Shown: in pieces, positions 1 through 64,000 of the stretch
How positions within the stretch are numbered: the stretch's first letter is position 1
Layout of the letters: each line of letters starts with the position of its first letter
Origin: Eledone cirrhosa
Taxonomy: Eukaryota
Assembly (NCBI GenBank): GCA_964016885.1
Contig: OZ024746.1
Span: forward strand, 91,512,001-91,576,000
Length of the DNA: 64,000 bases
Direction: 5' to 3'
Made by a program: the position numbers and the translations under genes
Notes under the pieces: model-generated
The model's input: the letters and a program-made list of their open reading frames with translations, nothing else
Databases searched by the model: none
Told to the model about the DNA's origin: nothing

Positions 1-69
1 ATATGTATATATATATATATATATGTATATGTATATATATGTATATGTATATATATATGTGTATATATA

Positions 70-702
70 TCATCATCATCATCGTTTAATGTCCATCTTC
101 CACGTATGGGTCTAGACGGGATTTTTCCCACTTGAGGCAAGATTGGTTGTCCTGCTCATATAGGACTGTCTGGCGGGTTTTCTATGGCTGGATGCCCTTC
201 CTAACACCAAACACGTTTACAGTGTGGACTGGGAGGTTTTTACTGTGTTACCTACACGGCCACATTACAGCGTGGACTGTGTTTTTTTGTCGTGACACCT
301 ATACGACCTCATTTGTTTCGAACTGGATGTTGTGGTACCAACATAACTTCACATTTAAGGGGGTGGTGTGGATGGGGTGGGGGTAGTGGGACGGGGTGTA
401 TTTTTGTTAGAGGTGCCTACTGACTGTAGGTTTCACTTTGTACATAGGCAAGGCGGGTCTTCTGTATAACTGTGTAGCGCCAAAGATCTCGGTCCAGTGA
501 CATTGTCTTGGAGAGGTGTAAGTGTGTGAGGTCGGAATTTATCAAGTCGTCCCAGGTTTTTCTGGGTCTGCCTACTCCGTGGCTACCGTCTATTTTTATC
601 GCCCTGCACTTTTTTATACAGCTGTCGTCTTTCATGCTCATCACGTGACCATACCAATGTAGTCTTCTCTCGAGTAAACAACATCTGATCCCTCTTATTC
701 CT
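70..702 (-). mobile_element. RTE-clade LINE 3' fragment (ORF C-terminus, 3' UTR, (GAT)n tail)
   Basis: [53 protein letters not shown]; the UTR ends in a GAT repeat at ~70. Confidence 0.85.
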
Positions 703-1841
<1,139 letters not shown>

Positions 1842-1906
1842 AATGAAAATAGAGAAATTAATGTAAGCAAGAAGCCAACAGTAATTCAGACATATAAGTG
1901 ACTATT

Positions 1907-2092
1907 AGTCTTACAGTTTTGGACACTAGTCCTTCATCAGAAAATAGAATGAGAAATTAAAGAAGAAATAGAAAGATTGAGGGTGAATATATATATATTT
2001 ATATATATAGGTTCACCCTCAATCTTTCTATTTCTTCTTTAATTTCTCATTCTATTTTCTGATGAAGGACTAGTGTCCGAAACTGTAAGACT
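1907..2092. mobile_element. Inverted repeat (~80-bp arms, TA spacer) carrying a minimal hammerhead core; Penelope pLTR-like
   Basis: 1907-1987 is the reverse complement of 2012-2092. Right arm reads CTGATGA A GGAC TAGT GTCC GAAA CT GTA; stem I is weak. Confidence 0.65.
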
Positions 2093-2205
2093 CTTTTCCT
2101 ACTATATCAACATAAAACTAATATGTTTCTTCACTGTACTGTGTTGTTTGCTTTGCTATTTCTATTCGCCTTTTGCATACACACATACACGTACAGATGT
2201 ATGTA

Positions 2206-2254
<49 letters not shown>

Positions 2255-3120
2255 GTCATGGCTTATCATTATGGTGAAACAGCAGTCTGATATCAGGCCC
2301 AACTATAAGAATGTCTAGAATCTATAATGTGGTAGCTGATCATTCTTTATAATATATATAATGATTTTAAAATTAATCTCTTTCAATAATGCCTTTAGCA
2401 TCACAATGTTATTTTTTATACGTTAGAAAAACCACGCAGTGTTCTTTGTTCTGTCTAAATTAACTAAATTTAATTAGTTAATCTAGAATTCACAGATTAT
2501 CAATTTGTATTAGGAAGGACATCCCAGCTAAGATATAAATTTGTTTCAAATTACATTTCATGCAGTTTTGATGGTTTTTTTTTTTGGTTTTTTTTCTTTT
2601 CATTTTGCAAATCAAAGACAAACAAACGTTTAAGATGGACAATCCACCTTGAAAATAAACACAAGAATTTGGTTTAGAAGATATGATGGAACTGTTTCTC
2701 ATTTCAATGATTAGGATTTATTAATTTCTCCAAATTACGTCAACATTGTCTGCCTCTGATAATTAGTTTGTTAATTAGTTTAATTAGATTGATAATTACT
2801 TTGTGGTTTCATTTGTTGAGGAATTGGGTTATGAATGAATTGGTTGTAAATCTTCGCAGTAATTCACTGAAATCTTAAGATTGTTACCTAATGTAAGTTG
2901 TCTGTTTGGGGAGACAGTGGATGTTGTATGGAGATAAGTCACAAGATATTGTTTGTTCTGGCTACAGAGGGAAATTGTTGGGCAACAGAGTCTTATATAC
3001 AGATTACATAGCTACCTACAATTTAATATATAAAAACAATGAGTTATATGGTTCATTGATTATTCAACAAAGTTACAACAGATTAGAAGCACTCTACAAT
3101 ATTTATCTGGAGTATTATTA

Positions 3121-3433
3121 ATATTAACAATATTAATAAATGGAAAATATCTTTACAAAACCATATTTATTTTATTATACCTATTTCAAGGGTACTAACA
3201 TTTAAATACGCTTTCGTCAGATAAAATATAATATTTAGTGTTAAGATAGTGACATACCTTCATGTGGTCTTAATGGGCTTATAACATTAAGACCACATGA
3301 AGGCATGTCACTATCTTAACACTAAATATTATATTTTATCTGACGAAAGCGTATTTAAATGTTAGTACCCTTGAAATAGGTATAATAAAATAAATATGGT
3401 TTTGTAAAGATATTTTCCATTTATTGTTAATAT
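3121..3433. mobile_element. Near-perfect hairpin (~150-bp arms, 9-nt loop) with a hammerhead in each arm (3334-3390 +, 3170-3226 -)
   Basis: Arms 3121-3275 and 3285-3433. Motif TTTTAT-CTGACGA-AAG C GTATTTAAATGTTAGTAC C CTT-GAAA-TAGGTATA-ATAAAA. A tail at ~3045-3120 matches the tail of the 32-kb element. Confidence 0.78.
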
Positions 3434-3451
3434 ATATATATATATATATAT

Positions 3452-3980
3452 GGAAGCTACAGAGTAGGTAGACTCAGAAAAACGAGGTGATAAAAACTGA
3501 TCTTGTTCACTTACACCTCTCTAAGACAATGTCGTTGGAGCGAGATCTTTGGCGCTATGAGGTTATATAGCAGACCCGCCTAACCCTTATGTACGAACTT
3601 AAACCTACAGTGAGTAGGCACCTCTTAACCAAATATACACCCCACTGACTCCATCCTCCCACTTCTGCCCACACCATCCTTTCTCTGTAAAGTTATGTTG
3701 GTACCACAGAACATCCAGTCCACACTGTAAAGTGGTTGTGTAGGTGTCACAACAAAAAGCACCCAGTTTACACTGTAAAGTGGTTGTGTAGGAGACATGG
3801 TAAAAAAGTACCCAGCACACACTGTAAATGTGGTTGGCACTAAGAAGGGCATCCAGCCATAGAAAACCAACCTGAAACAGTCCTATATGAGCGAGACCTG
3901 GTCACCCAACCCAACTTGCGTCAAGTGGGACAAACCCATCTAACCCATGCTAGCATGGAAGATGGACGTTAAACGATGAT
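3452..3980 (+). mobile_element. RTE LINE 3' fragment
   Basis: Matches the reverse complement of 70-600; ends gacgttaaacgatgat. Confidence 0.8.
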
Positions 3981-4155
3981 TTCCTTCAAATGAAACAGTT
4001 CTAGTCTTGTAGAAGCCATTTTTGTATTGAATTTGATGTATATATATATATATGTTTTCGTTTGTTGTCTTCTATTTGTTAATTTTCCTAATTTTATTAT
4101 ATATATATATACACATTAAAATTTAAATGGCACCAAAGATTTAAAGCATTTTTAA

Positions 4156-4375
4156 CCCTTTAATGTTCAAACCGGCCAAATACGGCCAGAATTCTCTACC
4201 TTTTTCTGTTGAAACTGGCTGCAACTGGTCACTCAAACTGATGTTGCGGTATTGTTTTCAAAATAAATACTTTCAAAATCACATAGATTCGATATTATGT
4301 GAGATAATTATGTGATATAAAGCATTTACCATGAAAATATAATAGTATATAGAGAGTAATGTGAATGCTAAAGGG
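4156..4375. mobile_element. piggyBac-type MITE (~220 bp), family A
   Basis: TTAA-CCCTTTA...TAAAGGG-TTAA termini; many copies in this window. Confidence 0.85.
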
Positions 4376-5417
4376 TTAAACTGACAGCTGTTTCAGCCTG
4401 TGTAGAACCACAGATTTCATCAGAGTTTATTAAAATGTTTACTGTTAATTCGCACAGAAAAACTATTGGAACATTCAATACATAAAATGATCCTACAAAG
4501 TACAAAAGTTTATAAAAAACAGTTCAAAATGGGGATGAGAAAGATGTGTAAAATGGGGATGAGAAAGATGTGTAAAATGGCGATGAGAAAGATGTGTCTG
4601 TTTATGTGAGAGAAGTGTATTACATTTAGATGTAGTCCTATTCAAAGGTTTTATACTAGTAATTCAAATGTTGCAATTCATTAATAGTTTTTCATTGATA
4701 TATCTGAAAATATACAACTTAAGAAGTGTAATATTTAACAAAATATAACTGTGTGTATATTTACTGCGGAGATTATATTAAGTTATTATATACGTTATGG
4801 CTGAATTGACGTGAATAGATGTAATGGTACTCAAATAATGCCATAGATGCTCGTAAATATCAACTTATTTTAAAAAAGTTTCTAGCAGTTTTGAGGTTGA
4901 TATTACTATTACCATGATAGGCAAGATATGTTAATAATAATTACTTTAACGAGATAAATAGGTGTATTCACTGCGGAGTTATATTGGTACAAGTGTTCTG
5001 TATAAGCAGTGAAATGCATGTATAATTATAATGGATGAGAAGAAAATAAGGAATAAAAGAACAAATAAAAGATAGTAAATAGTTAATAAGAAGGCAAAAA
5101 AAATGTTTTTAAAAAGATTAAAATGCATGTGTGTGTGTGTGTGTGTATATATCATCAACATCATCATCATTTTACGTCCGCTTTTCCCTGCTTGCAAGGG
5201 TGGGACGGGAACTGATTCTAGCTTGATTTCTACAGCTGGATGCCTCCATATATATATATATATAATTTTGGCGTTAGGGAGGGCATCCAGCCATAGAAAA
5301 CTATCCAGAAACTCTCCTATATGAGCAAGACACGGTCACCCAACCCAACTTGCCTCTAAATGGAACAAACCTGTCTAACCCATGCTAGCGTGGAAGATAG
5401 ACATTAATCAATGACGA

Positions 5418-5768
5418 TAATTACATAATAAACAACACAATATAATTATTCCATTACCAAAGGTTTCACAAAACTAGACAATTCTTACAGAAACGTCTAG
5501 CCCGTTCATCAGATAAAATAATTATGTTTTGGTTTTATGTGTGTGTATGTATGTATATTTGTATGTGTGTATATATATTTTTTCCGTTATAAGAAGTTAT
5601 TTTAACTCAGCCTCACTTTCATTTTTAATAGATATCAATCTCAAATATTATATCCAAAACATAACTAATTTATCTGATGAACAGGCTGGAGGTTTCTGTA
5701 AGGATCATCTAGTTTCCTGAAACCTTTCGTAATGGAATAATTATATTGTGTTGTTTATTATATAATTA
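5418..5768. mobile_element. Inverted repeat (~115-bp arms) with a hammerhead in each arm (5447-5520 -, 5668-5739 +)
   Basis: Minus arm reads TATTTTAT-CTGATGA-ACGGGCTAGAC...GTCTAGTTTTGT-GAAA-CC TTT GG-TA-ATGGAATA (GUA cleavage triplet). The plus arm is a diverged copy. Confidence 0.72.
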
Positions 5769-6189
5769 AATGGCTCTGTACTATACAGAGAGCACTCTTC
5801 TTTCCTTTACCTTTTCTATGGAAATACTTAACACACACACACACACATATATATTTATGTATATATAGATAAACATCTTCATCTGTTGTTTTGCCTTATT
5901 AATATGCAAAATCCTTGTCAACTTATCAGAATGGAGGCTGTGATATGTGTGACCTAAGAAACTGATACCTGTACATAGTTGTCCCTGTATACAGAGATCA
6001 GACGTTCTCTAACTATTTAACATTTCTTAAAATTATCTCCCCTTTTCTTTGAGAGTTGCTCACAATTGGGTTAAGTTTTTGTTTCCTTTCATCAGCTTTC
6101 ATGAAGGAAATTTCAATAAATTAGGAATTTCTTGTGCATATTATACATCATCCCAGCTTATTTAACCAAATTCATACCATTGACCTCAA

Positions 6190-6375
6190 TACGAGGGTCA
6201 GCTGACCAAGATACTCTCATGGAATGACCAAATGAGGTTTATTTTTCAACATAGTCGCTTGAAAGAAACAATGGAGTTATTAATAAGTAGAGTTAAAATT
6301 AATGCATGCAAAATTTCACAGCTCTAGCATCGCTCCCTCATAGTTGGTTTATGAACTTTTCAGCCTTCCCTCATA
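6190..6375. mobile_element. mariner-type non-autonomous DNA element
   Basis: TA-CGAGGG...CCCTCA-TA termini; a partial reverse copy lies at ~58893-58961. Confidence 0.55.
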
Positions 6376-6692
6376 TTGTTTTAACCTAGTTCATCATATT
6401 TATTTTTTGATATTTCAAAACACCTTGTCACAAAGAAGTGCCAAGTATAAGCTCAGTAAATAAAACATTGAAATGTGACTGGCAATGTTTCCTATGTCTG
6501 ACATGGCTGAAGTATTTTAGATGCCACAGCTGTCTATCAGACTGAAGATGTTCACTTTTATAAGAACATTCTTCTTTCAAAGCTGATCTTACCAACTGAT
6601 ATTCCAGATTGTTGTCATTAGCAAAGCTTGTGAAAAAGTTTGGTTAAAAACTGATTCTTCTAGTTTCTACAACACCTATTCTAATATGTTAA

Positions 6693-8321
6693 CCCTTTAA
6701 CATTGATATTACTCTATATATACTATTGTACTTTCACAGTTAAAGCTTTACCTCACATAATATCTCACATACCATTTACATTACTCTATATATACTATTG
6801 TACTTTCACAGTTAAAGCTTTACCTCACATAATATCTCACATAACATTTACAATACTCTATATATACTATTGTATTTTCACAGTTAAAGCTTTACCTCAC
6901 ATAATATCTCATAACATTTACATTATTCTATATATACTATTGTACTTTCACAGTAAAGGCTTTACCTCACATAATATCTCACATAACATTTACATTACTC
7001 TATATATACTATTGTACTTTCACAGTTAAAGCTTTACCTCACATAATATCTCATAACATTTTCATTTCTCTATATATACTATTGTATTTTCACAGTTAAA
7101 GCTTTACCTCACATAATATCTCATAACATTTACATTACTCTATATATACTATTGTACTTTCACAGTTAAAGCTTTACCTCACATAATATCTCATAACATT
7201 TACATTACTCTATATATACTATTGTATTTTCACAGTAAAGGCTTTACCTCACATAATATCTCACATAATATTTACATTATTCTTTATGTACTATTGTATT
7301 TTCACAGTTAAAGCTTTACTTCACATAATATCTCACATAACATTTACATTATTCTATATATATATGGCTTAGTGGTTAGAGCATTGGCTTTGCAATCGAA
7401 AGGTTGTGAGTTCAATTCTCAGACTGGGTGATGTGTTGTTTCCTTGAGCAAGACACTTTATTTCACATTGCTCCAGTTTACTCAGCTGTAGAAATGAGAT
7501 GATAGGGACGGGGGTCCATATCATTCCACTGCAAAGTGGTCGTGGAGGTGCCACGGCAAAAAAGTACCCAACACTCACTGTACATGAGGTTGGTGTTAGG
7601 AAGGGCATCCAGCTGTAGAAATCAAGCCAAAATCAGTTCCCGTCCCACCCTTGCAAGCAGGGGAAAAGCAGACGTAAAATGAAATGATGATGATGAAATG
7701 ATATACTATTGTATTTTCACAGTTAAAGCTTTACCTCACATAATCTCACATAACATTTACATTATTCTATATATACTATTATATTTTCACAGTAAAGGCT
7801 TTACCTCACATAATATCTCACATAACATTTACATTATTCTATATATACTATTGTATTTTCACAGTTAAAGCTTTACCTCACATAATATCTCACATAACAT
7901 TTACATTATTCTATATATACTATTGTATTTTCACAGTAAAGGCTTTACCTCACATAATATCTCACATAACATTTACATTATTCTATATATACTATTGTAT
8001 TTTCACAGTAAAGGCTTTACCTCACATAATATCTCACGTAACATTTACATTACTCTATATATACTATTGTATTTTCACAGTAAAGGCTTTACCTCACATA
8101 ATACCTCTCATAAGATTTACATTACTCTATATATACTATTATATTTTCACAGTTAAAGCTTTACCTCACATAATATCTCTCATAATATCTCACATAACAT
8201 CAAATCTATGAGATTTTCAAAATAATACCTTAACATCAGTATGAGCAGCCAGTTATAGCTGGTTTGAACAGAAAGAAGTAAGAGAATTCTGACTGGATGT
8301 GGCCGGTTTAAATGCTAAATG
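6693..8321. mobile_element. Family A MITE with an internal ~70-72-bp segment tandemly amplified, interrupted by a SINE
   Basis: Starts TTAACCCTTT. Unit cattactctatatatactattgtactttcacagttaaagctttacctcacataatatctcacataacattta is repeated. The normal MITE end resumes at ~8200. Confidence 0.85.
7366..7701 (+). mobile_element. tRNA-headed SINE with RTE-like (GAT)n tail
   Basis: A-box tggcttagtggttagagc, B-box gagttcaattctc, tail gacgtaaaatga..tgatgatg. Other copies at 9674-9940 (-), 25560-25893 (+) and 30780-31097 (+). Confidence 0.8.
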
Positions 8322-8427
8322 AAAAAAAGAAAGGAAAAAAAAAAACAATCTGGGGAAATTTGTACTAGCAAAGTTTATTCTGTGAAGTTTTTTGGTTAGA
8401 AAACGTTTGTATGCTATGAGGAGAATA

Positions 8428-8810
8428 TAATTGTTTATACTTTTGGCACAAGGCCAGCAATTACTCAGTGCGTTACTGGTACTTTATTTTATCGATTCCG
8501 TAAGGATGAAAGGCAAAGTTAACCTAGGTGGGATTTGAACTCAGACCATAAAGGACCGTAACTCTTTGCTGCAAAGCATGGCATCTGACCCTCTCCTAAT
8601 ACTGCCAATCCACCAGAATATAATTGTTTCTACTTCAGGCACAAGGCCAGCAAATACCCAGTACATTACTGGTACTTTATTTTATCGACCCCGTAAGGAT
8701 GAAAGGCAAAGTTAACCTCGGTGGGATTTGAACTCAAACCGTAAAGGGACGTAACTATGCTAGAAAGCATGGCGTCCAACCCTCTACCGATACTGCCAAT
8801 TTACCAGAAT
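8428..8810 (-). mobile_element. Two tandem tRNA-derived SINE copies (Meta-domain-like central motif)
   Basis: Reverse complement contains gagttcaaatccc (B box) and gcctttcatccttacggggtcgataaaataaagtaccag. Confidence 0.8.
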
Positions 8811-9944
8811 ATAATGATATATTAACATGAACAATCAATATGATGATGATGATGGTGAGGATGATGCCAGCTACCATCATCTGTAGAAGACACATGCTGT
8901 AGATGCAGTGTGTGATCAAACCAGAACCATGTGGCTGCAAAGCCAACATCTTAATGACACTCCCATGTATGTCTCACTCTATATCACAATGACATTGTAG
9001 GAGAGTCATTTTAACTGGTCACAATACAGACTCTTCAATTCATTTGATATCTATCATTTATCACACAAAGAAATAAATAATAAATATAAAGAACTATAAC
9101 TTAAGTTTCTGTATATGTTTCAACTGCTGAAGTGACTTTTCTTTGATGTAATTGTTTTAGTTTTCAACAGTGTCTCATATCAACTCACATGCCAGACAAA
9201 TACAACTCCAGTAGGGTGGTCATGTTAATGACACAACATGTTAATAAACACCCAGCCTGTAAAATGGTTGTTTTGGTGCCGCGAAAAAAGGCACCCAGTC
9301 CACACGGTAAATATGGTTGGCATTAGGAAAGGCATCCAGCCGTAGAAAACAAGGCAGAAACTGTATGAGCAAGACACGGTCATCTCAGGCATTTTTGCCC
9401 ATTGCTGTCTTTGGCAACATTTAGCTGTTTTAATGGCTGTTCTAACAATGAGTTTTCTACTCTTTATATATATTCAAATACACTCCCGCTTCATCTCAAT
9501 CAGAGAAAATTGTTTTAATTTGTGTATGTGTGAGTGTGTGTATATATATATATACATATATACATATATGCCCATCCTAACGCCAACCATATTTACAGTG
9601 TGTGCTGGGTGCTTTTTGTCGTGACACCTAAATGACCACTTTACAGTGTGAGCTGAGTGCTTTTTGTGTATCAGCATCATCATCATCATTTTACGTCCGC
9701 TTTTCCCAGCTTGCAAGGGTGGAACGGGAACTGATTCTGGCTTGATTTCTACAGCTGGATGCCCTTCCTAACACCAACCTCATTTACAGTGTGGGCTGGC
9801 TGCTTTTTTGTCGTGGCACCTCCACGACCACTTTGCACTGGAATGATATGGACCCCAGTCCAGTGAAATAAAGTGTCTTGCTCAAGGAAACAACACATCA
9901 CCCGGTCTCAGAATTGAACTCACAACCTTTCGATTGCAAATATG

Positions 9945-9977
<33 letters not shown>

Positions 9978-9980
9978 GTA

Positions 9981-10055
<75 letters not shown>

Positions 10056-10058
10056 TTC

Positions 10059-10131
<73 letters not shown>

Positions 10132-10477
10132 ATGTGTGTGTGTGTGTGTCTGGACACAAACACACACACACACACATATATATATTATATATATATATAT
10201 ATATATAAAATGATGTTGACAGTGAAAGGACCCTGACTCATTAGTCTGAATGCCAGTGGTTATTTTAGAGATGAATACACAGTCTTCTTCTTCTTCTTCT
10301 TCTTCTTCAACTGGAAGAAATATGGTGGTTTTCTACAGAACAGACTTTTTGTCTCCAGTTCCCTAAACCTTCTTTGTTATAGGGGGCTGCAGGCTCTAAT
10401 TAAGGATGTTCAATCTTTGTCTTGTCATCTTTAATTAACTACATAAAAAAAGGACACACACTTCCTTGCCTTTCTCT

Positions 10478-10520
<43 letters not shown>

Positions 10521-10914
10521 GTGTATGTGTATTTCAGTGTATGTATGTATTAATGTGTTTGTGTATATATATGTGTGTGTGTGTGTGTTAGTGTATGTGT
10601 ATTTCAGTGTATGTATTAGTGTGTTTGTATATATATATATATATATATACGCATGTGTGTGTGTTTGAACCTGGGGGGGGGGGATATTAATGAGTGTATG
10701 TGTGTATATATATATATATGAGTGTGTGTATATATTTCTGTGAGATATTTGTGCTGTCCTGAGTGAGACAAGAAATAATCTCAGTACAAAAGAGAGTGTA
10801 AAGTTAATGAAGGATAATAAATCAAGGGAGAGAAGCAGGATGTCTTAGTGTAAGGGGAAGGTATGGTAGATAATGGTTTGTACAAGAATGATAGTAAAGG
10901 CTGCATAATTACTG

Positions 10915-11567
10915 ACTATGTATGTGTACATATCTTCTGGGTGTATGTTGTCTGTGTGTGTGTGTTGTGTGTATACATGTTGTCTGTGTGTGTATGTTGT
11001 ATGTGTACATGTCTATGTGTGTGTTGTGTGTGTACATGTTGTCTCTGTGCGTATGTTGTATGTGTACATGTGTGTGTGTATGTTGTGTGTGTGTTGTGTG
11101 TGTATGTATGTGTGTGCGTATGTTGTGTGTTGTGTGTATGTATGTTGTGTGTGAGTGTGTGTGTGTGTGCGTATGTTGTGTGTATGTATGTTGTGTGTGT
11201 GTGTGTGTATGTGTGTGCGTATGTTGTGTATGTTGTGTGTGTTGTGTGTGTATGTATGTTGTGTGTGTGTGTATGTATGTCTGTGCGTGTGTTGTGTGTG
11301 TTGTGTGTGTATGTGTTGTGTGTATGTATGTGTGCTCATGTATGTCAGTGTGTGTCTACCTGGTAGAACTCTGTCTCAGAAGCCATTTTGTCTTTTAATA
11401 TGTAATGTGTGTGTGTATGTGTGTGTGTGTATATACTCATGTTATCTATGTATGTGTGTGGCTACCACTGTCTCCATCTCTGTCTGAGAATCTATTATCT
11501 TGTCTTTTAATATAAGATGTATCTTTGTGAGTGTGTATGTATGTATGTATGTATGTATGTATGTATG

Positions 11568-11601
<34 letters not shown>

Positions 11602-11701
11602 TGTATGTATGTATGTATGTATGTATGTATGTATGTATGTATATATGTATGTATGTATGTATATGTGTAAGTATGTGTAAGTATGTATATATATATGTAT
11701 G

Positions 11702-11732
<31 letters not shown>

Positions 11733-12359
11733 ATATATATGTATGTATGTATGTAAATTTGTATGTATATATATATGTATGTATATATGTATGTATATAT
11801 ATATGTATACATGTATGTATATATATATATGTATATATGTATGTATATATATATATGTATGTATGTATATATATATATGTATGTATGTATATATATATAT
11901 GTATGTATGTATGTATATATATATATGTATGTATGTATATATATATATGTATGTATGTATATATATATATGTATATATGTATGTATATATATATATGTAT
12001 GTATGTATATATGTATATATATATATATGTATGTATGTATGTATATATATATGTATATATATATGTATGTATGTATATATGTATATATATATATATGTAT
12101 GTATGTATGTATATATATATGTATATATGTATGTATGTATGTATATATATATGTATATATGTATGTATATATGTATGTATATATATATATGTATGTATAT
12201 ATATATGTATGTATGTATATATGTATGTATATATATATATGTATGTATATATATATATGTATGTATATATATATATGTATGTATATATATATGTATGTAT
12301 ATATGTATGTATATATATATATGTATGTATATATATATGTATGTATATATATATGTATG

Positions 12360-12390
<31 letters not shown>

Positions 12391-12557
12391 GTGTATGTAT
12401 GTATATATATATGTATGTATATATATATGTATGTATATATATATGTATGTATGTATGTATATGTGTATGTATGTATATGTATATATATGTATACATGTAT
12501 GTATGTATATATATATGTATGTATGTATATGCATATAGATGTATATATGTATGTATG

Positions 12558-12589
<32 letters not shown>

Positions 12590-12660
12590 TATATATATAT
12601 ATGTATGTATGTATGCATGTATGTACATATATATGTATGTATGTATGCACGTATATATGT
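10915..12660. repeat. (GT)n-rich and (ATGT)n/(TA)n microsatellite block
   Basis: Direct reading. Confidence 0.95.
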
Positions 12661-12661
12661 C

Positions 12662-13268
12662 AGGTCACCACTTGGTGCTACTGGTAACATGTATCCCAGT
12701 ACAACCTGTCTCATGGTCGGGTCGTTGGCGACTAAACTGGCAACCCCATCAAGGTTTCTTGGTGAGGAGGGTGACTTTGGACATCCTGCAGGACTAAAAA
12801 TAAAACCTTTCAAAGGGCAAAGGAGCTCTTAATAGTCAATGGCCATCCAAAATCACCGGGAGAGATGACCCCTTAGCCTTTGTCAAGGCAGAATTCTAGG
12901 AGAAGGAAAACTCTGATATAACACCTGCAACCCTGATGGTATCCAATGATGTTGACTTGTTCTTCTTTTTGGTAAATATAATCTTGGTTAAGAGAGTGGG
13001 ACCGGCTTTGTGCACTGCCTTTGCTCACTATAAAAGCTTCACGGCACAGGCATTGCTTTATATCTGGAAATCTCTCTGCACTTGTCGTCACATGGTACCA
13101 TGGGCCCAGCACTATGTGTCAATAATTGTCACAGGTGTAGTGTTTGTACCAGAGTTTTCAAGTCACTGGCTGGACTAAAAAGTCACACTTGTTCAGCGCA
13201 TCGGTAGGGGTTCTCCTACATGGATATAAAGTAGTGGCCGTACTTGAAAACGAGTTGGCAGCCACCAT
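12662..13268 (+). mobile_element. Non-autonomous RTE-derived element (~600 bp) ending in (ATGT)n
   Basis: Close copy at 16999-17558. The 3' part encodes a relic C2H2-like RTE C-terminus, CSVCTRVFKSLAGLKSH. Confidence 0.65.
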
Positions 13269-13273
13269 GTACG

Positions 13274-13307
<34 letters not shown>

Positions 13308-14629
13308 TGTATGTCCTCTGGTTTTATAATTTCACAAGGTTTTACCAATAGAGAGAGAGAGTCTGTTTCTAACATAGACACATGACTCTCTCATTGGAAT
13401 TTACACATCATCAACTAGGTAGATATGTATGTATGTCTGCTTGTATGTGTAGATATGGATGTTATTGTATGTGTGGATGTGTATGTTTTGAGTTGTATGT
13501 GTGCGTGTGTATGTCTGTCTGTCCTCTAGTATGTCTGTGTGTGTGTATCTGTCTGTGTCTGTATGTGTTACAAAAGGTTATCTAATAAATGTTCTCCAAA
13601 TTTAATTCAATCAGAAAAGAAAGATTAGCAAGAAAATATAAACAAAAACAGAAAAATAAAAAAATAAAAATATATTAAAAAAACAGGAGGAGGAGGGGGG
13701 GGGGGATACTTCCCCCCTCCCTTGTCCCACACAACCCAATTATATGATCTATCCTCTGTCTATATGTGTGTGTGTGTGTCTGTCAGTGTTTATGTATGTG
13801 TGCGTGTGTGTCTGCGTGTGTGTGCCTGTGTGCGTACCTGTGTGCGCATCTGTCCATGTGTGTATCTATCTGTGTATGTGTGTATGTACTTGTCTCTCTG
13901 TGTGTCTCTGTGTCCGTGTGTGTATCTATGTGTCCATGTGTGTGTGTGTGTATCTATATGTGTCCGTGTGTGTATCTATATGTGTGTGTGTGTGTATCTA
14001 TATGTGTGTGTATCTATATGTGTGTGTAAGATAATGATTTACAACTCAATATTTATTGTTTTTATGGCCATTTGTAAGATAATCTAAGGAAGATCTCACT
14101 AGGACTTCTTGTCTCCCTATTCTGTATATCTACTCTCTACTTTAGAAGTATTAAATCTGTGTGTTTAAGATAACAGAAGATAGAGATTAAAACCTTTTCA
14201 TGTCTTTCATACCTGTTTTATAATGAAAGCCAATAAGGAACATCTATTAGTGAGATGGAAGTTACTGGTCCTGGTTGATAGAGGAATAACAAATCTCTGC
14301 TCTTCAATTAACAGGCTTCTGTGTTAAAGTTGTCCTAGATATGCTGGGTCTTAACAGGGTTCTATGTTAAGATTGTCCTAGATATGCTGGGTCTGAAAGT
14401 AATGAACATGAGATTGTCAGGACCATTTCATATCACAATTGGTGAACAATGTTGTTATTAGTCACCTTTTCAATACCTGGTTCATAGCATTTATAATGGC
14501 AAAACTGACAGGGGACTATCTTTAACTTGGTGCAGAACAAATATTGCTATTTATTTTTTTTTTCAGTTTCATGACACACCAGCAAAGGTTGTTAGTATCT
14601 TTTGTTGATGCTTGCATGCATGGATTAGA

Positions 14630-15310
14630 CAGGTCTTTCTCAGCATGGCATCTCTCCACTCATTGCATTCCTTTGTCATCTCCTCTGTCAGTCTTAGTGA
14701 TTTAAGATCCGCTCTCACAACCTCTGCCCAGGTCTTTCTTGCAACTTCCTTCCACTGAGATTTCCTGGCACTTCTTCATGCAGCAATCATTGTCCAAGCA
14801 CATCACATGTCCATACCAATGCAATCTTCTCCCTACCACCTTAGATTTCTCTTAAACCCAGGTTCTCCCTCAACCCGTGCAAGCTCTGCCTCTCTCTCAC
14901 ACTTACATTGCACATCCAACGAAACATGGTTGCTTCATTTCTCTCCAGTCTATGCATGTCCTCTGCAGTCACTGCCCATGTTTCACTAACATGCAGCCTT
15001 GAATTTTGCACACAGACATCATACAGTCATCCTTTTGTATGTAGGGAGAAACCTTTTGAGGTCAACAGTGGGAGTAGCTCTCTAAACTTTTTCCACCTTA
15101 TCTTTATTCTAACTATTATGCTCTTAGAACACCCTCCTCTATTGCTAATTAAGTCGCCTAGATAGCAGAAGCTATCAACCACTTCTATGGATCTTTCCTG
15201 TGATTGGAATACGTTTACCAGTTCCCTCCTCTCTAGCAGCTCTAGAATTTCACCCAATTTACCTTTCAGCATGCCAACATTGAGTGTGGCAGTCCTCAGT
15301 TTTGTACTTT
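14630..15310 (-). mobile_element. Internally deleted RTE LINE
   Basis: LRTATLNVGMLKGK..EILELLERR (endonuclease start) is fused to EVVDSFCYLGDLIS..WKKFRELLPLL (RT thumb). Confidence 0.75.
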
Positions 15311-15589
15311 GCCAGTTGTTATTTCTTTGAGTAGAAGTTCTATGTATCTGAAAGGGAAAAGAGTGGCATGGAATTTGGACAGATACACTGCCAATAGTGG
15401 CTGCAACTGTATGCACATGACTCTCAACAATTTTCAGCCAACTAGTAGGTATGTGTATACCTTTAGCCCTTTAGTTACCAACTGGGCCAAAACCAGCTCT
15501 GGTTCTATGAAATAAAACCACATATTTTAATGGTTTCTCATTTACATTAAAATCTTCCAACATAATTTTATATCAGAACCTTACATTAA

Positions 15590-15785
15590 CCCTTTAGCAT
15601 TTACATTACTCTATATATACTATTATATTTTCATGGTAAAGACTTTACCTCGCATAATATCTCACATAATATAGAATCTATGAGAACAATATCTTAACAT
15701 CAGTTTGAGTGACCAGTTACAGCCAGTTTCAACAGAAAGAGGTAGAGAATTCTGGCCGGTTTTGGGCGGTTTGATCATTAGAGAG
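15590..15785. mobile_element. piggyBac-type MITE family A
   Basis: TTAA-CCCTTTAGCATT...AGAGAG-TTAA. Confidence 0.75.
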
Positions 15786-16409
15786 TTAAGTTACTGTCTT
15801 ATTAATGAAATAATTAATAATTTTAGTAAATCCCTCAACATTCTTTCAAAATAAAACCTTCCTTTAGTTATTAACCCAGCGAAAACCAGCTCTGGTTCCA
15901 TGAAATAAAACTACACATTTGAAAGGTTTCCAATATAAATAGAAATAAGCCAAACATTTTATATAAGAACTACCAACTTTCCTCACAAGATATTGGTGAA
16001 TGTGAGGTTATAGCAGGAGACACATGTTGAAGGTGTTTTATGGTGGGATGAAGTTTGGAAACATCTGGTTGTAAAGTGAACTTCTTAATCACAGTTTTCC
16101 TGGCATCCATCTTAACTTCACAGCTTTGTCCGTCTCTACATTTGTAAACATGCTGAGTTACAGTTGACTTATTTCTAACCCACAACTGAAAGATCATTAA
16201 GAACAATGTATACATACTAGGAATTCATCTATCTAAATTGTTTATTCCATTTGTTTCTCAAACTTTTATTAAACTGCATCAATCTCATTGAAACTTTTCA
16301 TTTTTCCACTCCGGAGATTTCTAAAGGTTAGAAGAGTTAATTCTCAATGAAATCACTGAATAGATATCAACAAAAGTGTCCATCCTGATTATGGCAGGTT
16401 TCATCTTCA

Positions 16410-16882
16410 CCCCCACCACCATCATCATCATAACCATAACCCCCATCACCATCATCATCATAACCACCATCATAACCATAACCACCATCATAACCATAAC
16501 CATCATCACCACCACCACCACCATCATGACCATCCCATCATCATCATAACCATCATCACCATCATCATAACCATCACCACCACCATCACCACCATCATCA
16601 TCACCATCACCACCACCACCATCATCATCATCACCACCACCACCATCACTACCACCACCATCACCATCACTACCACCACCATCACTACAACCACCACCAC
16701 CACCACCATCATCATCACCATCATCATCATAACCATCATCACCATCATCACAACCATCACCACCACCACCATCATCACCACCACCATCACCACGACCACC
16801 ACCACCATCATCATCATCACCACCATCACCACCACCATGACTATCACCACCATCAGCACCATCACCACCACCACCACCATCA
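16410..16882. repeat. (CAC/CAT)n trinucleotide tract
   Basis: Direct reading. Similar tracts at 25085-25385, 30181-30480 and 38704-39125. Confidence 0.95.
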
Positions 16883-16998
16883 TATGTTTGTATTTCTATG
16901 TTGTCTTGGGTAGGTAGGATGGCTGGTAATCCTTTTGTCTCATCTCACACACTGCAACAAATGTATGTGTGTATGTATGTATGTATGTATATGTATCA

Positions 16999-17558
16999 TG
17001 TATCCCAGTACAACCTGTCTCATGGTCGGGTCGTTGGCGACTAAACTGGCAACCCCATCAAGGTTTCTTGGTGAGGAGGGTGACTTTGGACGTCCTGCAA
17101 GACTAAAAATAAAACCTGTCAAAGGGAAAAGGAGCTCTTAAGAGTCAATGGCCATCCAAAATCACCGGGAGATATGACCCCTTAGCCTTTGTCAAGGCAG
17201 AATTCTAGGAGAAGGAAAACTCTGATATAACACCTGCAACCCTGATGGTATCCAATGATGTTGACTTGTTCTTCTTTTTGGTAAATATCATCTTGGTTAA
17301 GAGAGTGGGACTGGCTTTGTGCAGTGCCTTTGCTCACTATAAAAGCTTCACGGCACAGGCATTGCTTTATATCTGGAGATCTCTCTGTACTTGTCGTCAC
17401 ATGGTACCATGGGCCCAGCACTATGTGTCAATAATTGTCACAAGTGTAGTGTTTGTACCAGAGTTTTCAAGTCGCTGGCTGGACTAAAAAGTCACACTCG
17501 TTCAGCGCATCGATATAAAGTAGTGGCCATACTCGAAAACGAGTTGGCAGCCACCATG
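16999..17558 (+). mobile_element. Second copy of the RTE-derived non-autonomous element
   Basis: Colinear with 12689-13268; CSVCTRVFKSLAGLKSHTRSAH relic. Confidence 0.7.
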
Positions 17559-17929
17559 TATATATGTATGTATGTGTAAGCATGTGTGTGTATGTATGTT
17601 TGCGTGTATGTATGTATGTATGTATGTATGCGTGTATGTATGTGTGTATGTATATGTATGTATGCATGTGTGTATATGTATGTATGCATGTGTATATGTA
17701 TGTGTGTGCGTGTATGTACATATGTATATATGTATGTATCTATATATGTATGTATAGGTATGTATGTGTATATATGTATGTATGTATATGTATGTGTGTA
17801 TGTATGTATATGTATGTATGTATATGTATGTATGTGGTGTTCTTGTTGTTACTGTAATGTTGTTATTGTGATGCTGCTGTTGTTACTGTAATGGTGGTGT
17901 TGTCATATTCTGTTATCCCTATTTTCCAG

Positions 17930-18046
17930 TGTATCCAACATGTACACCCAACCAGTTTACCTGTACAAACCACAAATGTATTCGGAAAAATTGGTTGTGT
18001 GATGGTGATGATGATTGTGGTGACAAGAGTGATGAACTGAACTGCC
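17930..18046 (+). CDS. LRP4: Internal coding exon, one complete LDL-receptor class A repeat (LRP4-like lipoprotein receptor)
   Basis: Acceptor ttttccAG and donor GTgagt. 117 bp, phase 1-1. Translates [38 protein letters not shown], with six Cys and the CDGxxDCxDxSDE motif. Together with the next exon it resembles, from recall, vertebrate LRP4 LPTC..CIRRSWVCDGDNDC.DDSDEQDCPPRECEEDEF. The gene symbol is less certain than the exon. Confidence 0.88.
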
Positions 18047-18228
18047 GTGAGTAACTCAAACATTTTTATTTCAAAAACAAAAATATTTGAAAAGAAGGGA
18101 CAATTGTTTTCTCTAATTTTACTTCTTCTTTAATGTGAAATATCTTGTGTCAGTATTACACCAATAATACACCAACTACATCATGGCAGAGTCTTTGTAG
18201 CAGAGTTGTTGTTTTCTTCTTCTTCTTC

Positions 18229-18261
<33 letters not shown>

Positions 18262-18357
18262 TTATTCTTCTTCTTCGTCTTCTTCTTCGTCGTCTTCTTC
18301 TTCTTCTTCTTCTTTGCCTTCTTCTTTGCCTTCTTCTCCTCCTCCACCTCCTCCTCT

Positions 18358-18830
18358 TCCAAGGAAGACCAACCAACCTCAGGGATGTTATTCAACTATC
18401 TTGCTCAGGGTCTACCTCTGGCTCACTGCCAGTTGGTTTTACCCATAAAATCTGTCCAGTAAATCTGTTCCTGAGACATTCGAACCACATGTCCATGGTA
18501 CCGAAGCTATGGTCTCTCAATCCAGAGAAGTAGTGTCTCTACCTGGAGTGACTCTCAGATCACCAAACTACCCACTCTATCAAGTAATGATACTCCAAAG
18601 AGCATTAGAAGGAACCCCATTTTGGCCACTTGTATTCGCCATCATATTCGTTTGGTCATTACCCAAGATTCATGACCCTAGGTAAGGCTTGGCATGAATA
18701 CTTAATAGAAGATAGCAAGTTTTGGCTTTTACACCTACCTCCCTTCTTCTGATTACTGAATGTTGAAGCTGGCACATTACTGCACCAACTCCTGTAATTC
18801 TTGCACTTAATTCTGTCTCCTGCTTTCCAT
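18358..18830 (-). mobile_element. Degenerate RTE-type LINE fragment (second family); related piece at ~59985-60260 (+)
   Basis: Minus-strand relics GHESWVMT, LRYHGHVVRMSQE and RGRP, with stops. Confidence 0.65.
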
Positions 18831-19379
18831 ATATGGTAGCTTTAAAAAAAAAGTAGAAACAAAACAAAAAGTGTTAAATTTTACATTTACCATTTGTTGG
18901 TATCAAAAATGACTTCTACATTCTAATTACTTTAGTTTCAACACATTGTCTCAGATCAGAGAATATTCCAGACAAATAGTTTCAGAGGAATATTAGATAA
19001 TATCTGATATTGACACAAGCCCAGCCCTTGTTTAGAGGGGGGGGGGCATATTTATCTTTTACACGCTGTCATATTGCAACAATAGAGTAACCTCCCTTTA
19101 ATATAGCAGCAGGGGAAGGAATTCATTAAAATTTCTAGCATGCTGAAGGTTAACTTGACATCCAACTACATCCCTTGTATTTATTTTATCAATGTCTCTC
19201 CTGGACGGAGAATCTATATCTTAGATGGATCTTTACTCAGAACCTAGATTAGAATTTCAATTTTAAAAATCAGTTAACAAAAGTTGAAGAAAATATTTTA
19301 ATATATTTTTCAGTCCTTAATTTATTTGAAAATATAATTCATCTCAGTATTATAACTTCTTCATATTTTCATTGCTGAC

Positions 19380-22300
19380 ATCATCATCATCATCATCACC
19401 ATTTAATGTCTAATTTTCCATGCTAGCATGGGTTGGACAAGTTGTCCTGTTGTGAGACAAGTCAGGTCAGTGACCATATCCTGCTCATACAGAACTGTTT
19501 CTGGTTTGGTTTGTGCAGCTGGATGCCCTTCCCAATGCCAATTACATTTACAGTGTGTACTGGGTACTTTTTACCATGATACTAGCACAACCACTTTACA
19601 GTGTGTACTGGGTACTTTTTACCATGATACTAGCACAACCACTTTACAGTGTGTACTAGGTACTTTTTACCATGATACTAGCACAACCACTTTACAGTGT
19701 CCTGGGTACTTTTTACCATGATACTAGCACAACCACTTTACAGTGTACTGGGTACTTTTTACCATGATTCCAACACAACCACTTTACAGTGTCCTGGGTA
19801 CTTTTTACCATGATACTAGCACAACCACTTTACAGTGTACTGGGTACTTTTTACCATGATTCCAACACAACCACTTTACAGTGTCCTGGGTACTTTTTAC
19901 CATGATACTAGCACAACCACTTTACAGTGTACTGGGTACTTTTTACCATGATTCCAACACAACCACTTTACAGTGTCCTGGGTACTTTTTACCATGATAC
20001 CAACACAACCACTTTACAGTGTCCTGGGTACTTTTTACCATGATACTAGAACAACCACTTTACAGTGTCCTGGGTACTTTTTACCAAGATACCAACACAA
20101 CCACTTTACAGTGTCCTGGGTACTTTTTACCATGATACTAGCACAACCACTTTACAGTGCCCTGGGTACATTGTACCATGATACTAGCACAACCACTTTA
20201 CAGTGCCCTGGGTACATTTTACCATGATACTAGAACAACCACTTTACAGTGTCCTGGGTACTTTTTACCATGATACTAGCACAACCACTTTACAGTGTCC
20301 TGGGTACATTTTACCATGATACTAGCACAACCACTTTACAGTGTCCTGGGTACTTTTTACCATGATACTAGCACAACCACTTTACAGTGCCCTGGGTACA
20401 TTGTACCATGATACTAGCACAACCACTTTACAGTGCCCTGGGTACATTTTACCATGATACTAGAACAACCACTTTACAGTGTCCTGGGTACTTTTTACCA
20501 TGATTCCAACACAACCACTTTACAGTGTCCTGGGTACATTTTACCATGATACTAGCACAACCACTTTACAGTGTCCTGGGTACTTTTTACCATGATGCCA
20601 ACACAACCACTTTACAGTGTCCTGGGTACTTTTTACCATGATACTAGCACAACCACTTTACAGTGCCCTGGGTACTTTTTACCATGATACTAGCATAACC
20701 ACTTTACAGTAACCTGGGTACTTTTTACCATGATACCAACACAACCACTTTACAGTGTCCTGGGTACTTTTTACCATGATGCCAACACAACCACTTTACA
20801 GTGTCCTGGGTACTTTTTACCATGATACTAGCACAACCACTTTACAGTGTACTGGGTACTTTTTACCATGATGCCAACACAACCACTTTACAGTGTCCTG
20901 GGTACTTTTTACCATGATACTAGCACAACCACTTTACAGTGTCCTGGGTACTTTTTACCATGATACTAGCACAACCACTTTACAGTGTACTGGGTACTTT
21001 TTACCATGATTCCAACACAACCACTTTACAGTGTCCTGGGTACTTTTTACCATGATACTAGCACAACCACTTTACAGTGTCCTGGGTACTTTTTACCATG
21101 ATACTAGCACAACCACTTTACAGTGTCCTGGGTACATTTTACCATGATGCCAACACAACCACTTTACAGTGTCCTGGGTACTTTTTACCATGATACTAGC
21201 ACAACCACTTTACAGTGTCCTGGGTACTTTTTACCATGATACTAGCACAACCACTTTACAGTGTCCTGGGTACATTTTACCATGATGCCAACACAACCAC
21301 TTTACAGTGTCCTGGGTACTTTTTACCATGATGCCAACACAACCACTTTACAGTGCCCTGGGTACTTTTTACCATGATACTAGAACAACCACTTTACAGT
21401 GTCCTGGGTACTTTTTACCATGATGCCAACACAACCACTTTACAGTGCCCTGGGTACTTTTTACCATGATACTAGAACAACCACTTTACAGTGTCCTGGG
21501 TACTTTTTACCATGATACTAGCACAACCACTTTACAGTGTACTGGGTACTTTTTACCATGATGCCAACACAACCACTTTACAGTGTACTGGGTACTTTTT
21601 ACCATGATACTAGAACAACCACTTTAGAGTGTACTGGGTACTTTTTACCATGATACTAGCACAACCACTTTACAGTGCCCTGGGTACATTTTACCATGAT
21701 ACTAGAACAACCACTTTACAGTGTCCTGGGTACTTTTTACCATGATGCCAACACAACCACTTTACAGTGTCCTGGGTACTTTTTACCATGATACTAGCAC
21801 AACCACTTTACAGTGCCCTGGGTACTTTTTACCATGATACTAGCACAACCACTTTACAGTGTCCTGGGTACTTTTTACCATGATACTAGCACAACCACTT
21901 TACAGTGTCCTGGGTACTTTTTACCATGATACTAGAACAACCACTTTACAGTGTCCTGGGTACATTTTACCATGATACTAGAACAACCACTTTACAGTGT
22001 CCTGGGTACTTTTTACCATGATACTAGCACAACCACTTTACAGTGTCCTGGGTACTTTTTACCATGATACTAGCACAACCACTTTACAGTGTCCTGGGTA
22101 CATTTTACCATGATTCTAGCACAACCACTTTAGAGTGTACTGGGTACTTTTTACCATGATACTAGCACAACCACTTTACAGTGTCCTGGGTACTTTTTAC
22201 CATGATACTAGAACAACCACTTTACAGTGTCCTGGGTACATTTTACCATGATACTAGAACAACCACTTTACAGTGTCCTGGGTACTTTTTACCATGATAC

Positions 22301-23370
22301 TAGCACAACCACTTTACAGTGTCCTGGGTACTTTTTACCATGATACTAGAACAACCACTTTACAGTGTCCTGGGTACTTTTTACCATTATACTAGCACAA
22401 CCACTTTACAGTAACCTGGGTACTTTTTACCATGATGCCAACACAACCACTTTACAGTGTGTACTAGGTACTTTTTACCATGATACTAGCACAACCACTT
22501 TACAGTGTACTGGGTACTTTTTACCATGATACTAGCACAACCACTTTACAGTAACCTGGGTACTTTTTACCATGATGCCAACACAACCACTTTACAGTGT
22601 ACTGGGTACTTTTTACCATGATACTAGCACAACCACTTTACAGTAACCTGAGTACTTTTTACCATGATACTAGCACAACCACTTTACAGTAACCTGGGTA
22701 CTTTTTACCATGATGCCAACACAACCACTTTACAGTGTACTGGGTACTTTTTACCATGATACTAGCACAACCACTTTACAGTAACCTGGGTACTTTTTAC
22801 CATGATGCCAACACAACCACTTTACAGTGTACTGGGTACTTTTTACCATGATACTAGCACAACCACTTTACAGTAACCTGGGTACTTTTTACCATGATGC
22901 CAACACAACCACTTTACAGTGTCCTGGGTACTTTTTACCATGATACTAGCACAACCACTTTACAGTGTCCTGGGTACTTTTTACCATGATACTAGCACAA
23001 CCACTTTACAGTGTCCTGGGTACTTTTTACCATGATACTAGCACAACCACTTTACAGTGTCCTGGGTACTTTTTACCATGATACTAGCACAACCACTTTA
23101 CAGTAACCTGGGTACTTTTTACCATGATGCCAACACAACCACTTTACAGTGTACTGGGTACTTTTTACCATGATACTAGCACAACCACTTTACAGTGTCC
23201 TGGGTACTTTTTACCATGATACTAGAACAACCACTTTACAGTGTCCTGGGTACTTTTTACCATGATACTAGCACAACCACTTTACAGTGTCCTGGGTACT
23301 TTTTACCATGATACTAGCACAACCACTTTACAGTGTCCTGGGTACTTTTTACCATGATACCAACACAACC
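19380..23370. repeat. 46-bp minisatellite (~80 copies) expanded inside an RTE 3' UTR
   Basis: (CAT)n tail and UTR at 19380-19545, then unit ccactttacagtgtcctgggtactttttaccatgatactagcacaa. Confidence 0.95.
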
Positions 23371-24400
23371 ACTTTACAGTGTAGGCTGGATACTTGTTGT
23401 GACACCTACCTCACCACTTTACAGTGTAGGCTGGGTACTTGTTGTGACACCTACATCACCACTGTACAGTGTAGGCTGGGTACTTGTTGTGACACATACC
23501 TCACCACTGTACTGTGTAGGCTGGGTACTTGTTGTGACACCTACATCACCACTGTACAGTGTAGGCTGGATACTTGTTGTGACACCTACCTCACCACTTT
23601 ACAGTGTAGGCTGGGTACTTGTTGTGACACCTACATCACCACTGTACAGTGTAGGCTGGGTACTTGTTGTGACACATACCTCACCACTGTACTGTGTAGG
23701 CTGGGTACTTGTTGTGACACCTACATCACCACTGTACAGTGTAGGCTGGGTACTTGTTGTGACACATACCTCACCACTTTACAGTGTAGGCTGGGTACTT
23801 GTTGTGACACCTACATCACCACTGTACAGTGTAGGCTGGGTACTTGTTGTGACACCTACATCACCACTTTACAGTGTAGGCTGGGTACTTGTTGTGACAC
23901 CTACCTCACCACTTTACAGTGTAGGCTGGGTACTTGTTATGACACCTACATCACCACTGTACAGTGTAGGCTGGGTACTTGTTGTGACACCTACCTCACC
24001 ACTGTACTGTGTAGGCTGGGTACTTGTTGTGACACCTACATCACCACTTTACAGTGTGGGCTGGGTACTTGTTGTGACACCTACCTCACCACTTTACAGT
24101 GTAGGCTGGGTACTTGTTGTGACACCTACATCACCACTGTACAGTGTAGGCTGGGTACTTGTTGTGACACCTACCTCACCACTTTACAGTGTAGGCTGGG
24201 TACTTGTTGTGACACATACCTCACCACTGTACAGTGTAGGCTGGGTACTTGTTGTGACACCTACATCACCACTTTACAGTGTAGACTAGGTACTTGTAAC
24301 ACCTACCTCACCACTTTACAGTGTAGACTGAGTACTTGTGTCACCTACACAACCACTGTACAGTGTGGGCTGGGTACTTGTTGTGACACCTACCTCACCA
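23371..24400. repeat. 45-bp minisatellite (~22 copies), second internal repeat of the same UTR
   Basis: Unit gacacctacctcaccactttacagtgtaggctgggtacttgttgt. Confidence 0.95.
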
Positions 24401-24423
24401 TACTACATCAGTATACTACATCA

Positions 24424-24834
24424 GAACATTGTATGTGTTATTTGAACACTTTATGTGCTATTTGAACACTGTATGTGCTATTTGAACACATTGTATTGAA
24501 CACTGTATGTGTTATTTGAACACATTGTATGTGTTATTTGAACACATTGTATGTGTTATTTGAACACATTGTATGTGTTATTTGAACACATTGTATGTGT
24601 TATTTGAACACTTTATGTGTTATTTGAACACTTTATGTGTTATTTGAACACTGTATGTGTTATTTGAACACTGTATGTTATTTTAACACAGTATGTGTTA
24701 TTTGAACATTATATGTGTTATTTGAACATTGTATGTGTTATTTGAACACACTGTATGTGTTATTTGAACAACACTGTATGTGTTATTTGAACACACTATG
24801 TGTTATTTGAACACACTGTATGTGTTATTTGAAT
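24424..24834. repeat. ~20-23-bp minisatellite
   Basis: Unit gaacacattgtatgtgttattt. Confidence 0.9.
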
Positions 24835-26193
24835 GTCATTTTAGGGCTGAAGTATTGAACATATGTTGAATTTCTTTTTAATATGCATTCCTCACCCACA
24901 ACACACTTTGTTTGGTACCAATTTCTGGTGTACTAAACAATAAGTAGGTTACTACGTTGGTAACAAATAATTACGTATCAAACAACAAATACTAAATCAT
25001 AGCAAATAATAAGTTTTGTGGCATTTCTTAAACAATTGATATATTTCCTTGTTTTAGGTTAATCAGAACAGAGTGTTCTTTAAACACCAGCACCATACCA
25101 CCACCATTGCCACCATCAACACCACCTTTGATACTATCACCACTACCATAACACCAGCACCATACCACCACCATACTACCACTACCATACCACCACCACC
25201 ATACCACCACTACCATATCACCACCACCACCACCATATCACCACCACCACCACCATATCACCACCACCATACCACCACCGCACCATCACCACCATATCAC
25301 CACAACCATACCACCACTACCATACCACCACCACACCACCACCACCACCACCACCATACCACCACCACACCACCACCACCACCACCCTGCAGGACAACTC
25401 ATTTAATCCATGCTAGTATAGAACAAATGAACTTTAAACAGTGATGATGATTAATCCTTGTGATATGAAATCATTTGAAACTAACTCTGGCTCTATGATA
25501 CATAACTGTTTAAAATGTTTATACAGGGTGTCTCAAAGTTATCTATTTTGCTGTACTTATTGGCCTTGCAATCGAAAGGTTGTGAGTTCAATTCTCAGAC
25601 CGGGTGACACTTTATTTCACATTGCTCCAGTTTACTCAGCTGTAGAAGTGAGATGATAGGGACCCCAGTCCCTATCATTCCACTGCAAAGTGATTGTGGA
25701 GGTGCCACGACAAAAAAGCACCCAGCCTACACTGTAAAAGTGGACATGTAGGCGCCACGGAAAGAAAGAACCCAGCACTCACTGTAAATGAGGTTGGTGT
25801 TAGGAAGGGCATCCAGCTGTAGAAATCAAGCCAGAATCAGTTCCCATCCCACCCTTGCAAGCAGGGAAAAGTGGACGTAAAATGATGATGATGATTATTG
25901 CTATTCAAAATAGATTGTGATTTTGAGATGCTCTGTAAATTTCTAAAAACTTTCCACCATGATTTTTATGCAAAAACCTTCATTAAATTATGTTGCAAAC
26001 ATCAACTGAATAATGAGGAACTTACATTACTAAATTTCTCTGAATTCTTGATTATTTTCAAAACAATAAAAAAAATTGTAGGCTGTGTTTTTCATGAGAA
26101 ATATAGTGATGAAAGGGTTAAGAGAGGCATTGTTCATAACCCATAAACGGAGACACTGAGTGGGTTGAAGATTGAATACATGTGCCTCTTTGA

Positions 26194-26409
26194 CCCTTTA
26201 CCATTTATATTACTATATATATACTATTGTATTTTTGTAGTAAAGGCTTTACTTTACATAACTACTTCACATAACATCTATGAGATTTTGATGTTATTTA
26301 TTTTGGGAACAATACCTTAACATCAATATGAGTGGCCAGTTACAGCTGGTTTGAATAGAAAGAAGTGAGAGAATTCTGCCTGGATATGGCTGGTTTAAAT
26401 GCTAAAGGG
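26194..26409. mobile_element. piggyBac-type MITE family A
   Basis: CCCTTTA...TAAAGGG-TTAA. Confidence 0.8.
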
Positions 26410-26861
26410 TTAATAGAAAATTCACTGTTACATTATTCACAGACATCCCACTCTGTCAAATTCTCCTAATTATCAAACAAGTCACTTTTAATTGGCCAGA
26501 GAATTATCTGAATTCAATATAAAATGCCATTTCAGTTAACTTAAAGAGTATATTTAATCTTTGGTTACCATAAATTAGGAAATTTCACCACACTTATCTG
26601 TTCACATGTTTACATAGACAGCTCCCCTCTATAACATTTCTCTGTACAAGTGGCAGTGTATATCTGAGCTACAGACCTCATTTCTTTTTCTTATCAGCAC
26701 AAAACATTTTCTCTAGGAATATTATATTGCTACCCTAACTCTGAAATTTGTAAATAACAACAACAATAAAGTTATTTATTATATCAAAGTAATTAATATA
26801 TTGAAGGTGTGTTCCTTTAAATAAAGATCACAGATAGATAAGCATTATTGTAAATGTAGCA

Positions 26862-27046
26862 GGGCAGGGGATTGGCAGTATCAGTAGAAGGTCGGACGCC
26901 ATGCTTTGCAGCATAGTTACGTCCCTTTATGGTTTGAGTTCAAATCTCGCCGAGGTTAACTTTGCCTTTCATCCTTACGGGGTCGATAAAATAAAGTACC
27001 AGTAATGTACTGGGTAATTGCTGGCCTTGTGCCAATAGTAGAAACA
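26862..27046 (+). mobile_element. Full-length tRNA SINE with an 18-bp target-site duplication
   Basis: attattgtaaatgtagca at both 26844-26861 and 27047-27064; B box gagttcaaatctc. Confidence 0.88.
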
Positions 27047-27267
27047 ATTATTGTAAATGTAGCAACATTTAATTACCAATTTTAGTTCCTCCTCTTAGAG
27101 TGTTGAGAGGAATGATTGTTTATTAATTAGTGGAAAGTTCGTCGGCAGGAATGGACCTCTTTCGGTTACAACAATGACTTCCAGTTGTTTCATCAACAGA
27201 AACGCCTGCTTGTTAGGTGTAAGTGGCTGAGCATGCTACAGGCATATACTTAAACATAATTGTCAGC

Positions 27268-27712
27268 AAGATCTTTGGCGCTACGCAGTAATACAGAAAA
27301 CCTGCCTTGCCTAAGTACAAAGCGAAACCTACAGTCAGTAGGCACCTCTTAACCAAATATACACCCCCATCCTACTACCCCACCTCCCCCACCCCCATCA
27401 ACACCACCCCTTTCTCTGTAAAGTTTATGTTGGTACCACAACATCCACTCTTAAATAAATGAGGTCGTGTAGGTGTCACGACAAAAAAAAAACACAGTCC
27501 ACGTTGTAATGCGGCCATGTAGGTAACATGGTAAAAACCTCCCAGTCCACACTGTAAATGTGGTTGGTGTTAGGAAGGGCATCCAGCCATAGAAAACCTG
27601 CCAGACAGTCCCATACGAGCGAGACGACCAATCTTGCCTCAAGTGTGACAATTTCCATCTAAACCCATGCTAACGTGGAAGATAGACGTTAAACGATGAT
27701 GATGATGATGAT
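27268..27712 (+). mobile_element. RTE 3' fragment nested in an older repeat
   Basis: Matches the 70-490 family; ends aaacgatgatgatgatgatgat. Confidence 0.8.
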
Positions 27713-27879
27713 TCAGTGTGACACAGTATGTGACAAAGCCGACCCTTTGAATTACAGGTACATCAGGTGGGCTTCCAAACAATTTCTGTCTACATAATTT
27801 CACTCACAAAGTATTGGAGAACCTGAGGATGGTAAATGGCACACACAATGCTGTTCAGTAGAGTCCGAAAACCACATGG

Positions 27880-28384
27880 TTGAGAGGTGAAACAAACTTC
27901 TTAACGACAGTCATACCTGTATCTAATTATTATAATTTGTGTGAGGTGAAACAAACTTCTTAACCCTTTAGCATTCACATTACTCTCTATATACTATTAT
28001 ATTTTCATGGTAAAGGCTTTATCTCACATAATTATCTCACATAATATCGAATCTATGAGACTTTGAAAGTATTTATTTTGAGAACAATACCTTAACATCA
28101 GTTTGAGTGACCAGTTACAGCCAGTTTCAACAGAAAGAGGTAGAGAATTCTGGCCGGTTTGAACATTAAAGGGTTAACCAAAGTCATACCTGTATCTACC
28201 TCATTATAATTTGTGAGAGGTGAAACAAACTTCTTAACGACAGTCATACCTCGTTATAATTTGTGTGAGGTGAAACAAACTTCTTAACCAAAGTCATACC
28301 TGTATCTACCTCTTTATATTCTGTGTGAGGTGAAACAAACTTCTTAACAACAGTCGTACCTGTATCTACCTCGTTATAATTTGT
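27880..28384. repeat. ~50-62-bp tandem repeat with a family A MITE (27964-28173) inserted in one unit
   Basis: Unit gtgaggtgaaacaaacttcTTAAc..agtcatacctgtatcta..; the MITE duplicates that TTAA. Confidence 0.88.
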
Positions 28385-28405
28385 TTCTCTTCACCTTCTC
28401 TACAG

Positions 28406-28468
28406 CTCCCAGGAACTGCACCGAAGATGAGTTCCGGTGTGATGATGGCCGCTGTATCAAGTCTCAGT
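28406..28468 (+). CDS. LRP4: Next LDL-receptor class A exon, cut off by an assembly gap
   Basis: Polypyrimidine tract ttgtttctcttcaccttctctacAG. C (from the previous exon) + CT gives Pro, then PRNCTEDEFRCDDGRCIKSQ, in frame with exon 17930-18046. Runs into Ns at 28469. Confidence 0.88.
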
Positions 28469-28668
28469 NNNNNNNNNNNNNNNNNNNNNNNNNNNNNNNN
28501 NNNNNNNNNNNNNNNNNNNNNNNNNNNNNNNNNNNNNNNNNNNNNNNNNNNNNNNNNNNNNNNNNNNNNNNNNNNNNNNNNNNNNNNNNNNNNNNNNNNN
28601 NNNNNNNNNNNNNNNNNNNNNNNNNNNNNNNNNNNNNNNNNNNNNNNNNNNNNNNNNNNNNNNNNNNN
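28469..28668. other. Assembly gap of exactly 200 N
   Basis: Run of N; the round size suggests a scaffolding placeholder of unknown true length. Confidence 0.98.
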
Positions 28669-29363
28669 GTATTTTCACAGTAAAGTCTTTACCTCAAATA
28701 ATATCTCACATAACATTTACATTACTCTATATATACTATAGTATTTTCACAGTAAAGGCTTTACCTCACATAATATCTCACATAACATTTACATTACTCT
28801 ATATATGCTAATGTATTTTCCTGGTAAAGGCTTTACCTCACATAATATCTCACATAACATTTACATTACTCTATATATACTATTGTATTTTCACAGTAAA
28901 GGCTTTACCTCACATAGCATTTACATTACTCTATATATACTATTGTATTTTCCTGGTAAAGGCTTTACCTCTCATAATATCGAATCTATGAGATTTTGAA
29001 AGTATTTATTTTGAGAACAATACCTTAACATCAGTTTGAGCGACCAGTTACAGCCAGTTTCAACAGAAAGAGGTAGAGAATTCTGACCGGTTTTGGTCGG
29101 TTTGAACATTAAAGAGTTGAACATAGAGTAATGTAAATGTTATGTGAGATATTATCTGAGGTAAAGCCTTTACTGTGAAAATACAATAGTATATATAGAG
29201 TAATGTAAATGTTATGTGAGATATTATGTGAGGTAAAGCCTTTACTGTGAAAATACAATAGTATATATAGAGTAATGTAAATGGTATGTGAAATATTATG
29301 TGAGGTAAAGCCTTTACTGTGAAAATACAATAGTATATATAGAGTAATGTAAATGGTAGAGGG
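28669..29363. mobile_element. Amplified family A MITE followed by an inverted amplified partial copy
   Basis: 72-bp units forward to ~28980, MITE end at ~29116, then reverse units 29122-29363 ending GGG-TTAA. Confidence 0.8.
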
Positions 29364-31729
29364 TTAAAACCCTTGCTATGGTCTGAAATTTTGATAAGGC
29401 TTTGGATTATTTCCACATGTCTAGAACCGTACCCAGCAGCCTCCAAGTCCATTCCTGTCAAAATTACTTCAGTTTGCTTACATAGCCAAAAACAAAGATG
29501 GAGATATATACTTGCACATATACACCTATATATATACACACACACGCACATGCACATATATACCTATATATACACACACACACATGCACATATATACCTA
29601 TATATACACACACACACATGCACATATATACCTATAAATACACACACACACACACATGCACATATATACCTATAAATACACACACACAAACAAACACATA
29701 TATACCTATATATACACACACACACATGCACATATATACCTATATATACACACACACAAACAAACACATATATACCTATATATACACACACACAAACAAA
29801 CACATATACCTATATATATATACATATATACCTATATATACACACACATGCACATATATACCTATATATATACACATATATACATATATATATACACATA
29901 TATACTTTTATATATACACGCACTTGCACATATATATCTATATATAAATATATGCACACATATACACCTATATATACACACACATATATATACATATATA
30001 TATATACACACATACTTGCACATATCTACCTATATATACACACACATGCACATATATACATATATATATACACACACACACAAACACATATGTATCTATA
30101 TATACACACCCACATGCATATATATACCTATATATACACACACATATATACATATATACACACTGGCACATATACACCTATACCACCATCAATACCACCA
30201 CCACCAATACTGTCACCACCACTTCCACCACCACTACTACCACTACCACCACCACTACAACCACTACCACTACTACCACTACCAAAACCATCACAACCAT
30301 CACCACCACCATTACAAAGACCACCATCATCACCAACACAACCACCACCAATACTGTCACTACCACCACTACCACCACCACTACCACTACTACCACCACC
30401 ACTACCAAAACCATCACAGCCATCACCATCCTCACCAACACAACCACCACCACCAATATTACCACCACCACCACCACCACATATAGACACAAACACATCA
30501 AATAGACACAAACACTTCAATAAAATCAACTAATTACTTTATCTCCCTGGCCAGAGATTTATGGCTAATTAAGCAGCAGTAGCCAGTCCGATGAAGAGCA
30601 GGGATGTTTTAAAATAGGACCAGGGAACATTCCATATTACAGGAACCAGCCTGGACTGTTTCTATATTACAGGAACCAACCCAATATAGGCCTAAACCTA
30701 TATACAGCCTTTCTAACATGTTTACCGTGTGGAACTGGGTGGTTCTGTTATGGGGTGGGTCTGGCTAGTTATTACATATGTGATGTGTTGTTTCTTTGAG
30801 CAAGACACTTTATTTCACATTGCTCCAGTTTACTCAGCTGTAGAAATGAGATGATAGGGACTGAGGTCCATATCATCTCATTTCTACAGCTGAGTCTACT
30901 GCAAAGTGGTCGTGGAGGTGCCCTGTAAAAGTGGACGTGGAGGTGCCACGGCAAAAAAAGCACCCAGCACTCACTGTAAATGAGGTTGGTGTTAGGAAGG
31001 GCATCCAGCTGTAGAAATCAAGCCAGAATCAGTTCCCGTCCCACCCTTGCAAGCAGGGAAAAGCAGACGTAAAATGATGATGATGCTGATGCTGATGTAC
31101 TCCCACACACATATATAAAAGTAAGCTAGTAAACTAATTATGTAGTGTATATCTCATCATTATATAATGATTGTATCTACATCATTTGTGAATTTCGAGT
31201 CATTGTTTAAATTCTTCAAAATTGTATATAGTCAATAAAATATAGATTTACTTGATAAAATGAGATGAAAGAGATAGAAGAACTTTTCATTCATTCTTCA
31301 ATTCTTTGATATTGTTGACACTATTCAAAAGAAACGTCATAAAAGGTAATAAGAAAGACAAAATCTGAAAAGACATCATATCTTTCATATCTTTGAGAAA
31401 TTTATTGTATTTCTGTTTTCAAGTCATAACCCTAGAAAATGGCTTTTACTGTCTATTGAACACATTTGAAGAACATCACAAAATGTCATCTCCAAGGTAC
31501 AACATTTCAAAAATATCTTTGAAAGTCTATCATAATTCCACAATCAGATTGGATTGTTGTTTTATATACATCTCTCTCTGTATATATATAGACACACACA
31601 GACATATATGTTTACACATACACACGTTTACACATACACACACACGTTTACACATACACACACACGTTTACACACGTTTACACACACACATTTACACATA
31701 CACACACGTTTACACATACACACACGTTT

Positions 31730-31786
<57 letters not shown>

Positions 31787-31870
31787 AATACATATATATG
31801 TGTATCTGTGTATGTGTGAATATATATATATGCTTGTGTTTGTGTTTGTATATATATATATACATATATA

Positions 31871-32538
31871 TATTATTCAAAATATTAATAAATGAAGACG
31901 TTCACATAATCAAAATATATGTTTTATTATATATATTTCAGAGGTACTGAGTTGTTTTTCCAGTACGTCCTCGTCAGATAAAATACATGAATTGATGTAT
32001 GACATACTTCAACTGTCTTGATGGTTCAATTCCAGTTTTGGCAGTCTCTTAGTTTTCTCATGTATTCTTCTTTAGATGGTAAAGGTATATCTTTGAGAGA
32101 TGCAGAAACCCTAAAGAATTCCATCATTTATTAATTAATAATCTATTGCAGAAGAAACGCTCTACCTTCTGGGAGCTAAATATGACCAAAGATTAATAAG
32201 GTTCATTGATTACTCAATGAATATAGTTTTACAATAGATTAAAAGCACTCTACAAGAAAGTTTTCTGGAGTTATTTTCTGGAATTGAACCATCAAGACAG
32301 TTGAGGTATGTCATACATCAATTCATATATTTTATCTGATGAGGACGTACTGAAAAAACAGCACAGTACCTCCGAAATATATATAATAAAACATATATTT
32401 TGATTATGTGAACGTCTTCATTTATTAATATTTTGAATAATATTAATAACTCCAGAAAACTTACTTGTAGAGTGCTTTTAATCTATTGTAAAACTATATT
32501 CATTGAGTAATTAATGAACCATATTAATCTTTGGTTAT
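31871..32538. mobile_element. Compound inverted pLTR-like element with hammerheads at 32330-32391 (+) and 31922-31983 (-)
   Basis: 31871-32035 pairs with 32278-32442, and 32182-32274 pairs with 32446-32538. Motif TTTTAT-CTGATGA-GGA C GTACTG loop CAGTAC C TCC-GAAA-TATATATA-ATAAAA. Confidence 0.8.
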
Positions 32539-32627
32539 ACATATATATATTTGTAGTAAGGTTGCTTGGATGCATCCATAGGCAGTATGCCAGTTGAGCA
32601 CTCTATGCTCCTTTGGAGCAGAGTATG

Positions 32628-32906
32628 ATATGGAAAACGAAGAATCAGAGATGCATCGGAACACAAATTTATTGCATATTACAAATGTTTCTCCGCCGAA
32701 CAACTCATGGAGCGATCTGTTTGTGGATCAAACCTCTTTCCTAGAAAGAGGATCTGCTTCGAAATCACTAGACGTATCTGAGGAACTTGTGAATCCAGAG
32801 TTAGATTCAATCCACAAACAGATCGCACCTCGAGCTGTTCGCCGGAGAAACATTTGTCATACGTAATAAATTTGTGTTCTGATGCATCACTGATTCTTCA
32901 TTTTCC

Positions 32907-32910
<4 letters not shown>
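32628..32910. repeat. Inverted repeat (~100-bp arms, ~80-bp spacer), pLTR-like with a degenerate hammerhead
   Basis: atatggaaaa..gtttgtggat is the reverse complement of atccacaaac..ttttccatat. TCC..GGA-GAAA-CATTTG-TA and a downstream AATAAA are present, but the CUGANGA box is altered. Confidence 0.6.
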
Positions 32911-32945
<35 letters not shown>

Positions 32946-33158
32946 CAAGGTTTTTGATATAAAATCGTGTGTTGAAACAAATATTGTTATACTTGGCGAG
33001 GGTCCTGTTATAATATTGCCAGAAATAATAGCAGAACACACTCACTCTTTGGTTTGGGTTGGTTTTCACTTCTGTATCTTTTATATCTCCATAGTTAATT
33101 TATTTGGCAATCAATGTTTATAACACTTAAAAATACAAATATAAATATATATATAGTC

Positions 33159-33202
33159 TATCAAAGTTCTTTCGTCACACATCTGTGACATCATCAGTGT
33201 TA
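33159..33202 (-). ncRNA. Degenerate minimal hammerhead motif
   Basis: Minus strand TAACA-CTGATGA-T-GTCACA GATG TGTGAC-GAAA-GAACTT-TGATA, next to a TA tract. Stems I and III are imperfect. Confidence 0.45.
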
Positions 33203-33459
33203 CTATTATGTTTCCTCCCGTTGTATTGTAATGCCTACGCTATTTTTATTTTATTTATTTATTTATTCTTGCCTCTGTCTCTGCTTGCACATGCATTTGC
33301 GTGCGTGTTTCCTGTTTGGTGTGTGTGTGTTCGTGTTTGAGTGTATGTGTTTTTGTCTTCTATCTTTGTTCACTAGTGAAGTCTCTGCAGTTTCCAACTA
33401 TGAGACTTCATTGATAAGGTATAGATCAACCACCCGAAGCTATAGTAGAAGACAATTAA

Positions 33460-33680
33460 CCCTTTAGCATTTAAACTGGCCGTATCTGGCTAGAATTCTC
33501 TCACCTCTTTCTGTTCACACCGGATTTAACCAGCCACTCATACTGATGTTAAGGTATTGTTCTCAAAATAAATAATATTAAAATCTCATAGATTCAATAT
33601 TATGTGAGATAATTATGTGATATAAAGCCTTTAGCGTGGAAATATAATAGTAAATATAGAGTAATATAAATGGTAAAGAG
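33460..33680. mobile_element. Family A MITE inserted into a minus-strand tRNA SINE
   Basis: TTAA-bounded. The flanks gctatagtagaagaca.. and ..ttgccacac..aaacatcttaacc read as two halves of one SINE. Confidence 0.75.
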
Positions 33681-33839
33681 TTAAGTTGCCACACAACAGG
33701 ACTTCAACCCAAAATAACTGGTTACAAAGCAAACATCTTAACCAGTCAGCCATACCTATGTCTAACGTATTTTTATTTTAGTACATACCATATTTACAGC
33801 CAATATATATTCAATCCTGCAACAAGAAACAGTCATTAA

Positions 33840-34350
33840 CCCTTTAGCATTTACATTACTCTATATTTACTATCATATTTTCACGGTAAAGGCTTCATCT
33901 TACATAAGTATCTCACAAGTATCTCACATAATATCTCATAATATTTACATTACTGCGTATTTTCTATTATATTTTCATGGTAATATTGAATCTACGAGAT
34001 TTTTATAACAATGCCTTTGAGGGGCCGGTTCAAACAGAAAGAAGTGAGAGAATTCTGGCAGGATACAGCCGGTTTAAACAGAAAGAAGTGAGAGAATTCT
34101 GGCAGGATACAGCCGGTTTAAACAGAAAGAAGTGAGAGAATTCTGGCAGGATACAGCCGGTTTAAACAGAAAGAAGTGAGAGAATTCTGGCAGGATACAG
34201 CCGGTTTAAACAGAAAGAAGTGAGAGAATTCTGGCAGGATACAGCCGGTTTAAACAGAAAGAAGTGAGAGAATTCTGGCAGGATACAGCCGGTTTAAACA
34301 GAAAGAAGTGAGAGAATTCTGGCAGGATACAGCCGGTTTAAACAGAAAGC
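33840..34350. mobile_element. Family A MITE with a 44-bp subterminal segment amplified ~7 times
   Basis: Unit aaacagaaagaagtgagagaattctggcaggatacagccggttt at 34032-34349. Confidence 0.85.
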
Positions 34351-34355
34351 AGTGA

Positions 34356-34392
<37 letters not shown>

Positions 34393-34397
<5 letters not shown>

Positions 34398-34645
34398 TTT
34401 CCTGGGTATGTCTCTATTTATAAAACAAACTTTGTAATTTATATGAAGAAAGCATACCAAAGTGTTTTGGTACCCTTGAAATATATATAATAAAATAAAT
34501 ATGGTTTTATAAATATAGTTTCCATTTATTTAATATCATTGAATATTTACTCCTGGAACTTGTTGAGTGCTTTAAATCAGTTATAAACATTTATATTTAT
34601 ATTTGTTGGATTTCCAACAAATTAAATATCCCTTCTACTTACTTA
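34393..34645 (+). mobile_element. Solo copy of the hammerhead/pLTR family seen at 38 kb, core mutated
   Basis: ATGAAGA-AAG C ATACCAAAGTGTTTTGGTAC C CTT-GAAA-TATATATA-ATAAAA, then a tail matching 38130-38272. Follows a (TA)n run. Confidence 0.65.
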
Positions 34646-34649
34646 TATA

Positions 34650-35415
34650 TCATCATCATCATCATCATCATCACCATTTTACGCCCGTTCTTCCACGCTA
34701 GCATGGGTTAGACGGGTTGTCCTGTTGTGGGCAGTGTCTGGTCGGTTGACCATGCCTTGCTCATACAGAAACTGATTTGGCTTGATTTCTACAGCTGGAT
34801 GCCCTTCCTAACACCAACCTCATTTACAGTGAGTGCTGGGTGCTTTTTCGTGGCGCCTACACGTTCACTTTACAGTGTGGGCTGGGTGCTTTTTTGCCGT
34901 GGCACCTCCACAACCACCTTGCAGTGGGGGCATATTGTCTATATGCTTCAGCTTGTACCCATGGGAAGTCGGGTACTCTGTATTACTGCGTGACGCCAGA
35001 GGTCACGGTCGTGTGTCATCGCCTTTGAGAGGTGTAATTGGGTAAGGTCGGCTTTTATCACCTCATCCCAGGTCATCTTGGGTCTCCCCCACTCCGCGGT
35101 TTCCATCAACTTCTAGTGCTCTGCACCTTTTTATGCAGCTGTCATCCTTCATACACATCACTTGTCCATACCAACGCAACCGCCTCTCCTCCACACACCA
35201 TTTGATTCCTCTTATGCTCAGTCTCTCTCTCAATTCATTTATGCTTTGTCGTTCGCGTATATTACTATTACACATCCATCGGAGCATGCAGGCTTCATTT
35301 CTCTCTAATCTACGTAAGTCTTCCACCTTCAGCGCCCAGGTCTCACTACCATGTAACATCGCTGTTCGGATACACGCATCATACAGTCTGCCTTTCATTT
35401 TGAGGGAGAAGCCTT
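34650..35415 (-). mobile_element. RTE LINE 3' fragment
   Basis: KGFSLKMKGRLYDACIRTAMLHGSETW..LERNEACMLRWMC..RRLRWYGQV, then UTR and (GAT)n tail. Confidence 0.9.
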
Positions 35416-35710
35416 TAAATAAATATAAGGTGATACAGTGAAGAGGGCAGAAAACAAAAGACAAATTAATAAAGAGAAATCAAGATTTAAGATTGGAACT
35501 TGAAAGTCAGAAATCTGGTAAATTAAAAGTGTTTGTGTTATAGATGTTGGCCACAGGGTGACCTGTGACACTGAAATTCGTTTGTTTGAATTCATATGAC
35601 TCCAGTTCCCCAGTGAATTAACAACCCAACAAGGAACTGGGCATATCAGAGTATTGACAATATCATACACCTAAACAACATATGTACTTGTCTATACCAT
35701 ACTAATTCAA

Positions 35711-35765
35711 ACTGCCTGAAGAGGTCACAGCCAAAGATGGCTGTCACTGAAATATATATAGCAGT
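35711..35765 (+). ncRNA. Type-I hammerhead ribozyme motif, textbook fold
   Basis: ACTGC-CTGAAGA-GGT C ACAGCCA AAGA TGGCTGT C ACT-GAAA-TATATATA-GCAGT, followed immediately by AATAAA. Confidence 0.85.
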
Positions 35766-35955
35766 AATAAACGAAGCTAAATTTTAATCATTTGACTTTT
35801 ATTTAACTTTATTTTACACTACTCCGGAGTAACCAAACCAACCTGCGCACTTCGTCGAGTGCTCCAGCCTGCATACTGAGGTGTTGGTATACAACCAACA
35901 TAAACTCAAAATCTATATATATGTATATATATGTATATATATATATATACATATG

Positions 35956-35989
<34 letters not shown>

Positions 35990-36036
35990 TACATATGTAT
36001 ATATATATGTATATATATATATATATATGTATATAT

Positions 36037-36893
36037 AATTAAGTTAAAAATGTACATCCACATATGTATACTGAAATACTAGTATGCATATGAATACACA
36101 CACGTGTACATATGTAGATGTACCAAGTTTTTCACTGGACACTTTACTGTGAGTGTCCAGCTATTCTGTATGTAAACACACAGACAAACCGGTTTTTAGA
36201 GTTATACTGGTTTTCGAGGAAACACCTTTCCTCGACACTCACAGTAAAGTGTCCAGTGAAAAACTCGGTACATCTACATATGTACACGTGTGTGTATTCA
36301 TATGCATACTAGTATTTCAGTATACATATGTGGATGTACATTTTTAACTTAATTGTTTAAGCGTCAGTCATACAAAAGTGAGTTACAAACGAAACAAAAT
36401 TTAATTTCGTTTCGTTATTTGTTTTTATCGTCTCCGCTGAACCGGTACGTACTCACGCTCTATGCAAATTAGTCTGCCCACTACTAATTTTCATAGAAAA
36501 AGCATATAACGATATGTGCTTTTACGATTCTCTAGAAAGGCCGGAAGATAGGTAAATATTGCTGATGAGATGTAACAACATCGAAACTAGTCCAATATTC
36601 CTTGTCTGGCTTTCTGGAGAATAGAGGAAAGGTGTTTCCTCGAAAACCAGTATGACTCTAAAAACCGGTTTGTCTGTGTGTTTACATACAGAATAGCTGG
36701 ACACTCACAGTAAAGTAACCAGTGAAAGACTTGGTACATCTACATATGTATACGTGTGTGTATTCATATGCATACTAGTATTTCAGTATACATATGTGGA
36801 TGTACATTTTTAACTTAATTGTTTACGCGTCAGTCATACAAAAGTGAGTTACAAACGAAACGAAATTTAATTTCGTTTCGTTATTTGTTTTTA
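36037..36893. mobile_element. Inverted plus partial-tandem repeat cluster between (TA)n arrays (Penelope-like architecture)
   Basis: 36037-36233 is inverted relative to both 36234-36427 and 36624-36893; the latter two are direct copies. Hairpin CTGGACAC..GTGTCCAG precedes TGAAA, but there is no intact CUGANGA. Confidence 0.6.
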
Positions 36894-36895
36894 TG

Positions 36896-36965
<70 letters not shown>

Positions 36966-37007
36966 AAAGAACACAAGAGCGTCTACAACATCGAAAGATT
37001 TTTATTG

Positions 37008-37052
37008 GCTTACAATGTTTCTTCCTTACGTAACCGTAGGATTCGTCAGAGC
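37008..37052 (-). ncRNA. Minimal hammerhead motif in a ~115-bp insert within (TA)n
   Basis: Minus strand GCT-CTGACGA-A TCCTACG GTTA CGTAAGGA A-GAAA-CA T TG-TA-AGC, then CAATAAA. Confidence 0.7.
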
Positions 37053-37077
37053 TATAAAAGGGGTTTGATTGGTGTAT

Positions 37078-37114
<37 letters not shown>

Positions 37115-37305
37115 GTATATATATATACCCAGGAAAATTGTATATATATATATATAACAAAGGAAGTGTGGTAAGGAACCAGATGGACCATAACGCACCA
37201 GAGTACTCAATACTTAGGGTAGTAGAGTTGGTAATAGGAAAAAGTTCAGTCCAGAAATAGCCATCGAAACGGCTCGAGCTCTGTCGTCGGGGTCTTGAAC
37301 ATTTT

Positions 37306-37346
<41 letters not shown>

Positions 37347-37904
37347 TCTATAGTACCATAGCAATTGTGGGTATGTGTGTGGATATGTGTGTGTATGTGT
37401 AATGTGCATGTGCCAACAAATACAAACCAGTATAAATATGTGACTAGCTATAAAAATATTACAAATGCTTATAGGATGTGTGTGTGAATATATATATATA
37501 CACACACACACAAGTCTGTATATGTGTACACACATACACACACACGTCTGTATATGTGTACACACACACGTCTGTATATGTGTACACACACACACACACC
37601 TCTGTATGTGTACACACACACACGTCTGTATATGTGTACACACACTAATTTATGAGTATGTGTGTGTGTACAATTTCTAGTATAATCAATGTATATAAGA
37701 GTTTATATCATAGTTTATATCACCCAATAATGTTTATACTTTTTGCACAAGGCCAGCAATTACCCCAGTGCATTACTGGTACTTTTATTTTATCCACCCC
37801 GTAAGGATGAAAGGCAAAGTTAACCTCGATGGATTTTATATCATGGTTTTCCCCCATTAATGACCTGACATAACATACAAGGTACATATATAGACATACA
37901 AGGT

Positions 37905-38272
37905 ATCAATGATATTAATAAATGGAAACTATATTTATAAAACCATATCTATTCTATTATATAAATTTCAAGGGTACCAAAACTTCGGTATGGTCTCATC
38001 AGATAAAATACAAAGTTTGTTTTATAAATATTGACATATCCAGGAAGGAGAACTTAATGGTTCAAGTTTTTCCTGGATAGTTTTTCCTGATGAGAGCGTA
38101 CCAAAGTTTTGGTACCCTTGAAATATATATAATTGAATAAATATGGTTTTATAAATATAGTTTCCATTTATTAATATCATTGATATTATACTCCAGAAAA
38201 GCTGTTGAGTGCTTCGAACCTGTTATAAATATATTTGTTGAATTACCAACAAATTAAATATCCCTTTTGCTT
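37905..38272. mobile_element. Inverted pLTR-like element with hammerhead motifs (37952-38008 -, ~38081-38137 +)
   Basis: Left arm 37905-38046 is the reverse complement of the right arm, which carries a deletion. CTGATGA-GAG C GTACCAAAGTTTTGGTAC C CTT-GAAA-TATATATA. Confidence 0.7.
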
Positions 38273-38321
38273 ATGACATACAAGGTATATAGACACACAC
38301 AGAGAAAACTGGGCCTGTCTA

Positions 38322-38637
38322 ATAATAATAATGAAAATATTGTGTACAGTGCTCAGGTGCACTACAACTCATCAAAAGTGTATGTATAGTACATAGGGTA
38401 ATGTACAAACGTCAGGAAAATGAACAGTGCATGAGTCATGATATACACATGTGTGCATGTGTATGGAAGGGGTACATCAGATGTAGTTTTGGCGAATTTC
38501 GGGAAGCATGAGGGTTTTAAAGGATGCAGTGTCTCGGCAGCTAACATCTGACGCAGGGAGTTTGGTCCATGTTTCAGCAACTCTAAGCGTGAAAAAATGT
38601 TTCCGAAAGTCATGGGAGCTGTGCTGTTTTCTGACTA
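38322..38637 (-). mobile_element. CR1-group LINE 3' end
   Basis: Reverse complement of 52305-52637. Confidence 0.85.
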
Positions 38638-38703
38638 ATCCTTGCTAGCTTGGAAAATATGGAAAATAAATTGATGCTCTTTGTTTTAACAAGACATATA
38701 AGG

Positions 38704-38738
<35 letters not shown>

Positions 38739-39498
38739 TCTACAACTACTACTACCTCCACCACCACTACAACTACTACTACTACCACCTCTACAACAGC
38801 TACTACCACCACCTCTACAACAGCTACTACCACCACCACTACAACAACTTCTACTACCCCCACCACCACTACAACAACTTCTACCCCCACCACCACTACA
38901 ACAACTACTACCACCACAACTACTACCTCCACCACCACTACAACAACTACTACTACCACCACTGCAACAACTACTACCACCACCACAACAACTACTACTA
39001 CCACCACCACAACTACTACTACCACTACCACCACTACAACAACTTCTACTACTACCACCACCACCACAACTACTACCTCCACCACCACCACTACAAAAAC
39101 TCCTACCTCCACCACAACTACTACCATACAGACAAGCCACCCCACTGCCATCATGAAAATAATAACATCTTTTGACCAGACAATAACAACCTAGAATCTA
39201 GCAACACCCAGCAAGGAAAAAAATATAAAATAGGAAAATTGTTTTAATTAACATAAATTCAACATCAATTTAATGTTTTTATTTTTTAAAAAGTAATAAA
39301 ACAACAGCAACAACAACAATCTGTTACAAGTGAAACCTCTGTTTTGACTTATTTTTATTCACTCTCATGTCACAACTTCATAAAATGAGAAAACTACTCG
39401 TTAGTTCTATTATACATAATGCAACAGCAACAGCGAGGAGAGAAAAGAATATAAATAGAGGTGATCTTAAAACATTGAACTATACAGAGATGATGGCA

Positions 39499-41762
39499 TA
39501 GGAAGACTAGAGGGGATTGTGCTGGGAAAGGACCTGTTCAATATATAGGAAGACTAGAGGGGTTGTGCTGGGAAAGGACCTGTTCAATATATAGGATGAC
39601 TAGAGGGGGTTGTGCTGGGAAAGGACCTGTTCAATATATAGGATGACTAGAGGGGGTTGTGCTGGGAAAGGACCTGTTCAATATATAGGAAGACTAGAGG
39701 GGTTGTGCTGGGAAAGGACCTGTTCAATATATAGGAAGACTAGGGGGGGTTGTGCTGGGAAAGGACCTGTTCAATATATAGGATGACTAGAGGGGGTTGT
39801 GCTGGGAAAGGACCTGTTCAATATATAGGATGACTAGAGGGGGTTGTGCTGGGAAAGGACCTGTTCAATATATAGGAAGACTAGGGGGGGTTGTGCTGGG
39901 AAAGGACCTGTTCAATATATAGGAAGACTAGAGGGGGTTGTGCTGGGAAAGGACCTGTTCAATATATAGGATGACTAGAGGGGGTTGTGCTGGGAAAGGA
40001 TCTGTTCAATATATAGGATGACTAGAGGGGGTTGTGCTGGGAAAGGACCTGTTCAATATATAGGATGACTAGAGGGGGTTGTGCTGGGAAAGGACCTGTT
40101 CAATATATAGGATGACTAGAGGGGGTTGTGCTGGGAAAGGACCTGTTCAATATATAGGAAGACTAGAGGGGGTTGTGCTGGGAAAGGACCTGTTCAATAT
40201 ATAGGATGACTAGAGGGGGTTGTGCTGGGAAAGGACCTGTTCAATATATAGGAAGACTAGAGGGGGTTGTGCTGGGAAAGGACCTGTTCAATATATAGGA
40301 AGATTAGAGGGGGTTGTGATGAGAAAGGACCAGTTCAATATATAGGAAAACTAGAGGGGGTTGTGATGGGAAAGGACCTGTTCAATATATAGGAAAACTA
40401 GAGGGGGTTGTGATGGGAAAGGACCTGTTCAATATATAGGATGACTAGAGGGGGTTGTGCTGGGAAAGGACCTGTTCAATATATAGGATGACTAGAGGGG
40501 GTTGTGCTGGGAAAGGACCTGTTCAATATAGGAAGACTAGAGGGGGTTGTGATGGGAAAGGACCTGTTCAATATAGGAAGACTAGAGGGGGTTGTGATGG
40601 GAAAGGACCTGTTCAATATATAGAAAGATTAGAGGGGGTTGTGATGAGAAAGGACCAGTTCAATATAGGAAGACTAGAGGGGGTTGTGATGGGAAAGGAC
40701 CTGTTCAATATATAGGATGACTAGAGGGGGTTGTGCTGGGAAAGGACCTGTTCAATATATAGGAAGACTAGAGGGGGTTGTGATGGGAAAGGACCTGTTC
40801 AATATAGGAAGACTAGAGGGGGTTGTGATGGGAAAGGACCTGTTCAATATATAGGATGACTAGAGGGGGTTGTGCTGGGAAAGGACCTGTTCAATATAGG
40901 AAGACTAGAGGGGGTTGTGATGGGAAAGGACCTGTTCAATATATAGGATGACTAGAGGGGGTTGTGATGGGAAAGGACCTGTTCAATATAGGAAGACTAG
41001 AGGGGGTTGTGATGGGAAAGGACCTGTTCAATATAGGAAGACTAGAGGGGGTTGTGATGGGAAAGGACCTGTTCAATATATAGGATGACTAGAGGGGGTT
41101 GTGCTGGGAAAGGACCTGTTCAATATATAGGAAGACTAGAGGGGGTTGTGAGGGGAAAGGACCTGTTCAATATATAGGAAGACTAGAGGGGGTTGTGATG
41201 GGAAAGGACCTGTTCAATATATAGGAAGACTAGAGGGGGTTGTGATGGGAAAGGACCTGTTCAATATAGGAAGACTAGAGGGGGTTGTGATGGGAAAGGA
41301 CCTGTTCAATATATAGGAAGACTAGGGGGGGTTGTGATGGGAAAGGACCTGTTCAATATAGGAAGACTAGAGGGGGTTGTGATGGGAAAGGACCTGTTCA
41401 ATATAGGAAGACTAGAGGGGGTTGTGATGGGAAAGGACCTGTTCAATATAGGAAGACTAGAGGGGGTTGTGATGGGAAAGGACCTGTTCAATATAGGAAG
41501 ACTAGAGGGGGTTGTGATGGGAAAGGACCTGTTCAATATATAGAAAGATTAGAGGGGGTTGTGATGAGAAAGGACCAGTTCAATATATAGGAAAACTAGA
41601 GGGGGTTGTGATGGGAAAGGACTTGTTCAATATATAGGAAAACTAGAGGGGGTTGTGATGGGAAAGGACCTGTTCAATATATAGGAAGACTAGAGGGGGT
41701 TGTGATGAGAAAGGACCAGTTCAATATATAGGAAAACTGTAAGTAGAGGGGGTTGTGCTGGG
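39499..41762. repeat. 45-47-bp minisatellite (~48 copies)
   Basis: Unit ataggaagactagagggggttgtgctgggaaaggacctgttcaatat. Confidence 0.95.
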
Positions 41763-41882
41763 TAATTGCTGGCCTTGTGCCAAAAGTAGAAACAACTATA
41801 TTAGACTGAACTAAATATGGTAAATTAATTTGTTTAGAATGTGAAGCCTCTATACTGAGTCAATTGCCACCACACACACACA

Positions 41883-41926
<44 letters not shown>

Positions 41927-42017
41927 CACACACACACACACACAAGAACCTCAACATGTCCTCTTGACCCACAAAAAATAGGTGCTAAATCTCACTCAAA
42001 TCGCACTATCAACTTAA

Positions 42018-42237
42018 CCCTTTATGATTTACATTACTCTATATTTCCTACTATTTGTTCATGTAAAGGCTTTACCTCACATAATTAACTCACATAATAT
42101 CAAATCTATGAGATTTCGATATTATTTATTTTGAGAACAATACCTTAACATCAGTATGGGTGACCAGTTACAGCCGGTTTGAACAGAAAGAGGTGAGAGA
42201 ACTCTGGCCAGATATGACTGGTTTAAATGCTAAAGGG
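42018..42237. mobile_element. piggyBac-type MITE family A
   Basis: TTAA-CCCTTTA...TAAAGGG-TTAA. Further copies at 46960-47179 and 49520-49719 (partial). Confidence 0.85.
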
Positions 42238-42251
42238 TTAAAAAAAGGCAA

Positions 42252-42990
42252 GGATAACTAACAACAACATAGTTTTGTTGAATCAAGGTTGAGCTGGGGA
42301 TAGCTAACAACAACATAGGTTTGTTGAGTCAAGGTTGAGCTGGGGATAGCTAACAACAACATAGGTTCGTTGAGTCAAGGTTGAGCTGGGGATAACTAAC
42401 AACAACAACATAGTTTTGTTGAATCAAGGTTGAGCTGGTGATAACTAACAACAACATAGGTTTGTTGAGTCAAGGTTGAGCTGGGGATAACTAACAACAT
42501 CATGGCTTCTCATCAAAGTATCTAGAGAGGGAGTAAAAATATTTCTGTGAACAATTACAATGATGCCGGTCTGGAGTCTTGAAGCTTTATTTCATTGGAT
42601 TCAAATGACAGAAATGATAACTCCTGGGATGTCAGTCTGTCACAGGGTTAACCCCCTAGTTCAGGGTTTCTCAAAGTGGGTGCTACATTACAGGGGCTAC
42701 ATGGACATCATAGGAGCTACATGAACATCATGGGAGCTACATGAACATCATGGGAGCTACATGAACATCATAGGAGCTACATGAATATTACAGAGGCTAC
42801 TACATGAACATCATAGGAGCTACATGAATATTACAGAAGCTACATGGATATCATAGGAGCTACATGGATATCATAGGAGCTACATGGACATCATAGGAGC
42901 TACATAACTATCAAAGAAGCTACATGAATATTACAGAAGCTACATAAACATCATAGATGCTACATGAATATGATAGAGATCACATGATTA
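42252..42990. repeat. ~47-50-bp repeat x5 (42252-42498) and ~20-bp repeat (42697-42990)
   Basis: Units gataactaacaacaacataggtttgttgagtcaaggttgagctggg and gagctacatgaacatcatag. The latter follows a hAT-like end, cagggtttctcaaagtggg. Confidence 0.85.
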
Positions 42991-43198
42991 TTATCACTAT
43001 TTTACATCCTCTTCCTATGCTGCCATGGGTTATACATTAAACATTATCCTCTCAACAAACGCCATATAAAGATATATTTATACCCCACATTAAAGCTGAC
43101 AAACCTCTAACAACTGGAACAGAGAAAATATATTTACTTATTTTATCAATAAAAATAACACTATTTTTAGCAAACAATACAAAACTAATAAAGCCATC

Positions 43199-43240
43199 TT
43201 GTGTGTGTGTCTGTGTGTGTCTGTGTGTGTGTCTGTGTGT

Positions 43241-43274
<34 letters not shown>

Positions 43275-43874
43275 CTGTGTGTGTGTCTGTGTGTGTGTCT
43301 GTGTGTGTGTCTGTGTGTGTGTCTGTGTGTCTGTGTGTGTCTGTGTGTCTGTGTGTCTGTGTGTGTGTGTGTGTTTCTGTGTGTGTTTCTGTGTGTGTTT
43401 CTGTGTCTGTGTCTGTCTGTGTCTGTCTGTGTCTGTCTGTGTCTGTCTGTGTCTGTCTGTGTCTGTCTGTGTCTGTCTGTGTCTGTCTGTGTCTGTCTGT
43501 GTCTGTCTGTGTCTGTCTGTGTCTGTCTGTGTCTGTCTGTGTCTGTCTGTGTCTGTCTGTGTCTGTCTGTGTCTGTCTGTGTCTGTCTGTGTCTGTGTCT
43601 GTCTGTGTCTGTCTGTGTCTGTGTCTGTCTGTGTCTGTCTGTGTCTGTCTGTGTCTGTGTCTGTCTGTGTGTGTGTGTGTGTGTGTGTCTGTGTGTGTGT
43701 GTCTGTGTGTATGTCTGTGTCTGTCTGTGTCTGTATGTGTGTCTGTCGGTCTGTCTGTGTGTGTCTGTGTGTGTCTGTCTGTGTGTGTCTGTGTCTGTCT
43801 GTGTGTGTGTGTGTGTATGTGTGTGTGTGTGTCTGTCTGTGTCTGTGTCTGTGTCTGTGTGTGTGTCTGTGTGT

Positions 43875-43921
<47 letters not shown>

Positions 43922-43953
43922 TGTGTCTGTGTGTCTGTGTGTATGTCTATATG

Positions 43954-43990
<37 letters not shown>
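43199..43990. repeat. (GT)n/(GTCT)n compound microsatellite
   Basis: Direct reading. Confidence 0.97.
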
Positions 43991-43991
<1 letters not shown>

Positions 43992-44667
43992 CTGTGTACA
44001 TATATATTTCTGTGTATATATATAAGCATAGAGTGCTCAACTGCCATACCACCTATGGAAGCATCTTAGCTACCATCAGACACACACATTATATATATAT
44101 GTGCGTGTGTCCTATATGTCTATATATATATATATATATATAATATCTGTGTGTCCTATATATATATATATTTGAGAATGTAAGCAAAACACTTGTCTTT
44201 CCTTTTACCCGTAGTCCACTCAAGAAGCAGTGTTATAAACTTCTATTTATGCCAGTCTAGAATTCAAATTCTCCGTTTTTCTCTTGGATTTTCAATTAAT
44301 ATTTTACATGTTTTTAATAATATGTCTCATTCTGTTGGACCCTTCCTAAAAACTAACCTTCTCCTAAAGTTACCCATTTCCCACCATTGCTATATGGTCC
44401 AATCATAACTCAGTGGTTTATAGTAAGTTCTCTTACCAATCTCTATAGCAAAGCTACCAACTTGATTACTACTCCTTAAGTTTAGACCTGTTTGATGGGT
44501 GGACTGCTGAATTTGGAAAGTCTAAACACTCAATGACAATGTCACAGATAAAGATAAATTCACCTCCCGCCACAGGACGAGAATACAAGGACTCCTCTTT
44601 ATTTCAGACATGGATGACCAACATAATTCTGTCTCCCACACCCCATCCTGCCCCTCCAACCCTCCCA

Positions 44668-46115
44668 ACTTCAGAGTTGGTACCATGAACGTAGGCTGTA
44701 GAGATGCTTGAACGTAAAGAAGTTTATGTTTGTTGTGTTCAAGAGACTAGGTGGAGAGGTGGGTCTGCCAGATTCATCGAGGGAAAGAAACCATGCTATA
44801 CACTTTTCTGGGTGGGAAATGACAACGGGCAGGGTGGTGTAGGAATTATGTTAGCTGAAAAATGGGTAGATAAGGTAATTGACGTAAATAGAGTGAATGA
44901 CAGAATAATTAAAATAAGACTAGTTCTAAATAGAACTACTGTGACAATAATATCCGCTTATGCACCCCAATCTGGTCTACCTGACGTTATAAAGGACAGG
45001 TTCTATGAGACTCTAATGCACACTACCTCCCAAATAACTGACAGCGACTACTTAACGGTCATGTTGGACAACATAGTGATGGCTATGATGGAATCCATGG
45101 AGGCTATGGGGTTGGAAATAGAAATGAGGAGGGCTTCAGAATCATGGAATTCTGTGACGCTAATAACCTAACTATCTGTAACACAAACTTCAAAAATCGA
45201 GAAAACCACTTGATCACCTTTAGATCAGGGGAACACGCCAGCCAGATAATTTATATCCTTACTAGAAGACGTGACAAAGTGTCTGTTGTAAACACTAAAT
45301 CCCTCCCCCATGAAGAATGCACCTCCCAACATAGCCTAGTAGTTAGTGACCTCATAGTCAGGAATAGATGCACTCGACGACAGTGGAGGACTACCTTGAG
45401 GAGAAGAATATGGAAGTTGAAGGACCCCATAGCCAGTGACAAATTTAAAACCTTATTACTTGATGCCTTTGACAATAAGGAAGAGCAATTAGAGACGTGC
45501 AATATAGAGGAACAGTGGGAATTCTCGAAAGTGAACCTGCTGAAAGCAACGGATGAAATCTGTGACTGGAGCAGACCTATTGGCAGGAGGAGAGTAATTT
45601 GCTGGTAGAACAGTAAGGTGGAGGAGACAATCAAGGCCAAAAAGCAGGCTTGGAAAGTATGGCAGAATGGGGGAAGTAGAGAACACTATCAAGTGGCCAG
45701 GAGAGAAGCTAGGAGACAAGTGTACCTTGCAAAAAGGGAAGCAGAGGATAGAAAGTTCAAGCATGTTCTACAAGGTGATGTGTTCAGGATTACTAGACAA
45801 TGTGACAAGGAAAACCATGATATTGTCGGGGAGAAATGTGTCCGAAATGATAACGGTGTACTTGCCCTCACTGATACTGATAAGAAGATAGCCTGGAAGT
45901 GTCATTACGATAGACTATTAAATGAGGAGAATAAATGGGAAAAAGTCTGCCCCAAATCGATCCAATAGAAGGACCTGCGGTGCAAGTTAAAGATAGTATA
46001 ATAAGTAAGGCAATCAAAGATATGAAGACAGGCAAAGCAGCCGGGCCTTCGGAGATAGTTGCTGAGATGTTGACGGCATCTGGAATGGTAGGATATACTA
46101 TGGTCACCTGTATAG
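44668..46115 (+). mobile_element. RTE LINE 5' part: APE endonuclease and pre-RT region, frameshifted
   Basis: RVGTMNVG, CCVQETRW, GGVGIML, IISAYAPQ, NLTICNTNF, QHSLVVSD, MKTGKAAGPSEIVAEML. Confidence 0.92.
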
Positions 46116-46763
46116 TATGACATTATGAAAACGTCTTCACGACCCAAATTATGGTCTTCCTTTTTTCCTTCGGTTGCAACATTTTTCGAAATATTTACTT
46201 CTGCGTTCACAGATTGATTTTTTTTAGTTTCTCAAGATCCCGTTAAGGGTGAAAGCAGCGATTCTTTGCTTAAACTTTAATCTGTTATTTTAATATATAT
46301 ATATAATTATATATTCGTGTACAGATATTTTTGCATACATGAAAAGAAAATATAAACAAACGTATTTATTTCACGAAAGCACAGACGGCTTATCATCATT
46401 GTTACTGCCAATATGCCACCGAAAAAGTCCCACTACTTTTAGCACAAGGCCAGCAATTACATAGTCAACGGTTCGGAAATCACATGCATCACTGACGAGT
46501 TTACTCCTTACTGTACCAGTTAGTCTTAGTGTACTTCGTCCTGCTTTTAGGTCATACCTCGAAGGAAGAGATACTCCATTGGCCGAAATACTGCGAAGCG
46601 GCAAGAAAAAGAACAAGGCGGGCAAACGAATCATCAGTGGAATCTGCTATCCGATGGTCGCAAGGCCGAGGTATTCCGTATTTCTCTGTACTATTTCAGA
46701 AAGGAAGGATAAACATGCTAATCTATGTTTAGAATCCCGTGCAACGCCGGACCATACTGCTAG
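46116..46763 (+). mobile_element. Probable non-autonomous Helitron (3' end defined, 5' limit uncertain)
   Basis: CpG-rich tract ending cccgtgcaacgccggaccatactgCTAG-T; truncates the RTE. Confidence 0.55.
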
Positions 46764-47343
46764 TAAACACTATTCCTTTCATTTACCATATTTTTCATGA
46801 AAAGTACTGCCTGTAATTTTCAAATAACGTTTAGAGGGATTTAGTCATATAACTAACCTTCTCATTAAGTTATTTGGAACATAACCTAACAAATTTCCTG
46901 ACTAAATATTGATGGAAGCTGCTTCAATAAATATGAAAACTTATATATACATAAATTAACCCTTTAGCATTCACATTACTCTATATTTACTATTATATTT
47001 TCAAGGTAAAGGTTTTACCTCACATAATACCTCACAAGATATTGAATCTATGAGATTTTGATATTATTTATTTTTAGAACAATACCTTAACATAAGCATG
47101 AGCAGTCGGTTACAGCTGATTTGAACAGAAAGAAGTGAGAAAATTCTGGCTGGATATGGCCAGTTTAAATGCTCAAGGGTTAAAGGTTCTTACATGAAAT
47201 GATATATTGGCATCCAACTGAAGAAAACCTACCAAAGAAAGTATCAGGAATCTTTTCAGCTATGCCAAAAACATAACTTCCTTAGAATTGGTGACATGAT
47301 AAAATGCACATAGTAAAGAGTGGGATTGTATGTCAGACCCTAG

Positions 47344-47540
47344 CTGGAGGTCAGAGGCTTTGCTTGAGTACTGACCAGCCTACCTGACAGTCAGAGGCTT
47401 TGCTTGAGTACTGACCAGCCTACCTGGAGGTCAGAGGCCTTGCTTGAGTACTGACCAGCCTACCTGGAGGTCAGAGGCTTTGCTTGAGTACTGACCAGCC
47501 TACCTGGAGATCAGAGGCTTTGCTTGAGTACTGACCAGTC
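47344..47540. repeat. 40-bp tandem repeat x5
   Basis: Unit ctggaggtcagaggctttgcttgagtactgaccagcctac. Confidence 0.9.
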
Positions 47541-48510
47541 TGTGATGACATGTCCAACCTTTGCTGGCAGAGAAAACAGATTCTAAACGATGATGATGAA
47601 GAACAAGAAGTAGTTTGAAGCAGTTTTGTATCAAAAGAGTTAACACTTTCCCTGTCCTTCCAACACCATTTATTCAATAAAACGTTATATAAAGGGATAT
47701 AATTGAAATGTCCAACTGCACGGTTGGAAGATAAATTTAGAAATCCCTTCTTATATATAGAATTGACTAAAATATTGTAGCATGTGAAACTGCCAACAGG
47801 ATGGACACAATAATGGGCCATGTACTCCATGCCAAATATTTCTACAGACATTCAACTTCTTCCAGTACAACTGTGTATATGTGTGTGTCTTCCACACTCT
47901 CTCTTTCTCAAGTAAAACACAACAGAGAGAGGATGGAGAGAAAGAGATATATACACACACACACATACACATATGTCTAACTTTTCAGACTCTTTCTCTC
48001 TCTCTTTGTTTCAAGTAAAACACAACATAGAGAGAGAGGGGAGATATATATATATACACACACACACACACATATATACACAAGTATCTGTGTGTGTGTG
48101 TGTCTGTGTGTGTTTATAGTTTAACTTATGCTAAAGTCTCCATCATCTCTGATTTAGATATTTTTAGAGATGTTCAAGTGACAAATAACTTTTTCTTTTT
48201 CTCTGTTTGATATATATATATCAAATACTGAGCCAGGACCCAACAACTGAGCTCTTCTAGTTCCAACAGCTAGTCTTGACTCTTTATTATATAACCATAC
48301 TCTACTACTCCAAGTATTGAGTACTTTGTTCAGCAATGGTCTAACTAGTTTCAAACTGATTCTATCCTGATTTATATATATATATATATATATATATAAC
48401 ATCATCATCATCATCATACGCTCATTTTTACCTGCTTGCAAGGGTGGGACAGACACGTCGTGCGTGTGCGTGTCATGTTCCCTTCTATTCAATTATCTCT
48501 GCCACGTAAG

Positions 48511-48752
48511 CAGGGCTGGATTTAGATTTGATGAGGCCCTAAGCTATTTGAGATAATGGGGCCCTTTATATGTTATAAAAAATGTTATAAAAACTGCAAA
48601 ACGTTCAATATTAAAGCAGAAAACTGTTTAAAACTATTGCATTATTTTAATTCTTTTTATCTTATATTGTGGAAATGTACACACCGTTTTTTTTCAATTT
48701 TTTCGGGGCCCTAAGCTATAGCTTGTTTATCTTATACGTAAATCCCACTCTG
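48511..48752. mobile_element. hAT-type MITE
   Basis: TIRs CAGGGCTGGATTTA / TAAATCCCACTCTG; imperfect 8-bp TSD cacgtaag/catgtaaa. Confidence 0.7.
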
Positions 48753-49954
48753 CATGTAAAGGCTATGTTTGAACTGGGGTTGATTTAATCGACTCCCCCT
48801 TCCCTTCACATTGTTGACCAAAGTAGAAACATTATCCTGCTGATAAAATGGCTGTAGACTGGCAGGGTCGGTTGAGCTTCAAACAAATGCCCGGCAGTAT
48901 TTATTCCAGCTTTTTATGTTCTGAGTTCAAATCCTACAAAAGTCAACTTTGCTTTTCATCCTTTCAACGTTGGTAAGATACCAGAACCAATAAAGTACAG
49001 GGACCAATATACACACACACACACAAGTTGCTGACCTTCGGCCTAAATTAAATATTTTTATCTATCTTCCTGAGGGGAATTATGTTAACACAGAAAGCTA
49101 TGGGCTGCACAATATATTTCAAAAGTATTTTGTTGATTGTCATAATTGTGATAAGTATAAACTTAATACAGAACTTCTTTTTCCTTTCATTTTAACCATT
49201 CCTTCAGGAATTGATATGGGGTGAGGGTAATCAGTAACTTCTGGAGCTGTTATTTAGCACCAAAACAGCTCTGATCAACATCTATAATCAAAGCAATCCT
49301 ACCATGAACATCCCACTGTTTTTTGTTGTGTTATTTTGCAGTCCATCCAAGCCATATCCAATGTCATTTGAGGGAACGATTTAAGGTATTTAGCTTCTTT
49401 ATAAACCACTCTACAACAGTTCTGTTCAAGTAGACATGGCCAACACCACTTCTCAAAAATTATACTTTCACTTTCAGATATTATATCTCATAAGCTTAAA
49501 AATTGTTTACTTATCTTAAATAGTGTTCAAACCGGTCAAAACCGGCCAGAATTCTCTACCTCTTTCTGTTGAAACTGGCTGTAACTGGTCGCTCAAACTG
49601 ATGTTAAGGTATTGTTCTCAGAATAAATACTTTCAAAATCTCATAGATTCGATATCATGTGAGATAATTATGCCATGAAAATATAATAGTATATATAGAG
49701 TAATGTGAATGCTAAAGGGTTAAGATAATATTTCATATTTAACACATTGAAACTGACTGTAGCTGGAACTTTAGATAATATGGTGTCCATTTTCTCAGGT
49801 CAGATTACACCGACAGAACATGACAAACATTCCCAACAGAGACATTGTAATTTAAGTAAGGTGTTTTATTGGAGAAGGTGACAATTATTTCAAATACTCA
49901 GGACCACAGAACTTCAAGTAGCTTTCACACCTACACTAGAATAATCCAAGTTTA

Positions 49955-50247
49955 ACCCTTTCTTTTCCATATTTCTTTTGAAAGACACTGCCTATATTTT
50001 TCAAATAATTTTGAAAAAATTCAAGATTTGAGGAGTTTAGTAATATAACTAACATTTTCATCTGAGGCCAAAGTTTGTTGACCTCCTTGTCACTGAGTTT
50101 TGATCTTGGTCAGGTGAAGGAAAACCTGACACCAACTCATACACAAGAAGAATTATTGTTTAGTTGCATTACTAAATTTTTCAAAATTCTTGATTATTTT
50201 CAAAATGATATGATGTGTCTTTTGTTATGAAAATGGTAAGAAAAGGT
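49955..50247. mobile_element. Older TTAA-type MITE, family B
   Basis: TTAA-CCCTTTCTTTTCCATATTTC...AAATGGTAAGAAAAGGT-TTAA; a related end lies at ~26020-26121. Confidence 0.6.
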
Positions 50248-50800
50248 TTAAATTAAACATCTGAGGTGCAGGCAGAGGAAATATTCTGAGAACATGATTC
50301 AAGGGCTGTAATTCTGCATAGAAAATGTAAAGCTAAAATATTTAGTTCAGGGATTTGTGGAAGTGAGATAAGACAAAGTAGAGGATTGCTGAGGGAACAA
50401 ATAGATACACCATGTAAGCTTCGGTGGGTTAGCATACACCTTGCTACTTTTGAGGAATAGAAGCTATTAGTTATTGTAGTAAGAGAAAGAAAATAGTGAA
50501 TCTCCACTTGTTGTAGTGTGTTGGGCAGTTTTCCAGTCTGATAGCATTCTTTCTTTCTTTCCCTTAATACTTTAGATTGTCCACATCGCAACAGCATTAG
50601 TCCTGATATGTGAGCTCTACTTTAATGTGAGCCATGGTATGCATGTATGCATGCATGCATGCGTGCATGCGTGCATGCGTGCATGCGTGCGTGTATGCGT
50701 GCGTGCGTGCGTGTGCCTGTGCGTGTGTGTGTGTGTGTGCCGGATTCAATTGGAGGTAACCACAGTAAGTAAGATACTCAATACATTAGTAGAGTATATG

Positions 50801-50939
50801 CAGCAAATTTTATATAGACATGGCTTCAACAGGACTAGAACTGTTTAATTCAAAGGAAATCATCAGGGCTTTCTCGATGATTTCCTTCCAATGAAACAAT
50901 TTTAGTCCTGTACAAGCCATTTCTATATAAAATTTGCTG
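50801..50939. repeat. Hairpin with ~65-bp arms; related single arms at ~3975-4020 and ~63876-63916
   Basis: cagcaaattttatatag..aaggaaatcatc / gatgatttcctt..ctatataaaatttgctg with an 11-nt spacer. Confidence 0.7.
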
Positions 50940-50943
50940 GTGT

Positions 50944-51485
50944 TAGGAAGACTTGGAATGAGGTAATAAAAGCTGACCTTGCACAATTACACCTCTCAAA
51001 GGCAATGATCTAGGACTGGGACCTCTGGCGCTATGCAGTTTTATGGAAGACCCGCCCTCTATTGTTCTCGGGATGAGGTTTATACCTAGTAGGCAACACC
51101 TACCTCAACCTGTTATCCCCTCTCATTCACCTCCCTTCGCGGTAACCATACCTCCCCTACTACCCTGTCCACTTCTTTTTTCCACCAAGCCCCTCCATCC
51201 TCCCTAGTCCCCACAGTGTTGTGTCGGTGACACAACAAAGGTGCCCAGTCCATACTGTAAAGAACACCCAGCCCACACTGTAAAGTGGTCGTGTAGGTGT
51301 CAACAAAAAGTACCCAGCACACACTGTCAATGTGGTTGGTGTTAGGAAGGGCATCCAGCCATAGAAAACCAGTTAGAAACTCTCCTATATGAGCGAGACA
51401 TGGTCACTCAACCCAACTTGCTTCTAAATGGGACAAACCCGTCTAACCCATGCTAGCAAGGAAGATAGACGTTAATCGACAATTG
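50944..51485 (+). mobile_element. RTE LINE 3' fragment
   Basis: RKTWNEVIKADLAQLHLSKAM..DWDLWRYAV plus the shared UTR. Confidence 0.8.
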
Positions 51486-51661
51486 ATCAATCGACATACA
51501 CATACACACACACGTGTGTGTATGTGTGTACATAAATGTATGTGTACATTTTCATTGTACTGCATCATTCCCGTGTTGTTTCCATTCTCTCTCTCTCTCT
51601 ACACACACACACACACATATGCATTGACAACTTTCTAGCACACACAATGAACATACAATTC

Positions 51662-52637
51662 TACAAGCTGTACTTTGAAATCAAAAGGACAGATCCTGAA
51701 ATCTCTAGATCTTTCCTACAATCAGACCTGGACACAATGCAGCAATGGATCACAGACTGGCAACTCAAGCTGACTGTGGTCAAGTGTACCACCTTGCATT
51801 CTGGGAGGAAAAATCCAGCGTCCACATACTCCCTCCACAACACTGATATCAAGAAGTCCTCTTGTGAACGTGACCTGGGCATTACTGTCAGCAACGATTT
51901 GCATTGGACAAAGCACATCTCTAAAATTGTCAAGAAGGCTGAGGGTGTCTTGGCATCACTCAGCAAGACCTTTATCAGCCGCTCTCCAGCCATCTATTTA
52001 AAGCTCTATACAGCTATGGTACGACCACACTTGGAATTCGCATCATCAGTCTGGAACCCCTATCTTGCTGAGAACATTGATCTCCTGGAAACTGTTCAGA
52101 GACGTGCAACCAAGCGCATACCCTCCATCAGACACCTACCATACTCTGAACACTTTGCTTCCCTGGGCATGGATTCATTGAAGCTCCAACGTCTGGCAAT
52201 GGATTTGATAAACACCCACAAAGTTATTAACCATCTCACCAACAACAACCCTGAGCACCTTTTTGATCTCCATGTGTCTAACACACGTGGACATGCCTAC
52301 AAAGTCAGAAAACAGCACAGCTCCCATGACTTTCAGAAGCATTTTTTCACGCTTAGAGTTGCTGAAGCATGGAACAAACTCCCTGCGTCAGATGTGAGCT
52401 GCCGAGACACTGCATCCTTTAAAACCCTCATGCTTCCCGAAATTCGCTAAAACTACACTTGATGTCCCCCTTCCATACACATGCACACGTGTATATCATG
52501 ACTCATGCACTGTTCATTTTCCTGATGTTTGTACATTACCTTACCCTATGTACTATACATACACTTTTGATGAGTTGTAGTGCACCTGAGCACTGTACAG
52601 TGCACCTGAGCACTGTACACAATATTTTCATTATTAT
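51662..52637 (+). mobile_element. CR1-group LINE, 5'-truncated RT C-terminus with 3' UTR
   Basis: LQSDLDTMQQWITDWQLKL..ERDLGITVS..LYTAMVRPHLEFASSVWNPY..LETVQRRATK..FFTLRVAEAWNKLP, open to the stop at 52450. Confidence 0.92.
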
Positions 52638-53783
52638 ACACCAACAGTGCCTTACATAGAAATGTCCAATAAATAATTTTCTGTTATTATGGGCAAGTTA
52701 TTCCATCTAGGTTTCATCTACAAACTGTGTAATATTGCTTTTCAGTGGCTAAATATATTCAACAGTTCCTTACAAAAATACAAAAAGTTGTTTTCATAAA
52801 AATACAAAACGTTGTTTTCATAAAAATCAAGTTAAATCTCTTAATTGATAAAATTGTTAGCTCTAATATATCAATGCAATATTATTAAATTACCATTAAC
52901 AGATATTATAGCTATGGTGGTTCAGTTTTAGCTTAAATCTTGTAAAATTTGATAAAATAATTGACTATCATACTTAGTCAAATACTGAAAATTGAAATAA
53001 ATATGAACAACAAAATAACTCCAATGCACCATATTAACCTAGCAAGTTGTGTTTATTTCTGTGGCTTGTTGCCAAATGTAGGTTTGTTAATTCTCTCGAT
53101 ATTTCTCCCATCATAAACCTGTTTGGTTATTGGTGCTGAAATGAAGTTCTCTAACTTCAAGTGAGTCAGTATAGAAAGAAGCTTCTAATATAGTCGTTTA
53201 AACTGCTCAATTTAACACCCAAATTTAGTTTGTTTTTAAAATAGTAACTAAGATTTAAATCTTAACACATTACGCCTCACAGAACTCTCTAATGGAACTA
53301 CTAAGTTCATTCTAAATTGCTACACTGGATATCCTATAAGCAAGGAGTATTTGCCCAGCAAAACTTAGCGGCTGCTTTTAATTGATCATCTGATTCATTC
53401 AATCTTGTAACTCTACATCAGTTGTGAGATAATCCAGTTTGGGAACCTCTATATCAGAGGTTCTCAAAGTGGGTGCCGGGGGGGGGGGGGGGGGGGATTG
53501 AGAATGTCCTGGTGCATAAGTGGGTGGTAGAGATGATATAATAATATTTTACTATATTTCTATATAATATGTATCATTTGATATTTAATATAAAAAATAT
53601 ATAATATTTATTTATACATGTATTATATTATAACATGTATTATATTATTATTTATTAAGTCCCACCCTTGCAAGCAGGGAAAAAGTGGACGTAAAATGAT
53701 GACATGTATTATTTATACATGTATTATATTATAACAACATGTATTATATTATTATATATAAATTAACAATTTTATTTATTATA

Positions 53784-53905
53784 CTAGACCACCCATGACC
53801 CGTTGGGTCATATTCACTTCAAAATATTTTTTTAAAATCCTGTTCACTTAAAAATAACTTTGAAATTATTAAAATATACAATGTGAAATGAAACTGGAAG
53901 GCCTA
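53784..53905 (-). mobile_element. Helitron 3' end
   Basis: Minus strand ATGACCC AAC GGGTCAT hairpin, then gggtggtCTAG-T. Confidence 0.6.
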
Positions 53906-53944
53906 TATATATGTGTGTGTATGTATATATATATATATATATTA

Positions 53945-54155
53945 ATACACTAATACCTACATACTGTACGTCCAACCGTGTGTGTCACACTTTCAGTAAT
54001 ATAAATAACAGTGGGATGACGTCCGTGAGACATGCTAAAATAATGGTAGGGGGTGGTAAACAATCTACGACAATCTACGGCGAAAGAAAATCAAAAAGCG
54101 TTGCAACGTTTGGAAAGGAGAGAGAGAGGGGTTATAATATAGAGAAAGGGGTGGG

Positions 54156-54219
<64 letters not shown>

Positions 54220-54465
54220 TATAATATAGAGAAAGGGGTGGGTTATTATATATATGTAGAGAGAGGGGTTATAACATATATAGAGAGAGGGGTTATAATA
54301 TATATATAGAGAGAGGGGGTTATAATATATATAAAAAGAGGGGCTTATGCTATAGAGAAAGAGATGGGTTATTATATATAGAGAGAAGGGCATTATAATA
54401 TAGAGAGAGGGGGTTATAATATAGAGAAGGGGGTTATCTCTTTCAACGCCGGGTTATTCAGCTAG
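53945..54465 (+). mobile_element. Probable non-autonomous Helitron with an internal low-complexity repeat
   Basis: Ends caacgccgggttattcagCTAG-T, like the end at 46763. Confidence 0.5.
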
Positions 54466-54496
54466 TATATATAAATGTGTGTGTGTGTGTGTATAC

Positions 54497-54529
<33 letters not shown>

Positions 54530-54566
54530 TATATGTGGGTGTCTGATCTATATACACTGGTCATAG

Positions 54567-54639
<73 letters not shown>

Positions 54640-54924
54640 ACACCACCACCAGCTCTCTCTCTCTTCCATTCTCCTCTGTCTCCTCTCCCTCTCTCTATGT
54701 CTCTCTTCCAATCTACGCTCTCACAACCACTATCTCTTCCTCTCTATCTCTATCCTTCTCTCTCTCTGTTGATGAAGGTACCCAGAAAAATCCCATATCT
54801 CGGGAACCCATGCTCCGATTTACGATTTAACTCCTCGGGATAATGGAGCATCTTATGAAATAATTTGAAAAGAAATGCAATTATTTCATCAAATCAATGC
54901 AACAACATGCTCTCAATAACAATA

Positions 54925-55128
54925 ATAATTTCTAATTTAAGTACAGAGGAAAGGGGAAAGTCGATTAAATCGTCCCCAGTACATTACTGGTGCTGTATTT
55001 CATCGACCCTGTCAGGATGAAATACAAAGTTAACCTCGGCGAGATTTGAAATCACAATGTAAAGGGCCATAACTATGCAGCAAAGCATGTTGTCCAACAT
55101 TCTACCGATACTACCAATCCACTGCCCT
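54925..55128 (-). mobile_element. tRNA SINE (Meta-domain-like family); other copies at ~48858-49050, ~56040-56140 and ~61225-61440
   Basis: Similar to the reverse complement of 26862-27046. Confidence 0.7.
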
Positions 55129-55141
55129 AAAAATAATAATA

Positions 55142-56037
55142 ACAATCCCCACAGATGACAATATATCTCCCAAGGAAATAGAGAAACTCTCCAAATATAA
55201 AGATCTAGAGATAGAAATAACTTGAATGTGGAAAATGAAAACAGAAACAATACCTACAATAATAGGTGCTCTTGAAATGATAAAAAAAAAAAAATACATA
55301 GCCCAAACCCCAGGACTTACAAATATATACAACATTCAAAAGGTAGCACTACTAGGTACTGTATATATACATTATATAGAGTACCTCAGGACTTACAAAT
55401 ATATACAACATACAAAAGATAGCACTACTAGGTACTGTATATATATTATATAGAGTACCACAGGACTTACAAATATATACAACATACAAAAGATAGCACT
55501 ACTAGGTACTGTATATATATACATTATATAGAGTACCTCAGGACTTACAAATATATACAACATACAAAAGATAGCACTACTAGGTACTGTATATATATAC
55601 ATTATATAGAGTACCTCAGGACTTACAAATATATACAACATACAAAAGATAGCACTACTAGGTACTGTATATATATTATATAGAGTACCTCAGGACTTAC
55701 AAATATATACAACATTCAAAAGGTAGCACTACTAGGTACTGTATATATATACATTATATAGAGTACCTCAGGACTTACAAATATATACAACATACAAAAG
55801 ATAGCACTACTAGGTACTGTAAATATATTATATAGAGTACCACAGGACTTACAAATATATACAACATACAAAAGATAGTACTACTACGTACTGTATATAT
55901 TTATTATGAAGAGTACTATCAATACAACAGAAAGAACATCAGCAAAAACAACACTGCACGTACCCAAGGCTCACAGAGCTGTGCTCGGTAAAGTAGTAAT
56001 GATGCGCGATAAAAATTATAATGGAAATAATAATAAT
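55142..56037 (+). mobile_element. RLE-type (R4/Dong/NeSL-like) LINE 3' end inserted in (TAA)n, with an internal ~75-79-bp tandem amplification (55311-55915)
   Basis: IPTDDNISPKEIEKLSKYKDLEIEIT*MWKMKTETIPTIIGALEMI..IQKVALLGT; 3' UTR ends aataataataat. Confidence 0.8.
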
Positions 56038-56213
56038 GTTAGTGGATTGGCAGAATTAGTAGGATAATACACAAAATATAGTTGTAAACCTTTTGAGTTC
56101 AAGTCACAGACTTTGCCTTTCATCCTTCCACATTTGATATATAATAGGTGTGATAATAATTTCTTTATTAACCACACAGGGCTCACATTAAGGAAACATT
56201 AAAGACGGTAGAG

Positions 56214-57850
56214 GACAGTGTCTTTCATTAGAAACATGGTAATGAAAGGGTTAATGACATAGACAGTGTCTTTCATTAGAAATATGGTAATGAAAGGGTT
56301 AATGACAGACAGTGTCTTACATTATAAATATGGTAATGAAAGGGTTAATGACAGACAGTGTCTAACATTATAAATATGGTAATGAAAGGGTTAATGACAG
56401 ACAGTGTCTTACATTATAAATATGGTAATGAAAGGGTTAATGACAGACAGTGTCTAACATTATAAATATGGTAATGAAAGGGTTAATGACAGACAGTGTC
56501 TTACATTAGAAATACGGTAATGAAAGGGTTAATGACAGACAGTGTCTTACATTAGAAATATGGTAATGAAAGGGTTAATGACATAGACAGTGTCTTACAT
56601 TAGAAATATGGTAATGAAAGGGTTAATGACAGACAGTGTCTTACATTAGAAATATGGTAATGGAAGGGTTAATGACAGACAGTGTCTTACATTAGAAATA
56701 TGGTAATGAAAGGGTTAATGACATAGACAATGTCTTACATTATAAATATGGTAATGAAAGAGTTAATGACATAGACAATGTCTTACATTAGAAATATGGT
56801 AATGAAAGGGTTAAAGACATAGACAATGTCTTACATTAGAAATATGGTAATGGAAGGGTTAATGACAGACAGTGTCTTACATTAGAAATATGGTAATGAA
56901 AGGGTTAATGACAGACAGTGTCTTACATTATAAATATGGTAATGAAAGGGTTAATGACATAGACAATGTCTTACATTAGAAATATGGTAATGGAAGGGTT
57001 AATGACAGACAGTGTCTTACATTAGAAATATGGTAATGAAAGAGTTAATGACAGACAGTGTCTTACATTAGAAATATGGTAATGATAGGGTTAATGACAT
57101 AGACAGTGTCTTACATTAGAAATATGGTAATGAAAGGGTTAATGACAGTGACTTTCATTAGAAATATGGTAATGAAAGGGTTAATGACATAGACAGTGTC
57201 TTACATTAGAAATATGGTAATGAAAGAGTTAATGACATAGACAGTGTCTTTCATTAGAACTATGGTAATGAAAGAGTTAATGACAGACAGTGTCTTACAT
57301 TAGAAATATGGTAATGAAAGAGTTAATGACATAGACAGTGTCTTTCATTAGAAATATGGTAATGAAAGAGTTAATGACATAGACAGTGTCTTTCATTAGA
57401 AATATGGTAATGAAAGAGTTAATGACATAGACAGTGTCTTTCATTAGAAATATGGTAATGAAAGAGTTAATGACAGACAGTGTCTTACATTAGAAATATG
57501 GTAATGAAAGAGTTAATGACATAGACAGTGTCTTTCATTAGAAATATGGTAATGAAAGAGTTAATGTCATAGACAGTGTCTTTCATTAGAAATATGGTAA
57601 TGAAAGAGTTAATGACATAGACAGTGTCTTTCATTAGAAATATGGCAATGAAAGGGTTAATGACATAGACAATGTCTTTCATTAGAAATATGGTAATGAA
57701 AGAGTTAATGTCATAGACAGTGTCTTACATTAGAAATATGGTAATGAAAAAGTTAATGACATAGACAGTGTCTTTCATTAGGAATATAGTAATGAAGGGT
57801 TTAATGGCATAGACAGTGTCTTTCATTAGAAATATGGTAATGGAAGGGTC
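56214..57850. repeat. 46-48-bp satellite (~35 copies) made of a MITE terminus
   Basis: Unit gacagtgtcttacattagaaatatggtaatgaaagggttaatgaca(ta); its reverse complement matches the family B end at 49952-49992. Confidence 0.92.
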
Positions 57851-58077
57851 AAAGGTTTTAAACAGCTACTGAAACAACTTGCTATTTCAAAATCAGTAAT
57901 GATATCTTAATAACAGTTAATAATTGAGAAAAATGATTAAAAGTTAACTTGAAAAAATATTAAAAAGAGAAGGGGGTGGGGAAGAGAAAAATAAAAGAAA
58001 TTAATTTATATTAGACACTTGTGTACACACAGACAGACGAAAGTATGGAAAACTGATGTAAAAACGATTATGGCGGT

Positions 58078-58780
<703 letters not shown>

Positions 58781-61700
58781 GAGATACGAAATTAAGAGAT
58801 ATTGAACAATTGTGAGATTATTTTGCAGGTGGAAATCAACAACTGAAAACTTTTCGATAAATTTTGGCTGAGTGACTAATTATTTCTTTCCAGGGACTAT
58901 GTTAAAAAATAAACCTCATTTGGTCATTACATGAGAGTATCTAGGTCAACCAACCCTTGTAAATGGCAATGATTTATAAAATCTTATATTAGGGATGCTA
59001 CATATAAAAGAAATAACTTGAAATATTTTACTAGAAATTAATAACAATGAAAACATTCTTTAAGAAATTCTTCCGTTTTATCAAAGTTTTGCCGGAATTT
59101 TGATTTTTATTTCATCTTTTTTCCTCAGAGTTTTGAATCCATTTGTCAGTGTTTGTAGGTAAAAATCTTCTACAAAGTCTAGTTATCTTAAAATACAATA
59201 CATGCTTATTTTTAGTTCCTAATATTAAGCAAATGACAGAAACAATTTCTTGACAAGATGCCAACATTGTTCAGGCAATATTCACTCAGTTTTAAACATT
59301 TTCTGTAACACTATAAAAATATGGAAGGAGAATCTAGTGGCTATGATGAGAGAGGTGCAAGAGGAAGAAAGTTTTATAAAGAAAGGTGGGTTAAATAGAT
59401 AAAGTGGCATAGAAAATATTGAGTGAAATAGAAGAGTGAAATAGGAATAAGTAACAAAATAAGAGGTGGAAATGAGATAAAGCTTTAAAATAGAGAAATA
59501 GAATTAGAGAGGTAAGGTGATAAAATAATAGCAGTATAAAAAGTAAGAAAACGATTGAGGTAGAAACTGCTGTGTGAATATCATCATCATCATCACCAGT
59601 TAACGTTCATTTTCCACACTAGCATGGTGACCATGTCTTGCTCATATAGAACTGTTTTGGGCTTGGTTTTTACAACTGGATGCCATTCCTAATGCCAACT
59701 ACTTTACAGTGTGGACTGGGTGCTTCACTAGATGTATGCTTCAGCCTGTCCTCATGGGAGATGGAAAGGTAGGGTTGGGGTGAGGGTGGTGCATACTATA
59801 TATATATATGCTTCAGTTTCAGCCTGTACCTATGAATGTGTATGTCAGGGAAACGAAGAGATGAAGTGGAGGCAGATTTGGATTGTAAGATAGAAAGAGA
59901 AGAAATAATGACGTCAGTGAGAGAGAGTAAAGGTACGGAAGAGAAGAGCTGACTTTTTATATATGTGTGCAATTCAGAGATCAGAGAGTCACTCCAGGCA
60001 GAGTTGCTACTTCTCCAAATTGAGAGATCACAGCTCCGATATTGCAGGCATGTGGTTAGAATGTCTCAGGAAAGAATTGCTGGATAGATTTTACTTGCAA
60101 AACCAACCAGCAAGAGACCCAGGGGTAGACCCCAAAGCAAGATGGTTGGATAACATCTATGAGCTTGGCTGGTCTCGCTTGGGGATCCAGCTGGATCAGT
60201 TGGAGACGGTTGCTTCTGACAGGACCTGCTAGGAGTGTTTGAGGACTCTGCCCCCAAGAATAAGTGGGTGAAGAAGAACAAGTAATTCCAAGTAAAACTG
60301 AAGAAAAAATAATCAATGACAGAAAAAAGGCTTGACTTGAAAATGTTGAAAGAAAGATAAATTATTAAGAAGTCAACATTTGAGATGAACTGGGGAAAAG
60401 TAACAGATACATGGCGTGAGAATAAGAAAAACTGAAATAAAGAAAGTGAAATACAAGAAGAAAATAAAGAAAGTGAAATACAAGAAGAAAATTGAGCAAA
60501 GTTTGAAGGAAAAAAATTAAGAATTATTGAAAGAAGACAGGAATAAACTGTCATTTTGACAAGTACTACATCTGTAAGTCTATAATTTTCTAGAATATTA
60601 ACCTCATTTATGGAGATGAAAGGTTTGTAATATTTACTTCAACACATATCTCAGTAGCCTAATAAAAAAAAAAAAAGAGGCTATCACCTTAATCTAAAAA
60701 TAATGATTCATAGTATTTGGTGGTACTAATAAATTACTATCTGCTTCATTTACCTTCATTTTTTTCTTTATTGGTTTTCTTCTTTTTAAACTCACTACTG
60801 CAAACTTTCAAACTTGTCTCAGTTTTCACCAGAAGCTGTAATTACAGTATGATTACCAATCTCAACTATTTCAAGTAGATTTACAACTCACACCTATGCA
60901 GGTAACATCTCATAGGAGCTTTCTTGGGTGTTTGGAAAATAGAAGTTCCCAGTCTCAACATAAAATAAGTGTTGTACTGAAGAACATAGCCTGCCACACG
61001 AGCCAGTAATCAAACCCACAACCTTATGATTGGCAGATTAAAATACCCTAACCACAAGGCATCTTCACTACTTAAGAATATCCATTTTTTTAACTCATGC
61101 AATTTTATACCCACGTATATACAAAATTACCTACTTATTTAATTAACAATTCTGGGCCTATATTTAACAACTTCAAACCACATCCTCAGAAGTTCTCAGA
61201 GTCATTCTTCCCAGACAGAAAAATAATGGTTTCTGATTTCGGCACAAAGCCAACAATTCTTTTGGGGTGGGGGGTGGGGGGTTATATCGATCCCCCAGTG
61301 CATTACTGGTACATTATTTTAAGAACTCTGTAAGGATGAAAGGAAAAGCTAACCTCAGCGGGATTTAAACTCAGAACATAAAGGGTCGTAACTACATGCC
61401 ACAAAACGTCCGATGCTCCACTGATTATTGTTGCAAATTCACCTCTCAAACAGAATGAATGAAACTCATGTAACATTTATTTGGGTCTTGAAACATTGTT
61501 ACAGCTTTTTATGTAACTTTTGTAGCATTCAATACTAACACTGTACTGCATTGATTCATGTTCAAACATTTCTCCTACAACCCAACAGACAAGGTCTCCA
61601 CCAACAGACAAGGTCTCCTACAACAAACAAGATCATTTTACCAGTCATCCAATAACATACTAAACTCTAAAATCTGTTTTAATTAAATGTTGAAAAGTCA

Positions 61701-62354
61701 AACATTTTTTTAATTCTTCAAAGTATTAAGAATTGTTTTTTGTATCATGTTTTAGTCATTATTTTTAATATCTGAAGATACCTTATATTCAAGTTAAACA
61801 TTTCATATGTTTTAGCCAACCTTATATTCAAGTTAAACATTTCATATCATGTTTTAGCCAACCTTATATTCAAGTTAAACATTTCATATCATGTTTTAGC
61901 CAACCCTATATTCAAGTTAAACATTTCATATCATGTTTTAGCCAACCTTATATTCAAGTTAAACAGTTTATAACTTGTAGATAATAGTGTCTAAAGCATG
62001 ATATAAATTATTTATCATGTTTTAGCCATTATTTCTAATATCTAAACATACATTATACTCAAGTTTTATGGATGATTATATCATTTTGGTACTTTTGTTA
62101 TTTGTTTTGTTGATTTCGTTGTTATTTTTATATTTTTCATTGATGTTCTCCAAAATTGTGCCACGAGGGTTGTTTTCTTTATGATGGGGTGGGGGGGGGG
62201 GGGTGACAATCAATATTTCTTTATTTAAAAGATATGTTAAATAAATAAAAATAAAATATCCAATATTTAACATTAGAGAAATGATGTCCTCTCAAGGGAT
62301 CTATAGAGAACTGTGGTGTAAGATTAGGGTTTTAACAGTTTATATATTTGTGTA

Positions 62355-62854
62355 AGAGAGAGAGGGGGTGCCAGGGAGAGAGGTGAGTGTGTGGGGGTGC
62401 CATGGAGAGGGGTGAGTGTGTGAGGGGTGTGAGAGGGAGAGGGGGGAGTGTTAGAGAGGAAGAGTGTGAGTGGAGGGATGAGAGGGAGGAGGAGTGTGAG
62501 AGAGAGAGGGTGTCAGAGAGAGTGGAGGGCAGTGTCACAGAGACAGGGGTGTCAGAGAGAGTGGGTGGGAGAGTGGGTGGGAGAGTGTGAGGGAGGGGGA
62601 GACAGTGTGTTAGAGAGAGAGGCGGAGTGAGAGAGAGAGGGGGCTTCCCCAGAGGGTAGGGGGAGTGTGAGAGACAGTGGGATACAGTGTGTGTGTGAGA
62701 GAGAGAGAAAGGGAGACTGTGTGTGAGAGAGAGGGAGAGACAGTGTGTGTGGGAGAGAGAGGGAGGGAGGGACAATGTGTGTGAGAGAGAGAGGGCGGGA
62801 GAGACTGTGTGTGTGGGAGAGAGAGGGAGGGAGAGACAGTGTGTGAGAGAGAGA

Positions 62855-62897
<43 letters not shown>

Positions 62898-63013
62898 TGT
62901 GCATGAAAGAGAGAGAGAAAGTGTGTGTGTCAGAGAGAGACAGAGTGAGAATGTGTGTGTGTCAGAGAGAGACAGAGTGAGAATGTGTGTGTATGAGAGA
63001 GAGAGGGATAGCA

Positions 63014-63059
<46 letters not shown>

Positions 63060-63173
63060 CATGTGTGTGTGTGTGTGAGAGAGAGATAGTATGTATGTGT
63101 GTATGAGAGAGAGAGAGAGAGAGATAGCATGTATGTGTGTGTGTGAGAGAGAGAGATAGTATGTATGTGTGTG
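62355..63173. repeat. GA/GT-rich low-complexity tract
   Basis: Direct reading. Confidence 0.9.
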
Positions 63174-63832
63174 TTCCTTTAAGACCATGTGTCATTTTAT
63201 TTCAACACATCATACATTATATAGCAAGAGTAGAGAAAGCACACTTGCCCACATGTCGTATATATTAAATAAAAACTATTTTAAACAGCAATTTACTGCA
63301 GTTAAATTTTGTTTATTTGGGGTTTGTAAGAATACATAATTTTTTTTTTTTAATTTCAAATAGATTAGAAAATGAACAACATAAAATAAATCTGGAATGA
63401 GAAATATTGAACATTACCTTTTGGTATTGATGTCACCAAGGAGACAAAGACAACAACAAAAATAAAACTATAAATACAATATATTTACTGTAGACCTAGT
63501 ATAAGTATCTCTCTGATAACATCTCTCTCTTTAGTACAACTCACATTTACAAGCCTCCATATTTCCTTTCTCAACCAAACTTGTTCACCTTTATTATCAG
63601 ACATAAAAGCTTAGCTTGAAAACGAAATCCTTATGAAAGCTAGATATCTCAAATAAGATGTTTAGTCAAATACAATGGTACTTAGTGGTTAAAAGTCTCT
63701 CAATTGGTATGTAATCTAACTAGAGTCAAGTGTCTTGCCTAAGGTTACACAAGATATGGAATATAGGAGGAAAGAATTTCAATCATGTATTGATCAGGGG
63801 TCTGCTATTTCTTTTTAGTTTGGATCAATATG

Positions 63833-63870
<38 letters not shown>

Positions 63871-64000
63871 AATTACTTCTACAGGACTAGATCTATTTTA
63901 TTTGAATGAAATCATCAGTTCTATTCCTGTAGAGTAATAAAGGTTCCTATATTCTACCAATGTACTGAGAACCTATTTTAACTCAGGGAATCTCTCTCTC

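Follow-up and report, generated by a model that had tools for sequence, protein, structure and literature searches.

Hammerhead-like motifs recur in the 64,000-nucleotide stretch of the Eledone cirrhosa genome analysed here (the window), and in them stem II opens with three pairs, followed by an unpaired C and a longer helix. Why should a base that forms no pair stay in place while the pairs around it change? A sequence-only reading of the window had claimed six such loci, with compensatory changes around a conserved C-C or C-U mismatch, selection on RNA structure and possibly a tertiary contact that replaces the loop 1-loop 2 interaction.

Hammerhead copies in the window and the genome

All six loci read as claimed. 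Stem II is AAA-C...U-UUU at 1391 (C1394 facing U1423), AAG-C...C-CUU at 3347 (C3350 facing C3369), GGA-C...C-UCC at 32343, AAG-C...C-CUU at 34450 (C34453 facing C34474), GGU-C...C-ACU at 35723 (C35726 facing C35745) and GAG-C...C-CUU at 38094 (C38097 facing C38116). A covariance model and a comparison with Rfam had been proposed as checks. The model found nine strong members in the window (54-80 bits), namely the six loci and three inverted partners on the minus strand, while a search of two of the loci against Rfam returned no hammerhead family.

The copy at 32330..32391 (plus strand, 79.7 bits) is a type I hammerhead. Its stem I is formed by 32330-32335 and 32386-32391, the core CUGAUGA lies at 32336-32342, stem II at 32343-32373 with C32346 facing C32370, GAAA at 32374-32377 and the palindromic stem III at 32377-32384; the predicted cut is 3′ of 32385. 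The inverted partner of the same family (31916..31989, minus strand) has C31967 facing C31943. Both are held by a whole truncated, inverted insertion (31870..32550) with TA-rich repeats on both flanks and 81-93% matches to other genomic copies. At 32029..32127 (minus strand) the first 33 codons of a Hydra-type open reading frame (ORF) are found, ended by an internal junction. This fragment is 40% identical to residues 1-25 of the ORF product P0001 described below (BLASTP, E = 2e-6) and links this insertion to a protein-coding element.

The remaining members are in various states of preservation. The copy at 1372..1450 (plus strand, stem III AUGCGCAU) belongs to the young family F1; full-length elements bearing an intact 800-aa ORF have ends that match it at 98-99% identity. 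The copies at 3328..3396 (plus strand) and 3164..3232 (minus strand) are inverted partners, as are those at 38075..38143 (plus strand), in which stem I is decayed, and 37946..38014 (minus strand), which is partly decayed. A decayed member at 34431..34501 (plus strand), in a truncated copy at about 34396-34650, has A for the core C3 and A.C at position 5. The ACUGC/GCAGU family is represented at 35711..35765 (plus strand; core 35716-35722, stem II 35723-35748, predicted cut 3′ of 35760) in a copy that spans about 35555-35920. A somewhat decayed hammerhead of a different family with a long stem II lies at 32766..32870 (plus strand), with U32788 facing C32843 at position 4; it has about 3,000 relatives and a weak covariance model score (16.5 bits). 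Being copies from related retrotransposon families, the six loci are not independent ribozymes.

Genome-wide, the pattern had about 100,200 matches and its controls were near zero. A strict pattern gave 45,228 + 44,847 matches and, when reversed, 0 + 0, and blindly placed stretches totalling 860 kb contained 78 hammerhead-like motifs as against none in the reversed sequence. Therefore, the motifs are not due to chance. A wider pattern with a stem III starting with S stayed below its control (440 versus 1,542 matches). In metagenomes there were at least 117 matches, and among the matches listed none had stems I and II. The most abundant hammerheads of the E. cirrhosa genome are missed by Rfam models and by perfect-stem descriptors.

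The motifs have the core CUGANGA, GAAA and UH, three helices and ends in stem I, and are therefore type I hammerheads. The core columns were intact in 38-41 of the 41 blind-stretch matches; the window copy at 34443 lacks C3. Stem I has 3-12 bp, and stem II consists of 3 bp, the mismatch and 4-12 bp or more. The first pair of stem II was G.U in 13, A-U in 12, G-C in seven and U.U in two of 34 clusters, with no extra base. Stem III is a palindrome of the dimer type (A-URYRYA-U) with double changes inside it, and its pair 74-75 leaves no loop, which makes it too short for a monomer; a self-duplex of stem III is predicted, and cleavage only for dimers. G.U exceeds A.C by 17 to 6, so the folded strand is the sense RNA.

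A Penelope-like host

Judged by its ORF motifs, its layout and its (TA)n flanks, the host is a Hydra-clade Penelope-like retrotransposon (PLE) that carries the motifs in its end repeats. This clade is defined by a reverse transcriptase followed by a C-terminal GIY-YIG-type endonuclease, RWK-like, DKT and CxCX5C motifs, a CxxC ahead of a conserved E, and (TA)n insertion (PMC8557442). The element's single ORF, intact in P0001, encodes 800 aa with a C-terminal endonuclease region after the reverse transcriptase and contains RLRW, DKT, CNCRIKNKC (CxCX5C) and CNLCLNE (CxxC before the conserved E). Its homologues are 29-38% identical; Pfam and PDB searches with P0001 returned no informative match. 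The (TA)n flanks and reported 'core-only' motifs had also suggested a Naiad host, which was ruled out by the C-terminal endonuclease region and DKT, as Naiad elements have an N-terminal endonuclease, DKA and no canonical hammerhead. The sequence-only reading had missed this host, as well as the constraint on the identity of the 5′ C described below.

Tandem and inverted hammerhead copies flank intact ORFs, which is the pLTR position. They either follow the Hydra ORF at about 1-2 kb, one family reaching 4 kb, or precede it by a few hundred bases, and in F1 the ATG is about 214 nt behind the predicted cut site. Among the distinct F1 3′ ends, 63 of 67 fall into two classes, +43-46 or +131-136 past the cut site, and are joined to TA repeats. 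The F1 5′ ends show no clustering at this site, none of 16 being within 10 nt of it. With no footprint of 5′ ends there and the 3′ ends past it, the F1 templates were uncut or circular. The proteins of the mismatch families are 42-67% identical (79% for the closest pair). For the U.C and UGAUCA groups, a link to an ORF was sought and not found.

Position 10.4 and its partner

In 22 family representatives the pairs on either side of the mismatch vary: 10.3-11.3 was A-U in eight, G-C in seven and U-A in seven, and 10.6-11.6 was U-A in 11, C-G in nine and G-C in two. Double changes occurred in 14 of 18 pairs as against 0 of 500 shuffles, a test that is inflated by relatedness, and the real alignment was 88% paired versus 29-52% for slid controls. 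In a flank-based tree of the 22 representatives, neighbouring stem II positions change three to eight times each and 11.4 five times; the zero change at 10.4 in this tree is no test, the rows having been picked among mismatch families. Two unbiased checks agree: when clusters were formed on stem III type only, 33 of 34 had position 4 unpaired, and in blind stretches 38 of 41 covariance model matches did. The compensatory change around a fixed mismatch is thereby borne out.

C occupies 10.4 in 96% of the roughly 100,200 genome-wide matches. The base facing it is C in 68,883, U in 23,840, A in 3,193 and G in 345 matches, and A as partner occurs in amplified families. Of the claimed C-C/C-U mismatch, the 5′ C thus stands while the limit to C or U as partner does not, and the rule is 'C, left unpaired'. 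Changes of C10.4 are about as rare as those of the catalytic C3, with 583 versus 589 to U (same CpA families) and 654 versus 725 to A. G at 11.4 (345) is likewise close to the change of C3 to G (367), while U and A at 11.4 reach far higher numbers. Changes of C10.4, and the pair-closing G at 11.4, are therefore held near the level of post-insertion decay, except that G at 10.4 (710) is about twice the floor of 367. In the ACUGC family G at 10.4 reaches about five times the floor (34 of the first 100 of 257, versus about 17 of 33). The excess may reflect CpG context, indel artefacts or hairpin-templated correction, and low-level spread of copies with a closed position 4 is possible. One copy with G-C at position 4 is a point mutant of a 2,211-copy C.C family in which about 94 of the first 100 have C.

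The constraint bears on the identity of the 5′ C, for neither U.C nor A.C mismatches spread in the C10.4 group. Selection on the unpaired C10.4, as on RNA structure in the sequence-only reading, is well supported, because its changes are as rare as those of C3 while the flanking pairs swap compensatorily across families. Position 4 is paired in 40 of 44 other clusters. Hydra families of this kind, with an uninterrupted stem II, spread too and share the +44-55 end spacing; one of them sits within the same protein clade as mismatch families. A long-stem group carries U, not C, at 10.4.

Three pairing schemes for C10.4 were rejected. No G in stem I that could be its Watson-Crick partner, by analogy with the loop C of Schistosoma, is conserved. 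A register-shifted pairing with G12 would give two or three pairs at most, by inspection. C.C, C.U and C.A might be viewed as one isosteric class of non-canonical pairs, and as a rule for position 4 this fails on A at 10.4, which did not spread. The main-text passages of PMC2673412 did not confirm such a class.

The fold has several relatives. Canonical type I hammerheads (Schistosoma Sm-alpha, HH9/HH10; Rfam clan CL00010) share the catalytic core and topology, but have a 4-bp stem II, a docking loop and a bulged stem I, unlike the motifs here. The Hydra-clade hammerheads of Craig et al. 2021 (PMC8557442) have in common with them the ORF motifs, (TA)n targeting, the type I fold near the 3′ end, a short palindromic stem III and a varied first pair of stem II. 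However, stem II is interrupted in none of the 26 Hydra rows of File S2 of that paper, Hydra-1_oBim included, whereas the stem II described here, in many cases far longer, is broken at position 4 by the fixed unpaired C. The minimal hammerheads (min-HHRs) found in PLEs of metazoans (Cervera and de la Pena 2014, PMC4209133) share the pLTR place, dispersed truncated or inverted copies, a palindromic helix III, a longer helix II, covarying families and predicted dimer action. Their consensus includes an extra base after A9 and G10.1-C11.1, neither of which is required here, so the present motifs would work like min-HHRs but are outside the published consensus. Fig. S3 of that paper contains a 1x1 mismatch at position 4 in two of 56 rows (C.A in a sea urchin, U.U in a fluke), as single examples and not described there as conserved, and helix II of the D. 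virilis motif is bulged (PMC4209133). Short-stem-III hammerheads (Lunse, Weinberg, Breaker 2017, as presented in PMC6765202) are dimer-dependent, as is predicted here, and likewise type I, PLE-linked and very numerous. The Poseidon hammerhead from Anolis (Frangieh et al. 2024, PMC11167929) is a PLE hammerhead with two downstream reverse transcription start sites giving a 'tail', which resembles the two end classes here. It belongs to another PLE clade, and passages of that paper report no stem II mismatch and ascribe the protein effect to folding, not to a base contact. In the literature compared on PLE hammerheads, with Lunse 2017 and Long and Uhlenbeck 1994 outside the comparison, no C10.4 mismatch is described and no named subclass fits, in keeping with the sequence-only reading.

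Possible readers of the unpaired C

We propose, with a probability of about 0.45, that in one large group of families of these Hydra hammerheads, which are predicted to cut only as dimers, C10.4 is kept unpaired and near-invariant as a base-specific mark for the reverse transcriptase-endonuclease that the element encodes. The enzyme would read the free C while binding and folding its RNA, and only RNAs with a free C would be copied efficiently; two copies would pair via the 8-nt palindromic stem III and the dimer would be cleaved. Our guess of a protein partner over an RNA partner follows from the findings that the identity of the C matters, that any non-G partner serves and that no RNA partner is conserved. 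It is also favoured by a precedent, as a Poseidon-clade hammerhead required the protein of its element for cleavage (PMC11167929). Against it, RNAs without the first 19 ORF bases, and thus without part of stem II, retained the ability to insert, and in vitro insertion went ahead with dead hammerheads (PMC11167929). We also counted against a protein mark the spread of Hydra families with a paired position 4, the U at 10.4 in a long-stem group, the missing cut-site footprint at F1 ends and the G at 10.4 above floor.

C10.4 could instead make a non-canonical RNA contact, such as a base triple, groove docking on stem I (in its own copy or in the partner's) or a metal site, which would stabilise the active fold in place of loop 1-loop 2. 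This would be the contact suggested by the sequence-only reading, minus a Watson-Crick partner. The fixation of C10.4 like the core C3 would fit, as would the height at which canonical type I stems I and II dock (PMC4209133). In addition, all 42 of 42 mismatch clusters have pyrimidine-purine at both 2.1-1.1 and 2.3-1.3 of stem I (39 of 46 and 28 of 46 in others), 10.5 is a purine in 44 of 44, and an A-rich AAUAAA stands at the cut site or shortly behind it in 31 of 44 versus 5 of 44. These three associations, however, are all confounded by descent. Stem I varies from 3 to 12 bp, the register of AAUAAA varies, and outside stem I no G or other single base is conserved. A conserved G partner was absent at flanking positions from 25 nt 5′ to 28 nt 3′ (at best 13 of 44 and 15 of 44 outside stem I), and cluster comparison revealed no conserved bulge base in stem I. 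Published minimal PLE hammerheads, moreover, do without tertiary contacts. We consider such a contact less likely than a protein mark, and the specific proposal of a stem I contact replacing loop 1-loop 2 is not supported, given the missing partner base and the variable stem I.

The mismatch might also be a hinge or brake, with a weaker stem II that slows cutting or lets the long helix bend, so that any mismatch would serve. In intact copies stem II is predicted to gain about 4-6 kcal/mol in stability when position 4 is closed, the site accepts three different partners, and the elements also need to be copied from RNA spanning the cut site. Yet U.C and A.C, which would be equally weak, did not spread in the C10.4 group, and the long stems of other families hold 7-9 continuous pairs, which makes this explanation improbable. 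We give even less credit to the C being a frozen ancestral accident or being held in place not by RNA structure but by a DNA signal that overlaps it, such as a promoter, a splice site or an endonuclease site. In its favour are the kinship of the families, a p-AU of 0.40 that does not reject a single origin of the mismatch group, and independent source lineages that number tens, not 100,000. However, the bases on both sides of C10.4, and its partner, have changed again and again, many of the changes being double, and a linear DNA signal would explain neither why G alone is absent at 11.4 nor why the three bases ahead of the C vary freely.

To return to the base-specific mark, we suggest more tentatively that a lineage of Hydra elements added a twelfth conserved hammerhead base, an extruded C10.4 at which the element's protein, or a partner RNA in the dimer, would activate the ribozyme; it may have evolved more than once in this genome (C.H, long-stem C.C and U.C groups). 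The literature leaves open why PLEs retain hammerheads with so little cleavage in the test tube (PMC4209133, PMC8557442, PMC11167929). C10.4, which lies outside the catalytic core yet is under constraint like that of a core base, offers a precise handle on this question, be the cause protein gating, an RNA contact or a shape kept over cutting. If the protein does read C10.4, a recognition base would for the first time be defined in a natural hammerhead gated by protein, and about 100,000 natural variants would map the tolerance of the site.

Stem II and position 4 at the window loci

The sequence-only reading had proposed that stem II of six hammerheads, at 1391, 3347, 32343, 34450, 35723 and 38094, opens with three pairs, followed by a C opposite C or U and then a longer helix, and all six read as stated. 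Their common layout is CUGANGA, the three pairs, the mismatch at the fourth pair (position 4, with C10.4 as its 5' base and 11.4 opposite), a further helix of 4–12 pairs, GAAA, a palindromic stem III (A-UAUAUA-U or A-UGCGCA-U) and UA, and stem I closes. Two copies are decayed, 34443 (34431–34501) in the core and at position 5, and 38087 (38075–38143) in stem I. A covariance model, which the same reading had called for, was built from 22 family representatives and recovered nine window copies with strong scores, the six loci and three inverted partner hammerheads at 3164–3232, 31916–31989 and 37946–38014. A search of Rfam gave no hammerhead match at 31880–32900 and 35640–35830, even at an E-value of 10, and the sole hammerhead among the matches listed for the whole window was a sub-threshold HH9 at 36544–36615, a different, fully paired motif. 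In monomer folding most intact copies formed stem II with position 4 open, while stem I was often mispaired with the stem III palindrome, which is the behaviour anticipated of a motif that depends on dimers.

Hammerheads with a paired position 4 are also present in the window (36554–36600, 5443–5524, 5662–5743 and 4423 on the minus strand), with the stems III CUAG, CCUUUGG and CAGCUG, and a minimal one was seen by eye at about 2015–2050. Dozens of such families occur across the genome, and in most of them (27/44 clusters) the first stem II pair is open instead. The hammerhead at 36562 is bracketed, at 36040–36340 and 36620–36900, by a long inverted repeat and a direct copy of that repeat, matching the inverted, truncated ends usual for Penelope-like elements (PLEs). 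Elsewhere, the genomic piece L307 carries at 279–8725 a retrozyme-like tandem array whose units measure about 420 bp and all contain a CUAG-type hammerhead. A tandem repeat of about 47 bp in seven copies lies at 34030–34350, adjoined by a partial inverted relative at 33480–33530.

Selection on position 4

The 3.0-Gb animal genome was scanned with the pattern core-RNN-x-N10..30-y-NNY-GAAA-URYRYA-UA, where x is 10.4 and y is 11.4. C10.4 was found in 96,261 matches, with C (68,883), U (23,840) or a purine (3,538; 3,193 A and 345 G) opposite, and another base at 10.4 in 3,941, including 710 G and 654 A; reversed-pattern controls gave 0–23 matches. Position-4 mismatch groups with other stems III also exist. 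These are a CGAUCG group with a stem II of 35–116 nt (8,701 matches, the search pattern leaving position 4 free and the C.C or other Y.Y mismatch being known from individual copies), a UGAUCA group (3,592), a UC-cutting family with 2,211 matches and a long-stem group in which U faces C (3,001; window copy at 32766–32870). In the long-stem family N7 is mostly G, and a search for an associated ORF linked none. The UC family forms a 1.32-kb tandem array at G000:C1:130.88 Mb, and Hydra hammerheads with a stem II of 90–116 nt occur in four genomic pieces (L360, L065, L129 and L027).

Matches were clustered at 84% identity and sorted by stem III type, blind to position 4, leaving out 26 matches originally retrieved for G at 11.4. 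Position 4 was unpaired in 33 of 34 clusters, many of them single copies (C.C 26, C.U 5, C.A 1, U.C 1, G-C 1), while positions 2, 3, 5 and 6 were paired in 31–33 and position 3 showed three Watson-Crick types, bearing out the proposed compensatory change beside a fixed mismatch. In other hammerheads position 4 was paired in 40/44 clusters; among clusters of at least two copies it was paired in 0/20 of the mismatch set versus 14/15 of the others. Covariance-model matches in 86 blindly placed 10-kb stretches were unpaired at position 4 in 38/41, with neighbours paired in 38–40/41, and the three closed copies represent two insertion events.

A change that blocks copying is expected only as decay, at the rate of the catalytic base C3. 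Changes to U in CpA families numbered 583 at C10.4 versus 589 at C3, changes to A 654 versus 725, and G at 11.4 345 versus 367 for C3 to G, which are only rough equalities since sequence context differs between the sites compared. The main exception is G at 10.4 (710), with an excess among copies of the ACUGC family (stem I ACUGC/GCAGU; window copy 35711–35765) and one tiny family that is fully paired (4 among the first 100 matches listed). Taken together, the three tests indicate that 10.4 must be C and 11.4 any base not pairing with C, and the selection suggested earlier is thereby upheld. The wobbles (17 G.U versus 6 A.C) favour the sense RNA.

Host element and copy ends

The young family F1 has an intact 800-aa ORF between paired hammerheads, and its 56 best-scoring genomic matches are 98–100% identical, the majority open. 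The motifs RLRW, DKT and CNCRIKNKC in this ORF, together with an endonuclease region at its C-terminus, are characteristic of Hydra-clade PLEs (PMC8557442, section 11), and on these features the host is assigned to that clade. Related ORF fragments lie 1–2 kb upstream of the hammerheads in six further mismatch families and 1.6–4.2 kb upstream in the CGAUCG family; the minus strand at 32029–32127 holds the first codons of a Hydra-type ORF. ORFs of mismatch families share 42–67% pairwise identity (closest pair 79%). In a 16-row tree, with family F6 13% filled, they formed a common clade with one paired family (SH-aLRT 91), and a constraint uniting the mismatch families was not rejected on the same rows (p-AU 0.40).

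The 3' ends of F1 all lie beyond the predicted cut, most of them at +43–46 (38/67) or +131–136 (25/67), joined to (TA)n, and 0/16 of its 5' junctions fall within 10 nt of the cut. This pattern fits copying from tandem RNA that was left uncut, or from a religated circle. The first end class lies at +44–57 in every URYRYA family examined, and a paired sister family shares it. The two distances (F1 +45 and +135; L141–L170, window 1438–1484) recur at about +50 and +140–150 in related families and at +60 and +200 in UGAUCA and CGAUCG. The tail between them is about 90–140 nt, longer than the 30–40 nt usually cited for PLEs. The two end classes resemble what PMC11167929 reports for Poseidon, where there are two start sites and a tail. 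AAUAAA overlaps the predicted cut or comes immediately after it at 32386–32391, at 35766–35771 and in the majority of mismatch families; it was found there in 31/44 mismatch clusters (6.9 expected by shuffling) versus 5/44 others. Candidate readings are a poly(A) signal, which ribozyme cleavage would split or remove, or an A-rich docking strand.

Possible partners of C10.4

Palindromic-stem-III PLE hammerheads are known already (PMC4209133, PMC6765202, PMC6155905), as are other variants (PMC7936874; retrozyme preprint 10.64898/2026.07.22.740005). Stem II is interrupted in 0/26 Hydra rows of PMC8557442 File S2, and PMC4209133 Fig. S3 has a lone position-4 mismatch in 2/56 rows. In the searched literature, which did not take in Lunse 2017, an invariant C at 10.4 is nowhere described. 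According to PMC3088659 a stem II of one or two pairs can occur, and U.U can be its first pair, so three pairs are enough for the core.

The tertiary contact proposed earlier is disfavoured as a fixed-register Watson-Crick pair, since in mismatch clusters neither the 25 nt upstream nor the 28 nt downstream contain a conserved G, and stem I varies from 3 to 12 bp. Weak hints of an RNA receptor come from stem I, where 2.1-1.1 and 2.3-1.3 are pyrimidine-purine in 42/42 mismatch clusters, from a purine at 10.5 in 44/44 and from the AAUAAA in 31/44, but all three associations are confounded by shared descent. A plain hinge at position 4 is unlikely because U.C and A.C mismatches failed to spread. 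A contact between C10.4 and the element's protein would fit a base that is obligatorily C and free in one lineage only; the test of this candidate consisted in excluding alternatives, and the Poseidon hammerhead, reported to cleave only with its own protein (PMC11167929), offers a precedent. The hammerhead with an unpaired C10.4 is a real, selected and lineage-specific variant of a ribozyme that, like its host, was already known.
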